Source: a virus (Duplodnaviria; Caudoviricetes). From it: a stretch of DNA of 46,363 nt. Below the pieces are notes generated by a model. It made no database searches. It was not told the origin of the DNA and saw nothing but the letters and a program-made list of their open reading frames with translations. Where the stretch lies: IMG/VR virus record IMGVR_UViG_3300037851_001498, positions 1 through 46,363 of that record; one strand, 5' to 3'. A program made the position numbers and the translations under genes. Shown piece by piece: positions 1 through 46,363 of the stretch (position 1 is its first letter; every line of letters begins with the position of its first letter).

Positions 1-744
1 TCATCCGCCGGACGGCGCTGGTATCCCCTCCAGGAACGCCTCGGCTACAGCCCGGACGCCATTGATGTCGAACTGCTTGATCCAATCCAGCGTGACCCCC
101 TGTGGGGATGATGGCAGATCAATCCTGAGCAGGTCGGCGATGTCTCTGGCGTCGGCCAACAACTCGTAAGAATCACGAACGCCCTGGTCCTCCAACATTT
201 GCGCAAGAATGGCTTTGATGCTTTCCTGGTAGGATTCTCCCTCTGCCTTCTCGATGGCAGCGTAGCTGAGCGCCACGTGATGAGCGAGTTTGGGGTTGTT
301 CGCCCAAACGTATTTTCCGGCATGCCTTGCGGCGATCTTGGCCGATGCCAGCCTGGCCCTGGAATCGGTTTGGTTGACTGCGCAGGCATTAAAGATGGCG
401 GGAAAGAGAAGAAGGAACGAACAGATAACGGCCATGGCCAGGATGGGCCACATATTCACGGCACACCCGCTTGCGCCGGTCAGTCCTGGTGTCCCGCTGG
501 TGACCGCTGGTGCCTTCTTCGAGCGGTGCTTGCTCCACCACGAGGCCCCTGCCGCCCATGCGCCGCTCAGACAGGTAATAACATCACCGAACGAGACGAT
601 GGCCTGCGCGAGGCCCTCACTGATAATCTTGATGTGCTCCTGGGCGATACTGAGTTGCCCAATCTGGGAGATGACGATCAAGATCGATGCGATCATCGCC
701 GAATAGCGGCCGCGGGCCGCCGAAATCAGGTTGCTGTCTTGCAT
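1..744 (-). CDS. Membrane protein, holin-like N-terminus fused to a lipoprotein-like helical domain (247 aa)
   Basis: SD AAAGGAGG then ATG at 744 (shorter than the ORF-track start at 885); two N-terminal hydrophobic segments ending WWSKHRSKK, third hydrophobic segment ending FNAC; at end of late operon. Confidence 0.55.
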   Translation of the reverse strand: MQDSNLISAARGRYSAMIASILIVISQIGQLSIAQEHIKIISEGLAQAIVSFGDVITCLSGAWAAGASWWSKHRSKKAPAVTSGTPGLTGASGCAVNMWPILAMAVICSFLLLFPAIFNACAVNQTDSRARLASAKIAARHAGKYVWANNPKLAHHVALSYAAIEKAEGESYQESIKAILAQMLEDQGVRDSYELLADARDIADLLRIDLPSSPQGVTLDWIKQFDINGVRAVAEAFLEGIPAPSGG

Positions 745-809
745 ATGACCTCCTTTAATTTTAATCCCCGGGCACCAGCGGGATAGCCGGCATGATCTCA
801 TTCCAGTCT

Positions 810-1142
810 TCAAGGCGCTCCTTTGCTGCCATACTTCAACCACACCCCCACTGCGGCCAACCCGATAATGGCGAAGACGATCCACTTCACGGCTGCCATT
901 GCGATCTCGCCGCCGGCCTTTTCACCCCAACGGCGTACCTTGTTTATGAATTCAACCGATTTGCTGAATGATTCGATCCCCTTCTCTACGTTTCCTTCAC
1001 CAATGGCCTGGAAGCGACCAAACAGGTGCACTACGTGATCAGGGTGGCCGCATCGGCATTCCGGCATGCGTTTGGATACAGCATCTGCGATTGCATCGAT
1101 TTCTTCTTGCGTGAGATGGGGCAGTGGCATTTTGTCACCCAT
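810..1142 (-). CDS. Small phage membrane protein (possible holin/lysis accessory)
   Basis: LTQEEIDAIADAV N-terminus, single C-terminal TM (WIVFAIIGLAAVGVWL) with basic tail; overlaps FN3 gene stop; start may be 1130. Confidence 0.6.
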   Translation of the reverse strand: MGDKMPLPHLTQEEIDAIADAVSKRMPECRCGHPDHVVHLFGRFQAIGEGNVEKGIESFSKSVEFINKVRRWGEKAGGEIAMAAVKWIVFAIIGLAAVGVWLKYGSKGAP

Positions 1143-1554
1143 TGGATGGGGTTAACAATATATCCTGAATCTCCATAAACCCTTGGATGATCTTCTCAAG
1201 TGCCTGGCGAAGCTTTTGCGGCACGGATGGTGGCGGCATCTCGGTCACGACCTCATTGGAGTTGCCGCTTTCGACAATGCTGCCGCTGATATTGCCCTTA
1301 ACATAGGCCCGGACCACGAAGGCATTTTCCAGGCCATCGGGCACGGTTACTTCGCAAGTGGTATCACTGCCCTCCCAGATCGGTTTCGTGTAGTCAAACT
1401 CGGCCCCCGTTCGTTGGAATAGTCGATAGCCGGTGGGTGTACCGTTCTCGGGCGGGTCCCATCGCAGGGTGACTTCTTTCGCTTGCACAGTGCAGACACT
1501 GAATAGAAGGAGCAAAGCTAAGGCGGTGAGTACGTTTGTAAATTTTATTTTCAT
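1135..1554 (-). CDS. Secreted fibronectin type III domain protein (139 aa)
   Basis: SD AAAGGA, ATG 1554; Sec signal MKIKFTNVLTALALLLLFSVCTVQA; FN3 motifs VTLRWDPP..TGYRLF..FVVRAY..ESGNSNEV; C-terminal amphipathic helix. Confidence 0.8.
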   Translation of the reverse strand: MKIKFTNVLTALALLLLFSVCTVQAKEVTLRWDPPENGTPTGYRLFQRTGAEFDYTKPIWEGSDTTCEVTVPDGLENAFVVRAYVKGNISGSIVESGNSNEVVTEMPPPSVPQKLRQALEKIIQGFMEIQDILLTPSNG

Positions 1555-1661
1555 TTGAAACGATCCTTTCTTGAGTGAGTATTGCTGCCGCAATTTTATT
1601 GATCCGGCCCAAATCGGACGTGTCGGTTTACCCTATGTAGATCGTTTGCGGCACATGACAC

Positions 1662-2945
1662 CTATTGAAAAGCCCCAGACATGCCTGAAGGAGATCCGCA
1701 GCCACCATGCTGCAATGTGATCGCGGAGCTGTTCTCCATAGCTTCAATGATCGATTGAATCACCACGGCACCGCCCGTCTCTCGTTGGACGACGGTGGGA
1801 TATGCGCCGGACTCCATCGCATAAATGCCCCCCTCAATTCCCAAGGCGTTATATCCATAGGATTCGATCTGGCCGCGCCTAAAATTGGTGTTGTAATCGG
1901 TGACCATGTTGAAGGCAGAATCGAGCAGATAATTGGCCACATCGTTGGTGTTGAGCGCGACGACAATGGCATCGAGCTCGGACACTATCCAGTCGTCATA
2001 AGTTGCATCGTAAACCAGGCGAGGCTCTGAATAGTTGTTGGAGTGGAAGTCAAAGCACACGGTCACATTGGCCTGGACCTCATCAATCTTCGAATGGATC
2101 AGAAACGTCTCTGGCGGTTCGGTAGAGCTGTTGGGGCCGCCTACATCCCAACCGCGATTGCCATCCAAGCCATTATCCATGGACCTGGACCGGCCGGCCC
2201 AGACCCCATCCGGATTATTCATTGGGAAAACATGCAGTACGGACTTTCTTCTCAACTCAACAGCGGCGGCATTGCTCGACAATATCCAGTCAAGAAAACC
2301 GGCCATAGCGTGAGAGGCCTGTGGTTCGCCTGGATGGGACCGGCCGGTGATCACCATCTCGAAACGATTCGTGTAGTATCCTGGCTCCTCGATGAGCATG
2401 TAATAAACGTTTCGGCCGCCCTGGGAATGCGTGACGCCTGCGTGGGACAGGGCTGACACCTGGCAATAGGCGCTGGCGTCCCAGCCGGCCACGTCCGCCA
2501 CCAGGTCCGACCAAGTGTAAGGGTGGTCCATAGCGATATAGACGGTGTCAGCGGCAAGGATCGGCAACGTGAATTGCAGGACCTCGCCGCTGTACGAATC
2601 GATTGAAGCCAACCGATACCATGTCTGCTGATCGTAGGAGTAAACGGGGCGCACCGCGCCATGCGTACCCGGCCAATAAGGCCCTCCGGATCGGGTGTTA
2701 TTGAAGTCTACCCGCACCACTGGAGCAGTACCGATGACATCTGACAGTGCGAAATAAAACCAATCGCCCCAGGAAGTAGCGGCAGGGCTCGGGTCACATT
2801 CGGTGACGACGTTGAAGGTCCCGGCTGGATTCTCGAATGTTGAGGCGGGCACGCCATTGCCGCCTTCGAAACTGCTATCCAGGGTAGCGGCGCCGATGCT
2901 GCCCGGCGAAATGAGCAGCAGTATAACACACAGATATCTAATCAC
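1662..2945 (-). CDS. Secreted M14 zinc carboxypeptidase, CCP/Nna1-like
   Basis: Signal peptide; SSFEGGN, WFYF, HPYTWSDL, RSHPGE (HxxE), PMNNPDGV, DGNRGW, FDFHS and IEGG motifs. Confidence 0.85.
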   Translation of the reverse strand: MIRYLCVILLLISPGSIGAATLDSSFEGGNGVPASTFENPAGTFNVVTECDPSPAATSWGDWFYFALSDVIGTAPVVRVDFNNTRSGGPYWPGTHGAVRPVYSYDQQTWYRLASIDSYSGEVLQFTLPILAADTVYIAMDHPYTWSDLVADVAGWDASAYCQVSALSHAGVTHSQGGRNVYYMLIEEPGYYTNRFEMVITGRSHPGEPQASHAMAGFLDWILSSNAAAVELRRKSVLHVFPMNNPDGVWAGRSRSMDNGLDGNRGWDVGGPNSSTEPPETFLIHSKIDEVQANVTVCFDFHSNNYSEPRLVYDATYDDWIVSELDAIVVALNTNDVANYLLDSAFNMVTDYNTNFRRGQIESYGYNALGIEGGIYAMESGAYPTVVQRETGGAVVIQSIIEAMENSSAITLQHGGCGSPSGMSGAFQ

Positions 2946-3613
2946 GCGGATACCGTCCTTAAAATGGATGCAAGGCCGAATGAGGTGGTAGACTGACTCC
3001 AGGAGCGCGTTGCGGGTGGCGTGGAGCCCACTGACTCGGACGAATACTCATTCGCAGGCGTCACTACGCCACCATCCCACGATAACCCGAAATTATTACC
3101 GGTCCCGCCCCCATCGAAAGCCACCCCGAAGCGCAAGGCGGCGCCCGAGAGAAAATTCAATGATCCTGAAGACACCTCGGCCAGGGCAATTTCGCCGGAC
3201 CATGTCCCGGCCTCCAGAAAATTTAAGATGTCATAGTAGCCGATCAGGTTCGCCCCGCTGAACAGGACCGCCCAGACATACAGACCTTCGACCATCTCTT
3301 CCGGGGCGCCCCTCATGTTCACATGGGTGGCCGTCCCGTTGTAGGTGGCATCCCAGCGACGGCAGTAGGTCCTGTCGGCCGTATTTATATATCCCTGCCA
3401 GGCACCCACGGGGCTTGAAGGCACGCCACTTGAGTTCGGGAACCCCTCCCAATGATCCGTGGCCCCTCCAATTATCTGCCTTTTGGCCGATGACTTCTTA
3501 TGGCCTGCCCAAGCGATTACTTCCTCGACTTTGCATCCGACGCTAAATAGACCCATTGCCCCGGCGGCGGCGAAGACATCGGATAGGAATCTGCGTCTGG
3601 TAATTGGTAGCAT
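2942..3613 (-). CDS. Twin-arginine (Tat) signal protein, possible lipoprotein/adhesin (223 aa)
   Basis: TRRRFL twin-arginine motif, hydrophobic stretch, SVGC lipobox-like; TGATG coupling to upstream gene; beta-rich Gly/Trp/Ser body. Confidence 0.7.
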   Translation of the reverse strand: MLPITRRRFLSDVFAAAGAMGLFSVGCKVEEVIAWAGHKKSSAKRQIIGGATDHWEGFPNSSGVPSSPVGAWQGYINTADRTYCRRWDATYNGTATHVNMRGAPEEMVEGLYVWAVLFSGANLIGYYDILNFLEAGTWSGEIALAEVSSGSLNFLSGAALRFGVAFDGGGTGNNFGLSWDGGVVTPANEYSSESVGSTPPATRSWSQSTTSFGLASILRTVSA

Positions 3614-4770
3614 CAATCCGCTGCGCCTCCATTTGTTACATCTCCCTTGATTTCATCGATGTACCAGCGATTCTCTTCCAGGCAGGTGACGCATACGCGG
3701 TTGTTGGCGCCCATGGCCAAGTCGGCTTCATAGTTGGCGGTCAGGACCGTCCCGTCCTCCAGGACAAAGGCATCAGACGTGGTATCGCCGTACATTGCGA
3801 GCTGTATTTGCTCAGCAGCATCCCGCTCCCTAACCTCAACGAACGCGCCGATGGTGGAGGACGAGCAGTCGGGAAGACCGACTTCGCCAGGTCCGGTCAT
3901 GAGGATGATTGAGCCGAAATCGGCGGTTGTGAGATTGATCCCGCTGGAGGCGGAAACCACCCTGGCGCGACCATTGATTGTGCCGGTGGTGGAAATGTTG
4001 CTTGTAGATAGACCTATGTGGGTCAGCAGAAAATCGGTGGTCCAGTTAGTCCCGTTTGCCAACCGCCATTTTCCATCGTACCAGGCCAGCCGGCCGAGCG
4101 TGGCTGGCAATGTGATGACTACCGTGTTATCCGCTTCCAGGAAATACTCACCGTTGGCGGCACTGGATGCAAAAGATGGTGCGCGGATAGGTTTATTGAA
4201 AGAAAATTCCGCATCGCTGATCTGCAAATTTGGATCTACGCCATCCCCTGTGTTCCAGGTCCATAGCTGCGCACCGTTCGTGGCCGAGCCCCACACGATG
4301 TCATCGAATCCAGTTGTCTGGATCAAAATGGCGTCGATCATATCGTTGTCGATCAGATCTCCGGGCAGATCATCGATATGGGCCAGCCCACCGACCGTGA
4401 TATCCTCAATGGCCGTTTCCAACGTCTGCAATATGTCTTTCAGGACCTGATCGTCAGGAATTGTGGAGCCCAAAAAACTACCGAAAGTCAAAGAGCCGGC
4501 GGGCATACCGATCAGCGCCCAGAGGCTATCTGTTTGCGCAGTCGCGGTATAGCCGCATTCCCACCCACCCGATACGCTCCAAACCTTTGTCTGGCCGGCG
4601 CTGCACGCCAGCTTGTCTTCCTTGGAGTTGACGACTTGTTTGATCTCGTTCGCGTCGGCCGGGGTGAATGGTGAGTCTAACGCCTTATCCGGGTAGGTAA
4701 TACTGAGGGCGTTCGCATTCGGCAAATAGGCCATGAACGCTATCAGCAAGCCGAGGTATATTCTTTTCAT
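3613..4770 (-). CDS. Tail-fibre-like protein with Sec signal peptide (385 aa)
   Basis: SD AAAGGGGG, ATG 4770; MKRIYLGLLIAFMAYLPNANA signal; Thr/Ser/Gly-rich fibre-like segments; C-terminal LT.AD.G..I.MTG...LP domain typical of fibre tips. Confidence 0.65.
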   Translation of the reverse strand: MKRIYLGLLIAFMAYLPNANALSITYPDKALDSPFTPADANEIKQVVNSKEDKLACSAGQTKVWSVSGGWECGYTATAQTDSLWALIGMPAGSLTFGSFLGSTIPDDQVLKDILQTLETAIEDITVGGLAHIDDLPGDLIDNDMIDAILIQTTGFDDIVWGSATNGAQLWTWNTGDGVDPNLQISDAEFSFNKPIRAPSFASSAANGEYFLEADNTVVITLPATLGRLAWYDGKWRLANGTNWTTDFLLTHIGLSTSNISTTGTINGRARVVSASSGINLTTADFGSIILMTGPGEVGLPDCSSSTIGAFVEVRERDAAEQIQLAMYGDTTSDAFVLEDGTVLTANYEADLAMGANNRVCVTCLEENRWYIDEIKGDVTNGGAAD

Positions 4771-4773
4771 TCG

Positions 4774-4851
4774 GCCCCCTTTGCCAATGGGATGATCGTG
4801 CGGCTTCATGACATCATATCCGCACAATGGGCCCGCAAATAGCAAAGGGGC
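4774..4851 (-). promoter_or_regulatory. Structured intergenic leader whose outer stem pairs with the SD of the 4770 gene
   Basis: Minus strand CCCCUUUGCUA (4850-4840) pairs with UGGCAAAGGGG (4786-4776); inner GUGCGG/CCGCAC stem. Confidence 0.5.
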
Positions 4852-4867
4852 TTGAGCCAATTAAAGG

Positions 4868-7800
4868 CTATCTGGCCATTTCCTCCTCGGGCTCCTGAAT
4901 CATTTCGCCGATAAGGTAGGTGCGCTTGTACCAGTCGAGGGCCATTTTGAGCCTTCGCTCCTGATCGGGATTCAACGATTTGCGGAATTCGAACCGATCC
5001 TTTTTAGGGATGGATGCAAGTGGATGTGAACGGCGTATGGACTCGATACGCCCCCTCGGGGTGCCGCCGAGTTCATAGTATTTGGTCAAATAGCGGTGGG
5101 CGGCATCGATGTCGCCGAACTTCATGGCTTGCTTGTACCAGTAAAGGGCATTGCCCTTCTTGTTCGGTCGGCCTCCGAAGCGCTTCTCGTCACCCTTTTT
5201 CTCAAGCCATTCAAACGCCGCGGATCTGGTATCATAATAGGCCATCTCGCCTGGATCTGAATCGTAGGACATTACTCCGGTCAGATCTTCAACCAGTTGC
5301 TGCATGGCCTGGACCGCCGCCGGCGCGCCGGGGGTCTTCCCGCGTGATGGGCGACCCATCGCCGACCGATAGATCGAATCGAGCTTGAAGGTTTTCATCA
5401 AATGCTCTACCCGGTCGCGCACCGGCCTGGGAGTAAAGACGTCGGGGTAAAGCGTGTACCCGCTGGTCACTTCGCCAAACGACTTGATGTCGGGTCGCAA
5501 GGACTGCACGCCTCGATTGACGAGCGCGCTGTAGGCATCCTTGGCCATGGCGATCGTCTTTTCCCCGAGGCTCATTCCGCCCTTAACGACATCCTTTACA
5601 TCCTGGGGCCAATCCTCAAGACCGAAGAAGGATAGGGCATCGGACCAGGCGCCCTGGAACCGTACCGTCATAATCGAACCATCTTCACGCCTTCCAAGAA
5701 TCAGGTGCAATTGGCGTCGGCCGGACTCGCCAAGCTCCTCCTCTTCGTCCGGATGGAGCAGCATGTTCCAGAGCATGATCAAGCCGTAAAGGATGTTGGC
5801 GCGCAGGGCCAGCTTGGCGGCTGACATGACCATCCGCTTGCCGGTGACCGCCGCCACCCGGCCGGCGGCCGAACCGGTCTCCCGGTTCTCGTACTTGGAG
5901 TTGCGCATCATGTAGACGTAGCGCGGGGCATTGATCTCCAGCCAGGAATAGAAGGGGATCAAGCGTTTCCTCAGCCACTCACCGGTCTTACTGATGTTGC
6001 CGTAATCTCCCAGCAGCTCGCGGGCCAGCTTGGCGGCGCGCTCGTTTTTGTCCTCGATGGCATTGACCTCTTCGACTTTGGAAACGCCATAGAGCCGCTT
6101 GTCCGCATTTTCCTTGAAGAAACGGTAGGCCGCAAGCCGCAGCACGTTTTCGCGGAAGCCTGTCATCTGCTGCACAAATTTCCAATAATTCTCAATCCAG
6201 GTCTTCGGCGAAGCCTTGCTCGGTGACTCCTGGAGGATTGCGTGCTTAACGAATCCATCCATCGAGAGCACCTTCAGAACGTCGTTGACCTCCTGCACCG
6301 AAAACCCGGACCCGATAACGCCAAGGCGCCGGGCTTCGGTGAGTTCGCTCTTTAGCGCCGTGGGCATCTCCTTGCCGTGCATGAAGGCCAGCAGGTCCTT
6401 GGCCGCGTTGAAGGCATAGTGCTTGGAGGCGATTTCCGGAGCATAGGCAAGGCAGATATCCAAGTCGCCGCTCATGTTATTCAGGTTGTAGCGCAGCACA
6501 CTGTAAGGGTTCAGCAGGATGTATTGTTTCCAGAACGATTGCAGCCAATCGGCCTTCTTGCCAAGCCATGACGGCTCGGAAGTCTCATAGAACTTATCCA
6601 TGGTTTCGGCCAGCCCCTGGGGGATCACCCAGATCAACTCACGGCCGCGGGCCAGCACCTTGCGGAATTCGGCGTCCTTGGGGTCCAGTTCGCCGGCAAT
6701 CATTCGGTTGATCATGGACTCGGTGACGGTCGATGCCCAGAACCATCCTTTCCCGGGTTCAGGCTTCCAGGTGGTGTAACCCTCGGGGATGAGGTTCTGG
6801 AAGGTGAGGAAGTTATCTCCCAACTCGTTTTTGATAAAGCGGTCACGCTCCTTGATGGCCTTAAAGATGGTGGCCGAATAGTTGGCGCCATTGAGCTTGC
6901 GGTCCAGCAGGTAGGATAGGAAATGGAACCACCGGGGGTCGTCAAACCCAAAGCTCCCGACGTCTCCGATGTTGTCCTCCATCTCCTTCAAGTCGCGGTG
7001 ATTGTTGTAGGCATCGGCCAGGGCCTGCACGAAGTCGGACCAATCGCTGTCATATTCCAGCTTGTCCTCGGCGGCCATGCGCCCGAGACCTTCGTTCGAC
7101 CAGGCGATCATCGCCTTGATGGCCTGCAACTCCTTGCTCTTTTCCTCACCGGTGAGCGGATCTACATCGAGACGGCCCTCGGCGCGGAGCTTTTCCCAAA
7201 GGTTGGTCCAATTCTGATCCTTGGCCTGGTATTTCAGGTCTGAATAGATGTCAGCCTCGGCCTTGATGCGTTTGAGCGTCTCGACCGTTTCAAGCTGGGC
7301 CAATTGCTGGGACACGGCCATGAACTCGGCCTCGACGTACTCGGTGTTGTAATCGAGGGCAGATCCCTTGCGGGCGGCCATCCAGGGGCGCCACTTGGTT
7401 CGGACCTCGCCGGACCCAACCGAAAGCCCATATTTGTCGGTCCAGTATTGAAGCACCTGATGATGAAAATAGTCTTCATCGTCCAGAACCTCACGCTTCA
7501 GCAGCTTGGCCTTGACCAGGCGCTCCTTGATGCCGTTGATCATGTCGTTGCGGCGAGTGAGAGCCCGGGATACCTCCGGGTTATCGACGACCAGCTTCTT
7601 GTAATCATCAAGGGCCTTGAGGACCTCCTCCTTGGTCTTGAATCCAAACGGCAGATGGCCGTCATCAAGCAGCCCCTTATTGATATCCCGGGCCATGTCG
7701 GCCAGGATGATGTTCATGCGATAGACCTCGAATCCGTCTTTCGACAAGTCGCGGGTCAATCCCTGGATCATCTGGATGGCCTTCAGCTTGACGGTTTCGG

Positions 7801-10800
7801 GTATCTCCTGGTGGATGCGCAGCAGGTCGTTGAGCTTTGCGCGCAGGGCCTTGTCAACGATCTTTTGCAGGGATGGGAAGTGGGCCCGTTGTCGGCCGAA
7901 CTCCTTCAGGTCCTCGACAATCCTTTCCCAAACCTTGGCAAGCGGAACCCCCCTGGCGGCCTTCATGCGGACCTGAACTTCAGGAGACAAGACTTCGGCG
8001 TGATCAATCTTCTTATCGTTCTTGCGGGCGAACAGGGGCATGCCCTCGCGCAGGGCCTTTTGGCGCATCTCAGGGGTGATGGGAAGTGAATGCACAACGA
8101 GATTTCCATCTTCATTCAGGGCATCGAGCGGTAGTTTTTCAAACTGACCGTCCGTAAATGAATCGGTTGAAATCTCACCTTGCACCACCTTGCCATGGCC
8201 CCAAACCTTTTTGCCGAAGAAGGCGTTGACCTCGGCGGGGAGGATGCGGTCATAGAAGCCCTTCATACCTTCGCCGCCGATCTTGAGATCGAGGCCGGAA
8301 AGCCGTTTTATCCAACCACCATTTGGGTTACGCTCCCATTCTTGAGCGAGCAGTTTTTCAGCAGCATCTTTCCCGATATAATCAGCGATATCATCCTCTT
8401 TGGATATCGTTCTATCAATACCCGGCCTGTCTCTATGATCGACACCGATCAGGCTGTGATAAGGCGAGTCTATCAGTGAAGCCTCAATACGAACTTCTTT
8501 GAGGTGCTTGCTCAGATCATACCGCTCGGCCTGCACATCACCAGGCGTCCACGAGATGGCGTCAAAGCCGTTTTCTGCGGCGTAGCGGACCATGCGTTTG
8601 AAGGCCAGCATGGGCCAAGTCTTTTTCCAGGGGGCGTCTGGGACAGCGCCGGATATTTCCATGGCGCCCTGCACTGCGAGCTCCTTGGTCTTATCGGCGA
8701 ATATTTGCTGGCCATTTTTATCGTAAACTGCCCATGGGTTACCAAGACGGGCAGACGTTGGCCGAGACTCTTTCACTACCCACCCTTCAGGCAATATGCC
8801 TTTATACCCACTCTTGCGCCCCTTCTGATGCCAATCGCTTTGGATCTCCTCGATGAAAAGCATCTTTTTACCGTTCGGGCTGGTGCGGTCGTTGAAGCGG
8901 ACGTGGGCGAGGACGTTGGGTTCGGACCAGTGGGAAGAATGGAACTCGGTTACTCCGCTACGATCAAACAGATTTCCAAATTCATCAGATAGTTTTTCCA
9001 GACGCCGAAGGGTGCTCAAGTCTTCGGCTGAAAGCTTTTTTCTGTTCTCGTAACTTGCCCAGCCGTATCCATATTTTTCACGCATTGATGCTGTAAATGT
9101 TTCCCACTCACGTTTCCATAATGTCTGCGTGTCAGGCCTTTGCGGCAACGTCAGCAGTAACTCCTTGTAGTTCTCGCCTCCGGGGAGCTGATACTGGCTG
9201 AATTTCGTATCTTTTAGGATATCCTCAGAATCAGCGGACTTCTCGACATCAATGACCTGCACGGCATTGGAGTCCAGATAGTTCAAAACCTGCTGCTTTA
9301 TAACCTTTCCATTTTGCTCTTCGAACCATTGGAGCAGGCCGGACCATTCCAGCTCCTCGGCCTTGAATTCCCCTTTTTTCGCCCAGGACTCCAGAGTGGC
9401 CTTTACCTGCGCGGCCGGCCCGTTGGTCATCTTCTGCGCGATCACGTTGCGCATCTGAGAATACCACTTATCCGCCTTTGGCGCCGACATGAGTCGGGCT
9501 CCTTTGTTGCGCGCCGCGGTCGCGCCGGCGGCCTGCCGCTTCGCATACTCGGCAAAGGCGTCGGCGGCCGCTTCCCGGGCGGCTTGGATATCCTTGATGT
9601 AGGGCGAGGGGGCACCGGGGGTCACTTGAAGCCGGTTTATGATCTTCAGCAGGAACTTCTTGACGGCATCAACGATGCTTTGAAAAATGGATGGCTGGCG
9701 CTTGGCCAGTGCATCCCAGAACTCCTTTTCTCCCATCTGATCGCCAACAAAATCAGCCAACAGCTCTTCCATGGCCCGATCTTCTGACAGATTGACACCT
9801 TCCCTTTTGGTCAATTCATCCATGCGCCGCTGGTACTCGTCGAAGTTCCGGATCAGGTCACGCACAGCGTCCAGAAACTGGAAGTAGAGGTCCTCATGGT
9901 CGCGGCGAAGTTCGTGGAGCAACTCATGCCCCACGACGGTCATGTGCGGTTTTTTTGATGTGGCGTTGAGGTAAATGCGGTTGTTGCCGATGGTCACGCC
10001 ATCGAAGTCCACCAGATCAGGGCGATGGTTATAGACGTGGGTTACTTGCTTTCCGAAGATTGCTGCGAGTCTTTGCGCGAAAGCATGAGGACCGTCAGGC
10101 ATGGCTTGGGGGGCTTCAGTGATTGTGCCGGTAGGTATCGGTCGAGATTGATAATCTTCGATGGCTTTTCGGAGCAGCTCGGCGGCTTCGGTGATTGTTC
10201 CATAGTCATGGCCTTTTTGAAGTTTGCGCTTCGATGGTACGTTGGCCTTGCCTTTCTTGTCAATGTGCCGCCGCGAAAACATCGGCGTCAGACGCGGTCC
10301 GGCCTTCGCTTCGATGGAGATGATCGGTTTAAAGTCGATCACCTTCTTGATGATGCCGGCGGCCTGGCCATTGGTCGGGATAAAATAGCGGTTGCGGTAC
10401 TGGATGTTCTCAACAATCAGGCCGACCTGGCGAGCCCAATGGATCGTATCGTAATCGGGGCCAATGACCTCGATGCGCTCATCACCAGAAACGACCGCCC
10501 GCCTGATCGCCCATTTATCGGACAAGCGGACCAGGGCGCTTTGGTTCATTACCCGCTCTTTGATCTCTTCCGGGGATACCTCGACTTTTCCGGACGCGAT
10601 ATCGAGAGCCAGCATGGTTTGCTGCAGGTCTTCGGTGGGGATCACGCGGCCCAGGTACCGCTCACCGTCATCGGTCTGCATACGATAGACGGTGGCCTTG
10701 CCGGTCAATCGGTTCCAGATCGGCAGAATGTTTCCGGTAATCAGGTGATGCCGTGCGGTGCTGGTCTTTGGGGCCGCATCGTACTCGGCCTGCCATGCCT

Positions 10801-13800
10801 TCCGGGCCTCCTTGGCGTTCAGCTTTTCCCACTTCTCGCCCTCAAGGTCTGCGACCTCCTTGATCTGGTTGGTCTTATGAGGCGATGTCAAGGCGCGGTA
10901 CTGATACGGGTTCCCTTTTGAGTCCGTCTTTGATCGAAGCCCAGAAGATATCCAAACCCTTCCGCTGGCCTTGTTCCGGTAGAATCCCCCCGACTCGAGG
11001 AAATGCTCCTGGGCCTTGTCGAAGGTCATAAGATCGGTGGGGTTGGTGACATCGATCTGAACGTATTTCGTTAAAGCGCCGGTGTCCTGGTCGGTATAGA
11101 CGATCTGCTCATCCACCTTCTCGACTTTGTTGCCGGTGATGGTTTCGATGCCGACATCGAGCCGGCCGGTGTCGGCGTAGTCCTGGATCACCCTGTCCAT
11201 GGTTGCCGAAAATTCATCGAAAACCATGTTCTGGGTATCGATCTCCATGGAGAGCAAGCGATTGAGGAACTTGACGATCGGCGGCACTTCGATGCCCCCC
11301 GATATCGGGTTCACCAGGACAAGGCCGGTTTGTGATTCGAAGTCATCGAACGAGACCTTGGCTTTGCCATGCACGACATCCTCGATGTACTTGGTCAGGG
11401 CCTCGGTGGCATAGTCGCTTTCAAGATTATCGCGGGCCTGGAAGATCCCCTGGCTGCCGGTCTTGCGCTCCCCCTTGGTAAGGGCCCCGAGCTGGTCCAG
11501 ACGGCGGGCGATGGAGGATAAGAAGCGGGCCTGGCCCTTCAGATTGGTGGTGACCAGGATGAATTCGGGCGCGCTCACTTCGTTGGACCTGTGAGTCCGG
11601 CCAAGCCCCTGCAAGGCCTTATCGGCCCGCCACCCGGGCTGAATAAGGTAATGCTTTCTGGGACGCTGGTTCTTGAAGCGCTTATCCGCATGGAAACTGC
11701 GCCCGGTGGCCCCTTTGCCGGAAAAGACCAAGACCTGTTTCTTGTCGTCCAGGAATTGATCGACGTCGGCCTGAACTGCTTTGCTCGATCGCTTCTCGAT
11801 CTCCTGCTTTCCGGTCTTGGTGTTGGTGATGATGCGACGGCCGCGTCCGGTGACCTCGGCCACGTTCTCGTGGCCAAGCTCTTGGATGAGAAAATCGAGC
11901 GGCCCGTTGGGCATGACGATCGATGCGACGTTGGACAGCAATTGATCGCGCATGGCCTTGGCCTCCCGGTTGATCACCGGCTTGCCGTCGTCATCGTAAA
12001 CCGGACGCTTGCGAATGGTACCGTTCTCGTCGGTGTATTCCTCGAACTGCTGGATCGGGAAGCTATTCTCCAGGTAGGCCATCAAGTTTTCGCGCGGGGT
12101 CATATCCAGGTCTTCAAGCTCCTGGCCTTCCTCTCGGCGATTCAGGGCGCGCTCTTGTTGTGCCTCGTCCGTGTTCACGAGCTGGAGCACGACGGCATTG
12201 CCGGCCTCGACATCCTTCTTGACGGCATCGATGGCGGTTGGCATCTGCATGGTGGTGATGATTTGATTGAAGAAGCGCTGATGCGCACCCCAGAAGGCTG
12301 AATAGTTGGCCGACTGTTTGTCGGAGCCGGTGATTTTGACAGCCTCGTCGATATTGTGCAGCACCGATTGCCAAGCTCTGGCCAACTCATCGTATTTGGC
12401 CGCCTGGGACTTATCCAAGGTGTGGGTAAGCCGGTCGTACTTGACTTGATCATAGGACAGTGAACGGGCCAGATAGAGGCCGAGGGATTTCATATTGCGG
12501 GCGATCAACTCCATGGTGGCAATGCCGCCCCGGGAAATTTCGTTAACGAAGCTGATGGAGTCGTTGAAGGGTGTGCCTTCACCCCATAGGCCAAGGCGGT
12601 CGGCGTAAACCAGGTTCTCTACTTCGGTTGCACCGGTTGCCGACACATAGACGACCCGGGCTTCAGGCAGGCGCCTTTGCAATGCGATGCCTGCCAAGGC
12701 CATCTGCGACGGCTTCTTGACCCCACGCTCGCCCTTCTTCGGCGCAGCATTTGCCATGTTGTGGGACTCGTCGAAGGCGATCACGCCGTCGAAATCTTTT
12801 CCCAGCCAGTTAACGAGCTGGTTCAGCCGAATGTTCAGGTTGTTGAATGACTCTGGTTGATCCTCTCTGTACTCTGAAAAACCGCCGCGCAGAGTGCTGT
12901 AAGTCGTAAAAAGGATACCCTCGGGCTTTTCGAGCGAGGCGCCCAGCTTGTACGACTTCTGGGAGAACAGATGATTGACACCATCGTCCCACCTACTGTC
13001 GCGCAGGTCGCGCTCGGCGTCGTTGATCAGGTCCCATGACTCGGATATCCAGACGGCCTTCTTGCGGCCTTTCTCCCAATTGTCTCGCAGGATACCGGAT
13101 ATCTCCCGGCCCTTGCCAACGCCGGTGCCATCGCCGATGAAAAATCCCCTCCGTGCTCCCGACGGGAGCCTCTTTGCGTGCGACTGCCCGGCATAGATCA
13201 CGGATTCGAATTGTACTTCGGATAGCCCCCGGGGGTCCCCGGGCTTGGCGCCTTGGATGACCTCTTTGGGCAGGGAGGGGGAATATGTGGCGTCCGGCGC
13301 CTCGGTGTCAGCCATGGCCGCGGACTCGACCAGCGGGGTGGGGTGGGGCCGGTTACCCTCGATCTTGGCCTTGGGCCGGTAGGACTCAAAGATGGAGTCG
13401 GTGAGTTCACGGCGCTCTTTGTGCGCCTCGTTCTCGACTTTTAGATTTGATTCTGGACTTCGAGGTCGTTGACCCTCTCCAGAAGTTCTTCGATCAGCGA
13501 CTCGGGGCTCAGGTTGTCCAGGTTCTCCAGGTCGAGCAGGCTGGCCACCTTCTGCGGATTCCAAGTCTGCATGTCGATCAGACTCAGAACTGACTGCTCC
13601 AGATCTCCACCCAGGCGTCGCTCCAGATCCACCTTGCCGCTCTCCATCGCCAGGCGCAGCAGGTTCAGAACGTGGATTTCGCTTGGGTTCGGTTGGCCGC
13701 CGTACTGACTCAGAAGTGTCTTGGCGTACTGGTTCACTGGCAGGCGGTTGACTTGTTCGAGGCTTTTGTCGCTCATCGCGCACTCCCTTCAGCAAAGTGG

Positions 13801-16800
13801 GCAGATCTTCAAAATGGTCGACAAATCCTTTGACGATATTTTGCCCACTCGGACCCGTTTTGTCAATCACCAGGATCTGGTTGTCAAAGGACGTGCCGTA
13901 CTTGGTGTAATCGGCGCCGGATATGCCGATATTGGCGCGCACGTTGTACTTCTTCTTGATGCGAGTCCACCAATCATGAAAGATTGGCGCGTTGTCGGCC
14001 ATGCCACGGCCGACGATGGCCACCAAGCGCCCGCCATCCTCCAGCCTGGCCAGGGCCTGCTCGACGTGCTGGGCGCCGTACTTGGTCTTGTTGCGTTCCA
14101 CACGGCCGGCGGTGGACGAAAAGGGCGGGTTCATGACGATCACCGTGGGCCTGACATCTTCGGGCAGGATGTTGTCCAACTGCTCGGCGTTTTCAGTGGT
14201 GATGTTCTCAAACCCGAGAGCCTTGAGCAACTCGGCGCGGCGCTTGGAAAGTTCGTTGACATGAACCTTGGCGACGTTGCCCTTGGCGAAAATGGCAAGG
14301 CCCCCTATGCCGGCAGACGGTTCAAGGTAGACATCTTCCGGTTGCAGGTTGGCCACCCAATTGGCCGCGAAGGCCAGCGGGGGAGGGGTGGAGAACTGCT
14401 GGAACTGCTGCTGCTCCTCGGTGCGTTTGGTCTGAGTCGGCAGCTTCGAGATCAACTCTTTCAGTCGATCAATGGTTTCCATGGGAGAAAGTTCACGACC
14501 ACCGAAGTCTCCACGAATTGTTCTAAGCGGAAGGTTCTGTGTTAACCATAGATTGACACCCATCTCCATGGCGTCATAGGCGTCCTTGGGAGTGTACTTG
14601 CCCTGCGCCTGAGTTCCGCCGTACTCCTTGTTCGCCTGCTCGAACAAGTCGCGCCAGTCGAACCGTTTATCGGCGTCGATCTGGTCCTTAACCCAAGCGG
14701 CCAGATTACGGCTGGGGGTGTTGGTGATGGATTCTTCCGCCGGCTGCGCTTCGATGGCATGCTCTTTTTCTACTATCTCAAAATCGGACGCCTTGAAGTG
14801 CAAGTTGCCCGAATTCTCGGTCTTGATATGCTGTGAACCGTCTTCATGCGTCCTGATATGCTGGACCCGCCCGCCGTTTTTCTCGCTAACGCCGCTACCC
14901 GGCTTTGGCCTCACAGTATCGCCGATCTCGAATTTCGTAACGATAGGCGTTGCAGGGGCTTTGTCATCAAACACCGCACGGATTGCGGCTTGGCGGATGG
15001 CCTCATTTTTCTTCCATCCCCAACCATGTCCTGATGGGCCCTGCATGTGGGACGCTTTGCGCCCATCTTCGTTGAGGACTGCAACGCTATATCCTTGTGT
15101 TTCTTTGACGAGCTTGAACGTTTTCCCTTCAGCGTCAACGGCCTTACCGGTGCTTTCCATTGATGCGATGAAAGACTCCCTGCCAACAGCCGAAGCAGAC
15201 TCCTTTTTCACATCTGCCATTGCCGCAACCTTATCGAACCCCTGAGCGATCAGGTTTTTGGCAAAGATGTTGGCGAAGGTGTAATCGTTGGCGCGCATCT
15301 CGCCGCCGGTCATGGCGTTTTGAACGGCCGTTTCGATCAGCCGCAGTCGGCCGTCAGGCATGACGGCAAAAACCATTTCACCGTCACCTATCAAATCGCC
15401 GTTCTGCTCGCGGTAATGGGTCAAGTATATCGCCTGTGGTCCGGTATGATGCTGGTGACGCTCGATTACCAGGTCTTGCCATGGCGGGTTTTTAATGCGC
15501 CGGTGGAAGTCCTCGCCGGCCATAATCTCGTCCTGGATGCCAAGGCCATACAGCAGACGAGCGATATTCTTGGCCGCGTTTCCGGTCTGGGCTTTGGCCT
15601 CCAAGATGGCGGGCCGCTTGGGGGCCTCGCCTTCCTGCTTCTCGGGCTGCTTGTTCTCGACGGCCTCGGCCCATTCCGGATATTCGTCGGACAGCTCGGC
15701 CATCTTCTCGGACCAAGTGTAAAAACCGGCCTGGCCGGGGGTGTACTTATGGCCCTGCTCGAAAGCGTATCGGTATGCTTTCTCGAACTCATCGAAGGTC
15801 AGCTTCTTCTCCCCGGCTGCTTCGCGAATGTCAGGGCGCAGTTGGGCAACCGCCCTGGTATAAGCGGCCTTTGCCGTGTCTCCTTGGCCGTAGACCCGGG
15901 CGACCGACGAGTCCGTGTGATGCCCTATTGTCACCGCATACGACTTGTCCAGGTTCTTATGAACCGTGTACCAAAGATTGTCATTGCCTGGTAAGTTTCG
16001 GCGCTGGCCTGAGACCGATAGATCTTTGTCTTGAGGCTCATTGGTGAGTCGCAATTCTTTGTTCGACTCATTTTCTACCGTTTTTGAGCCGCTGCTTTCG
16101 GCCGCCTTCTTCGACCGCGCCGCGACCGCTTTCTTGATTTGCCATTCGAGCATGGCTGGCTGTTTGGGGACTTCCTGAATCAGATCGGCCACCATGGCCC
16201 GCTGATCATCGGTGAGGCTCTCGATATATGCCTTGTACGACTCGGCGGCCTTCTGCATCTTGGTCTTTTCGGGGGCGGCAAGCTTTCCGTATGGCTGGCG
16301 CTTGCGTCCGGACTTGACCCACTCTTTCAGATCGTCGGTCGATATCTCGGTGATGGCGCCAAGGCCTTTCCATCCCGTTTCGTAGTTGTCCAGGTAGGCC
16401 TTCTTGGCCGCCTGCTCCGAATCGACCCCCATGATGACCTTGTGCTCATCGAACTTGCCGGCTTCAGGATCTATCTGATCGACGATGAACGCCTTGGCGC
16501 TTTCCGGGTGCGGGCCGAGGAATACATCGATTTGATCGCCGTCCTTGCCCTCGCTTCGCTTGAAGTAACCGTAATGGTTCTTCATCTCAACGCGCCAGGC
16601 TTTTCCGGACTTGGAAACGCCCGAGCGGGTGGACCCGCGGGGGTTCTCGATCGTGATGTCCATGCCCTGAACCTGGACATGGCCTTTTTTATAGTTGCCG
16701 GCTTCTTTCTGTGCTTCGGTGGGCTCTGATAGGTTATTTTGCGGCGAAGTGGCCGCTTCGTTGGCGAGAGTGTCTATTTCTTGATGATCGTCGTGTCGCC

Positions 16801-19800
16801 GATCACTATCTTTGCGCCCTTCGGCGCCTTTTCCCAAAACTCCTGGAGGCTCTGCCCCTCGGGGTCTCCGTTCTCCCGAAAGTTCACGTTGAGCCTTGTC
16901 ACCTTTAAGGGCTTGTTCGGCTTCTTGCTGGCTTCGTCCTTTTCCATATGAGAAAGCTCCTACAAAGGTCTTTGTTGTGCCATCCGGCAAGCTGACGGTG
17001 ACCGGGTTGGCAGATAGGTAATCCTTGGCTCTTTTGATCTCGCCGTCAACATCAATGTTTTCGTCGGCCTCGGCCCAGAACTCATCCCCGCTCGGATGGT
17101 ATGCCTTCAGGGATGTGTTTTTCAGGCCATCGGCAATGCGGCGAATGAGTTCGTCGCCGGCCTTGTGCCCAAAAGTATCGTTGACCCACTTCAAGCCATC
17201 GGCATCGATCGACACCTGGGCCGGCTTGCGTGGGGATTCATTATAAGCGCGTCGGTTTCCAAGTCCCGTAAGCGAGTCTTCATAGAGCGCCTTGAACCGC
17301 TCGTCGTTGGACATGGCGTCATATTTTGCGCGAAGCTCGGTATCGGTCCGGCGGTCAGCCTCGCCACGGTCCACCGTGCGCCGGCCTGATATTTGTGCCT
17401 GCTCGGGAAGATCTTGGGTACTGACCTCGATCATTTTCGATGGATCAATCGAAAACTGGCTATCGGTTCCGCGAAGGACGACCTCATCGCCAAACACGTC
17501 ATTGGACACAACGGTGAAGCGATCATAGCGACCATCGATGACAAGGCCAACCTTGCTGCCTTCTGGTAGATCGCGCGCGGTAATGCGTCTATAGGCCCCT
17601 TCCTTGTCGTAATCCGGCGGCATTTCGTCGGGCGCTGTCGCAGATTCCTGAAAGGCAGCGGCCTGGGCCTTCTGGTTCTTGGTGATCGGGGTGTCGGTGT
17701 TCAGCTTACCCCTCTTCAATGTGTCCGGGGTATTCATCAGGATATCTTCGAGGTCATCGGATGGCAGCATCCATCCTTCACGGACGGCAAGTTCCTTGGC
17801 CTTTTCCATCTCGACGCCGGTCTTGCTGAAGATCTTGGCTTTGGATGCGGCATCGCTCCTGAAAGACAGGTCGCTCTTTTGATTGGTGGGGTTAATCCCA
17901 CCAATGGCGCGTAGGAACCCTCCGAGCGTTGTGGGCCCGCCCTTGTCGGCCGGCTTCCGGGCTTCTTTCAGCCATTCGGCGCGCTGGACGCGGGCGTCCT
18001 GCTCACCCTGGACGATCTTTTCAAGGTCGGGCCGGCGCTGCTGACGGAAAACAAGGAAGGCTTGCTGCAATCGTTCCGGGGCTGCGTCACTGATCGAGCC
18101 GCCAAGTTCCCTTTCAACCGTTTCAAGTTTGGCCTGGGCAACGGCCTGTTCGGCACGCTCGGGGCTCGGTGCTTTATCCAGGTTGGTGATGGTGTTGACA
18201 AGGTCCGGATTCTCGGCGGCCACCTGGCGGGCCTGCGGCAGCCGTTCGCGTTGGATGCGGTTGTTGAGCAACTCCTCCTCGACGAGCATATCCTGGGCCG
18301 ACTGCTGGGCAGACTTGCCGGTTTCGGCCGTCAATCCCGCGATGGCCTCGCGGCTTGCCTGTTCGCGGGCGCCCTTTTCCTGGACGCCGAGGGCCTCGTC
18401 GATGGCCGCGGCTGACTCGTCGGCAGGGGTGATTCCCCGGGAGGTCATCTCGGCCTTCAGTTCGGCCAGGTTCGCAGCCTGCTTCTCCGAAAGGCCCCTT
18501 TTATGCTGTGCGGCGATCAGGTTGGATGTGCGCTTGACCAGTTCATCCCGGGAAAGGTCGGCATACTTTCTCTTGGTCTGCTGGGTGGGGGCAAGTGGGG
18601 GCGCCGTTTTCTGGGCATGCACGGCTGCTGATACATCAGGTGATATAGCGACTGCCTGAGACGTCAGTGCCTCTTCGTCATAAGCGGCCGCGGCCTCCTC
18701 GGCGTCGAGGGTGTCGGCCTGGTCGCGGACCGTTCCCGGGGGAGCCGTTCTGATCTCTGAAGGCTGGAGCGGCGAGCGCTTTTGACGTTGCTCCTCGGCC
18801 TGTTTCTCGAAGGTCCCCGGCGGTACCGTTTTTATATCCGGTGGCTGAAGCGGCTCAACCCCCAGAAGGCTTTCGGGTGTCTCGGCTTCTTCGCCTTGAT
18901 CGAGCAGCACGCCTTTGGCGTCCCTTGCCGTGCTGACGGCAGTGCCTGGGGCGGCCATGAGGGAAAAGGCGAGGGCGGATTGCTTGGCGGTATCGAGCAG
19001 CCTCTTGGTTATGTCCTGGCGTGTGGCGGCCGGGATATCGCTTTCATTATCGATTTCCTTGGCGACCTCGGTGGCCAGGATATTGGTGCTTTCCTGCAAA
19101 ATCTCCTGGCCGGTCTCGGCAGCAACCACCCCGCCGTATTTGCCGGCAGCGCGCAGGGCCACACCGTGGAGAGTCTTGTTCTTGATCGTGTTAACGACTG
19201 CCCGGTTGACGGCCTTGGCCACAAGTTTGTCGGCTCCCGGGATGGTCTTCAGTAGGAGGCCGATCTGGGACATCTCGATGGCGCCGTTGACCACCCCCAC
19301 GGCCGCTGCCGCGCTCTTGGCAATCGTCGGGTCCAGCCGGTTGCCATCGGCGTCCTTCAGGTCCAGCAGCTCGTCATAGGCAAGTCCGGCCTCGATCTTG
19401 CCGATGCTCTCGATAGATCCGGACACCTGGCCGATGGTGTAGCCGGTGGCGAAGGTGACAGGGACCGTGACGGCCTCTTCGGGGAGGGCCACCTGCGGGC
19501 CTGTCTGACCGGCGACGGCTGCCATGCCGGCGAATCCGGCGCCAAGCATCGCCCCCCGGGTGGCGCCTTGTTTGATGCCCTCGGCCATAGTGGGGAGCAT
19601 TTCGGCTGATGCAGAGAAAGCCTGCTCGATCAAACTGCGGTCGCCCTTGAACTCGGGGGGCATGGACTTTTTGAGCTTTTCAATCTCGTCGCGGATCTCC
19701 GGGGTGTCCTCCCCCATGAGTTGGCGGGATCTCAGCAGGCCGATTTTGGTCTGGGCATCGCCCTTGCGCCATGCGTCGGCTACGCGCTTGGCTTTGGGGA

Positions 19801-20161
19801 TGGTCTCTTCTCCGGCCGTGTCGAAGAACCCACCACTGCCGCCGAAGTCCTCCTGGGCGGGTAAATCCCCCTGGCCGCCTGCAACCATGCTTTGCTGCGC
19901 CGGCGGTTCCGCAGCCTTCATCTCCCGCCGGTACGCCTCGCCAGTAGCCTGGTCTTCTGGCCCAGCTACCATCTCCTTTACAGGCGCCACCATGCCGATA
20001 AACTTTTCTCGGATGCGGTTCTGTTCGTCGTATGGTAGGGAGAAGAATTCCTGGTCTGCAAGGTTTAAGTTGAATTCATCGGTGGCGATACGGCGGCGTT
20101 CGTCGTAGGACATGCCGCCGGACTTCTTTTGAAGGTCGGCAACAAAGGCGTCGATGCTCAT
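4868..20161 (-). CDS. Giant polyvalent DarB-like internal virion protein (5,097 aa): GGDEF, inorganic-pyrophosphatase-like, DUF6908-like, N6-adenine MTase, Strawberry-notch SF2 helicase, zincin-like peptidase and LPD-type domains
   Basis: Uninterrupted ORF. DSLTGLGNRR/DADGLKWVNDTFGH/SGDEF (~17290-16890); PTEAQKEAGNYKKGH..DGDQIDV..FDEHK (~16725-16290); THYREQNGDL (~15500-15230); QFSTP/LEPSAGIG/MNPPF (~14400-13800); GDGTGVGKGR/FDESH/SATGA/QGLGRTHRS (~13400-11200); HELLH..EELLAD (~9930-9750); EEIQSDW (~8850); follows ejection-protein genes. Confidence 0.9.
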   Translation of the reverse strand: MSIDAFVADLQKKSGGMSYDERRRIATDEFNLNLADQEFFSLPYDEQNRIREKFIGMVAPVKEMVAGPEDQATGEAYRREMKAAEPPAQQSMVAGGQGDLPAQEDFGGSGGFFDTAGEETIPKAKRVADAWRKGDAQTKIGLLRSRQLMGEDTPEIRDEIEKLKKSMPPEFKGDRSLIEQAFSASAEMLPTMAEGIKQGATRGAMLGAGFAGMAAVAGQTGPQVALPEEAVTVPVTFATGYTIGQVSGSIESIGKIEAGLAYDELLDLKDADGNRLDPTIAKSAAAAVGVVNGAIEMSQIGLLLKTIPGADKLVAKAVNRAVVNTIKNKTLHGVALRAAGKYGGVVAAETGQEILQESTNILATEVAKEIDNESDIPAATRQDITKRLLDTAKQSALAFSLMAAPGTAVSTARDAKGVLLDQGEEAETPESLLGVEPLQPPDIKTVPPGTFEKQAEEQRQKRSPLQPSEIRTAPPGTVRDQADTLDAEEAAAAYDEEALTSQAVAISPDVSAAVHAQKTAPPLAPTQQTKRKYADLSRDELVKRTSNLIAAQHKRGLSEKQAANLAELKAEMTSRGITPADESAAAIDEALGVQEKGAREQASREAIAGLTAETGKSAQQSAQDMLVEEELLNNRIQRERLPQARQVAAENPDLVNTITNLDKAPSPERAEQAVAQAKLETVERELGGSISDAAPERLQQAFLVFRQQRRPDLEKIVQGEQDARVQRAEWLKEARKPADKGGPTTLGGFLRAIGGINPTNQKSDLSFRSDAASKAKIFSKTGVEMEKAKELAVREGWMLPSDDLEDILMNTPDTLKRGKLNTDTPITKNQKAQAAAFQESATAPDEMPPDYDKEGAYRRITARDLPEGSKVGLVIDGRYDRFTVVSNDVFGDEVVLRGTDSQFSIDPSKMIEVSTQDLPEQAQISGRRTVDRGEADRRTDTELRAKYDAMSNDERFKALYEDSLTGLGNRRAYNESPRKPAQVSIDADGLKWVNDTFGHKAGDELIRRIADGLKNTSLKAYHPSGDEFWAEADENIDVDGEIKRAKDYLSANPVTVSLPDGTTKTFVGAFSYGKGRSQQEAEQALKGDKAQRELSGERRPRGAEPPGVLGKGAEGRKDSDRRHDDHQEIDTLANEAATSPQNNLSEPTEAQKEAGNYKKGHVQVQGMDITIENPRGSTRSGVSKSGKAWRVEMKNHYGYFKRSEGKDGDQIDVFLGPHPESAKAFIVDQIDPEAGKFDEHKVIMGVDSEQAAKKAYLDNYETGWKGLGAITEISTDDLKEWVKSGRKRQPYGKLAAPEKTKMQKAAESYKAYIESLTDDQRAMVADLIQEVPKQPAMLEWQIKKAVAARSKKAAESSGSKTVENESNKELRLTNEPQDKDLSVSGQRRNLPGNDNLWYTVHKNLDKSYAVTIGHHTDSSVARVYGQGDTAKAAYTRAVAQLRPDIREAAGEKKLTFDEFEKAYRYAFEQGHKYTPGQAGFYTWSEKMAELSDEYPEWAEAVENKQPEKQEGEAPKRPAILEAKAQTGNAAKNIARLLYGLGIQDEIMAGEDFHRRIKNPPWQDLVIERHQHHTGPQAIYLTHYREQNGDLIGDGEMVFAVMPDGRLRLIETAVQNAMTGGEMRANDYTFANIFAKNLIAQGFDKVAAMADVKKESASAVGRESFIASMESTGKAVDAEGKTFKLVKETQGYSVAVLNEDGRKASHMQGPSGHGWGWKKNEAIRQAAIRAVFDDKAPATPIVTKFEIGDTVRPKPGSGVSEKNGGRVQHIRTHEDGSQHIKTENSGNLHFKASDFEIVEKEHAIEAQPAEESITNTPSRNLAAWVKDQIDADKRFDWRDLFEQANKEYGGTQAQGKYTPKDAYDAMEMGVNLWLTQNLPLRTIRGDFGGRELSPMETIDRLKELISKLPTQTKRTEEQQQFQQFSTPPPLAFAANWVANLQPEDVYLEPSAGIGGLAIFAKGNVAKVHVNELSKRRAELLKALGFENITTENAEQLDNILPEDVRPTVIVMNPPFSSTAGRVERNKTKYGAQHVEQALARLEDGGRLVAIVGRGMADNAPIFHDWWTRIKKKYNVRANIGISGADYTKYGTSFDNQILVIDKTGPSGQNIVKGFVDHFEDLPTLLKGVRDERQKPRTSQPPASEPVRQDTSESVRRPTEPKRNPRSEPAAPGDGERQGGSGATPGWRSGAVSSESDRHADLESAEGGQPARPGEPGQPEPRVADRRTSGEGQRPRSPESNLKVENEAHKERRELTDSIFESYRPKAKIEGNRPHPTPLVESAAMADTEAPDATYSPSLPKEVIQGAKPGDPRGLSEVQFESVIYAGQSHAKRLPSGARRGFFIGDGTGVGKGREISGILRDNWEKGRKKAVWISESWDLINDAERDLRDSRWDDGVNHLFSQKSYKLGASLEKPEGILFTTYSTLRGGFSEYREDQPESFNNLNIRLNQLVNWLGKDFDGVIAFDESHNMANAAPKKGERGVKKPSQMALAGIALQRRLPEARVVYVSATGATEVENLVYADRLGLWGEGTPFNDSISFVNEISRGGIATMELIARNMKSLGLYLARSLSYDQVKYDRLTHTLDKSQAAKYDELARAWQSVLHNIDEAVKITGSDKQSANYSAFWGAHQRFFNQIITTMQMPTAIDAVKKDVEAGNAVVLQLVNTDEAQQERALNRREEGQELEDLDMTPRENLMAYLENSFPIQQFEEYTDENGTIRKRPVYDDDGKPVINREAKAMRDQLLSNVASIVMPNGPLDFLIQELGHENVAEVTGRGRRIITNTKTGKQEIEKRSSKAVQADVDQFLDDKKQVLVFSGKGATGRSFHADKRFKNQRPRKHYLIQPGWRADKALQGLGRTHRSNEVSAPEFILVTTNLKGQARFLSSIARRLDQLGALTKGERKTGSQGIFQARDNLESDYATEALTKYIEDVVHGKAKVSFDDFESQTGLVLVNPISGGIEVPPIVKFLNRLLSMEIDTQNMVFDEFSATMDRVIQDYADTGRLDVGIETITGNKVEKVDEQIVYTDQDTGALTKYVQIDVTNPTDLMTFDKAQEHFLESGGFYRNKASGRVWISSGLRSKTDSKGNPYQYRALTSPHKTNQIKEVADLEGEKWEKLNAKEARKAWQAEYDAAPKTSTARHHLITGNILPIWNRLTGKATVYRMQTDDGERYLGRVIPTEDLQQTMLALDIASGKVEVSPEEIKERVMNQSALVRLSDKWAIRRAVVSGDERIEVIGPDYDTIHWARQVGLIVENIQYRNRYFIPTNGQAAGIIKKVIDFKPIISIEAKAGPRLTPMFSRRHIDKKGKANVPSKRKLQKGHDYGTITEAAELLRKAIEDYQSRPIPTGTITEAPQAMPDGPHAFAQRLAAIFGKQVTHVYNHRPDLVDFDGVTIGNNRIYLNATSKKPHMTVVGHELLHELRRDHEDLYFQFLDAVRDLIRNFDEYQRRMDELTKREGVNLSEDRAMEELLADFVGDQMGEKEFWDALAKRQPSIFQSIVDAVKKFLLKIINRLQVTPGAPSPYIKDIQAAREAAADAFAEYAKRQAAGATAARNKGARLMSAPKADKWYSQMRNVIAQKMTNGPAAQVKATLESWAKKGEFKAEELEWSGLLQWFEEQNGKVIKQQVLNYLDSNAVQVIDVEKSADSEDILKDTKFSQYQLPGGENYKELLLTLPQRPDTQTLWKREWETFTASMREKYGYGWASYENRKKLSAEDLSTLRRLEKLSDEFGNLFDRSGVTEFHSSHWSEPNVLAHVRFNDRTSPNGKKMLFIEEIQSDWHQKGRKSGYKGILPEGWVVKESRPTSARLGNPWAVYDKNGQQIFADKTKELAVQGAMEISGAVPDAPWKKTWPMLAFKRMVRYAAENGFDAISWTPGDVQAERYDLSKHLKEVRIEASLIDSPYHSLIGVDHRDRPGIDRTISKEDDIADYIGKDAAEKLLAQEWERNPNGGWIKRLSGLDLKIGGEGMKGFYDRILPAEVNAFFGKKVWGHGKVVQGEISTDSFTDGQFEKLPLDALNEDGNLVVHSLPITPEMRQKALREGMPLFARKNDKKIDHAEVLSPEVQVRMKAARGVPLAKVWERIVEDLKEFGRQRAHFPSLQKIVDKALRAKLNDLLRIHQEIPETVKLKAIQMIQGLTRDLSKDGFEVYRMNIILADMARDINKGLLDDGHLPFGFKTKEEVLKALDDYKKLVVDNPEVSRALTRRNDMINGIKERLVKAKLLKREVLDDEDYFHHQVLQYWTDKYGLSVGSGEVRTKWRPWMAARKGSALDYNTEYVEAEFMAVSQQLAQLETVETLKRIKAEADIYSDLKYQAKDQNWTNLWEKLRAEGRLDVDPLTGEEKSKELQAIKAMIAWSNEGLGRMAAEDKLEYDSDWSDFVQALADAYNNHRDLKEMEDNIGDVGSFGFDDPRWFHFLSYLLDRKLNGANYSATIFKAIKERDRFIKNELGDNFLTFQNLIPEGYTTWKPEPGKGWFWASTVTESMINRMIAGELDPKDAEFRKVLARGRELIWVIPQGLAETMDKFYETSEPSWLGKKADWLQSFWKQYILLNPYSVLRYNLNNMSGDLDICLAYAPEIASKHYAFNAAKDLLAFMHGKEMPTALKSELTEARRLGVIGSGFSVQEVNDVLKVLSMDGFVKHAILQESPSKASPKTWIENYWKFVQQMTGFRENVLRLAAYRFFKENADKRLYGVSKVEEVNAIEDKNERAAKLARELLGDYGNISKTGEWLRKRLIPFYSWLEINAPRYVYMMRNSKYENRETGSAAGRVAAVTGKRMVMSAAKLALRANILYGLIMLWNMLLHPDEEEELGESGRRQLHLILGRREDGSIMTVRFQGAWSDALSFFGLEDWPQDVKDVVKGGMSLGEKTIAMAKDAYSALVNRGVQSLRPDIKSFGEVTSGYTLYPDVFTPRPVRDRVEHLMKTFKLDSIYRSAMGRPSRGKTPGAPAAVQAMQQLVEDLTGVMSYDSDPGEMAYYDTRSAAFEWLEKKGDEKRFGGRPNKKGNALYWYKQAMKFGDIDAAHRYLTKYYELGGTPRGRIESIRRSHPLASIPKKDRFEFRKSLNPDQERRLKMALDWYKRTYLIGEMIQEPEEEMAR
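10042..10203 (-). CDS. Candidate nested +1-frame ORF (53 aa) in helicase-peptidase linker
   Basis: ATG 10203 (or 10209) after weak AAGG; main-frame codons turn A/T-ending over this span; same frame as the two stronger nested ORFs. Confidence 0.3.
   Translation of the reverse strand: MEQSPKPPSCSEKPSKIINLDRYLPAQSLKPPKPCLTVLMLSRKDSQQSSESK
13441..13776 (-). CDS. Nested overprinted gene (+1 frame, 111 aa, acidic helical protein) inside giant gene
   Basis: SD AAGGGAG just upstream of ATG; G/C-ending codons in this frame (CTG, AAC, GAG, GGC) while the main frame is an R/P/S/G-rich linker with A/T-ending codons; ORF spans exactly the MTase-helicase linker. Confidence 0.75.
   Translation of the reverse strand: MSDKSLEQVNRLPVNQYAKTLLSQYGGQPNPSEIHVLNLLRLAMESGKVDLERRLGGDLEQSVLSLIDMQTWNPQKVASLLDLENLDNLSPESLIEELLERVNDLEVQNQI
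16774..16947 (-). CDS. Nested overprinted gene (+1 frame, 57 aa) at GGDEF C-terminus
   Basis: AGGAG-9nt-ATG; MEKDEASKKPNKPLKVTRLNVNFRENGDPEGQSLQEFWEKAPKGAKIVIGDTTIIKK*; G/C-ending codons; below ORF-track cutoff. Confidence 0.6.
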   Translation of the reverse strand: MEKDEASKKPNKPLKVTRLNVNFRENGDPEGQSLQEFWEKAPKGAKIVIGDTTIIKK

Positions 20162-21336
20162 CTTTTATCAACATCCTTCCAGCTTGCTCCGCTGTTGTTC
20201 TGGTACCTGCCGTAAACGTCCTGGGACATCTTTTGGTAAATATCCCATGCCCTGAGAGCATGCTGGACTTTTGCCTGCTCGTCGGGGGTCAACTGCTCTT
20301 TGCGCTGGTATTTGCCTGCAAGTCGCTGGGCAGCATCGAGGGCCGTCTTGCCTTCGTCGGTGAGGTTGCCCTGATCGTCATAGGTGGCTTTCGATCCGGC
20401 GAACGGCTTGAGCATGACTTCCAGGTCGGCCTTGTACTGCTTGGCCTTATCGGCAGGCTTGGCGCCGGTCGCCTCGGTGCGCGCCTTTTCGGCCTGGGCG
20501 CGGGAAGCATCCGTCCTTGCCTGGATGCCCTCCAACTCGGCGGCATCTTTTTTTTCCTGCATCGGCTGCCGTTTGATGTCCAAAATCTGCTTGCGGCCTT
20601 GCCAGGGGGTGAAGTCCGATTGTGGCTTGACGAATTGCTCAGTGTTTGGATCGAACCCGCCAAGGATTTCCCCGGTCTGAGGGTCTATCAATGTTTCGAT
20701 GATCTCGCCGCCCTTGCCGATCATGGTGTAATGGTTTGCAGCGCGCCCCTTGGAATCTACCCAAACGTCGGGTTTTGATAGCAACTCGGCGTTTTTGGTG
20801 CGGCGCCACTCGGTAAACTTCTGGTCTGTTTCCTGGAATTTGTTCGAAAACGCCTTGGCCATTGAAAGGGCCTGTTGCGGGTCCGGGGTGTCGCGGTAGG
20901 CGCGCTGTCCTGTAGGCGTCTCGATCACCATCTTCGAATAATCCTTGGAAAAACCAACAATCTTGTTGCCGTCCGGCATGAACTGATACGCCTTGCCCAT
21001 GTCATCCCAGAAGCCGGCCGTATCTCCACCCTTCAGCTTCTGTTCGCCGGCGGTGATGAGATCGTTTAGTTGGGCCTGCTTTTGCTCCCTGATGATCTTG
21101 TCGGCCTCGGCGTTGTCCTTGCGGGTGGATGCGATGGCAGACGCGGCATTCATGTGGGCATCGAAGCTGTACCCATCTTCCTTTGGGTCGATGGATTCCC
21201 CGGCGGTCAGGCGGCGGCCGTATTCCTGGGTCTTCGCCCGTTGCTCGCGCAGATGGGCTTGCTGTTGGGACTGATTCCATTGGTTGGAAATCGCCATGAA
21301 ATCAGCAAAGGTTGGTCTTCCCCATTGGTCAGCCAT
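20158..21336 (-). CDS. Putative DNA ejection (internal virion) protein
   Basis: 392 aa Q/K/A-rich helical protein; SD AAAGGAG; ATGA overlap with giant gene. Confidence 0.65.
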   Translation of the reverse strand: MADQWGRPTFADFMAISNQWNQSQQQAHLREQRAKTQEYGRRLTAGESIDPKEDGYSFDAHMNAASAIASTRKDNAEADKIIREQKQAQLNDLITAGEQKLKGGDTAGFWDDMGKAYQFMPDGNKIVGFSKDYSKMVIETPTGQRAYRDTPDPQQALSMAKAFSNKFQETDQKFTEWRRTKNAELLSKPDVWVDSKGRAANHYTMIGKGGEIIETLIDPQTGEILGGFDPNTEQFVKPQSDFTPWQGRKQILDIKRQPMQEKKDAAELEGIQARTDASRAQAEKARTEATGAKPADKAKQYKADLEVMLKPFAGSKATYDDQGNLTDEGKTALDAAQRLAGKYQRKEQLTPDEQAKVQHALRAWDIYQKMSQDVYGRYQNNSGASWKDVDKR

Positions 21337-21348
21337 GTGTATTCTCCT

Positions 21349-21630
21349 TTAGCTCAGGGCATAGGCAAGAATTCCGACCACGGCACCGATGGCGGCGCCA
21401 TATGGACCGCCAGACGATCCATATTGTGCGCCTATGGCGGCGCCCGCCGCGGCTCCCCCGATTCCGGACATCATCCCGCCACCGACCGTCTTCGGGGGTG
21501 GCTCGGTCTCAGTCCTGGAATTCGGCCGCATGGCGGACCTGGCGCCGATTGCCATTTGCATGTGTCCCTGAGAGCGGTCATGGAAACCGCCGCCAGACCC
21601 TGAGCCAACTCTCGGAAGTATAGATGGCAT
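21349..21630 (-). CDS. Small glycine-zipper ejection protein
   Basis: GGAAAGAAIG..GAAIGAVVG glycine zipper; SD AGGAG; between ejection genes. Confidence 0.7.
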   Translation of the reverse strand: MPSILPRVGSGSGGGFHDRSQGHMQMAIGARSAMRPNSRTETEPPPKTVGGGMMSGIGGAAAGAAIGAQYGSSGGPYGAAIGAVVGILAYALS

Positions 21631-21638
21631 GCCTTCTC

Positions 21639-22559
21639 CTATAATGCGCTCATGGCGCCTTGCAGGCGACTGAATTGCGTATCCTCGGCGGTCTGTTTGG
21701 CCTGGGTTCTGGCCGCCGCAATGTCCTTAGCCATAGATATCTTACGGGTATCGACGGACGCAGCGTATCCAGGGTCAGAAGCATTCACGCCGGATGTGAA
21801 CATTTTTCGTTCGAAGTCTTTGCCGGCAAGATCATACGCTTGCTGCACTCCAGCCTGGGCTTCGTCCATCTTTTGTCCCACATTGAGCGGCTCCATCGCC
21901 CGAGTCGCATATTCTTTGGCGATGCTGGTCTTAAGTGGTAGAAGTTCACGCTGGGACTTGATCTGATCCATTGTTAGCCCAAGATTGGCCAGCTCTGCTT
22001 CGGTTTGGGCGCCCAGCAGGCTTTGATTGGCGTTGACGACGTTCTGGTAGTATTGAGCTTCGGACGTCTGGGCCTTGGGGTCGTACCCCTCGATATCGCC
22101 GCGCGTGCGCTGTTCCAATACATTTTGGTTGGCGATAAAGCGTTCAGGCTCGGGCTTGGGCTTGCCGGTGGCAAAGTCAAAATTTTCAAACGATCCCTCG
22201 GTTTGGTTGGCCTTATTCCACTTTGTCCACTCCGGGTTCTCGATCAAATACTGCGTGGCGTTCGGATCGTTCTTGAACTGATCGGCGTTCACCCACTTGC
22301 CGTCGATGGTCTTGCCCCACACCGTCTCATTAGGGTTGTAGGCCACGCCGTACATATACTGATTGAAGAGCTGGTCGGCCATTTCTTGCTGTTCTTGACT
22401 GATGGCCAGCATGCCGGCGTTATAAACAGGGTCCTGTGTGTTAGTGGTCGAGCTTCCGCCGCCCTTGCAGAGTGCAACGGGCCCATGGTATTCTTCCGAT
22501 ACCTCATCGATTACCAGCATGGTGTCGATATCGATGACGATTTTTGTATAGATTTTCAT
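21639..22559 (-). CDS. Ejection/pilot protein, P22 gp7-like with leader (306 aa)
   Basis: SD AAAGGAG, ATG 22559; MKIYTKIVIDI..EYHGPVALCKGGGSS leader; Q/A-rich helical body. Confidence 0.7.
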   Translation of the reverse strand: MKIYTKIVIDIDTMLVIDEVSEEYHGPVALCKGGGSSTTNTQDPVYNAGMLAISQEQQEMADQLFNQYMYGVAYNPNETVWGKTIDGKWVNADQFKNDPNATQYLIENPEWTKWNKANQTEGSFENFDFATGKPKPEPERFIANQNVLEQRTRGDIEGYDPKAQTSEAQYYQNVVNANQSLLGAQTEAELANLGLTMDQIKSQRELLPLKTSIAKEYATRAMEPLNVGQKMDEAQAGVQQAYDLAGKDFERKMFTSGVNASDPGYAASVDTRKISMAKDIAAARTQAKQTAEDTQFSRLQGAMSAL

Positions 22560-22564
22560 CGGAC

Positions 22565-23110
22565 TTACTCCTTTTTGAACGCTGACCGGGTAATATGGAA
22601 ATGGACACCATCCACACTTTTCTGTGAAGCCGCGTCCCAGATGTAATTTTCGACGGTGGCGCTCACGGTGACGCCGCACACCTTCAAGGCCATGACAGCC
22701 GGCACGTTGGCCGCAGGGGCGATGCCCCATATGCAGTCAATCAGATAGCCGCCCTGGGCATGCTTCAGGTTGAGCAGGCTTTCCATGACCATCGGCCCGA
22801 GCACAAGTGGAGACGGACCGGGAGACGGTCTCCAAAAACAGAAATGGGCATGCGCACGTCGATGTTCAAAGCGATTGAGCCAGGTGAATCCGCAACTTGT
22901 ATTCTTGTGGAAAAACTCAGCGAAAAAGAAAGCGGATTTGGCCGCTCGAATGAAGGCCTCCGCGTTGGGCAGGTCTCCCTCGAAGTTGAGCGCCGGCATG
23001 GTTTTTTCTTCGACGGACCGGAAGTACATACTGGCGAGGCTGCTGTCTCTGTAGGACGGAATTCCGTCATGTATGAAATACTGGACCAGCTTGAGTTGGT
23101 TATCGATCAA
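22565..23110 (-). CDS. GNAT-fold acetyltransferase-like protein
   Basis: CGFTWLN..AHAHFCFW..IWGIAPAANVPAV pattern; usual position before ejection genes; TTG start after GAGGAG (uncertain). Confidence 0.6.
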   Translation of the reverse strand: MIDNQLKLVQYFIHDGIPSYRDSSLASMYFRSVEEKTMPALNFEGDLPNAEAFIRAAKSAFFFAEFFHKNTSCGFTWLNRFEHRRAHAHFCFWRPSPGPSPLVLGPMVMESLLNLKHAQGGYLIDCIWGIAPAANVPAVMALKVCGVTVSATVENYIWDAASQKSVDGVHFHITRSAFKKE

Positions 23111-23315
23111 GTTTGCCGATCTCCTCTTCAGTGATGAGGCCAAGGGTCACAAGATCATCAGGTACAAGGGCGCGCTCTCTCTTCGGCGTCTGGCTCTTTC
23201 CTTGACCGATGAGGCTTTCGACCGCCTGTTTCAGGCTCTTCAACAGAGCGATTGTGCCAACCCAATCCCCTGGTCGTGGAACAGATGCGATTGCGAATTT
23301 GATCCGATTAGCCAT
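23100..23315 (-). CDS. Small virion-associated hypothetical protein
   Basis: 71 aa; coupled to tail gene; LKQAVESLIG helix. Confidence 0.65.
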   Translation of the reverse strand: MANRIKFAIASVPRPGDWVGTIALLKSLKQAVESLIGQGKSQTPKRERALVPDDLVTLGLITEEEIGKLDR

Positions 23316-25200
23316 AGTTGTGCAGTTCCTCCGGTGTTGGCGCCATTACGATCATGGTCACCGGGATGTATCCACTTATCTCTACCTCCAGCTTGGTATA
23401 GATGTCAGCCGCGGGCAGGCTAAAGACGGTCTCTTTGGCCGAAACCACCTCGGTATGGACCAATCGGCCGTCTCCATAAAACTTGATGGACACATCCAAG
23501 GAAATCGAAAACCCGGCCAAATCGTAAAGATCATCACCACCGACCAGGTAATCACCGAGGATATCGTCGCCGATAGCCCCACCAATATCCCCGGCAAAGA
23601 TTCCTGCATTGAGCGCCTCCAGGTCTATCAACCCGGAAATGGCATCAAACTCTTCCGCGTCTAAAAGCACACGGCAGTAGGCAATCTCTGCGGCAGCATC
23701 CAGAACGTTCAGTCGGCTTTTCCAGTTGGCGAAAAGGTAGTTTGCGGAATCTCCCTCCCACTGCTTCAGGCAAAGCGGCATATCGCCGGCGGGGGTGGAG
23801 CCAGTGACCGCATCCGGGTCATCGGTTGCCATGTAGAGAAGTCCGTCCTCTGGTGATATCCTGACGGCGTGGGCGGTGGCCATATCAACACGCACCACGA
23901 TCTTCCGCGCAAAGTCAAAGATAATCCCCGTTGTTGAATTGAAGCCTATGTATTGATCGTTGAAGAATGTGCCGATGGCCGGCTTGTAAGTCGGCCAGGA
24001 ATTATTATCGATGAAATCGGCAGATGCGTTTCCAGCAGCGACTGTATCCCCATAGGAGAAGGCCGCCCACCCATTTACGCTCGGCCAGTAAACCGTGCCC
24101 CTCCAGGAAGAAACAGCCCTCTTGTGGGAAGGGTCGCACGGTAGCCACTCATCGATATGATAAGGTGCCATGCTGTCGGGGTGCTGACCATAGTACCGAA
24201 CCGGTTTTCCGGTGGTGACCACAACGACATCGGTTCCATCGACCACCAGGGCCACGGGCTTGTATCGGCATACTCTGCGGTAGGCCATGGGGTAGGCGTG
24301 CGGCTGATTCGGCTCGCTGAAGACAATCATGTTTCCCGAAATGCCGGCAATCGATCCATTGTCCAAAAGGACGGGGCCGGTCATATCGTCCGGCGGCGGC
24401 AGGTAGGTGTCGGACTCAATCGAAGCGCCGAGGACAGCGACCTGTTCGCCGGCCGTGAAGTTGGCCGCATTCCAAGCGCCGGCAGGGTGGACCGTCGTGC
24501 ATTCATAAAGCTGGTTGGAATAGACTACGAATTCACCGACCGAATAACTCGTATCGTCCCTGAAGTACATGGCTTCGAGAACAAACTGGAATTCCGACCC
24601 TGATGCTGAACTGTTGACACGGTAAAGCCATATCCGGTCAATCGCTCTTCCCGCCGGAGCAGCCTCGATGCCGGATATTGTCACTCGGCCCGACGAGTAA
24701 TCCGAAATCGATCCGGGATTGCTACCAACTCCCTGATCTCCATATCGGTTCAACCATGTGTAACGGTATGCCCGATAGCTTGTTCCAGCCGCTCCGACCC
24801 GGGCCACCGCGGGAACTGTAGTCGGTTTCGGGATGCCGAGCTTGTAGTAATCGACCGATGGATCAAATCCTGTTCCGGATATGTTGTCGTTGGCGAAAAA
24901 GCGCGGCTCGGTCATTCCAGTGAAGAAAAGGCGCCTGTACGAATCGTTGATCCGCGGGCTTGCGGCGTAATCGCAATCCTCTTCGGTCTCCACCCAATGG
25001 ACATTCGTGCCGTCATTCCATGGGTAGATGGTCGCGATATCCAACAGGCCGAATGTTTGTATTCTGAGCGGCGCCCTGAGCGCGCGCAGGTCGCCGCGCT
25101 CGAACTTGCAGTTTACAGCCTGCTGAGCCTCATTGAGGCCCAGTAAGTTCGGCTCAATACCTGGCTTCATCCCATAAAATGGGCCATGGACGATGCGCAT
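23308..25200 (-). CDS. Tail nozzle/stabilisation protein
   Basis: 630 aa; F.G..P...P.LL...AQ.A.NC N-terminus, FSEPNQPHAYP, beta-propeller-like repeats, WKSR C-terminal motif. Confidence 0.75.
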   Translation of the reverse strand: MRIVHGPFYGMKPGIEPNLLGLNEAQQAVNCKFERGDLRALRAPLRIQTFGLLDIATIYPWNDGTNVHWVETEEDCDYAASPRINDSYRRLFFTGMTEPRFFANDNISGTGFDPSVDYYKLGIPKPTTVPAVARVGAAGTSYRAYRYTWLNRYGDQGVGSNPGSISDYSSGRVTISGIEAAPAGRAIDRIWLYRVNSSASGSEFQFVLEAMYFRDDTSYSVGEFVVYSNQLYECTTVHPAGAWNAANFTAGEQVAVLGASIESDTYLPPPDDMTGPVLLDNGSIAGISGNMIVFSEPNQPHAYPMAYRRVCRYKPVALVVDGTDVVVVTTGKPVRYYGQHPDSMAPYHIDEWLPCDPSHKRAVSSWRGTVYWPSVNGWAAFSYGDTVAAGNASADFIDNNSWPTYKPAIGTFFNDQYIGFNSTTGIIFDFARKIVVRVDMATAHAVRISPEDGLLYMATDDPDAVTGSTPAGDMPLCLKQWEGDSANYLFANWKSRLNVLDAAAEIAYCRVLLDAEEFDAISGLIDLEALNAGIFAGDIGGAIGDDILGDYLVGGDDLYDLAGFSISLDVSIKFYGDGRLVHTEVVSAKETVFSLPAADIYTKLEVEISGYIPVTMIVMAPTPEELHNYG

Positions 25201-25216
25201 GGTCTCCGCCCTTTGA

Positions 25217-25852
25217 TTAATTGGCCGATATCCAGGCCACTGTTCCTGGCGCCGTTACCGTGTCAGTCTTGTAGGTCAGGTCTTCATTAAAATAATAAAA
25301 GGTAAGGGTGCCTGATGTTGAGATTCTTACTCTTTTTATGCCACCCCCTCCATCCTGAAGTATGGCAACATTGTAGACTGGATCTACCTGGACAATTGGC
25401 CTATATGCCGCCGGGATAACACCGGCGGAACTTTGTGCAGATGTCGAGAGTGAGTGTGTCATTTCACTCCACGTCATAGTTACGATTCTGCCTATCTTCG
25501 CAATTCTGATTGCATTCGTGCCAGTCAAGCCACCTCCTGGCGTCAGGGTCGTATAGGCCTGCGAATCCGCAATCGCGAGCAGCTTTGCAAAGTCTGCTGC
25601 CACAAGCCCCTGGTTGTGAAGCTGAGATAATTCGGCCGCCGTCGCTGTGTTGCCATCGCATACCTGGCTGATCTCGGCCGCCGTCGCCGAGTTGCCATCG
25701 CATACCTGGCTGATCTCGCCCGCCGTCGCCGTATTGCCTTGGCAAATCTGGTTGATCTCGTCGATGGTTGCTCGAAGGCCCATGGTGGCGCCATAGAGCA
25801 GCATAGTCAAAGCAAGGAACCAGGGGGCCAACAGTTTGATCCTATTTCTCAT
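25217..25852 (-). CDS. Short tail-fibre protein with N-terminal hydrophobic signal and 14-aa repeats (211 aa)
   Basis: SD AGGGAGGA, ATG 25852; ATAAEISQVCDGN repeats; C-terminal KIGRIVT..IPAAYRP fibre-tip motif. Confidence 0.7.
   Translation of the reverse strand: MRNRIKLLAPWFLALTMLLYGATMGLRATIDEINQICQGNTATAGEISQVCDGNSATAAEISQVCDGNTATAAELSQLHNQGLVAADFAKLLAIADSQAYTTLTPGGGLTGTNAIRIAKIGRIVTMTWSEMTHSLSTSAQSSAGVIPAAYRPIVQVDPVYNVAILQDGGGGIKRVRISTSGTLTFYYFNEDLTYKTDTVTAPGTVAWISAN
25622..25771 (-). repeat. 42-bp tandem coding repeat (about 3.5 copies)
   Basis: gttgccatcgcatacctggctgatctcg..cgccgtcgc recurs with 42-nt period. Confidence 0.85.
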
Positions 25853-25862
25853 CGAATCCTCC

Positions 25863-26528
25863 CTATTCGTCTGCCAGAAGCGGCACGGTATGCGGGGAAA
25901 GGAGCCATTGGTCCAGGCCCGGGACGTATTCAAAATCGAACATGGTGCCGATCGTGTTGGATCGGACAAACCCACCGGCGACCCCTATGCTCGATCCCAT
26001 TCTGAATCGTGCAGAACCATTGGCGGTGAGTCGCAAGTATTGAGCGACTGCCACAATAATTCGGCCGCGATAGCCTGCGGCACCGGCTGGAAGCGACAGG
26101 TTGACTTCGGCCGATGCGCCATAATTGGTGAAGGTCTTGGCTATCATCAATTCGTCAGCGGTGATGATGTAGTCGGCAGTCTTTGCACCATATTCGCATT
26201 TGCCGATGCCATCGAAAGAGGATTTGCATAGCGAGAAGTGGAGAATATCCCCTTGTGCCCAGGCCCTGGCTGGAAAGCGGGGATTGACACCTCGCTGGCC
26301 GAGCGTGCAGGTGTCGGTCGATACGCCGGTGATCTTGACACACTCGCGATTTGCTGCCGCGTCCTTGAACCATGCCAGGATGAAGTCTTGTCCATTGTTG
26401 ATGGACGGAACATCGGCAAGGATCTTGGCGCCGTCCCCAGGGGTGATGCCAACCGATCCGTCCGCGGCGCCGATGCCTCCGACGTTCGTTATTCGAGTCT
26501 GCAAACGGTCAACGAATTTAGCCGCCAT
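25863..26528 (-). CDS. Tail fibre attachment/adaptor protein (221 aa)
   Basis: SD GGAG, ATG 26528; GDGAK..ECVKITG...T...RG.....ARAW.QGD virion-anchor motif; C-terminal KTADY.IT..LP domain. Confidence 0.7.
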   Translation of the reverse strand: MAAKFVDRLQTRITNVGGIGAADGSVGITPGDGAKILADVPSINNGQDFILAWFKDAAANRECVKITGVSTDTCTLGQRGVNPRFPARAWAQGDILHFSLCKSSFDGIGKCEYGAKTADYIITADELMIAKTFTNYGASAEVNLSLPAGAAGYRGRIIVAVAQYLRLTANGSARFRMGSSIGVAGGFVRSNTIGTMFDFEYVPGLDQWLLSPHTVPLLADE

Positions 26529-27201
26529 TTGGCATTTCTCCCTGCAAAATCTTGCGGGCCATGTTCGGGCTGAAAACCTTGTCCACCATGTCCTTGCGGC
26601 CAAGGCCGGTGACGAACATATTCCAGGCGCTCATGGCTGAGTTCTTGGCAATGGGTGAAGACGTGGCCGAATACCCACGGAACAGCATGTATTGAAACAG
26701 ATGCGGTTCATGGATGTCATTGATGGTGATCGGTTGATTGATGTTGGCAAGGCGTGGCGGTACGATAGCTTCGACAACCTGGATATGCCCCTGGCCGGTC
26801 TCCGGCTGGGGGGGAAAGCAAAAAAAGCCGCCGTCGTTGCGCTCATCGACCATGATCACGTCAACGGTGGCCGACGGTTCGGCGCTCATCCAGTCCGGAT
26901 TGTTGTTCTCGAACAGGTCGTAATCGGCAGTCTGGATGCGTGTCCCCGGGGTGTTGCCGTCCGTGCCCATGTTTCGGATGGGACGGATTAGGGCATGGGC
27001 ATCGCTGGAGATGGTCTGATACACGCCGGCGACCAGGGCTTTGTTGCGCACGCCTACGCTGATGTCCGGCTTCAAGGCGGCGGCCGTGATCTGGGCATCG
27101 TTGATCCAGCCCAGGTAATCATTGATGAACCGTGTCAAGGAACGGTCCAGCAAGACAACTGACGCATCACCCCTCAATTTTGTGCCGAGCACGGTGCCCA
27201 T
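26518..27201 (-). CDS. Head-tail adaptor protein (DUF6682-like)
   Basis: LLD....R....L.WINDAQ, IRNMGTDG, FFCFPPQP, YMLFRGYS motifs. Confidence 0.7.
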   Translation of the reverse strand: MGTVLGTKLRGDASVVLLDRSLTRFINDYLGWINDAQITAAALKPDISVGVRNKALVAGVYQTISSDAHALIRPIRNMGTDGNTPGTRIQTADYDLFENNNPDWMSAEPSATVDVIMVDERNDGGFFCFPPQPETGQGHIQVVEAIVPPRLANINQPITINDIHEPHLFQYMLFRGYSATSSPIAKNSAMSAWNMFVTGLGRKDMVDKVFSPNMARKILQGEMPNGG

Positions 27202-27202
27202 A

Positions 27203-27925
27203 TCAGAACTCCCTTACTCTTCGTCTGGCTTTTGGAGTATGGCGCGGGGCGAAAGGGAACATCTCTCGCAGCATGGCAAGCCCATCGTTATATTTGGCAA
27301 TATGGAGTTGCAGCAGTTTTGCAATGAGCCCATCATCCAGTGAGCTTTCCGGCAGCTTTTCGACCAGCGTACCGCTTACCAGAAGTTTCGAATGAAGCTC
27401 CTCGGGGATGCCATCAGGGGTGAGCTTGTCCGTGAGATTCATGTTGACCGGTTTCCGGTAGTACTCGCACCGGATGACTTCTTCGTCGGCCACGGCCGGC
27501 CGAACCCACAGGATGTCGTATCCATCGACCGAAACACCATCCACCGCGCATTCCTTGGCAGGGGCGGTTTGGGTCGTCGAGTCATCCTCAAGGATGAATG
27601 GCAGATTGTACGGGCCGCCGATCTGAGATAGGCTGCCGAGGGTGTAGCCATCGTAAAGCGCCTTCCTGGAGGTCCTGACCGTGAGCCAGATGTCATGCGT
27701 GCAACTGTACGCTGTGAGCAGGCTATGGTGATAGGTCCCTGGCATGCGCGCCCCGGGCGTGCCGGCCGGGACTCTCACCTTCTCGGAATGAATCAGCCTT
27801 GGCAGACGGGACAAGGCCGCGGCCTGAAGCTGCTGCCTGTTGACTTCTGCCAGCAGCTCTGATCGCAGGATGGTGGCATCCTTGAGGACCCTCTGGCAGG
27901 CGTTCAGGATTTCGGTGATGATCAT
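27203..27925 (-). CDS. Second adaptor/head completion protein
   Basis: 240 aa; LWVRP...IRCEYYRKP...PDGIPEELH..LLV pattern. Confidence 0.6.
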   Translation of the reverse strand: MIITEILNACQRVLKDATILRSELLAEVNRQQLQAAALSRLPRLIHSEKVRVPAGTPGARMPGTYHHSLLTAYSCTHDIWLTVRTSRKALYDGYTLGSLSQIGGPYNLPFILEDDSTTQTAPAKECAVDGVSVDGYDILWVRPAVADEEVIRCEYYRKPVNMNLTDKLTPDGIPEELHSKLLVSGTLVEKLPESSLDDGLIAKLLQLHIAKYNDGLAMLREMFPFAPRHTPKARRRVREF

Positions 27926-27928
27926 CGC

Positions 27929-28918
27929 CTATTCCTCGTCCGGATCAATCGGCCACGGCTTGTCCGGCATGAGCTTGGCCCATTTTTCTTTGGCACGGTC
28001 CCAAACATCGTCGGGACAATTGAGCAGCTTGGTCTCTTGCTCTTCCACGAACTTCTCGAACCGCTCGGCCGTCAGGCGCACCCAGGTATTGGTCCATGAG
28101 GCCCACTGCTCGTCCGTCCAGCTCTCGCTTTCATCAGCAGGGGGGGCCGGGTCGTTTTCATCCACCACAGCAAAGGGATCATCGGGAATGTCTATGGGGC
28201 AGGGCATGGGGGTCTTGTCCCGGTGATGCAGGGCGATCCATTTCTCGATCGCGATGCGGCGAACCTTCTCGCGGGAAAGCCTGAACTCCCGCAGCCGGCC
28301 ATTTACGAATTCGGCGAACGAGTCCTTGTCCATCGTGCGCCAGGTTTGCATGAACTCGACCTCTTCGTCGGTGAACTCGGGCTCGGGCAGCTTATCTTTT
28401 TGGTAGATCCTGAAGCCATCGATGGAGCACAGACGCTTTCGGTGGTCATTGCGCTGGACCAGACACACATAATGGCCGCATGCGTTCTTCTCGAAGAAGT
28501 ACCGCACGCCGTCCTGGTAGATCTCGGTGGGGCCGTCGCGTTCGATGGTGCATTCGACCATGTAGGGGCTGAAGGGTGGGGGCTCAACGTAGAACTTGTT
28601 GAGATAGTCTGCGACCTGCTCAACAGATGTCATGTGCGAGACGATATGCGCATGAATGAATTCGAACACCTTCTGATTTTCGGCGTAGTCCTCTTCTTCG
28701 AAAGAGGCCATCAGCAGGATTGTTTGAACCCCCTTCGGTGGGCCTCCGATCGTATCAGCGATGAGCACCGCAACAGCCATCTTGTCGAAAGACGATGGTG
28801 AGTGTGCATGCACGACGTAGTCATGTTCTTGCATTGCGGTTTCCACGCATTCTATTTTGATAACCGCCATGATTGCTTCTCTGAGTTCCTGGTCACCAAC
28901 AATTAAAACTTTCGCCAT
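27929..28918 (-). CDS. Head-module protein with receiver-like N-terminus and duplicated Trp-rich C-terminal domain (329 aa)
   Basis: SD AAGAAGGA, ATG 28918 (upstream in-frame ATG lies at a hairpin); central VECTIERDG..YFF...GHYVCLV...HRKRL.SIDGFRIY motif. Confidence 0.65.
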   Translation of the reverse strand: MAKVLIVGDQELREAIMAVIKIECVETAMQEHDYVVHAHSPSSFDKMAVAVLIADTIGGPPKGVQTILLMASFEEEDYAENQKVFEFIHAHIVSHMTSVEQVADYLNKFYVEPPPFSPYMVECTIERDGPTEIYQDGVRYFFEKNACGHYVCLVQRNDHRKRLCSIDGFRIYQKDKLPEPEFTDEEVEFMQTWRTMDKDSFAEFVNGRLREFRLSREKVRRIAIEKWIALHHRDKTPMPCPIDIPDDPFAVVDENDPAPPADESESWTDEQWASWTNTWVRLTAERFEKFVEEQETKLLNCPDDVWDRAKEKWAKLMPDKPWPIDPDEE

Positions 28919-28934
28919 GGTTCCTTCTTTCAGT

Positions 28935-28959
28935 GCGGCGGGGGGCAAACCCCCGCCGC
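28935..28959. other. GC-rich intergenic hairpin without U-tract
   Basis: GCGGCGGGGG-GCAAA-CCCCCGCCGC. Confidence 0.6.
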
Positions 28960-28989
28960 TCATAGTCGGTTAAATCGGTTCAGACCTGG

Positions 28990-29490
28990 TTAAACCCGCA
29001 AACTGGCATCCACGCTCGCATAGAACAGGGTCCCGTAGATATCGCCGGCTACGCCTGTCGGTGCCGTGGTGATTCGCATGGCGACGATCTTTTCGGTGGC
29101 GAGCCCAGGGGCGCCGGACTGAGCCAACCAGGTGGCCGGTTCATGGATGCAGCCGAGGGCGTTCACCCCCTGGACGCCGGCGGCCTGGCCGACCGTGGCC
29201 GCCGAGATCAACTCGGAACCGGTGACCAGGCCGTCCTGGGCGAGGTTCAGGATACCGGCCGTCCATTGCAGGGTGGTGGCACTGTCGAGGTCGTCCAGGT
29301 GCATTTTCAGGTCAACGGGCAGGCAGTTCTCGGGCAGCACGGCCAGGCCCAAAAGGGAGTTCAGGGCCAGGTCGGCCGGGGCCACGGTGAGCTTGAAGCG
29401 CTGAGCCATCACTTCACCGGCCTGGGCCGGCTTGGCGGGCGGCAGCAGGTGACGATTAGAAACAACATCGCTGGATTTTTGAAGAGCCAT
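28990..29490 (-). CDS. Capsid decoration/minor head protein
   Basis: 166 aa beta-rich protein directly after capsid; LAVLP..C.P.D....DDLDS motif. Confidence 0.65.
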   Translation of the reverse strand: MALQKSSDVVSNRHLLPPAKPAQAGEVMAQRFKLTVAPADLALNSLLGLAVLPENCLPVDLKMHLDDLDSATTLQWTAGILNLAQDGLVTGSELISAATVGQAAGVQGVNALGCIHEPATWLAQSGAPGLATEKIVAMRITTAPTGVAGDIYGTLFYASVDASLRV

Positions 29491-29533
29491 GATTTAAACC
29501 TCACTTTCTTTGGTTGATGCGCGAAGATTGTTA

Positions 29534-29557
29534 CCTGCCGGGGGTTGCCCCGGCAGG
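29534..29557. other. GC-rich hairpin after capsid gene (mRNA-stabilising or weak terminator)
   Basis: CCTGCCGGGG-GTTG-CCCCGGCAGG. Confidence 0.6.
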
Positions 29558-29568
29558 GGTCGGTCATG

Positions 29569-30708
29569 CTATCCCGGGTTGACGCAATAAGTGTCGTACG
29601 CGATCACTCCGAAGTCCTTGCCGTTGTAGGTGCATTTCTTGATACCGACGATGGTGGAGCTGGTGATGATCAACTGGTTCCCGTTGTCGCGGGTGCTCTC
29701 GTTCCAGGAGTACCGCAGGCCGGTACCGGGGCTGCCGAAGGCGACGACGAGGGCCTGGCTGCCGAGGAACAAGGCCCGGGCCGCCGGCAGGTTGGTACCG
29801 GCGCCGTAATCGCTGAACCGGATCACGTTGCGGTGCTTCTGCAGCACGACGCCGTTGTGCATACCGGAACCGCCGATGGCGATGGGGGAACGGGTGCCGA
29901 GGTTGGTCGCCAGGGCTTTCTGGATATCCATCCAGGAACTGCCGCCGGTGGGGGTCAGGCCGGTGCGCAGGTCATACTCCTGCCATTCGTGCATGAGCAG
30001 GACGTAGTGATTGCCGCCGCCTTCGACCGGGATGGGCTGGATCTGCGGGGTCTGAAGGTTGCCGTCCGTACCGGCTGCACCGGAACCGGCGCCGCCCCCC
30101 ATGGTGCCGGCCTTGGCCACCAGGCGATCCACATCACCGAGGGAAGTCACATCGGACGACGTGATGGTGGCCTTGGTCTTTTTTCCCGCATAGATGATGT
30201 GGTCGGAATCCGGCGCGGTGATCGCATTGCCGCCGAATCCGGCATACCCGATGGGATACACGAAATCGGAATTGATGCCCCGGGAGCCGGAACCGTACAT
30301 GAAGGACAACTCATCGAACACGCGGGCCCACCATTCGGACTGACGCTTCTTGCCAACAGTGCGCAGTTGGTGCTTGGTACGCTTGCGGCTCATCCGGCCG
30401 CCTGAGTTGATACCACCGCGAAGCTGGAGGATCTTCACTTCGTCGGTGTAGAACTTCAGACGTTCTTCCTTGTTCTCCAGAACATCATCGCCTTCGACCG
30501 GCTGCATGGTCATCTGCATGTTCAGATCATAGGAAATGGTGTCGCCGGAATCGCTTTCAAGGTCATCGAGCTGTTGCATGGGCATCATGGAATCCGGCCC
30601 CTTGCCCATGTAACGGGTGGTCCAGTAGCCTTTCTTGGGGGTATCCACCGCCAGAAAAGCGGAGAACTTCTTGATGGCTTTGGCATCGCCTGCCGCAATA
30701 ATCGTCAT
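29569..30708 (-). CDS. Major capsid protein, N4-gp56/DUF4043 family
   Basis: DDLESDSGDTISYDL, VEGDDVLENKEERL, GGRMSRKRT, YVLLMH.WQ..DLR, ARALFLG.QA..AFG, GIKK..YNGKDFGVI. Confidence 0.92.
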   Translation of the reverse strand: MTIIAAGDAKAIKKFSAFLAVDTPKKGYWTTRYMGKGPDSMMPMQQLDDLESDSGDTISYDLNMQMTMQPVEGDDVLENKEERLKFYTDEVKILQLRGGINSGGRMSRKRTKHQLRTVGKKRQSEWWARVFDELSFMYGSGSRGINSDFVYPIGYAGFGGNAITAPDSDHIIYAGKKTKATITSSDVTSLGDVDRLVAKAGTMGGGAGSGAAGTDGNLQTPQIQPIPVEGGGNHYVLLMHEWQEYDLRTGLTPTGGSSWMDIQKALATNLGTRSPIAIGGSGMHNGVVLQKHRNVIRFSDYGAGTNLPAARALFLGSQALVVAFGSPGTGLRYSWNESTRDNGNQLIITSSTIVGIKKCTYNGKDFGVIAYDTYCVNPG

Positions 30709-30839
30709 GGTAAAACCTCCCTATTCAAACATTGGATTTTGAGTTTCGGTTCAGTCACTTCCTGTGTCCTTTTGCTCATCATCCCCTGGCTATGTTTGAA
30801 CCCGGGCGGTCATGCGACCTAAAGAGCAATTGATGCTAT

Positions 30840-31781
30840 CTATCTGCTCTCGTACCGCTCCCTCTGAGCGGGAGTCAGCTTTTCAACGGCGTCCTGGTAA
30901 GCGGCGCCGGTAAGATTGTCGAGCCATGTGAATTCGTCGGTATCGTTCTCTTCCTTGGAACTCGGGGCGGCGCCCAGATCTGCGCCTATCTCTCTTCGGT
31001 CGGCTGCGGCCTTCTTCGCTGCGGCCAGATCCTTGTTCTTGTCTTTACCCTTATCCGGAGGCTGGGCGGCGCTCTTCCCGGCAAGGAGGCCCAGGTCCTC
31101 TTCAACCATCTGTTTGGCCTTCAAGAGCACCTTGCGGTCGGACAGCTTGGCCCCCTCATCGGACTTGAGGATGGTGTTAACGGCATGCACATAGGCCGCG
31201 TTGAGTGTCGGCTTATCCTTGAACGCCTGGTTTTGCTTGAAAAAGCGATTCTGTTCGGCCTGCCAGTGAGCTTCCCGGGCACCATCGTTGGCCTTCTGGG
31301 CGGTTTCGGCCTGCCATTGCAGTTTGTTATAGGCGTCCTTGGCGGTGTCGTACTCGTCATAGGAGATTTCGCCCTCTTCGAACTTTTTCTTGGCCTCATC
31401 GAACGCCGTTTTGGCCTTGTCGATCTCCTCTTTCGCCGGCGGTTTCATGATAGGTAGAATCGGTTCGTCATCGTCCTCTTCTGCATCGGCGGCCGGTGTT
31501 TGCTTTGCGGCATCATCGGCTTTCGCCTTGGCAGCCGCCGCGGCGTCGTCATCCTCTTTGGCTTTCTTGGCGGCTTCGGCTGCTGCATCGGCATCGGCCT
31601 TGGCTTTGGCGTCCGCTTCGGCTTTGGCCTTGGCGGCCTCTTCCTGGGCAGCGGCTTCCTGGTCCGCCTGCTCTTCATCGCCGGCGCCGGCTCCATCATC
31701 GCCATCATCGGTGTCGTCCTCGATTGCCGCGATCTCCTCGGGGCTCAGGCCTTCTTTTTCTTCGTCGGTTAAGACGCCCAT
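30840..31781 (-). CDS. Scaffolding protein
   Basis: Acidic, Ala/Lys-rich coiled coil directly upstream of capsid; C-terminal F..LD.L.G..Y..AV..L...QRERY. Confidence 0.75.
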   Translation of the reverse strand: MGVLTDEEKEGLSPEEIAAIEDDTDDGDDGAGAGDEEQADQEAAAQEEAAKAKAEADAKAKADADAAAEAAKKAKEDDDAAAAAKAKADDAAKQTPAADAEEDDDEPILPIMKPPAKEEIDKAKTAFDEAKKKFEEGEISYDEYDTAKDAYNKLQWQAETAQKANDGAREAHWQAEQNRFFKQNQAFKDKPTLNAAYVHAVNTILKSDEGAKLSDRKVLLKAKQMVEEDLGLLAGKSAAQPPDKGKDKNKDLAAAKKAAADRREIGADLGAAPSSKEENDTDEFTWLDNLTGAAYQDAVEKLTPAQRERYESR

Positions 31782-31813
31782 GCTATTCCTCCTTCATCGG
31801 TGTTGATCGTTTC

Positions 31814-32344
31814 TCACACTACTTTGGGGCATTGAAGCGGTTCACCTGCCAAATGAGGGGCTTCTTCATCGCTTTCCAGATCAGGGGCCTTAATCATTCC
31901 ATCGATCGGCTTGTCGTCGTCCTCATAACCCATGACAAGTGTGCCCTCAGGGACGGCAAGCGGCGCGGTCTGGCCGGCGGTAGAGAAGTCCGCAGCGATC
32001 TCCCTGGCAATCTCCTCCATGGTCTTGCCGCCATAGCCGACCTGCGCAGGGAATGCGCTCTGAAGAAAGGGCCGTCCCGCGATGTCGGTGCAGATCTGAA
32101 CGCCGGGAACGAACGTCAGGGCTTCGGCGATGGAGTGCGTGCCACCGTAGTTCTTCTGGTGGGTGGTCACTTGTACCAGGCAGCCGGCCCCCGGGATCTC
32201 CATGGCCTTGGTGGACTTCATCCAGCCCTCTTCCTCGGAATAGGCTTTGGAAATCAGGCGCCACAAATCTGCGCCGAAGGTTTGGACATCGTTGACTTTC
32301 TCTTTGCGGTCATCGGAGCTCAGTACGTTGAGTGTCTTTTTCAT
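31814..32344 (-). CDS. Phage hypothetical protein
   Basis: SD AAGGAAGGA, ATG 32344; SEEEGWMKSTKAMEIPG.GC.VQVTT..AEALTFVPG; ORF is also open upstream to 32557. Confidence 0.65.
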   Translation of the reverse strand: MKKTLNVLSSDDRKEKVNDVQTFGADLWRLISKAYSEEEGWMKSTKAMEIPGAGCLVQVTTHQKNYGGTHSIAEALTFVPGVQICTDIAGRPFLQSAFPAQVGYGGKTMEEIAREIAADFSTAGQTAPLAVPEGTLVMGYEDDDKPIDGMIKAPDLESDEEAPHLAGEPLQCPKVV

Positions 32345-32566
32345 GCTCGGTCCTTCCTTTCTCAATAAAGTTTCGGTCGAATCGGCGGTGCGGGGTCGGC
32401 CGGACTCCGACCCCTTGCCGGGCCGTTGCTGGATGAGGTAGCCAGCGTGGGCCTTTTGGATTTTAAAGAGAGTGCCCATGGACGCCATCATTCCGAGGGG
32501 TCGCTTGTTGACTGCGGCTGTCCGGCCAGGAGCCACTTCGAAGGCATGGCTGTCCATGGGCAGGCT

Positions 32567-32866
32567 TTATCCTTTCACCGGGAAGGTCTCGATGTACTCG
32601 ACCTTGTCCTTGTTGACGTGCACCTGGCCGCCATCGGCCTTGAAGAAGTGGGTCCACACGCTGTCGCCCTTCCACTTCCCGCGGACCTTCTTGTAATGAC
32701 CGGATTCGAAGGAGATGAGCGAGTCCATCACCCCTGGAAGGTCCTGCTTGGGGTTGTCATGGGCGGCGTCGGTAGCCAATTCCACACCACCACAGGCGGA
32801 CTTTCGCACGAGCGCCATCTCTGCCTCTTTCCCATCGATATGGGTTTTCAAACGTTCATCACCCAT
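32567..32866 (-). CDS. Hypothetical protein
   Basis: 99 aa, overlaps portal stop, SD GGAGG, phage-like codon usage. Confidence 0.6.
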   Translation of the reverse strand: MGDERLKTHIDGKEAEMALVRKSACGGVELATDAAHDNPKQDLPGVMDSLISFESGHYKKVRGKWKGDSVWTHFFKADGGQVHVNKDKVEYIETFPVKG

Positions 32867-35024
32867 TCTTCTTTCCTCCTGGTAATGCCTTCAGTTGCGG
32901 GTTTGCCTCTTGGAAACGCCGCGCCTCGATGTTGCTGAGGGCCGTCGCCTTCTTCACGCGAACCTCTTCCATCTTTGTCTTGATGCCGGCCAGCGTCGCC
33001 CGGGCGTCGGCAAGGGCCTTCTCGGCCATGGCACTTTCTTTGTTCGCCTGGGCCTCCTTGAGCTGCATCTCCAGCTTGATCATGGCTTCCTGGAGGGCTT
33101 TTTGCTCCTGGGCCGCCTGGGCCTCGGCCTCTTTGCGGGCGATCACCTGCGGGTCTTCCGGATCTTCGTTAGGATCGGTCTGGCCGTTGATCTTGCGGAT
33201 GCGCTGGACCATGGCCTCACGGCCCGGCAGGTCTGACAGCTCCACCCACATATCCAGGATCTGCAGGGCTATCTCGGGCGGGATCTTTCCCAGCATTTCC
33301 CCGAGCTGCTCGAACATGGCTTGCCGGATGGTGGCCGCGTAGTTGCTGGCATCGATCACGAAGTCGCATTGTGTGGCGGTGATGTCGTTGAGCACGCCCC
33401 CGTCCGGGGCTGGCACGTTGAAGTCGATATACTCGGGCTTGCCGTCGTTGCCGGTGACGCGGATGGTGCGCTCCTCACTGTAGAACTGCTCGGCCAGGCT
33501 GAGGGTAATTTCCCCCTCCAGTTGGAACGCGAACAAGGCGTTGTCGAACAGCTTGGCGGTGTTGATGTTGGCCTGCTCCTGGCGTTGCCTGATGGCTCGA
33601 CCTGACGTGGCGTTGGTTTGGACTCCGCGAGCTTCGTCGGTGACGCCACCATTGCTTTCGATGAACGATGCATCCTGCTCCATCAAGCGGACATGCTCGG
33701 CGCTGATGGCGGACTTCGTGTAATCGCGCAGTTGCATCTGGGTGACGTCCTTGACCACCATGACGCCGTCGGGGCGGTCTTTCTCCTCGACAAGGTCATC
33801 GAAATCGACCCAATTCTTGTCCTGGATCACCATCTGGTTGCTGGACAGGTGCCATAGCGCCTTTGCGCGGCGCTTGTTCAGGTCCATCTGCGGGTCCATC
33901 TGCTGCTTGGAGACACCGTAGGGTGTTCCATCGCGCTTCTTGCGATAGGCCCACTGCGGAATAAGAGAGAAGCGGTTATGATTGTAGCGGCGCAGGCCCC
34001 ATTGGAGAATATGGTGACCGCAAAAAATCATGCGGTACATGACCATGCGAACCGAATCATGTAGACTGGCGAAACCGTTTTGGACAAGACGCGCCAGGGC
34101 CTCGTTGCTCGAATCGAAGATGGCGCCGTTCAGACTCCCGAGCTCTTTTCCACGGACGATTTGCACCGAAGCAGGCATGCGGTATTCGACGCCTACGATG
34201 CGCAGGCGGTCACGCCTGGTATCGGTTCCGAACGGCGTGAGATCGCTCCCGGAAAGCTCTTCAATTTCGGGATCGATACTGGCCTCATCATATTCATCGA
34301 TCAGAGAATCGCCTTGGGAATGGAGCTGTGCCCAGAGAACGTCCTTGCGATCCGGAAACATCGCAACGGCGATATCATAATCCACGATGCGGGTGCGGAA
34401 GACATAGCGCCAGTCGGCACCATCCTGCTGCTTGCCGCAACTGTCGTGCCAGACGTTGCGCCAATCCTCGTATCGGACATAGATCGGGTCTTCGGTCTCG
34501 TCGGTACGGATGCCGACATCGCGCCAACCGAGGCCTGATATGGACTGGTCAGAGAAAGATAGGGATCTGTTATACCGGGCGTATGTAATGTCCTGGATGT
34601 ACTTCAGGAGCTTGGTCTTCGACTCGGCTGCCTTGGACGCATCCTTGGACCGCGGAAGAACCAGATAGTCAAAACGAATCCTGCTCTCGGTACCGGCCAA
34701 CCAATCTTGAGTTGACTTCATCAGGTTGTAGACGAACGGGTATTGACCGCGATCTTCGAGCTCTTGCTCGTCTTCCGGGTCCCATTGATCACCATCGACG
34801 TAATCATGGGCCTTCATGCGCTCGGCCCGGTTGTCCATCTGTTTGGCGCGTTCGTAGTGCCACCATCCGAGGACCAGCTTTAAATGACGCTGGGCCTCCG
34901 GGTCCCTATCGAGCTTGTGGGAGCCGATGGCGTACTTCGCGCCCTTCGGGATATCGAGCCCCTTTGTCTGCTCTTCCGGCGTCAGGCCGACTTCCGGCGC
35001 GGTTTGGTCGATGGGTACAGGCAT
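32859..35024 (-). CDS. Portal protein (P22-like)
   Basis: 721 aa; DY.DGDQW, N.......W..G.E, SGLGW, PYG....DPQ..LNKR..K, NATSG.AI..RQ; C-terminal coiled-coil barrel. Confidence 0.9.
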   Translation of the reverse strand: MPVPIDQTAPEVGLTPEEQTKGLDIPKGAKYAIGSHKLDRDPEAQRHLKLVLGWWHYERAKQMDNRAERMKAHDYVDGDQWDPEDEQELEDRGQYPFVYNLMKSTQDWLAGTESRIRFDYLVLPRSKDASKAAESKTKLLKYIQDITYARYNRSLSFSDQSISGLGWRDVGIRTDETEDPIYVRYEDWRNVWHDSCGKQQDGADWRYVFRTRIVDYDIAVAMFPDRKDVLWAQLHSQGDSLIDEYDEASIDPEIEELSGSDLTPFGTDTRRDRLRIVGVEYRMPASVQIVRGKELGSLNGAIFDSSNEALARLVQNGFASLHDSVRMVMYRMIFCGHHILQWGLRRYNHNRFSLIPQWAYRKKRDGTPYGVSKQQMDPQMDLNKRRAKALWHLSSNQMVIQDKNWVDFDDLVEEKDRPDGVMVVKDVTQMQLRDYTKSAISAEHVRLMEQDASFIESNGGVTDEARGVQTNATSGRAIRQRQEQANINTAKLFDNALFAFQLEGEITLSLAEQFYSEERTIRVTGNDGKPEYIDFNVPAPDGGVLNDITATQCDFVIDASNYAATIRQAMFEQLGEMLGKIPPEIALQILDMWVELSDLPGREAMVQRIRKINGQTDPNEDPEDPQVIARKEAEAQAAQEQKALQEAMIKLEMQLKEAQANKESAMAEKALADARATLAGIKTKMEEVRVKKATALSNIEARRFQEANPQLKALPGGKKNG

Positions 35025-35029
35025 TGGCT

Positions 35030-35521
35030 TCAGTTCATCGTAGAAATGGGTACGTTGATAACAATGTCGTTGTGCATGACTTTCTGGCTGTCACCGTCTT
35101 TGCCAATGGAAATTTTGACTTCACCGATGCACGTCGCTTCGGTGGGACGAGGCTTGGTCTTGATCAGGTCTTCGAGTCCGGCCTCGATGGTGGCGGCGAT
35201 GTCGGCCATACGCCGGGTTGTCGGCTCACCGAGCCCGAGGACTTCGCAAAGCTCCCTGGTCTTTAAGAACATGAACCTTTCGAACGAAAGATAACGGCGC
35301 TCCATCACCGGCATTCCATGACGATCGAACCCGAGCAGGCATGGAACCGGGGCAGGGTAGTGGTCCTCGGAAAACTGCCAGGCATCATTGAGCGGTACTC
35401 GGAAAGCGTCGCGGGCGTCGCGATCGCTGGCATAGGCGAGCTGCTGGAGCTGTTTTTTATGGATCACCAGGACCGGATCGCCTTCCTCGTCGTAGTCGAT
35501 GAATCTTGCAAGTTCGCTCAT
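35030..35521 (-). CDS. Hypothetical protein between terL and portal
   Basis: 163 aa; IA..IE.GLEDL...P motif; tight packing. Confidence 0.7.
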   Translation of the reverse strand: MSELARFIDYDEEGDPVLVIHKKQLQQLAYASDRDARDAFRVPLNDAWQFSEDHYPAPVPCLLGFDRHGMPVMERRYLSFERFMFLKTRELCEVLGLGEPTTRRMADIAATIEAGLEDLIKTKPRPTEATCIGEVKISIGKDGDSQKVMHNDIVINVPISTMN

Positions 35522-35523
35522 GC

Positions 35524-37047
35524 TTACACCACCTTCGCAGACCGCCGGCGTCGCTTTCCCTGGCTCGGCTTCTTCGGGGTTTGAGTATGGCCGACCGCCA
35601 AGTACCGAACGGCATCAGCCGTATGAATTGCGTCGTTTTTGAGCGGAGTGGATTTGAACCCGCCGTGCTTATCGTCCGGCTCTCGCTGGTAGTTATCCAG
35701 GGCATCAATGATCGGATTACCCAGCTCATTGTCGATCCAGCATGTTCCCAGGAAGTTGGATGTGGCGCTGATTCCATCGGCCAGGTCGAGCTTCGGGACA
35801 ACGACGATACGATGCCCGGGCAGCAACTCTTGCAAAGTTGAAAGCCGGGTTTTGCCGGTTGACAGAGACTCGACCTCGATGTCATGCGGCAGGTAGTGAA
35901 CGCCGTAGACATAACCCATGTCCTGAAGCGCCTTGGCGGCCAGGGGCAAATTGTTGTGAGGTAGGCAAAGGTGATTGATCAGCCGGTTTTCCATGCCGTG
36001 GCCCTGGTGGAAAACGATGCGCAGGCGCTCATCAAGACCCAGGTCCCAGGCCGTATTGACCGGCAGGCGGGGTTCATAGGGGATGCGCAGGATTCGGCCG
36101 TCCTTACGCATCTTGGTCATCTCAAGCGCATAATAGGCACCCTTGATGGTGGCCTGGAAGGCCTCCTCGGGCGTGGCCGGATATTCCTGGAGCATCTTAT
36201 CCTTCATCTTCTTTTCCTTGGCCACATACCAGGCGCGCTGTTCCAGTGTCAGCGCCGATGGCTTGCCGTCTGGCGTCGTCACCAGGCCCTTTGACTCCAG
36301 CCCATCGAAATAGGCTGTCTTCTCTGGGGAAATGTAGGTCAACCGCGCATCCCGTCGGCTGAGCCTGTTTTTCGAGTCCCAGAACCATGGGAAAAAATGC
36401 AGCTTGAAATCCAAGCGGGTAAGCTCCCGCTTTTCCTGCTGCTGCTTGAGTGCGTCGTTGCAGAAGTAGTAAAAATCGCCATAGCGGCCTTCGGCGGTGG
36501 ATTCGATGCAGACGATATTCCCGGGATGGATGGCGTTGAGTGAGCCGGTCCGGATCTCCTCGGCCTTGTCCGGGTACTTGCGGCAGATCTTGCCGTGTTC
36601 GCTGATGTGCAGGCGCTGCACGGTGCCAGATCGAACAGAGGTCGAGACATAGATGCCGCTCCCGTTGGAAAACTCCAGGCCGTCGGCAGCCTCCTTGGTG
36701 AGCGCTACCTTGCCCCGTAATCCATCCGGCAAATTGTGGTAGGGGAAATGCACCTTGCGGCGAAAGATCTTTTTGGCGTCGTCCTGCTTGTGGGCGATGA
36801 TGGCCGCCTCGATGTTGGAGATGAACAGGCAGTCGTCCAGGTAGTACAAATCCACGAAGGTGGTCCCACCGAACTGACGCGCCTTGAGGATGAGGTTGCA
36901 GTACCACAAATCCCAATAGAGTTTTGACTGTAGCGGATTGCATTCGAATTTGACCTTTTTGCCGTGCTCGTCCAGGATGAAGTAAAGGTTGTTTAATCTC
37001 CACCACTTATCCTTGAACTTCTCTATGACCTCTATTCGGGAGTTCAT
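35524..37047 (-). CDS. terL: Terminase large subunit
   Basis: LKARQFGGTT Walker A, LHISE Walker B, ESTAEG, AWDLG and H.ADA.RY nuclease motifs. Confidence 0.95.
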   Translation of the reverse strand: MNSRIEVIEKFKDKWWRLNNLYFILDEHGKKVKFECNPLQSKLYWDLWYCNLILKARQFGGTTFVDLYYLDDCLFISNIEAAIIAHKQDDAKKIFRRKVHFPYHNLPDGLRGKVALTKEAADGLEFSNGSGIYVSTSVRSGTVQRLHISEHGKICRKYPDKAEEIRTGSLNAIHPGNIVCIESTAEGRYGDFYYFCNDALKQQQEKRELTRLDFKLHFFPWFWDSKNRLSRRDARLTYISPEKTAYFDGLESKGLVTTPDGKPSALTLEQRAWYVAKEKKMKDKMLQEYPATPEEAFQATIKGAYYALEMTKMRKDGRILRIPYEPRLPVNTAWDLGLDERLRIVFHQGHGMENRLINHLCLPHNNLPLAAKALQDMGYVYGVHYLPHDIEVESLSTGKTRLSTLQELLPGHRIVVVPKLDLADGISATSNFLGTCWIDNELGNPIIDALDNYQREPDDKHGGFKSTPLKNDAIHTADAVRYLAVGHTQTPKKPSQGKRRRRSAKVV

Positions 37048-37633
37048 CGCTGTTTGGCTTTGTTACCGCTTCCACGATCTCGCTCCATGGATCGACAGTG
37101 TGTTTGTGCTCGTGCTTCTCAGGGGCAAACATACCCTTGATCTTCATTGCCATTTCCAGCGATTTGCGCTGAGTCTCAAGGGCCTGAACTGGAAGGGCGA
37201 CGATGGTATCGCCGTCATCGATTTCTTGCTTTTCTTCGCCCTTGCCTCGGTAGGCCAGGATGCTGGATTCGGTCACGATAAAGGCGCCTGGGGGCAGACA
37301 GTCCGGATCGACATTGCCTTTGACCTTGTGGAAGAGCACCTGCTTGGCATCGATCAGGCTGATGAGTTTGGCCTTGAGGTTGATGTCGTCGAGACCTTCT
37401 TCATCGATCCAGGTTTGGATCGAGGGCTGAAGTTTTCTAAAGTTCTGATTTCCGATGGACGCAAATGATTCTTCGTTCTCGCAGTTATATTTCGCATACC
37501 GCGCGGACTCTGTTTTGTTTAGGAATGTCGAAGGGTTGTCTCTATTCAAAAAAGCTTTGAGCCAAAGCCTTTGCTTCAGGGTCCGCACCGGCTTTTTCCT
37601 GGGCTTTTTTACCTTGGTTTTTTTTGCAGCCAT
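37007..37633 (-). CDS. terS: Terminase small subunit
   Basis: KQRLW...N.TESARYA.Y....A.IG..N HTH; directly upstream of and overlapping terL. Confidence 0.85.
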   Translation of the reverse strand: MAAKKTKVKKPRKKPVRTLKQRLWLKAFLNRDNPSTFLNKTESARYAKYNCENEESFASIGNQNFRKLQPSIQTWIDEEGLDDINLKAKLISLIDAKQVLFHKVKGNVDPDCLPPGAFIVTESSILAYRGKGEEKQEIDDGDTIVALPVQALETQRKSLEMAMKIKGMFAPEKHEHKHTVDPWSEIVEAVTKPNSDELPNRGHREVQG

Positions 37634-37677
37634 GATCCATGGCTATTTTGATGGCGGGAATGTGGCAAGATGGTCGC

Positions 37678-37700
37678 GGCCAGATACCGGGTATCTGGCC
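37678..37700. promoter_or_regulatory. Perfect 23-bp palindrome upstream of late operon
   Basis: GGCCAGATACC-G-GGTATCTGGCC centred 56 bp upstream of terS ATG. Confidence 0.55.
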
Positions 37701-37743
37701 AAAGTGCGGTCTGGAGGGCGATTTTACGTTGGCCTGATGGCCC

Positions 37744-37785
37744 AAAAACAAAAGCCCCGCCGGCAACTTCGGACCGGCGGGGTTT
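37744..37785 (-). terminator. Rho-independent terminator separating early and late genes
   Basis: Minus strand CCCCGCCGG-loop-CCGGCGGGG followed by CTTTTGTTTTT. Confidence 0.8.
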
Positions 37786-37867
37786 AACGTATCCACTGTC
37801 GTAATGCTCTTTTTCGCTCAGACGCGCATGGTTGTATCTCCTTTCTATTGGTCCGTTTTCCATTTCG

Positions 37868-38452
37868 TTACGCAACCCGCTCCAAAACAGCCTGCTTGAT
37901 AAGCATAATCGCCTGTGCCTCGATGGTCCGCATCTCCTCGGCTGCCTTCTTCGCAAGTGCCGCAAGCACGGCCTGGTGGTTATCGAACCTGATTTGCAGA
38001 GTGTACTGGCCCTTGTCCTTGAGCCCGACACGGTCGCGGTTCTGGAGCTTGTAGCATTCCTTGCACAGATGCATGTACCCATCCGGGCTCATCTTTGATC
38101 GCATGAAGGCCGAGACTGGTTGAGCCTCGCCATTGTGAGCGCATCGCTGTCCCCTGCACACTTTTGTGGCCTCTTGTATTTCCATAATCACTTCTTGACG
38201 CTCCTTCGGTTTCGGTTTGTTTTTCGACCCTGGCCGGCGGCCGCGGGGCTTGGGGAATAATTTTTTCATCCCGTCTTCATGAAGCAGGTTGCGTAACGCC
38301 GGTGGTATATCTTCAGTTTTGGGAGATGGCGCTGGCATAGATCCCTCCAGTATTCGTGCATAATTGATGCGGTCCTGGCAGGTGAGGCACCGATCTTCGT
38401 TTTTGTCGCCGCCTGATCGGTGCCAAGGGCATATGAGGCATGGGCTTCTCAT
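37868..38452 (-). CDS. Multi-module DNA-binding protein (Cys clusters, AT-hook-like motif, Arc/RHH-like C-terminus)
   Basis: PCLICP..CLTC; KPRGRRPGSKNKPK; KVC..C..F.....DG...CKEC; LQIRF......L...AAEEMRT.EAQ. Confidence 0.65.
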   Translation of the reverse strand: MRSPCLICPWHRSGGDKNEDRCLTCQDRINYARILEGSMPAPSPKTEDIPPALRNLLHEDGMKKLFPKPRGRRPGSKNKPKPKERQEVIMEIQEATKVCRGQRCAHNGEAQPVSAFMRSKMSPDGYMHLCKECYKLQNRDRVGLKDKGQYTLQIRFDNHQAVLAALAKKAAEEMRTIEAQAIMLIKQAVLERVA

Positions 38453-38715
38453 CAGTTTTTCCTCGAAAGCTCACTATGCAGCCGTGATAGGCGGTCACAT
38501 ACTGGCCCAGGACCCATGGTCTTTGCGACATCACGCAGAAGTGCAAAAATTTCATCCAGCAGGATGTATGTCTTTTGGTCGTTGAGCATCTCCCACGTCC
38601 GGTCCACGTATTGGCACATTGGATTATTGCACTCGCGAACGCGCCGGACTAAACCACCGGACAGCTTCGCGGTCTTAGTCACAACTAGTCGGGAACCGCA
38701 CATGGGGCATTGCAT
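38452..38715 (-). CDS. Ogr/Delta-like zinc-finger transcriptional activator
   Basis: MQCPMCG....V..T.......RR.REC.N..C....TWE. Confidence 0.7.
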   Translation of the reverse strand: MQCPMCGSRLVVTKTAKLSGGLVRRVRECNNPMCQYVDRTWEMLNDQKTYILLDEIFALLRDVAKTMGPGPVCDRLSRLHSELSRKN

Positions 38716-38724
38716 CGTTTCTCC

Positions 38725-39168
38725 TCAAAGTCCGAGTTCCGACCGTGCATACTCGAGCAGCAGGCACGCATCAGCCTCATTGTCGTCGGAGGGTAAGTAT
38801 CCCATCTCACGGGCCCGGGCGATCATCTCGGGCTTTCCGGAGCTGCCTTTGCCTGTCGCCCATTTTTTCAAACTTCCGGTGTGCACCGGCATTGATTGGG
38901 CGTTGTTCTCTGCCGCCGCGGCGAGGGCCTCGGTCATCAGGCCCACGCAAAGTTGCGTTGCGGCACCACCGCGGTGGTGGGCCTGCTCGAAAACGATTAC
39001 ATCGACCCCCCCGGTCAGCTTAATCAACTCCTTGAGCCAGGCGCGAAAACGCAGAAAGCGCATGCCTGGACTCTCTCCACGCTTAAGGTCGGCGGTGAAT
39101 GTTCCGGATTGTCCAACACTGGTTGCCCATCCGGTGACCGTTGCCATATCGAGGGCGATGAGCCTCAT
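38725..39168 (-). CDS. RuvC-like Holliday junction resolvase (147 aa)
   Basis: SD AGGAGG, ATG 39168; IALD.ATVTGWA, VFEQ, LKKWATGKG...K..MI, DDNEADA. Confidence 0.85.
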   Translation of the reverse strand: MRLIALDMATVTGWATSVGQSGTFTADLKRGESPGMRFLRFRAWLKELIKLTGGVDVIVFEQAHHRGGAATQLCVGLMTEALAAAAENNAQSMPVHTGSLKKWATGKGSSGKPEMIARAREMGYLPSDDNEADACLLLEYARSELGL

Positions 39169-39632
39169 AGTGACCCTCCTTCCAAAATACGTTTTGCCTG
39201 GGAGCGGACTGCTTTGGCGTGGTTTGTGTCGATGACATGAGCCTTCATATCCATCTTGCGCGCGAGACGTTCGCGGAGATTCTTGATACCTTGGAAATTG
39301 ACAGCTATCTGCGATTCCGGAATTTCCGTGGGGGCCGGCAGAGCAAGTGATGTTTTGGTCAATCTTTTGTAGTGTCGTGAGGTAGAAACCTCGTCGCACA
39401 GCTTGAGGATGTCGCTCAACTTCGGCCACCATTCACTTCTTCGCGGGTGTTCTCGCAGGGCTTCATGGATCGTGTCGAAGTCGTACTTGTCCAACTCGTC
39501 GGCAAGGATCTCCGCGAGGTTCTCGGTCGATCTCGTGGGCTCATTGAACCTTCCCAATGCGTTTATGCGGGTCAACTCCGCAATGATCATGTTGACCCTC
39601 AGTCGTCTGTCTTTGCCTGATTTCTCGCTCAC
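39165..39632 (-). CDS. Replication protein, helicase loader/inhibitor-like (lambda P position)
   Basis: L..Y....I..AL..H...SEWWPK.SDI motif; follows initiator gene. Confidence 0.6.
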   Translation of the reverse strand: MSEKSGKDRRLRVNMIIAELTRINALGRFNEPTRSTENLAEILADELDKYDFDTIHEALREHPRRSEWWPKLSDILKLCDEVSTSRHYKRLTKTSLALPAPTEIPESQIAVNFQGIKNLRERLARKMDMKAHVIDTNHAKAVRSQAKRILEGGSL

Positions 39633-40473
39633 GGTCCTGCAATCTCCTTAAGAACTCCAATTGGTCGGCTCTTTCTTCCCTTGCCTGTTCGGATGCCGTG
39701 GGTGCCCTGGAGGGCTGCTTGTCCAGGTAGACCCTATTGATCCTATTGGAAATGGCGTTCTGCCATGTTGATTTCCAGTTGATGGACTGCGTTTTCTTTC
39801 TCTTGAGCTTTTTCCAGGCCTCCTCGGTTCCCCAATAGTTGGAGAATGCCTTGCGCATTGTCAGGTGGATATCGACGCCGGGGTTTACTTGCTGCTGCTC
39901 CGTGATCCAGTTCGGATCATCGAGGAGTTTCGAGGCCGACGCCTCGCATTCGGCGAGGTACGACTCGAACGAATTTTTCCATGAGGGGGGTAGGGGGGAG
40001 CTAGTATGATCTATATTCCTATTACTCTCTATATTCTTTTTTTCGGACACATCACTGGCCCGCCACTGGCACGTCACTGGCACGTCACTGGACACATCAC
40101 TGGCCCGCCGAGGGTCATATCTCTCATAATTTAAGACAGTTATTAGGCTCATTTGCTGGACACAAATTATCGATATTTGTTCCATGTCACTCAGTAATTT
40201 AAAAAATCTCTGACACGCCGTTTTGTGCCATCCCCAGCGCTCACCACAATATCTTGTGGTCATGAGGCACTGACCATAACCCACCTCGACAAGCCGTCCG
40301 CGGACCAAAACCTTCCTTGGTTCGTCTTCGAAGTGAGTAGATCTGAGGATGTCTATCCAGGCTTCTGCGCGGCTGAACTTGCGCTTTTCTTGCCAGAATG
40401 GATGACGAAAAAATCTGCGCCATATGGCGAGGTATCCTTCATCGTCCGGGAGTTGTCTCATATCCATGATCAC
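39541..40473 (-). CDS. Replication initiator protein (lambda O position)
   Basis: GY..IWR....HP.W.....SRAEAWID.L; RWGW....RF...L; ITV.NYERY; internal iterons. Confidence 0.8.
   Translation of the reverse strand: MIMDMRQLPDDEGYLAIWRRFFRHPFWQEKRKFSRAEAWIDILRSTHFEDEPRKVLVRGRLVEVGYGQCLMTTRYCGERWGWHKTACQRFFKLLSDMEQISIICVQQMSLITVLNYERYDPRRASDVSSDVPVTCQWRASDVSEKKNIESNRNIDHTSSPLPPSWKNSFESYLAECEASASKLLDDPNWITEQQQVNPGVDIHLTMRKAFSNYWGTEEAWKKLKRKKTQSINWKSTWQNAISNRINRVYLDKQPSRAPTASEQAREERADQLEFLRRLQDREREIRQRQTTEGQHDHCGVDPHKRIGKVQ
40021..40109. repeat. Probable replication origin: five phased CACTGG iterons plus adjacent AT-rich tract
   Basis: CACTGG at 40053, 40064, 40075, 40086, 40098 (spacing 11,11,11,12); GGACACATCACTGGCCCGCC twice; pyrimidine/AT-rich 40021-40044. 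Confidence 0.75.
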
Positions 40474-40548
40474 ACCCCGGTATTACCTCGATGAAAATAT
40501 GCTCAATAAAACAAGCTTCCTTGGTGTCATCCGAAAACTACCCTTAAA

Positions 40549-40920
40549 TCATTGAATCCTGTCGATGAACTTGAGATCATCAACCATGGTCGGACACTTT
40601 GCTATAACTGGGAGAGCGAGAAGTACACATGCCCGCAGGATCGCAGATCGAGATTCTTCGAGCTTACCGCATGATTGCTCGAACCATCCGCGCATCTTGG
40701 GATCAGGTATCTTGAAATTTATTGAGGGGTCTTTTTCTTCTTCTGAAATGGTGGCATTGAGGCATTTAACAAGGCCAGGTGTGTGCAGGATCGAATCCAT
40801 TGAGTGCAGCACACAAGCTCTCATGACTTGGGATTTGTTCTTGTCCATCTCGGTCACGATCCTGCACACCCAGGAATGCAACTCTGGGGGCATCTTGAAC
40901 GGGATCGGAGAATCGCACAT
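40549..40920 (-). CDS. Tandem ribbon-helix-helix regulator
   Basis: PIPFKMPPE..NKSQVMRACV and SINFKIPDP..SRSAILRACV internal duplication; SD AAAGGA. Confidence 0.7.
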   Translation of the reverse strand: MCDSPIPFKMPPELHSWVCRIVTEMDKNKSQVMRACVLHSMDSILHTPGLVKCLNATISEEEKDPSINFKIPDPKMRGWFEQSCGKLEESRSAILRACVLLALPVIAKCPTMVDDLKFIDRIQ

Positions 40921-40974
40921 CGGCAGATTCCTTTAGAGGGAGGGGTTGATATCGTGTCTTAAAACGGTGTATGG

Positions 40975-41217
40975 TTACACAGTTTTTGCGTGCATAATAC
41001 GCTTGGTCTCTTTTAGATAATTATGTAATTTTTCCAGTATTAAAAGAGAGCTTGGGCGCACCCTATAACCAGTAAGCGCCATGCTGATCTGGCTTCTGCT
41101 AACGCCGAGTTCCTTCGATAATTCAGGAAGCTTGCCATAGGCCATGTCCATTTCGGCCATCAGTACGCGGCATTTTTTCCTGATGACATGAAGGCGGTTT
41201 TTATCATCTGTCTGCAT
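40975..41217 (-). CDS. Cro-like HTH protein
   Basis: LSKELGVSRSQISMALTG HTH; divergent from repressor. Confidence 0.8.
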   Translation of the reverse strand: MQTDDKNRLHVIRKKCRVLMAEMDMAYGKLPELSKELGVSRSQISMALTGYRVRPSSLLILEKLHNYLKETKRIMHAKTV

Positions 41218-41253
41218 GGTGAAAGAATAAACAAGAAAACTTGTCTATGTCAA
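41218..41253 (-). promoter_or_regulatory. Leftward lytic promoter with operator ACAAGAAAACTTGT (41231-41244)
   Basis: Minus strand TTGACA-tag-ACAAGTTTTCTTGT-t-TATTCT-ttcacc-ATG. Confidence 0.8.
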
Positions 41254-41654
41254 CAGGAAATGAATATAAAACTTGTGGATCATTGGGGGAAAGACTCAGG
41301 CAGTTGTTTGAGGAAAAAGGCACAAGCTATTGGGCGCGAGAAATCGGGGTAAGTGCCCAAACCATAAACGATAATTGGTATATGGGAGCGTGTCCCAGGG
41401 CTGATAAGCTTATTAAGATATGCACGGCCGCAAATGTATCTGCAAACTGGCTGCTGCTTGGAATGGGCGGGAAGGATCTCAATAATCCAAATATGGTGGA
41501 GGGGCTTGATTTGGCTGATGGGGACACGGTCGCATGGTATAGGAGTAAAATCGATAAATTAGAAGAAAAGATCGAACGACTCGAATCGGTTATCGAGTAC
41601 TTAAGAGGGGAAAACGCTTCACGCCCTCTAAAAAAATCGGAAGGGGGGATGTGA
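41247..41654 (+). CDS. CI-like HTH repressor lacking S24 peptidase domain
   Basis: LGERLRQL..WAREIGVSAQTI..P.ADKL.KI....NVSANWLLLG.G; C-terminal coiled coil; start codon approximate. Confidence 0.8.
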   Translation: MSTGNEYKTCGSLGERLRQLFEEKGTSYWAREIGVSAQTINDNWYMGACPRADKLIKICTAANVSANWLLLGMGGKDLNNPNMVEGLDLADGDTVAWYRSKIDKLEEKIERLESVIEYLRGENASRPLKKSEGGM

Positions 41655-42067
41655 GGCTAACTAGCCAAAAACAATTAGAAAACGTTGTAAATCTTTTAAA
41701 ATTTAAGAATAAGAACAAGGAATCGCTTTACGATATCTTGATTCCAGAGGATGGTTACCCAGTTGAGGCCTACCTGGTAATTGATAAAGATGGCGCCATT
41801 CTCAGCTATGAGCTACCCCCTTTATTGGCCAACAGAAATCTTTTAGGAGCTCCCCAAAAAGCATACACGATTTACGATTTTATAAGTGCCGAAGAGGCTA
41901 TATGTCTGCTGGCACTTATAAATCACACCATATCGCATGGCCGGCAAACGATGCATGTGCACAGGGCTCGAATCCGTGGGCAATGGAATCTTAGAGCTGC
42001 TGTGATTTCGGCGATACCAGGATCAAGCCATGCGGCATCCGTGGTTTCGAGGCCATATCCACCATGA
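41651..42067 (+). CDS. Stand-alone PAS-fold-like protein
   Basis: YLVIDKDG.IL.Y...LLG....TIYDFIS.EEA..L...I...I..G pattern typical of PAS domains; GTGA overlap with repressor. Confidence 0.6.
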   Translation: MRLTSQKQLENVVNLLKFKNKNKESLYDILIPEDGYPVEAYLVIDKDGAILSYELPPLLANRNLLGAPQKAYTIYDFISAEEAICLLALINHTISHGRQTMHVHRARIRGQWNLRAAVISAIPGSSHAASVVSRPYPP

Positions 42068-42252
42068 TGGCATACGACAACGATCTATTGGCCGTTCTCT
42101 TTCTCTGTTTGGCGATATCCGCTTTTTGGGGGATGTCATCAATATTCCAGATGATTGTCGGAAAAGATCGCGGTCTACAACTCACAAACGCCTTCCTGTA
42201 CCTCATCCCTTCACTCGCGTTTTTTCTGTTTTTAATCCGCCTTTTTAATTAG
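42064..42252 (+). CDS. Small two-TM membrane protein
   Basis: 62 aa, two hydrophobic helices; ATGA overlap; AT-rich. Confidence 0.55.
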   Translation: MMAYDNDLLAVLFLCLAISAFWGMSSIFQMIVGKDRGLQLTNAFLYLIPSLAFFLFLIRLFN

Positions 42253-42351
42253 ATCATCAATTTTATCAGGACCTTTTCTGCCAACCAGACACCCCATCCA
42301 TTTTATTACGCCAACCAATATACCAAACTTGTCAAAAATACTTAAAACTTG

Positions 42352-42387
42352 TTGACACAAACAAGTTATCTTGTGTAGGCTTTCACT
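42352..42387 (+). promoter_or_regulatory. Rightward early promoter with operator ACAAGTTATCTTGT (42361-42374)
   Basis: TTGACA-caa-ACAAGTTATCTTGT-g-TAGGCT-ttcact-ATG; extra AAACTTGT half-sites at 42325 and 42345. Confidence 0.8.
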
Positions 42388-42549
42388 ATGAATCGCTTCC
42401 CCCTGTGGCGCACGTCCCCCGGGGAGGCACCCGGCGAGCTGGCCGGCCGGTCAAACAAAGGTGCGCGATCGCCCACGGGCAAAGGCGCCAGGCCAATGGT
42501 GAAAACCGAACCACAGACCATAAACCATCAGCCCAGAAGGATGTCGCCT

Positions 42550-43512
42550 ATGTCAAACGAAGCCGCATTGCGCGAAATCGGCGCAAAGGAAAAGACGCAC
42601 AGGATTATCTATCTGTGCGAGCCGACGAAGCTACCCGAGCTTCACCGGCTGATCGTCGAAGAAGTTGTGCTCAGCAAAGATCCTGCCGTTGGAGACATTT
42701 ACAACCATACCCTCTCTAAAAAATGGTGTCTGCATCACCAGGGAAAGTTAAAGCTGGCTCTGGCCGCTGCAATCGAATGGGACACCGTCGAAACGCGCCC
42801 CGTGCTGCTCCAGAGAGATTACATCCACTATCAAGCCGTTGGATCGATCCGGCGAGAGTTTGGCCGTGTGATCAAGTTCCGCGGCGATTATGAGTTCGAC
42901 CTTATCAGCCTTAGAGAAGATCTGATAGCGCAGTATTCTGAAAAGGCCGACAAGGACAATAAAAGTGGCGCTGAAAAAGAACGGTACGTGAAATACTGCG
43001 TCCAGCGTGACTTCGCTCAGAAGCGCCAGCACCGTCTGAAACTGGCCGCCACTGGCGCCAAGTCTGTCGTGATCGATAAGCTTCTGAATCTGAAGGCCGG
43101 ATACAAGAACCCCGAAGAGGCCGCCGGCCCGTACCTTATCGTCCGTTGCCAGGTCGCCCCGGACCTATCCAATCCGGTAATACGCAACCAGCTTTCCATT
43201 ATGGCCCTGCAGGCCGCGGCCGGGATCTTCGGCGCGCCGCCGGCGCCACAGATCGGGATCGACCCGGACGCGATTGATGTTGGTGGCGATGAACCGCCCA
43301 TTGACATTCCACCGCCTGGCGAACCGCCACCAGACGCACCGCCTCAAAATATGAGCTTCGAGGAGATGGACGAACAGACACAACGCGATGTGCTTCACGA
43401 TCTGGCGAAGCGCAAGCGTTATGACACTTCGACCCTTAGATATCCGGTTGATTCGCTCAACGCGGCCAACCGGATCGCCTTCTACAACAAACTGATGTCG
43501 ATGGAGGGATGA
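42550..43512 (+). CDS. Recombination-module protein of unknown family (possible annealing protein, 320 aa)
   Basis: SD AAGGA then ATG 42550 (ORF open from 42388); KLKLALAAAIEW, A.TGA...VI..LL.LK..Y; Pro-rich linker; first gene of SbcCD operon. Confidence 0.6.
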   Translation: MSNEAALREIGAKEKTHRIIYLCEPTKLPELHRLIVEEVVLSKDPAVGDIYNHTLSKKWCLHHQGKLKLALAAAIEWDTVETRPVLLQRDYIHYQAVGSIRREFGRVIKFRGDYEFDLISLREDLIAQYSEKADKDNKSGAEKERYVKYCVQRDFAQKRQHRLKLAATGAKSVVIDKLLNLKAGYKNPEEAAGPYLIVRCQVAPDLSNPVIRNQLSIMALQAAAGIFGAPPAPQIGIDPDAIDVGGDEPPIDIPPPGEPPPDAPPQNMSFEEMDEQTQRDVLHDLAKRKRYDTSTLRYPVDSLNAANRIAFYNKLMSMEG

Positions 43513-43513
43513 C

Positions 43514-43693
43514 ATGCAGAAGATAACGGCGATCGATAAAACGTTTTCATGGCCGCTTGGCACCAACGTCGTTCGGTGCCCTCACTGCAACCGGCCGATG
43601 TCGTACCGCGATGACCGACCCTTTTGCCGGTGTGACCTGCGCATCGAGAAGAAGTCGTTTTCGTTCTCAAAGAAAAGGGGGAAGGCATGCTGA
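43514..43693 (+). CDS. Small zinc-ribbon protein (59 aa, not in ORF track)
   Basis: GGAGG-6nt-ATG; MQKITAIDKTFSWPLGTNVVRCPHCNRPMSYRDDRPFCRCD..; fills gap and overlaps nuclease start. Confidence 0.6.
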   Translation: MQKITAIDKTFSWPLGTNVVRCPHCNRPMSYRDDRPFCRCDLRIEKKSFSFSKKRGKAC

Positions 43694-44928
43694 TACTGCA
43701 TACTGGAGACTGGCATGTAAAAGACTCGGCCATCGATGAGTGCCGCAAGGTCCTGGGGCGCCTGGAAGCGGTGGCCCTCGACGAACAGCCGGACCTGATC
43801 ATCATCGCCGGAGACCTCACGCACCGGTTTGACACCCGCCTGGATACCGCCACGGCCCGCTTGATTGTCGATACGGTACTCGGGTTGTCATCCATTGCCC
43901 CCGTCGTCATCGTCGGCGGGACCCCGTTTCACGACGGGCGCACGCCCGAGCTGCTCACCCACCTGCGTTCCGACAAGGTCTATGTGCGGTGCGATTACCC
44001 CGGGCAGGTCTACCTGTACGGTGACCAGGTGGCCGATCCTGATATTCATGGAGCCGTGATCGAGGCCGCCGAAAAAGGCGGCATATTTCCGGATGCCGTG
44101 ATCTCCATCGTTCCGGCGCCCACCAAACGCTTCATCGAGATGGTTGGCACAATGCAGCAGGTCGACGGCCAGATTGTGGCCGGCATGTCGCTGATCATGG
44201 CCGACCTCGGCGCCCGGGCCGCTCAATACCGCGACATCCCGCATATCCTCATCGGCCATTGGTCCATCGGCGGCGCCTACACGTCAGAAACACAGCAGAT
44301 GATCGGCCGCGATATCGAGCTGCATCCCGATCACGTTCGGGCGGCCGCGGCAGACCTGGTGTGCCTTGGCCATATCCACCGCGCCCAGCGAGTAGGCAAT
44401 GACCCGTTCTTCTATTCAGGCTCCATCTATTCCCTGGATGCCGGGGAACTGGAGGATAAAGGATTTTACCTTCACGAGCTGGATGGAAAAAGCCTGGTCA
44501 ATTCGCGCTTCATCTCTGTAGGCGCTACCCGGCGCTTGGTGCTTTCCTATGACTGCGTTTCGAACGGCACGCGGCCCGGTGATGTGGTCGGCCTGATTTG
44601 CGACGTGCCGCATACCGCAATCAAAGACAGCTTGGTCAAGGTCACGGTCAAGGTGTGGACCGATGAAGTCGCCCAACTGGACTTTCAGCAAATAGAGACC
44701 CTGCTCAAGGAGAACAGTGCGGCCGGCTTTACGCCGAATCTGATCCGCGTTCCCCGCGAAACCGTTCGATGCTCTGAACTGCTTAAGTCCCAGACCTTGA
44801 TCGAAAAGTTGGAGCTGATGGCGAAGCTTCGCGGCGAGGATTTGCCGGCGGGGATCACGGAAAAAATCAGCATGATCGAGACGCACACCCCGGACGATGT
44901 CTTATCGCAGCTTCCGAAGGCGGTGTGA
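43687..44928 (+). CDS. sbcD: SbcD/Mre11-like metallophosphoesterase nuclease
   Basis: HTGDWH, IAGD, GTPFHD, GHW, LGHIH, YSGS motifs. Confidence 0.88.
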   Translation: MLILHTGDWHVKDSAIDECRKVLGRLEAVALDEQPDLIIIAGDLTHRFDTRLDTATARLIVDTVLGLSSIAPVVIVGGTPFHDGRTPELLTHLRSDKVYVRCDYPGQVYLYGDQVADPDIHGAVIEAAEKGGIFPDAVISIVPAPTKRFIEMVGTMQQVDGQIVAGMSLIMADLGARAAQYRDIPHILIGHWSIGGAYTSETQQMIGRDIELHPDHVRAAAADLVCLGHIHRAQRVGNDPFFYSGSIYSLDAGELEDKGFYLHELDGKSLVNSRFISVGATRRLVLSYDCVSNGTRPGDVVGLICDVPHTAIKDSLVKVTVKVWTDEVAQLDFQQIETLLKENSAAGFTPNLIRVPRETVRCSELLKSQTLIEKLELMAKLRGEDLPAGITEKISMIETHTPDDVLSQLPKAV

Positions 44929-45173
44929 TCATGGAAACCAGCATCATTGAGGATGTGCTCGAAATAAAGCGGCTGTCGGCCGCCATAATGGAGGGCGCCA
45001 CGGAAGAAGAGCAAAGGGTGACCGTCGTAAAGATGAAGTCCCGCCGCCCTGGCTGGTCGCGGAGCACGATTCCATATCCTCAATGCACCGGATGCTGCCC
45101 CGTTACTTCGGCATGGGGAGAAAAAGAGTGCCGGGTGATTTGTCCCGAAAAGTTCCCAAAGGAGGCGAGATGA
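44925..45173 (+). CDS. Small Cys-rich hypothetical protein
   Basis: 82 aa; CTGCCP..W...ECRVICPEKF; overlaps both neighbours. Confidence 0.5.
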   Translation: MIMETSIIEDVLEIKRLSAAIMEGATEEEQRVTVVKMKSRRPGWSRSTIPYPQCTGCCPVTSAWGEKECRVICPEKFPKEAR

Positions 45174-45673
45174 AGAAAGTATTCGCTATCGTAGCAATGG
45201 CCGCCGTCTCGGTAGGATGTTCGGGGTGGACCATAAACGGTATCGGCAGAGAGGATCTTCAAGGTGGCGATTTCATATCTGTGGCCGCCGGAGCTGCAAC
45301 GTCTTACCTGACGCATGCGAGTGCTCATGCCGTCATGGCTACAGCGGTGGGAGAGGATTGGCATTACGAAGGTTTTAGCGAGATCGTTGACGGCGAGTTG
45401 TCTAAGTCTGAAGGGCAATGGTTTGCCAGGGCAGGGTTTGTCGCCCAACTGCTGGTCGGGTGGATCATGAAAATTTGCGGCGCCGAGGGGCCATTCGCCA
45501 AAGGATATTACTTTGGCACCGCCTTTGAGATCGCGACCTACCCGGCCATGAATGAGTTGGCGGGCAATAAGGGCGACGATGTCCAGATGATCGATGATAA
45601 CGGCGGGAATGGCCATTTAGAATGGGGTGTCTATGCCGTTGCCGCGCTTGGCCTGATTGTCGAGAAGAAATAA
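45170..45673 (+). CDS. Membrane lipoprotein-like protein (167 aa)
   Basis: SD AAAGGAGG, ATG 45170; MKKVFAIVAMAAVSVGC lipobox-like; several hydrophobic segments; THASAH. Confidence 0.7.
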   Translation: MKKVFAIVAMAAVSVGCSGWTINGIGREDLQGGDFISVAAGAATSYLTHASAHAVMATAVGEDWHYEGFSEIVDGELSKSEGQWFARAGFVAQLLVGWIMKICGAEGPFAKGYYFGTAFEIATYPAMNELAGNKGDDVQMIDDNGGNGHLEWGVYAVAALGLIVEKK

Positions 45674-45694
45674 AAAACCAAAAGGAAGGAAAAT

Positions 45695-46363
45695 ATGGAA
45701 CTTTTAAGGCTAAAATTGCGCGGAGCGATTGGGTTGCGCGAAGGTTGCGGGCTTGAAGAGATCGACCTGAACCTTTCAGGACTCAATGGCATGATCGCCC
45801 TGGATGGCGACAATGGCCGCGGGAAGACGACCGTTTTGGACAACCTCCAGCCGTACCGATTCTTGCCGTCCCGAAAGAAGAAGTCCCTTCAGCATCACTT
45901 CTACCTCAAGGATTCGTTCCGTGATCTGGAGCTGGACTACAAGGGACACCAGTACCGCTTTTTGATCAAGATCGATCCTGAGCGCAACAAGCAAGAGGGG
46001 TTCGTCTACGTGGACGGCGCCGGCGAATCGGTGGTGACTGGAAAGGCCACCGAATACGATCGCTTCGTGGAAAGCTTGTTCGGCTCTGCTGAGCTGTTCC
46101 TCTCATCTGTCTTCTGTGCACAAAAAACAGACGATAGCACCATGAGCGCCGGTGACATGAAAAAGCAGTACGCCGAATTCCTGCGCCTGCACGAATTGCA
46201 AGCCTATGCCGAAACGTCAAAGCGCTGCGAGGGGATCGTCCTTGGGACCGTCGAGTCCATCGAAAAGCGCATCGAAAACGAGCAGCATAAGGCTTTCGGA
46301 CTATCGAATGCCAGGACCGACCTTGAGCACGTCCGGTCGGAAATCGAGCGCGGCGAAAAAGCG
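45695..46363 (+). CDS. sbcC: SbcC/Rad50-like SMC ATPase, N-terminal part (truncated by window)
   Basis: SD AAGGAAGGA; MELLRLKLRG..IALDGDNGRGKTT Walker A; SVFCAQ Q-loop; start of coiled coil. Confidence 0.85.
   Translation, partial: MELLRLKLRGAIGLREGCGLEEIDLNLSGLNGMIALDGDNGRGKTTVLDNLQPYRFLPSRKKKSLQHHFYLKDSFRDLELDYKGHQYRFLIKIDPERNKQEGFVYVDGAGESVVTGKATEYDRFVESLFGSAELFLSSVFCAQKTDDSTMSAGDMKKQYAEFLRLHELQAYAETSKRCEGIVLGTVESIEKRIENEQHKAFGLSNARTDLEHVRSEIERGEKA

Follow-up and report, generated by a model that had tools for sequence, protein, structure and literature searches.

A nested reading frame in the methylase-helicase linker of giant phage and plasmid genes, and its possible connection with the helicase

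The giant gene and the reading frame nested in it

The stretch of DNA analysed here (the window) is the whole of virus record IMGVR_UViG_3300037851_001498 (46,363 nucleotides), which is of podovirus type, is classed as a provirus and is 88% complete. It holds a giant gene (Table 1) in which Pfam matched GGDEF, InPase, DUF6908, AAA_34 and Helicase_C_4, and upstream of which lie genes for a P22-like portal, capsid and SU10 adaptor. Excerpts of PMC5512222 describe a methylase-helicase dyad of polyvalent proteins, with phage P1 DarB as archetype and with mention of strawberry-notch-like versions, and by its sequence the giant gene fits this dyad: like P1 DarB it is multi-domain, lies beside virion genes and fuses an N6-adenine methyltransferase (MTase; TP and NPP(Y/F) motifs, here NPPF) to an SF2 ATPase, together with unrelated further domains. 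The link to virion or conjugation genes is given by the portal, capsid and SU10 adaptor genes here and by traI and traF beside a plasmid homolog. Among the tail-region genes we also found a zinc carboxypeptidase (Peptidase_M14 with an N-terminal domain; 1662-2945, minus strand), an unusual podovirus cargo.

Table 1. Features of the giant gene and of the frames nested in it (positions in the window)
Feature	Position	Strand	Remarks
Giant polyvalent (DarB-like) protein gene, 5097 aa	4868..20161	-	GGDEF, InPase, DUF6908, adenine MTase, strawberry-notch-like SF2 ATPase
GGDEF domain, Pfam-matched stretch	17078..17278	-	Pfam
Second nested +1 ORF, 57 aa	16774..16947	-	GGAG site; codon advantage +0.46; directly after GGDEF domain
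Adenine MTase domain, ends approximate	13853..14404	-	TPP; LEPSAG at residue 1946; NPPF at 2011
Sigma-70-like promoter TTGACA-17-CAAAAT, predicted	13838..13866	-	-35 box spelled by host I-D-K codons
Shine-Dalgarno-like site AAGGGAG	13783..13789	-	6 nt before ATG; host residues K-G-V of the (E/K)G(I/V)R(N/D)(D/E)R motif
111-aa nested gene in the +1 frame; acidic product, predicted to be globular with seven helices	13441..13776	-	ATG; giant residues 2129-2241
Strawberry-notch-like SF2 helicase core	11123..13402	-	Pfam AAA_34 + Helicase_C_4

An earlier note, made from the sequence alone, had proposed that a 111-aa overprinted gene exactly fills the linker between MTase and helicase. The features that it read from the window were recovered: the AAGGGAG site, 6 nt ahead of an ATG; a Leu/Glu-rich product (22 Leu and 11 Glu among 111 residues; net charge -9, pI 4.4, 12.6 kDa); and a giant frame that reads as off-frame-like text over the overlap (P17 R16 S14 E13 G13) and has no stop. 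The codons of the nested frame are indeed genome-typical, scoring +0.81 bits/codon over the host frame (z 8.3) in a codon-usage model built from 15 of the window's other genes, against a best value of -0.07 among 9486 other 111-codon alternative-frame windows of the giant gene, and codon usage favouring the +1 frame is confined to the nested stretch within the giant gene. The wording 'exactly filling' holds only nearly, as the nested stop lies 38 nt short of the helicase start anchor. The length of the ORF is by itself unremarkable, since two longer +1 stop-free stretches (132 and 120 codons) occur elsewhere in the giant gene and the +1 frame stayed open in 11819/20000 synonymous recodings of the host linker. 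When the nested protein was recoded synonymously the host frame stayed open in only 48/20000 cases, and therefore the host frame is also maintained. At locus L001, open frames of more than 1100 codons each lie antisense to the giant gene (1-3399 and 4048-7506, minus strand) with a gap near the nested gene; they are probably a shadow of codon bias.

Conservation, selection and predicted product

We collected 215 related loci (216 sequences with the window) from phages, prophages and some conjugative plasmids, dropped 39 sequences that lacked a domain or had a duplicate linker, and analysed the remaining 177 loci, calling a nested gene where a +1 ORF of 90 aa or more ended before the helicase. 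Preservation of the frame in relatives, on which the earlier note had made its proposal depend, was found in 170/177 loci: 169 by this rule plus L144, which was missed solely because its anchor had been misplaced, and which matches the nested profile (E 1.7e-22). The other seven comprise L100 and L132, which are frameshifted and retain remnants of the nested gene, and L044, L120, L124, L130 and L133, which have short linkers and no nested-profile match. Stretches of at least 90 stop-free codons were present in the linker in the +1 frame of 171/175 loci and in the +2 frame of 3/175, and in the domain controls in the +1 frame of 9/175 (MTase) and of 36/172 and 15/167 (helicase), while the host frame is open across the overlap in 168/169. 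The loci are not all independent, the host proteins clustering into 104 groups at 80% and 25 at 60% identity. BLAST links 151 of 174 loosely called nested ORFs to the window protein; the unlinked ORFs form smaller groups, mostly in records that bear a Firmicutes label or none. A further 16 homologs (107-132 aa), without DNA context, came from protein searches, and a 662-aa match was set aside as a spurious hit to a repeat; as sole query the nested protein retrieved no loci from viral contigs, and neither did a single 700-aa query from genome contigs. The nested gene is kept alike in podovirus-type (virion) genes and in MPF_T conjugative plasmids. Among the carriers is plasmid NC_016108 of Methylotuvimicrobium alcaliphilum 20Z. 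Several relatives (P0007, P0020, P0029, P0031, P0033, P0079, L037, L048 and L155) have linkers of 250-560 aa with a helical insert between the nested region and the helicase, and in the long-linker loci with DNA the nested stop is at its usual place.

The codons of the host motif (E/K)G(I/V)R(N/D)(D/E)R contain both the ribosome site and the ATG of the nested gene. The motif was matched in 152/169 loci, and in all of these (152/152) its N/D codon is AAT or GAT, against 959/2019 comparable helicase codons; the nested start is ATG in 166/174 loci, at the same offset in 131/174. For 35 disjoint pairs selected by their nested identity, values of pN/pS were 0.32 for the nested frame, 1.71 for the host linker and 0.15 for the helicase. 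Because choice by nested identity favours the nested frame, pairs were chosen again by host identity (34 pairs, DNA-aligned): changes per host codon position 1/2/3 were 0.26/0.16/0.12 in the linker against 0.08/0.04/0.32 in both flanking domains, and this inversion was seen in 33/34 pairs. The substitution patterns thus indicate that purifying selection acts on the nested frame. A conserved in-frame restart that would yield a separate helicase was also considered and rejected, with a start near the nested stop in 39/168 loci and a ribosome-site match in 11/168.

The AlphaFold2 model of the nested product, built with 119 sequences, is compact and consists of seven helices (pLDDT 88.4, pTM 0.79), in agreement with the helical product that had been predicted. 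Mean column identity is 17%, the best-conserved columns being M1, N10, L22 and P74. Neither Pfam nor PHROG gave a match for the nested protein, and no Pfam family matched more than one of the 119 alignment members. The best PDB sequence match, TRF2 (E 0.01), was dismissed as a chance helical match, the best ESM Atlas score (0.79) was to an unnamed protein, and a fold search of the model in PDB and BFVD returned nothing at E<=0.001 (best VIA, Z 4.9). These blank family and fold searches do not show that the fold is new.

The nested proteins are net negative in 161/174 cases, and the idea had been raised that the product is a DNA mimic. DNA mimics of the Ocr/ArdA type have a conserved, dense acidic surface. 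The product of the window has a net charge of -9, and the nested family has few conserved acidic columns; its first third is neutral on average with only the last two thirds acidic, the best-conserved columns after M1 are N, L and P, and no Ocr/ArdA-type family was among the matches listed in the Pfam, PDB-sequence and fold searches. The DNA-mimic idea thus found no positive support.

Taken at the level of sequence, the stretch is almost certainly a real dual-coding nested gene, and the dual coding that had been proposed is strongly supported by conservation, by fixation of the start site and by frame-specific selection. It is highly improbable that it yields no protein and is only what remains of an ancient fusion, or reflects a frameshift path or faulty assembly: ORF length is uninformative on this point and the gene is known here from sequence only, but the ribosome site and ATG are fixed, a stop precedes the helicase, close pairs show purifying selection, the host frame is open in nearly all loci and the predicted fold is confident.

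The word 'overprinted' also implied that the nested frame arose over an older giant frame, and this direction may be reversed, given the native codons of the nested frame, the purifying selection and the predicted fold. Judged from its codons, the nested frame seems to be ancestral and the host linker secondary, although with age de novo genes, too, come to share the native usage (PMC8227390, excerpts). Seven plasmid homologs, hand-picked among 60 listed of 617 records, have linkers of 85-115 aa without a nested-profile match (7/7), and a tree places them, together with L120 and L124, inside groups that bear the nested gene. This tentatively suggests that their lack of it reflects loss, within a FastTree phylogeny of 73 sequences that is midpoint-rooted, has long branches and carries no topology test.

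Sister helicase family, other nested frames and an internal promoter

Serratia phage Parlo, ZX1 and Vibrio 1.232.O, cultured phages found through their MTase, have the reverse domain order (helicase first, MTase after), and each carries a +1 ORF of 129-131 aa just upstream of the helicase that is unannotated in the three GenBank records examined. They led into a second, more conserved nested family of about 120-130 aa (L224:1108, L225:1108, L226:1153, L227-L386). From 160 further loci, 21 were dropped (no anchor, short upstream DNA or duplicates), and 126 of the remaining 139 have a +1 ORF ending just before the helicase, 124 of them in one BLAST cluster; the controls gave 2 for the +2 frame and 32 and 8 inside the helicase. 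The MTase motif lies downstream in 95/101 loci and upstream in none, and was not found in 6. As in the family of the window, pN/pS is low for the nested gene (0.35) and high for the host frame (1.51; 32 pairs), and the product is predicted to be all-helical (Parlo-type pLDDT 91.9), with nothing at E<=0.001 in a fold search of PDB and BFVD (best Z 4.3). The two helicase families are homologous (hhalign 97.6%), while homology between the two nested families was not detected (hhalign 0.1%).

Because the nested ORF precedes the helicase in both domain orders, the layout points to an association with the helicase rather than the methylase. The earlier note had suggested a regulator of either enzyme; the gene order of the sister family favours the helicase half of that suggestion and speaks against the methylase half. 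That the nested protein regulates the methylase, or is its specificity or accessory subunit, is accordingly quite improbable: the nested start and the last MTase helix do overlap in the window's family, but where the domains are reversed the nested gene sits beside the helicase, with the MTase motif about 870 codons further downstream.

A second nested ORF was detected in the window itself, directly after the GGDEF domain (Table 1). Both relatives that were found carry a +1 ORF at this place, the one of L388 (1571-1732) being 41% identical over 54 residues and the one of L389 having been compared by eye only. Further nested frames were recorded as separate observations. Bacteroides phage BS-TP4 (L223:2093-2452; host identity 27%) has a 119-aa acidic +1 ORF in its MTase-helicase linker for which neither a ribosome-site match nor a nested-profile match was found and a self-trained test gave no positive codon signal, making it a weaker case of a nested gene. 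At L001, a different linker of the giant gene holds a 77-aa +1 ORF with a GGAGG site and a codon advantage of +0.58 (L001:2420-2653, plus strand), and another linker of a Vibrio phage giant gene holds a 35-aa +1 ORF with a GAGG site (L226:652-759, plus strand).

Upstream of the nested gene of the window lies a predicted sigma-70-like promoter. As the host I-D-K codons in part dictate its -35 box, it was tested against synonymous recoding of each locus. Promoter-like sites at the motif occurred in 13/101 dereplicated loci against 2.9 expected (nominal P 1e-8, for a threshold set after seeing the data and for related loci) and within 120 nt upstream in 18 against 4.7 expected, with control counts of 6 against 8.3 further upstream and 20 against 23.2 in the helicase. 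A universal internal promoter was rejected, 88/101 relatives having no site at the motif, and because of this, the post-hoc threshold and the relatedness of the loci, the putative promoter is at best a lineage-level feature. Weaker sigma-70-like matches (9 of 12 positions) occur in the giant gene at 13282-13311 and 14517-14545 (minus strand), and no terminator was found in 13000-14600.

Such a promoter would suit early expression, and the nested protein might then be an independent early anti-defence effector (a DNA mimic or an inhibitor of a host enzyme) housed in a tolerant linker. The prevailing negative charge, the rapid divergence of the family and the presence of two unrelated nested families at the same spot are in line with this, but the net charge is only about -8, with an N-terminal third that is neutral on average and non-acidic best-conserved columns, all 170 DNA-checked cases are nested with none free-standing, and the position before the helicase is strict in two domain orders. 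We consider this explanation unlikely.

A possible helicase partner, rivals and precedents

The most plausible, though tentative, reading is that the nested product is a cognate partner (inhibitor or chaperone) of the strawberry-notch-like SF2 helicase that would keep the enzyme inactive in the producer cell. Our grounds for the partner and for the direction of the effect are the position of the gene, the recurrence of the layout next to enzyme domains and the TraH precedent (below). The small helical protein would bind the helicase encoded just downstream and hold the enzyme inactive in the producing cell. By analogy to P1 DarB and other polyvalent proteins (PMC5512222, excerpts), the giant protein would be packaged or transferred with the DNA and protect it from restriction; the small protein would stay behind in the producer, so that the methylase-helicase could then act on the newly delivered DNA. 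Where an internal sigma-70-like promoter exists, the partner might also be supplied in the lysogen or plasmid carrier or, alternatively, soon after entry, so that the enzyme is switched off. Through nesting, the partner would stay linked to its enzyme as polyvalent proteins shuffle their domains.

The helicase-partner reading is favoured by the location of the nested ORF directly before the helicase in two architectures and by the same layout beside a second enzyme domain, GGDEF. Against it, the two nested families have no detectable homology and may share only a permissive linker. In 5/177 loci and in 7/7 of the hand-picked plasmids the methylase-helicase is intact although its linker is short and lacks the nested gene, and since such plasmid-type relatives keep the methylase-helicase alone, the enzyme can exist without the nested gene. 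Mean nested column identity is moreover 17%, as against 44-66% identity of the helicases to that of the window, a variability that one would not expect of a protein binding tightly to a conserved surface. The proposed link to the helicase rests on position.

The nested protein could instead be a chaperone for folding, packaging or delivery of the giant protein that leaves enzyme activity unaffected, which would go well with co-translation from the same late message, as follows from the layout, with a small, all-helical and acidic predicted fold, and with TraH, which acts as an assembly stabiliser (PMC7314908, excerpts). It is nonetheless kept in podovirus-type genes and in MPF_T plasmids, whose delivery machines are unrelated, and a late chaperone would not need an internal host-type promoter; we regard this alternative as improbable.

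Some of the closest parallels are other nested genes. According to excerpts of PMC7314908, TraH of the IncP plasmid RP4 is a small acidic protein whose gene is nested in traI and which acts on the host gene product. As here, the small gene occupies another reading frame inside a gene whose product, a large DNA-processing enzyme, travels with the DNA; unlike here, the host gene encodes a relaxase rather than a methylase-helicase, and TraH stabilises a complex whereas inhibition is proposed for the nested product. The traH in excerpts of PMC4700958 is a different gene and was set aside. The surface gene of hepatitis B virus, nested in the polymerase spacer, and the movement protein of apple stem grooving virus, encoded in a linker (PMC8227390, excerpts), share the asymmetric evolution of a constrained frame over a variable linker frame; these are small eukaryotic viruses, whereas the present layout is found in phages and plasmids of 40-100 kb across several bacterial phyla.

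The main text of PMC5512222 does not contain the words 'overlapping' and 'linker', excerpts of the Parlo announcement (PMC6606913) mention embedded spanins as the only nested genes, and we found no literature on nested genes of the window type or Parlo type in open-licence full text. Nested genes are already known as a kind. Among phages, Rz1 of lambda is embedded in Rz on the same strand and its product works with the host gene product. Rz and Rz1 are membrane and lipoprotein lysis spanins, whereas the nested product described here is predicted to be soluble and lies in a gene for a DNA enzyme. We know of few well-studied prokaryotic examples of long same-strand overlaps that are selected in both frames.

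It is conceivable, though doubtful, that polyvalent proteins more generally hide small out-of-frame genes in the linkers beside their enzyme domains, as built-in antidotes that travel with a shuffled domain. Somewhat speculatively, such a layer of antidotes might cover the helicase, with two unrelated nested families, and the GGDEF domain, with a third, each silencing a weapon in the producer cell. Many 'low-complexity linkers' would then be shadows cast by genes that lack annotation, and some of these genes would have promoters of their own for the host polymerase. If the nested proteins do control an injected methylase-helicase, this would explain how the enzyme can be produced safely and give a handle on the function of DarB-like proteins. 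The nested start can be removed without altering the host protein, which makes the role directly testable. Hundreds of phage and plasmid genes conceal one or other of two protein families for which Pfam, PHROG and fold searches gave no match; the carriers include cultured phages and a named plasmid, where the annotation shows the giant gene only.
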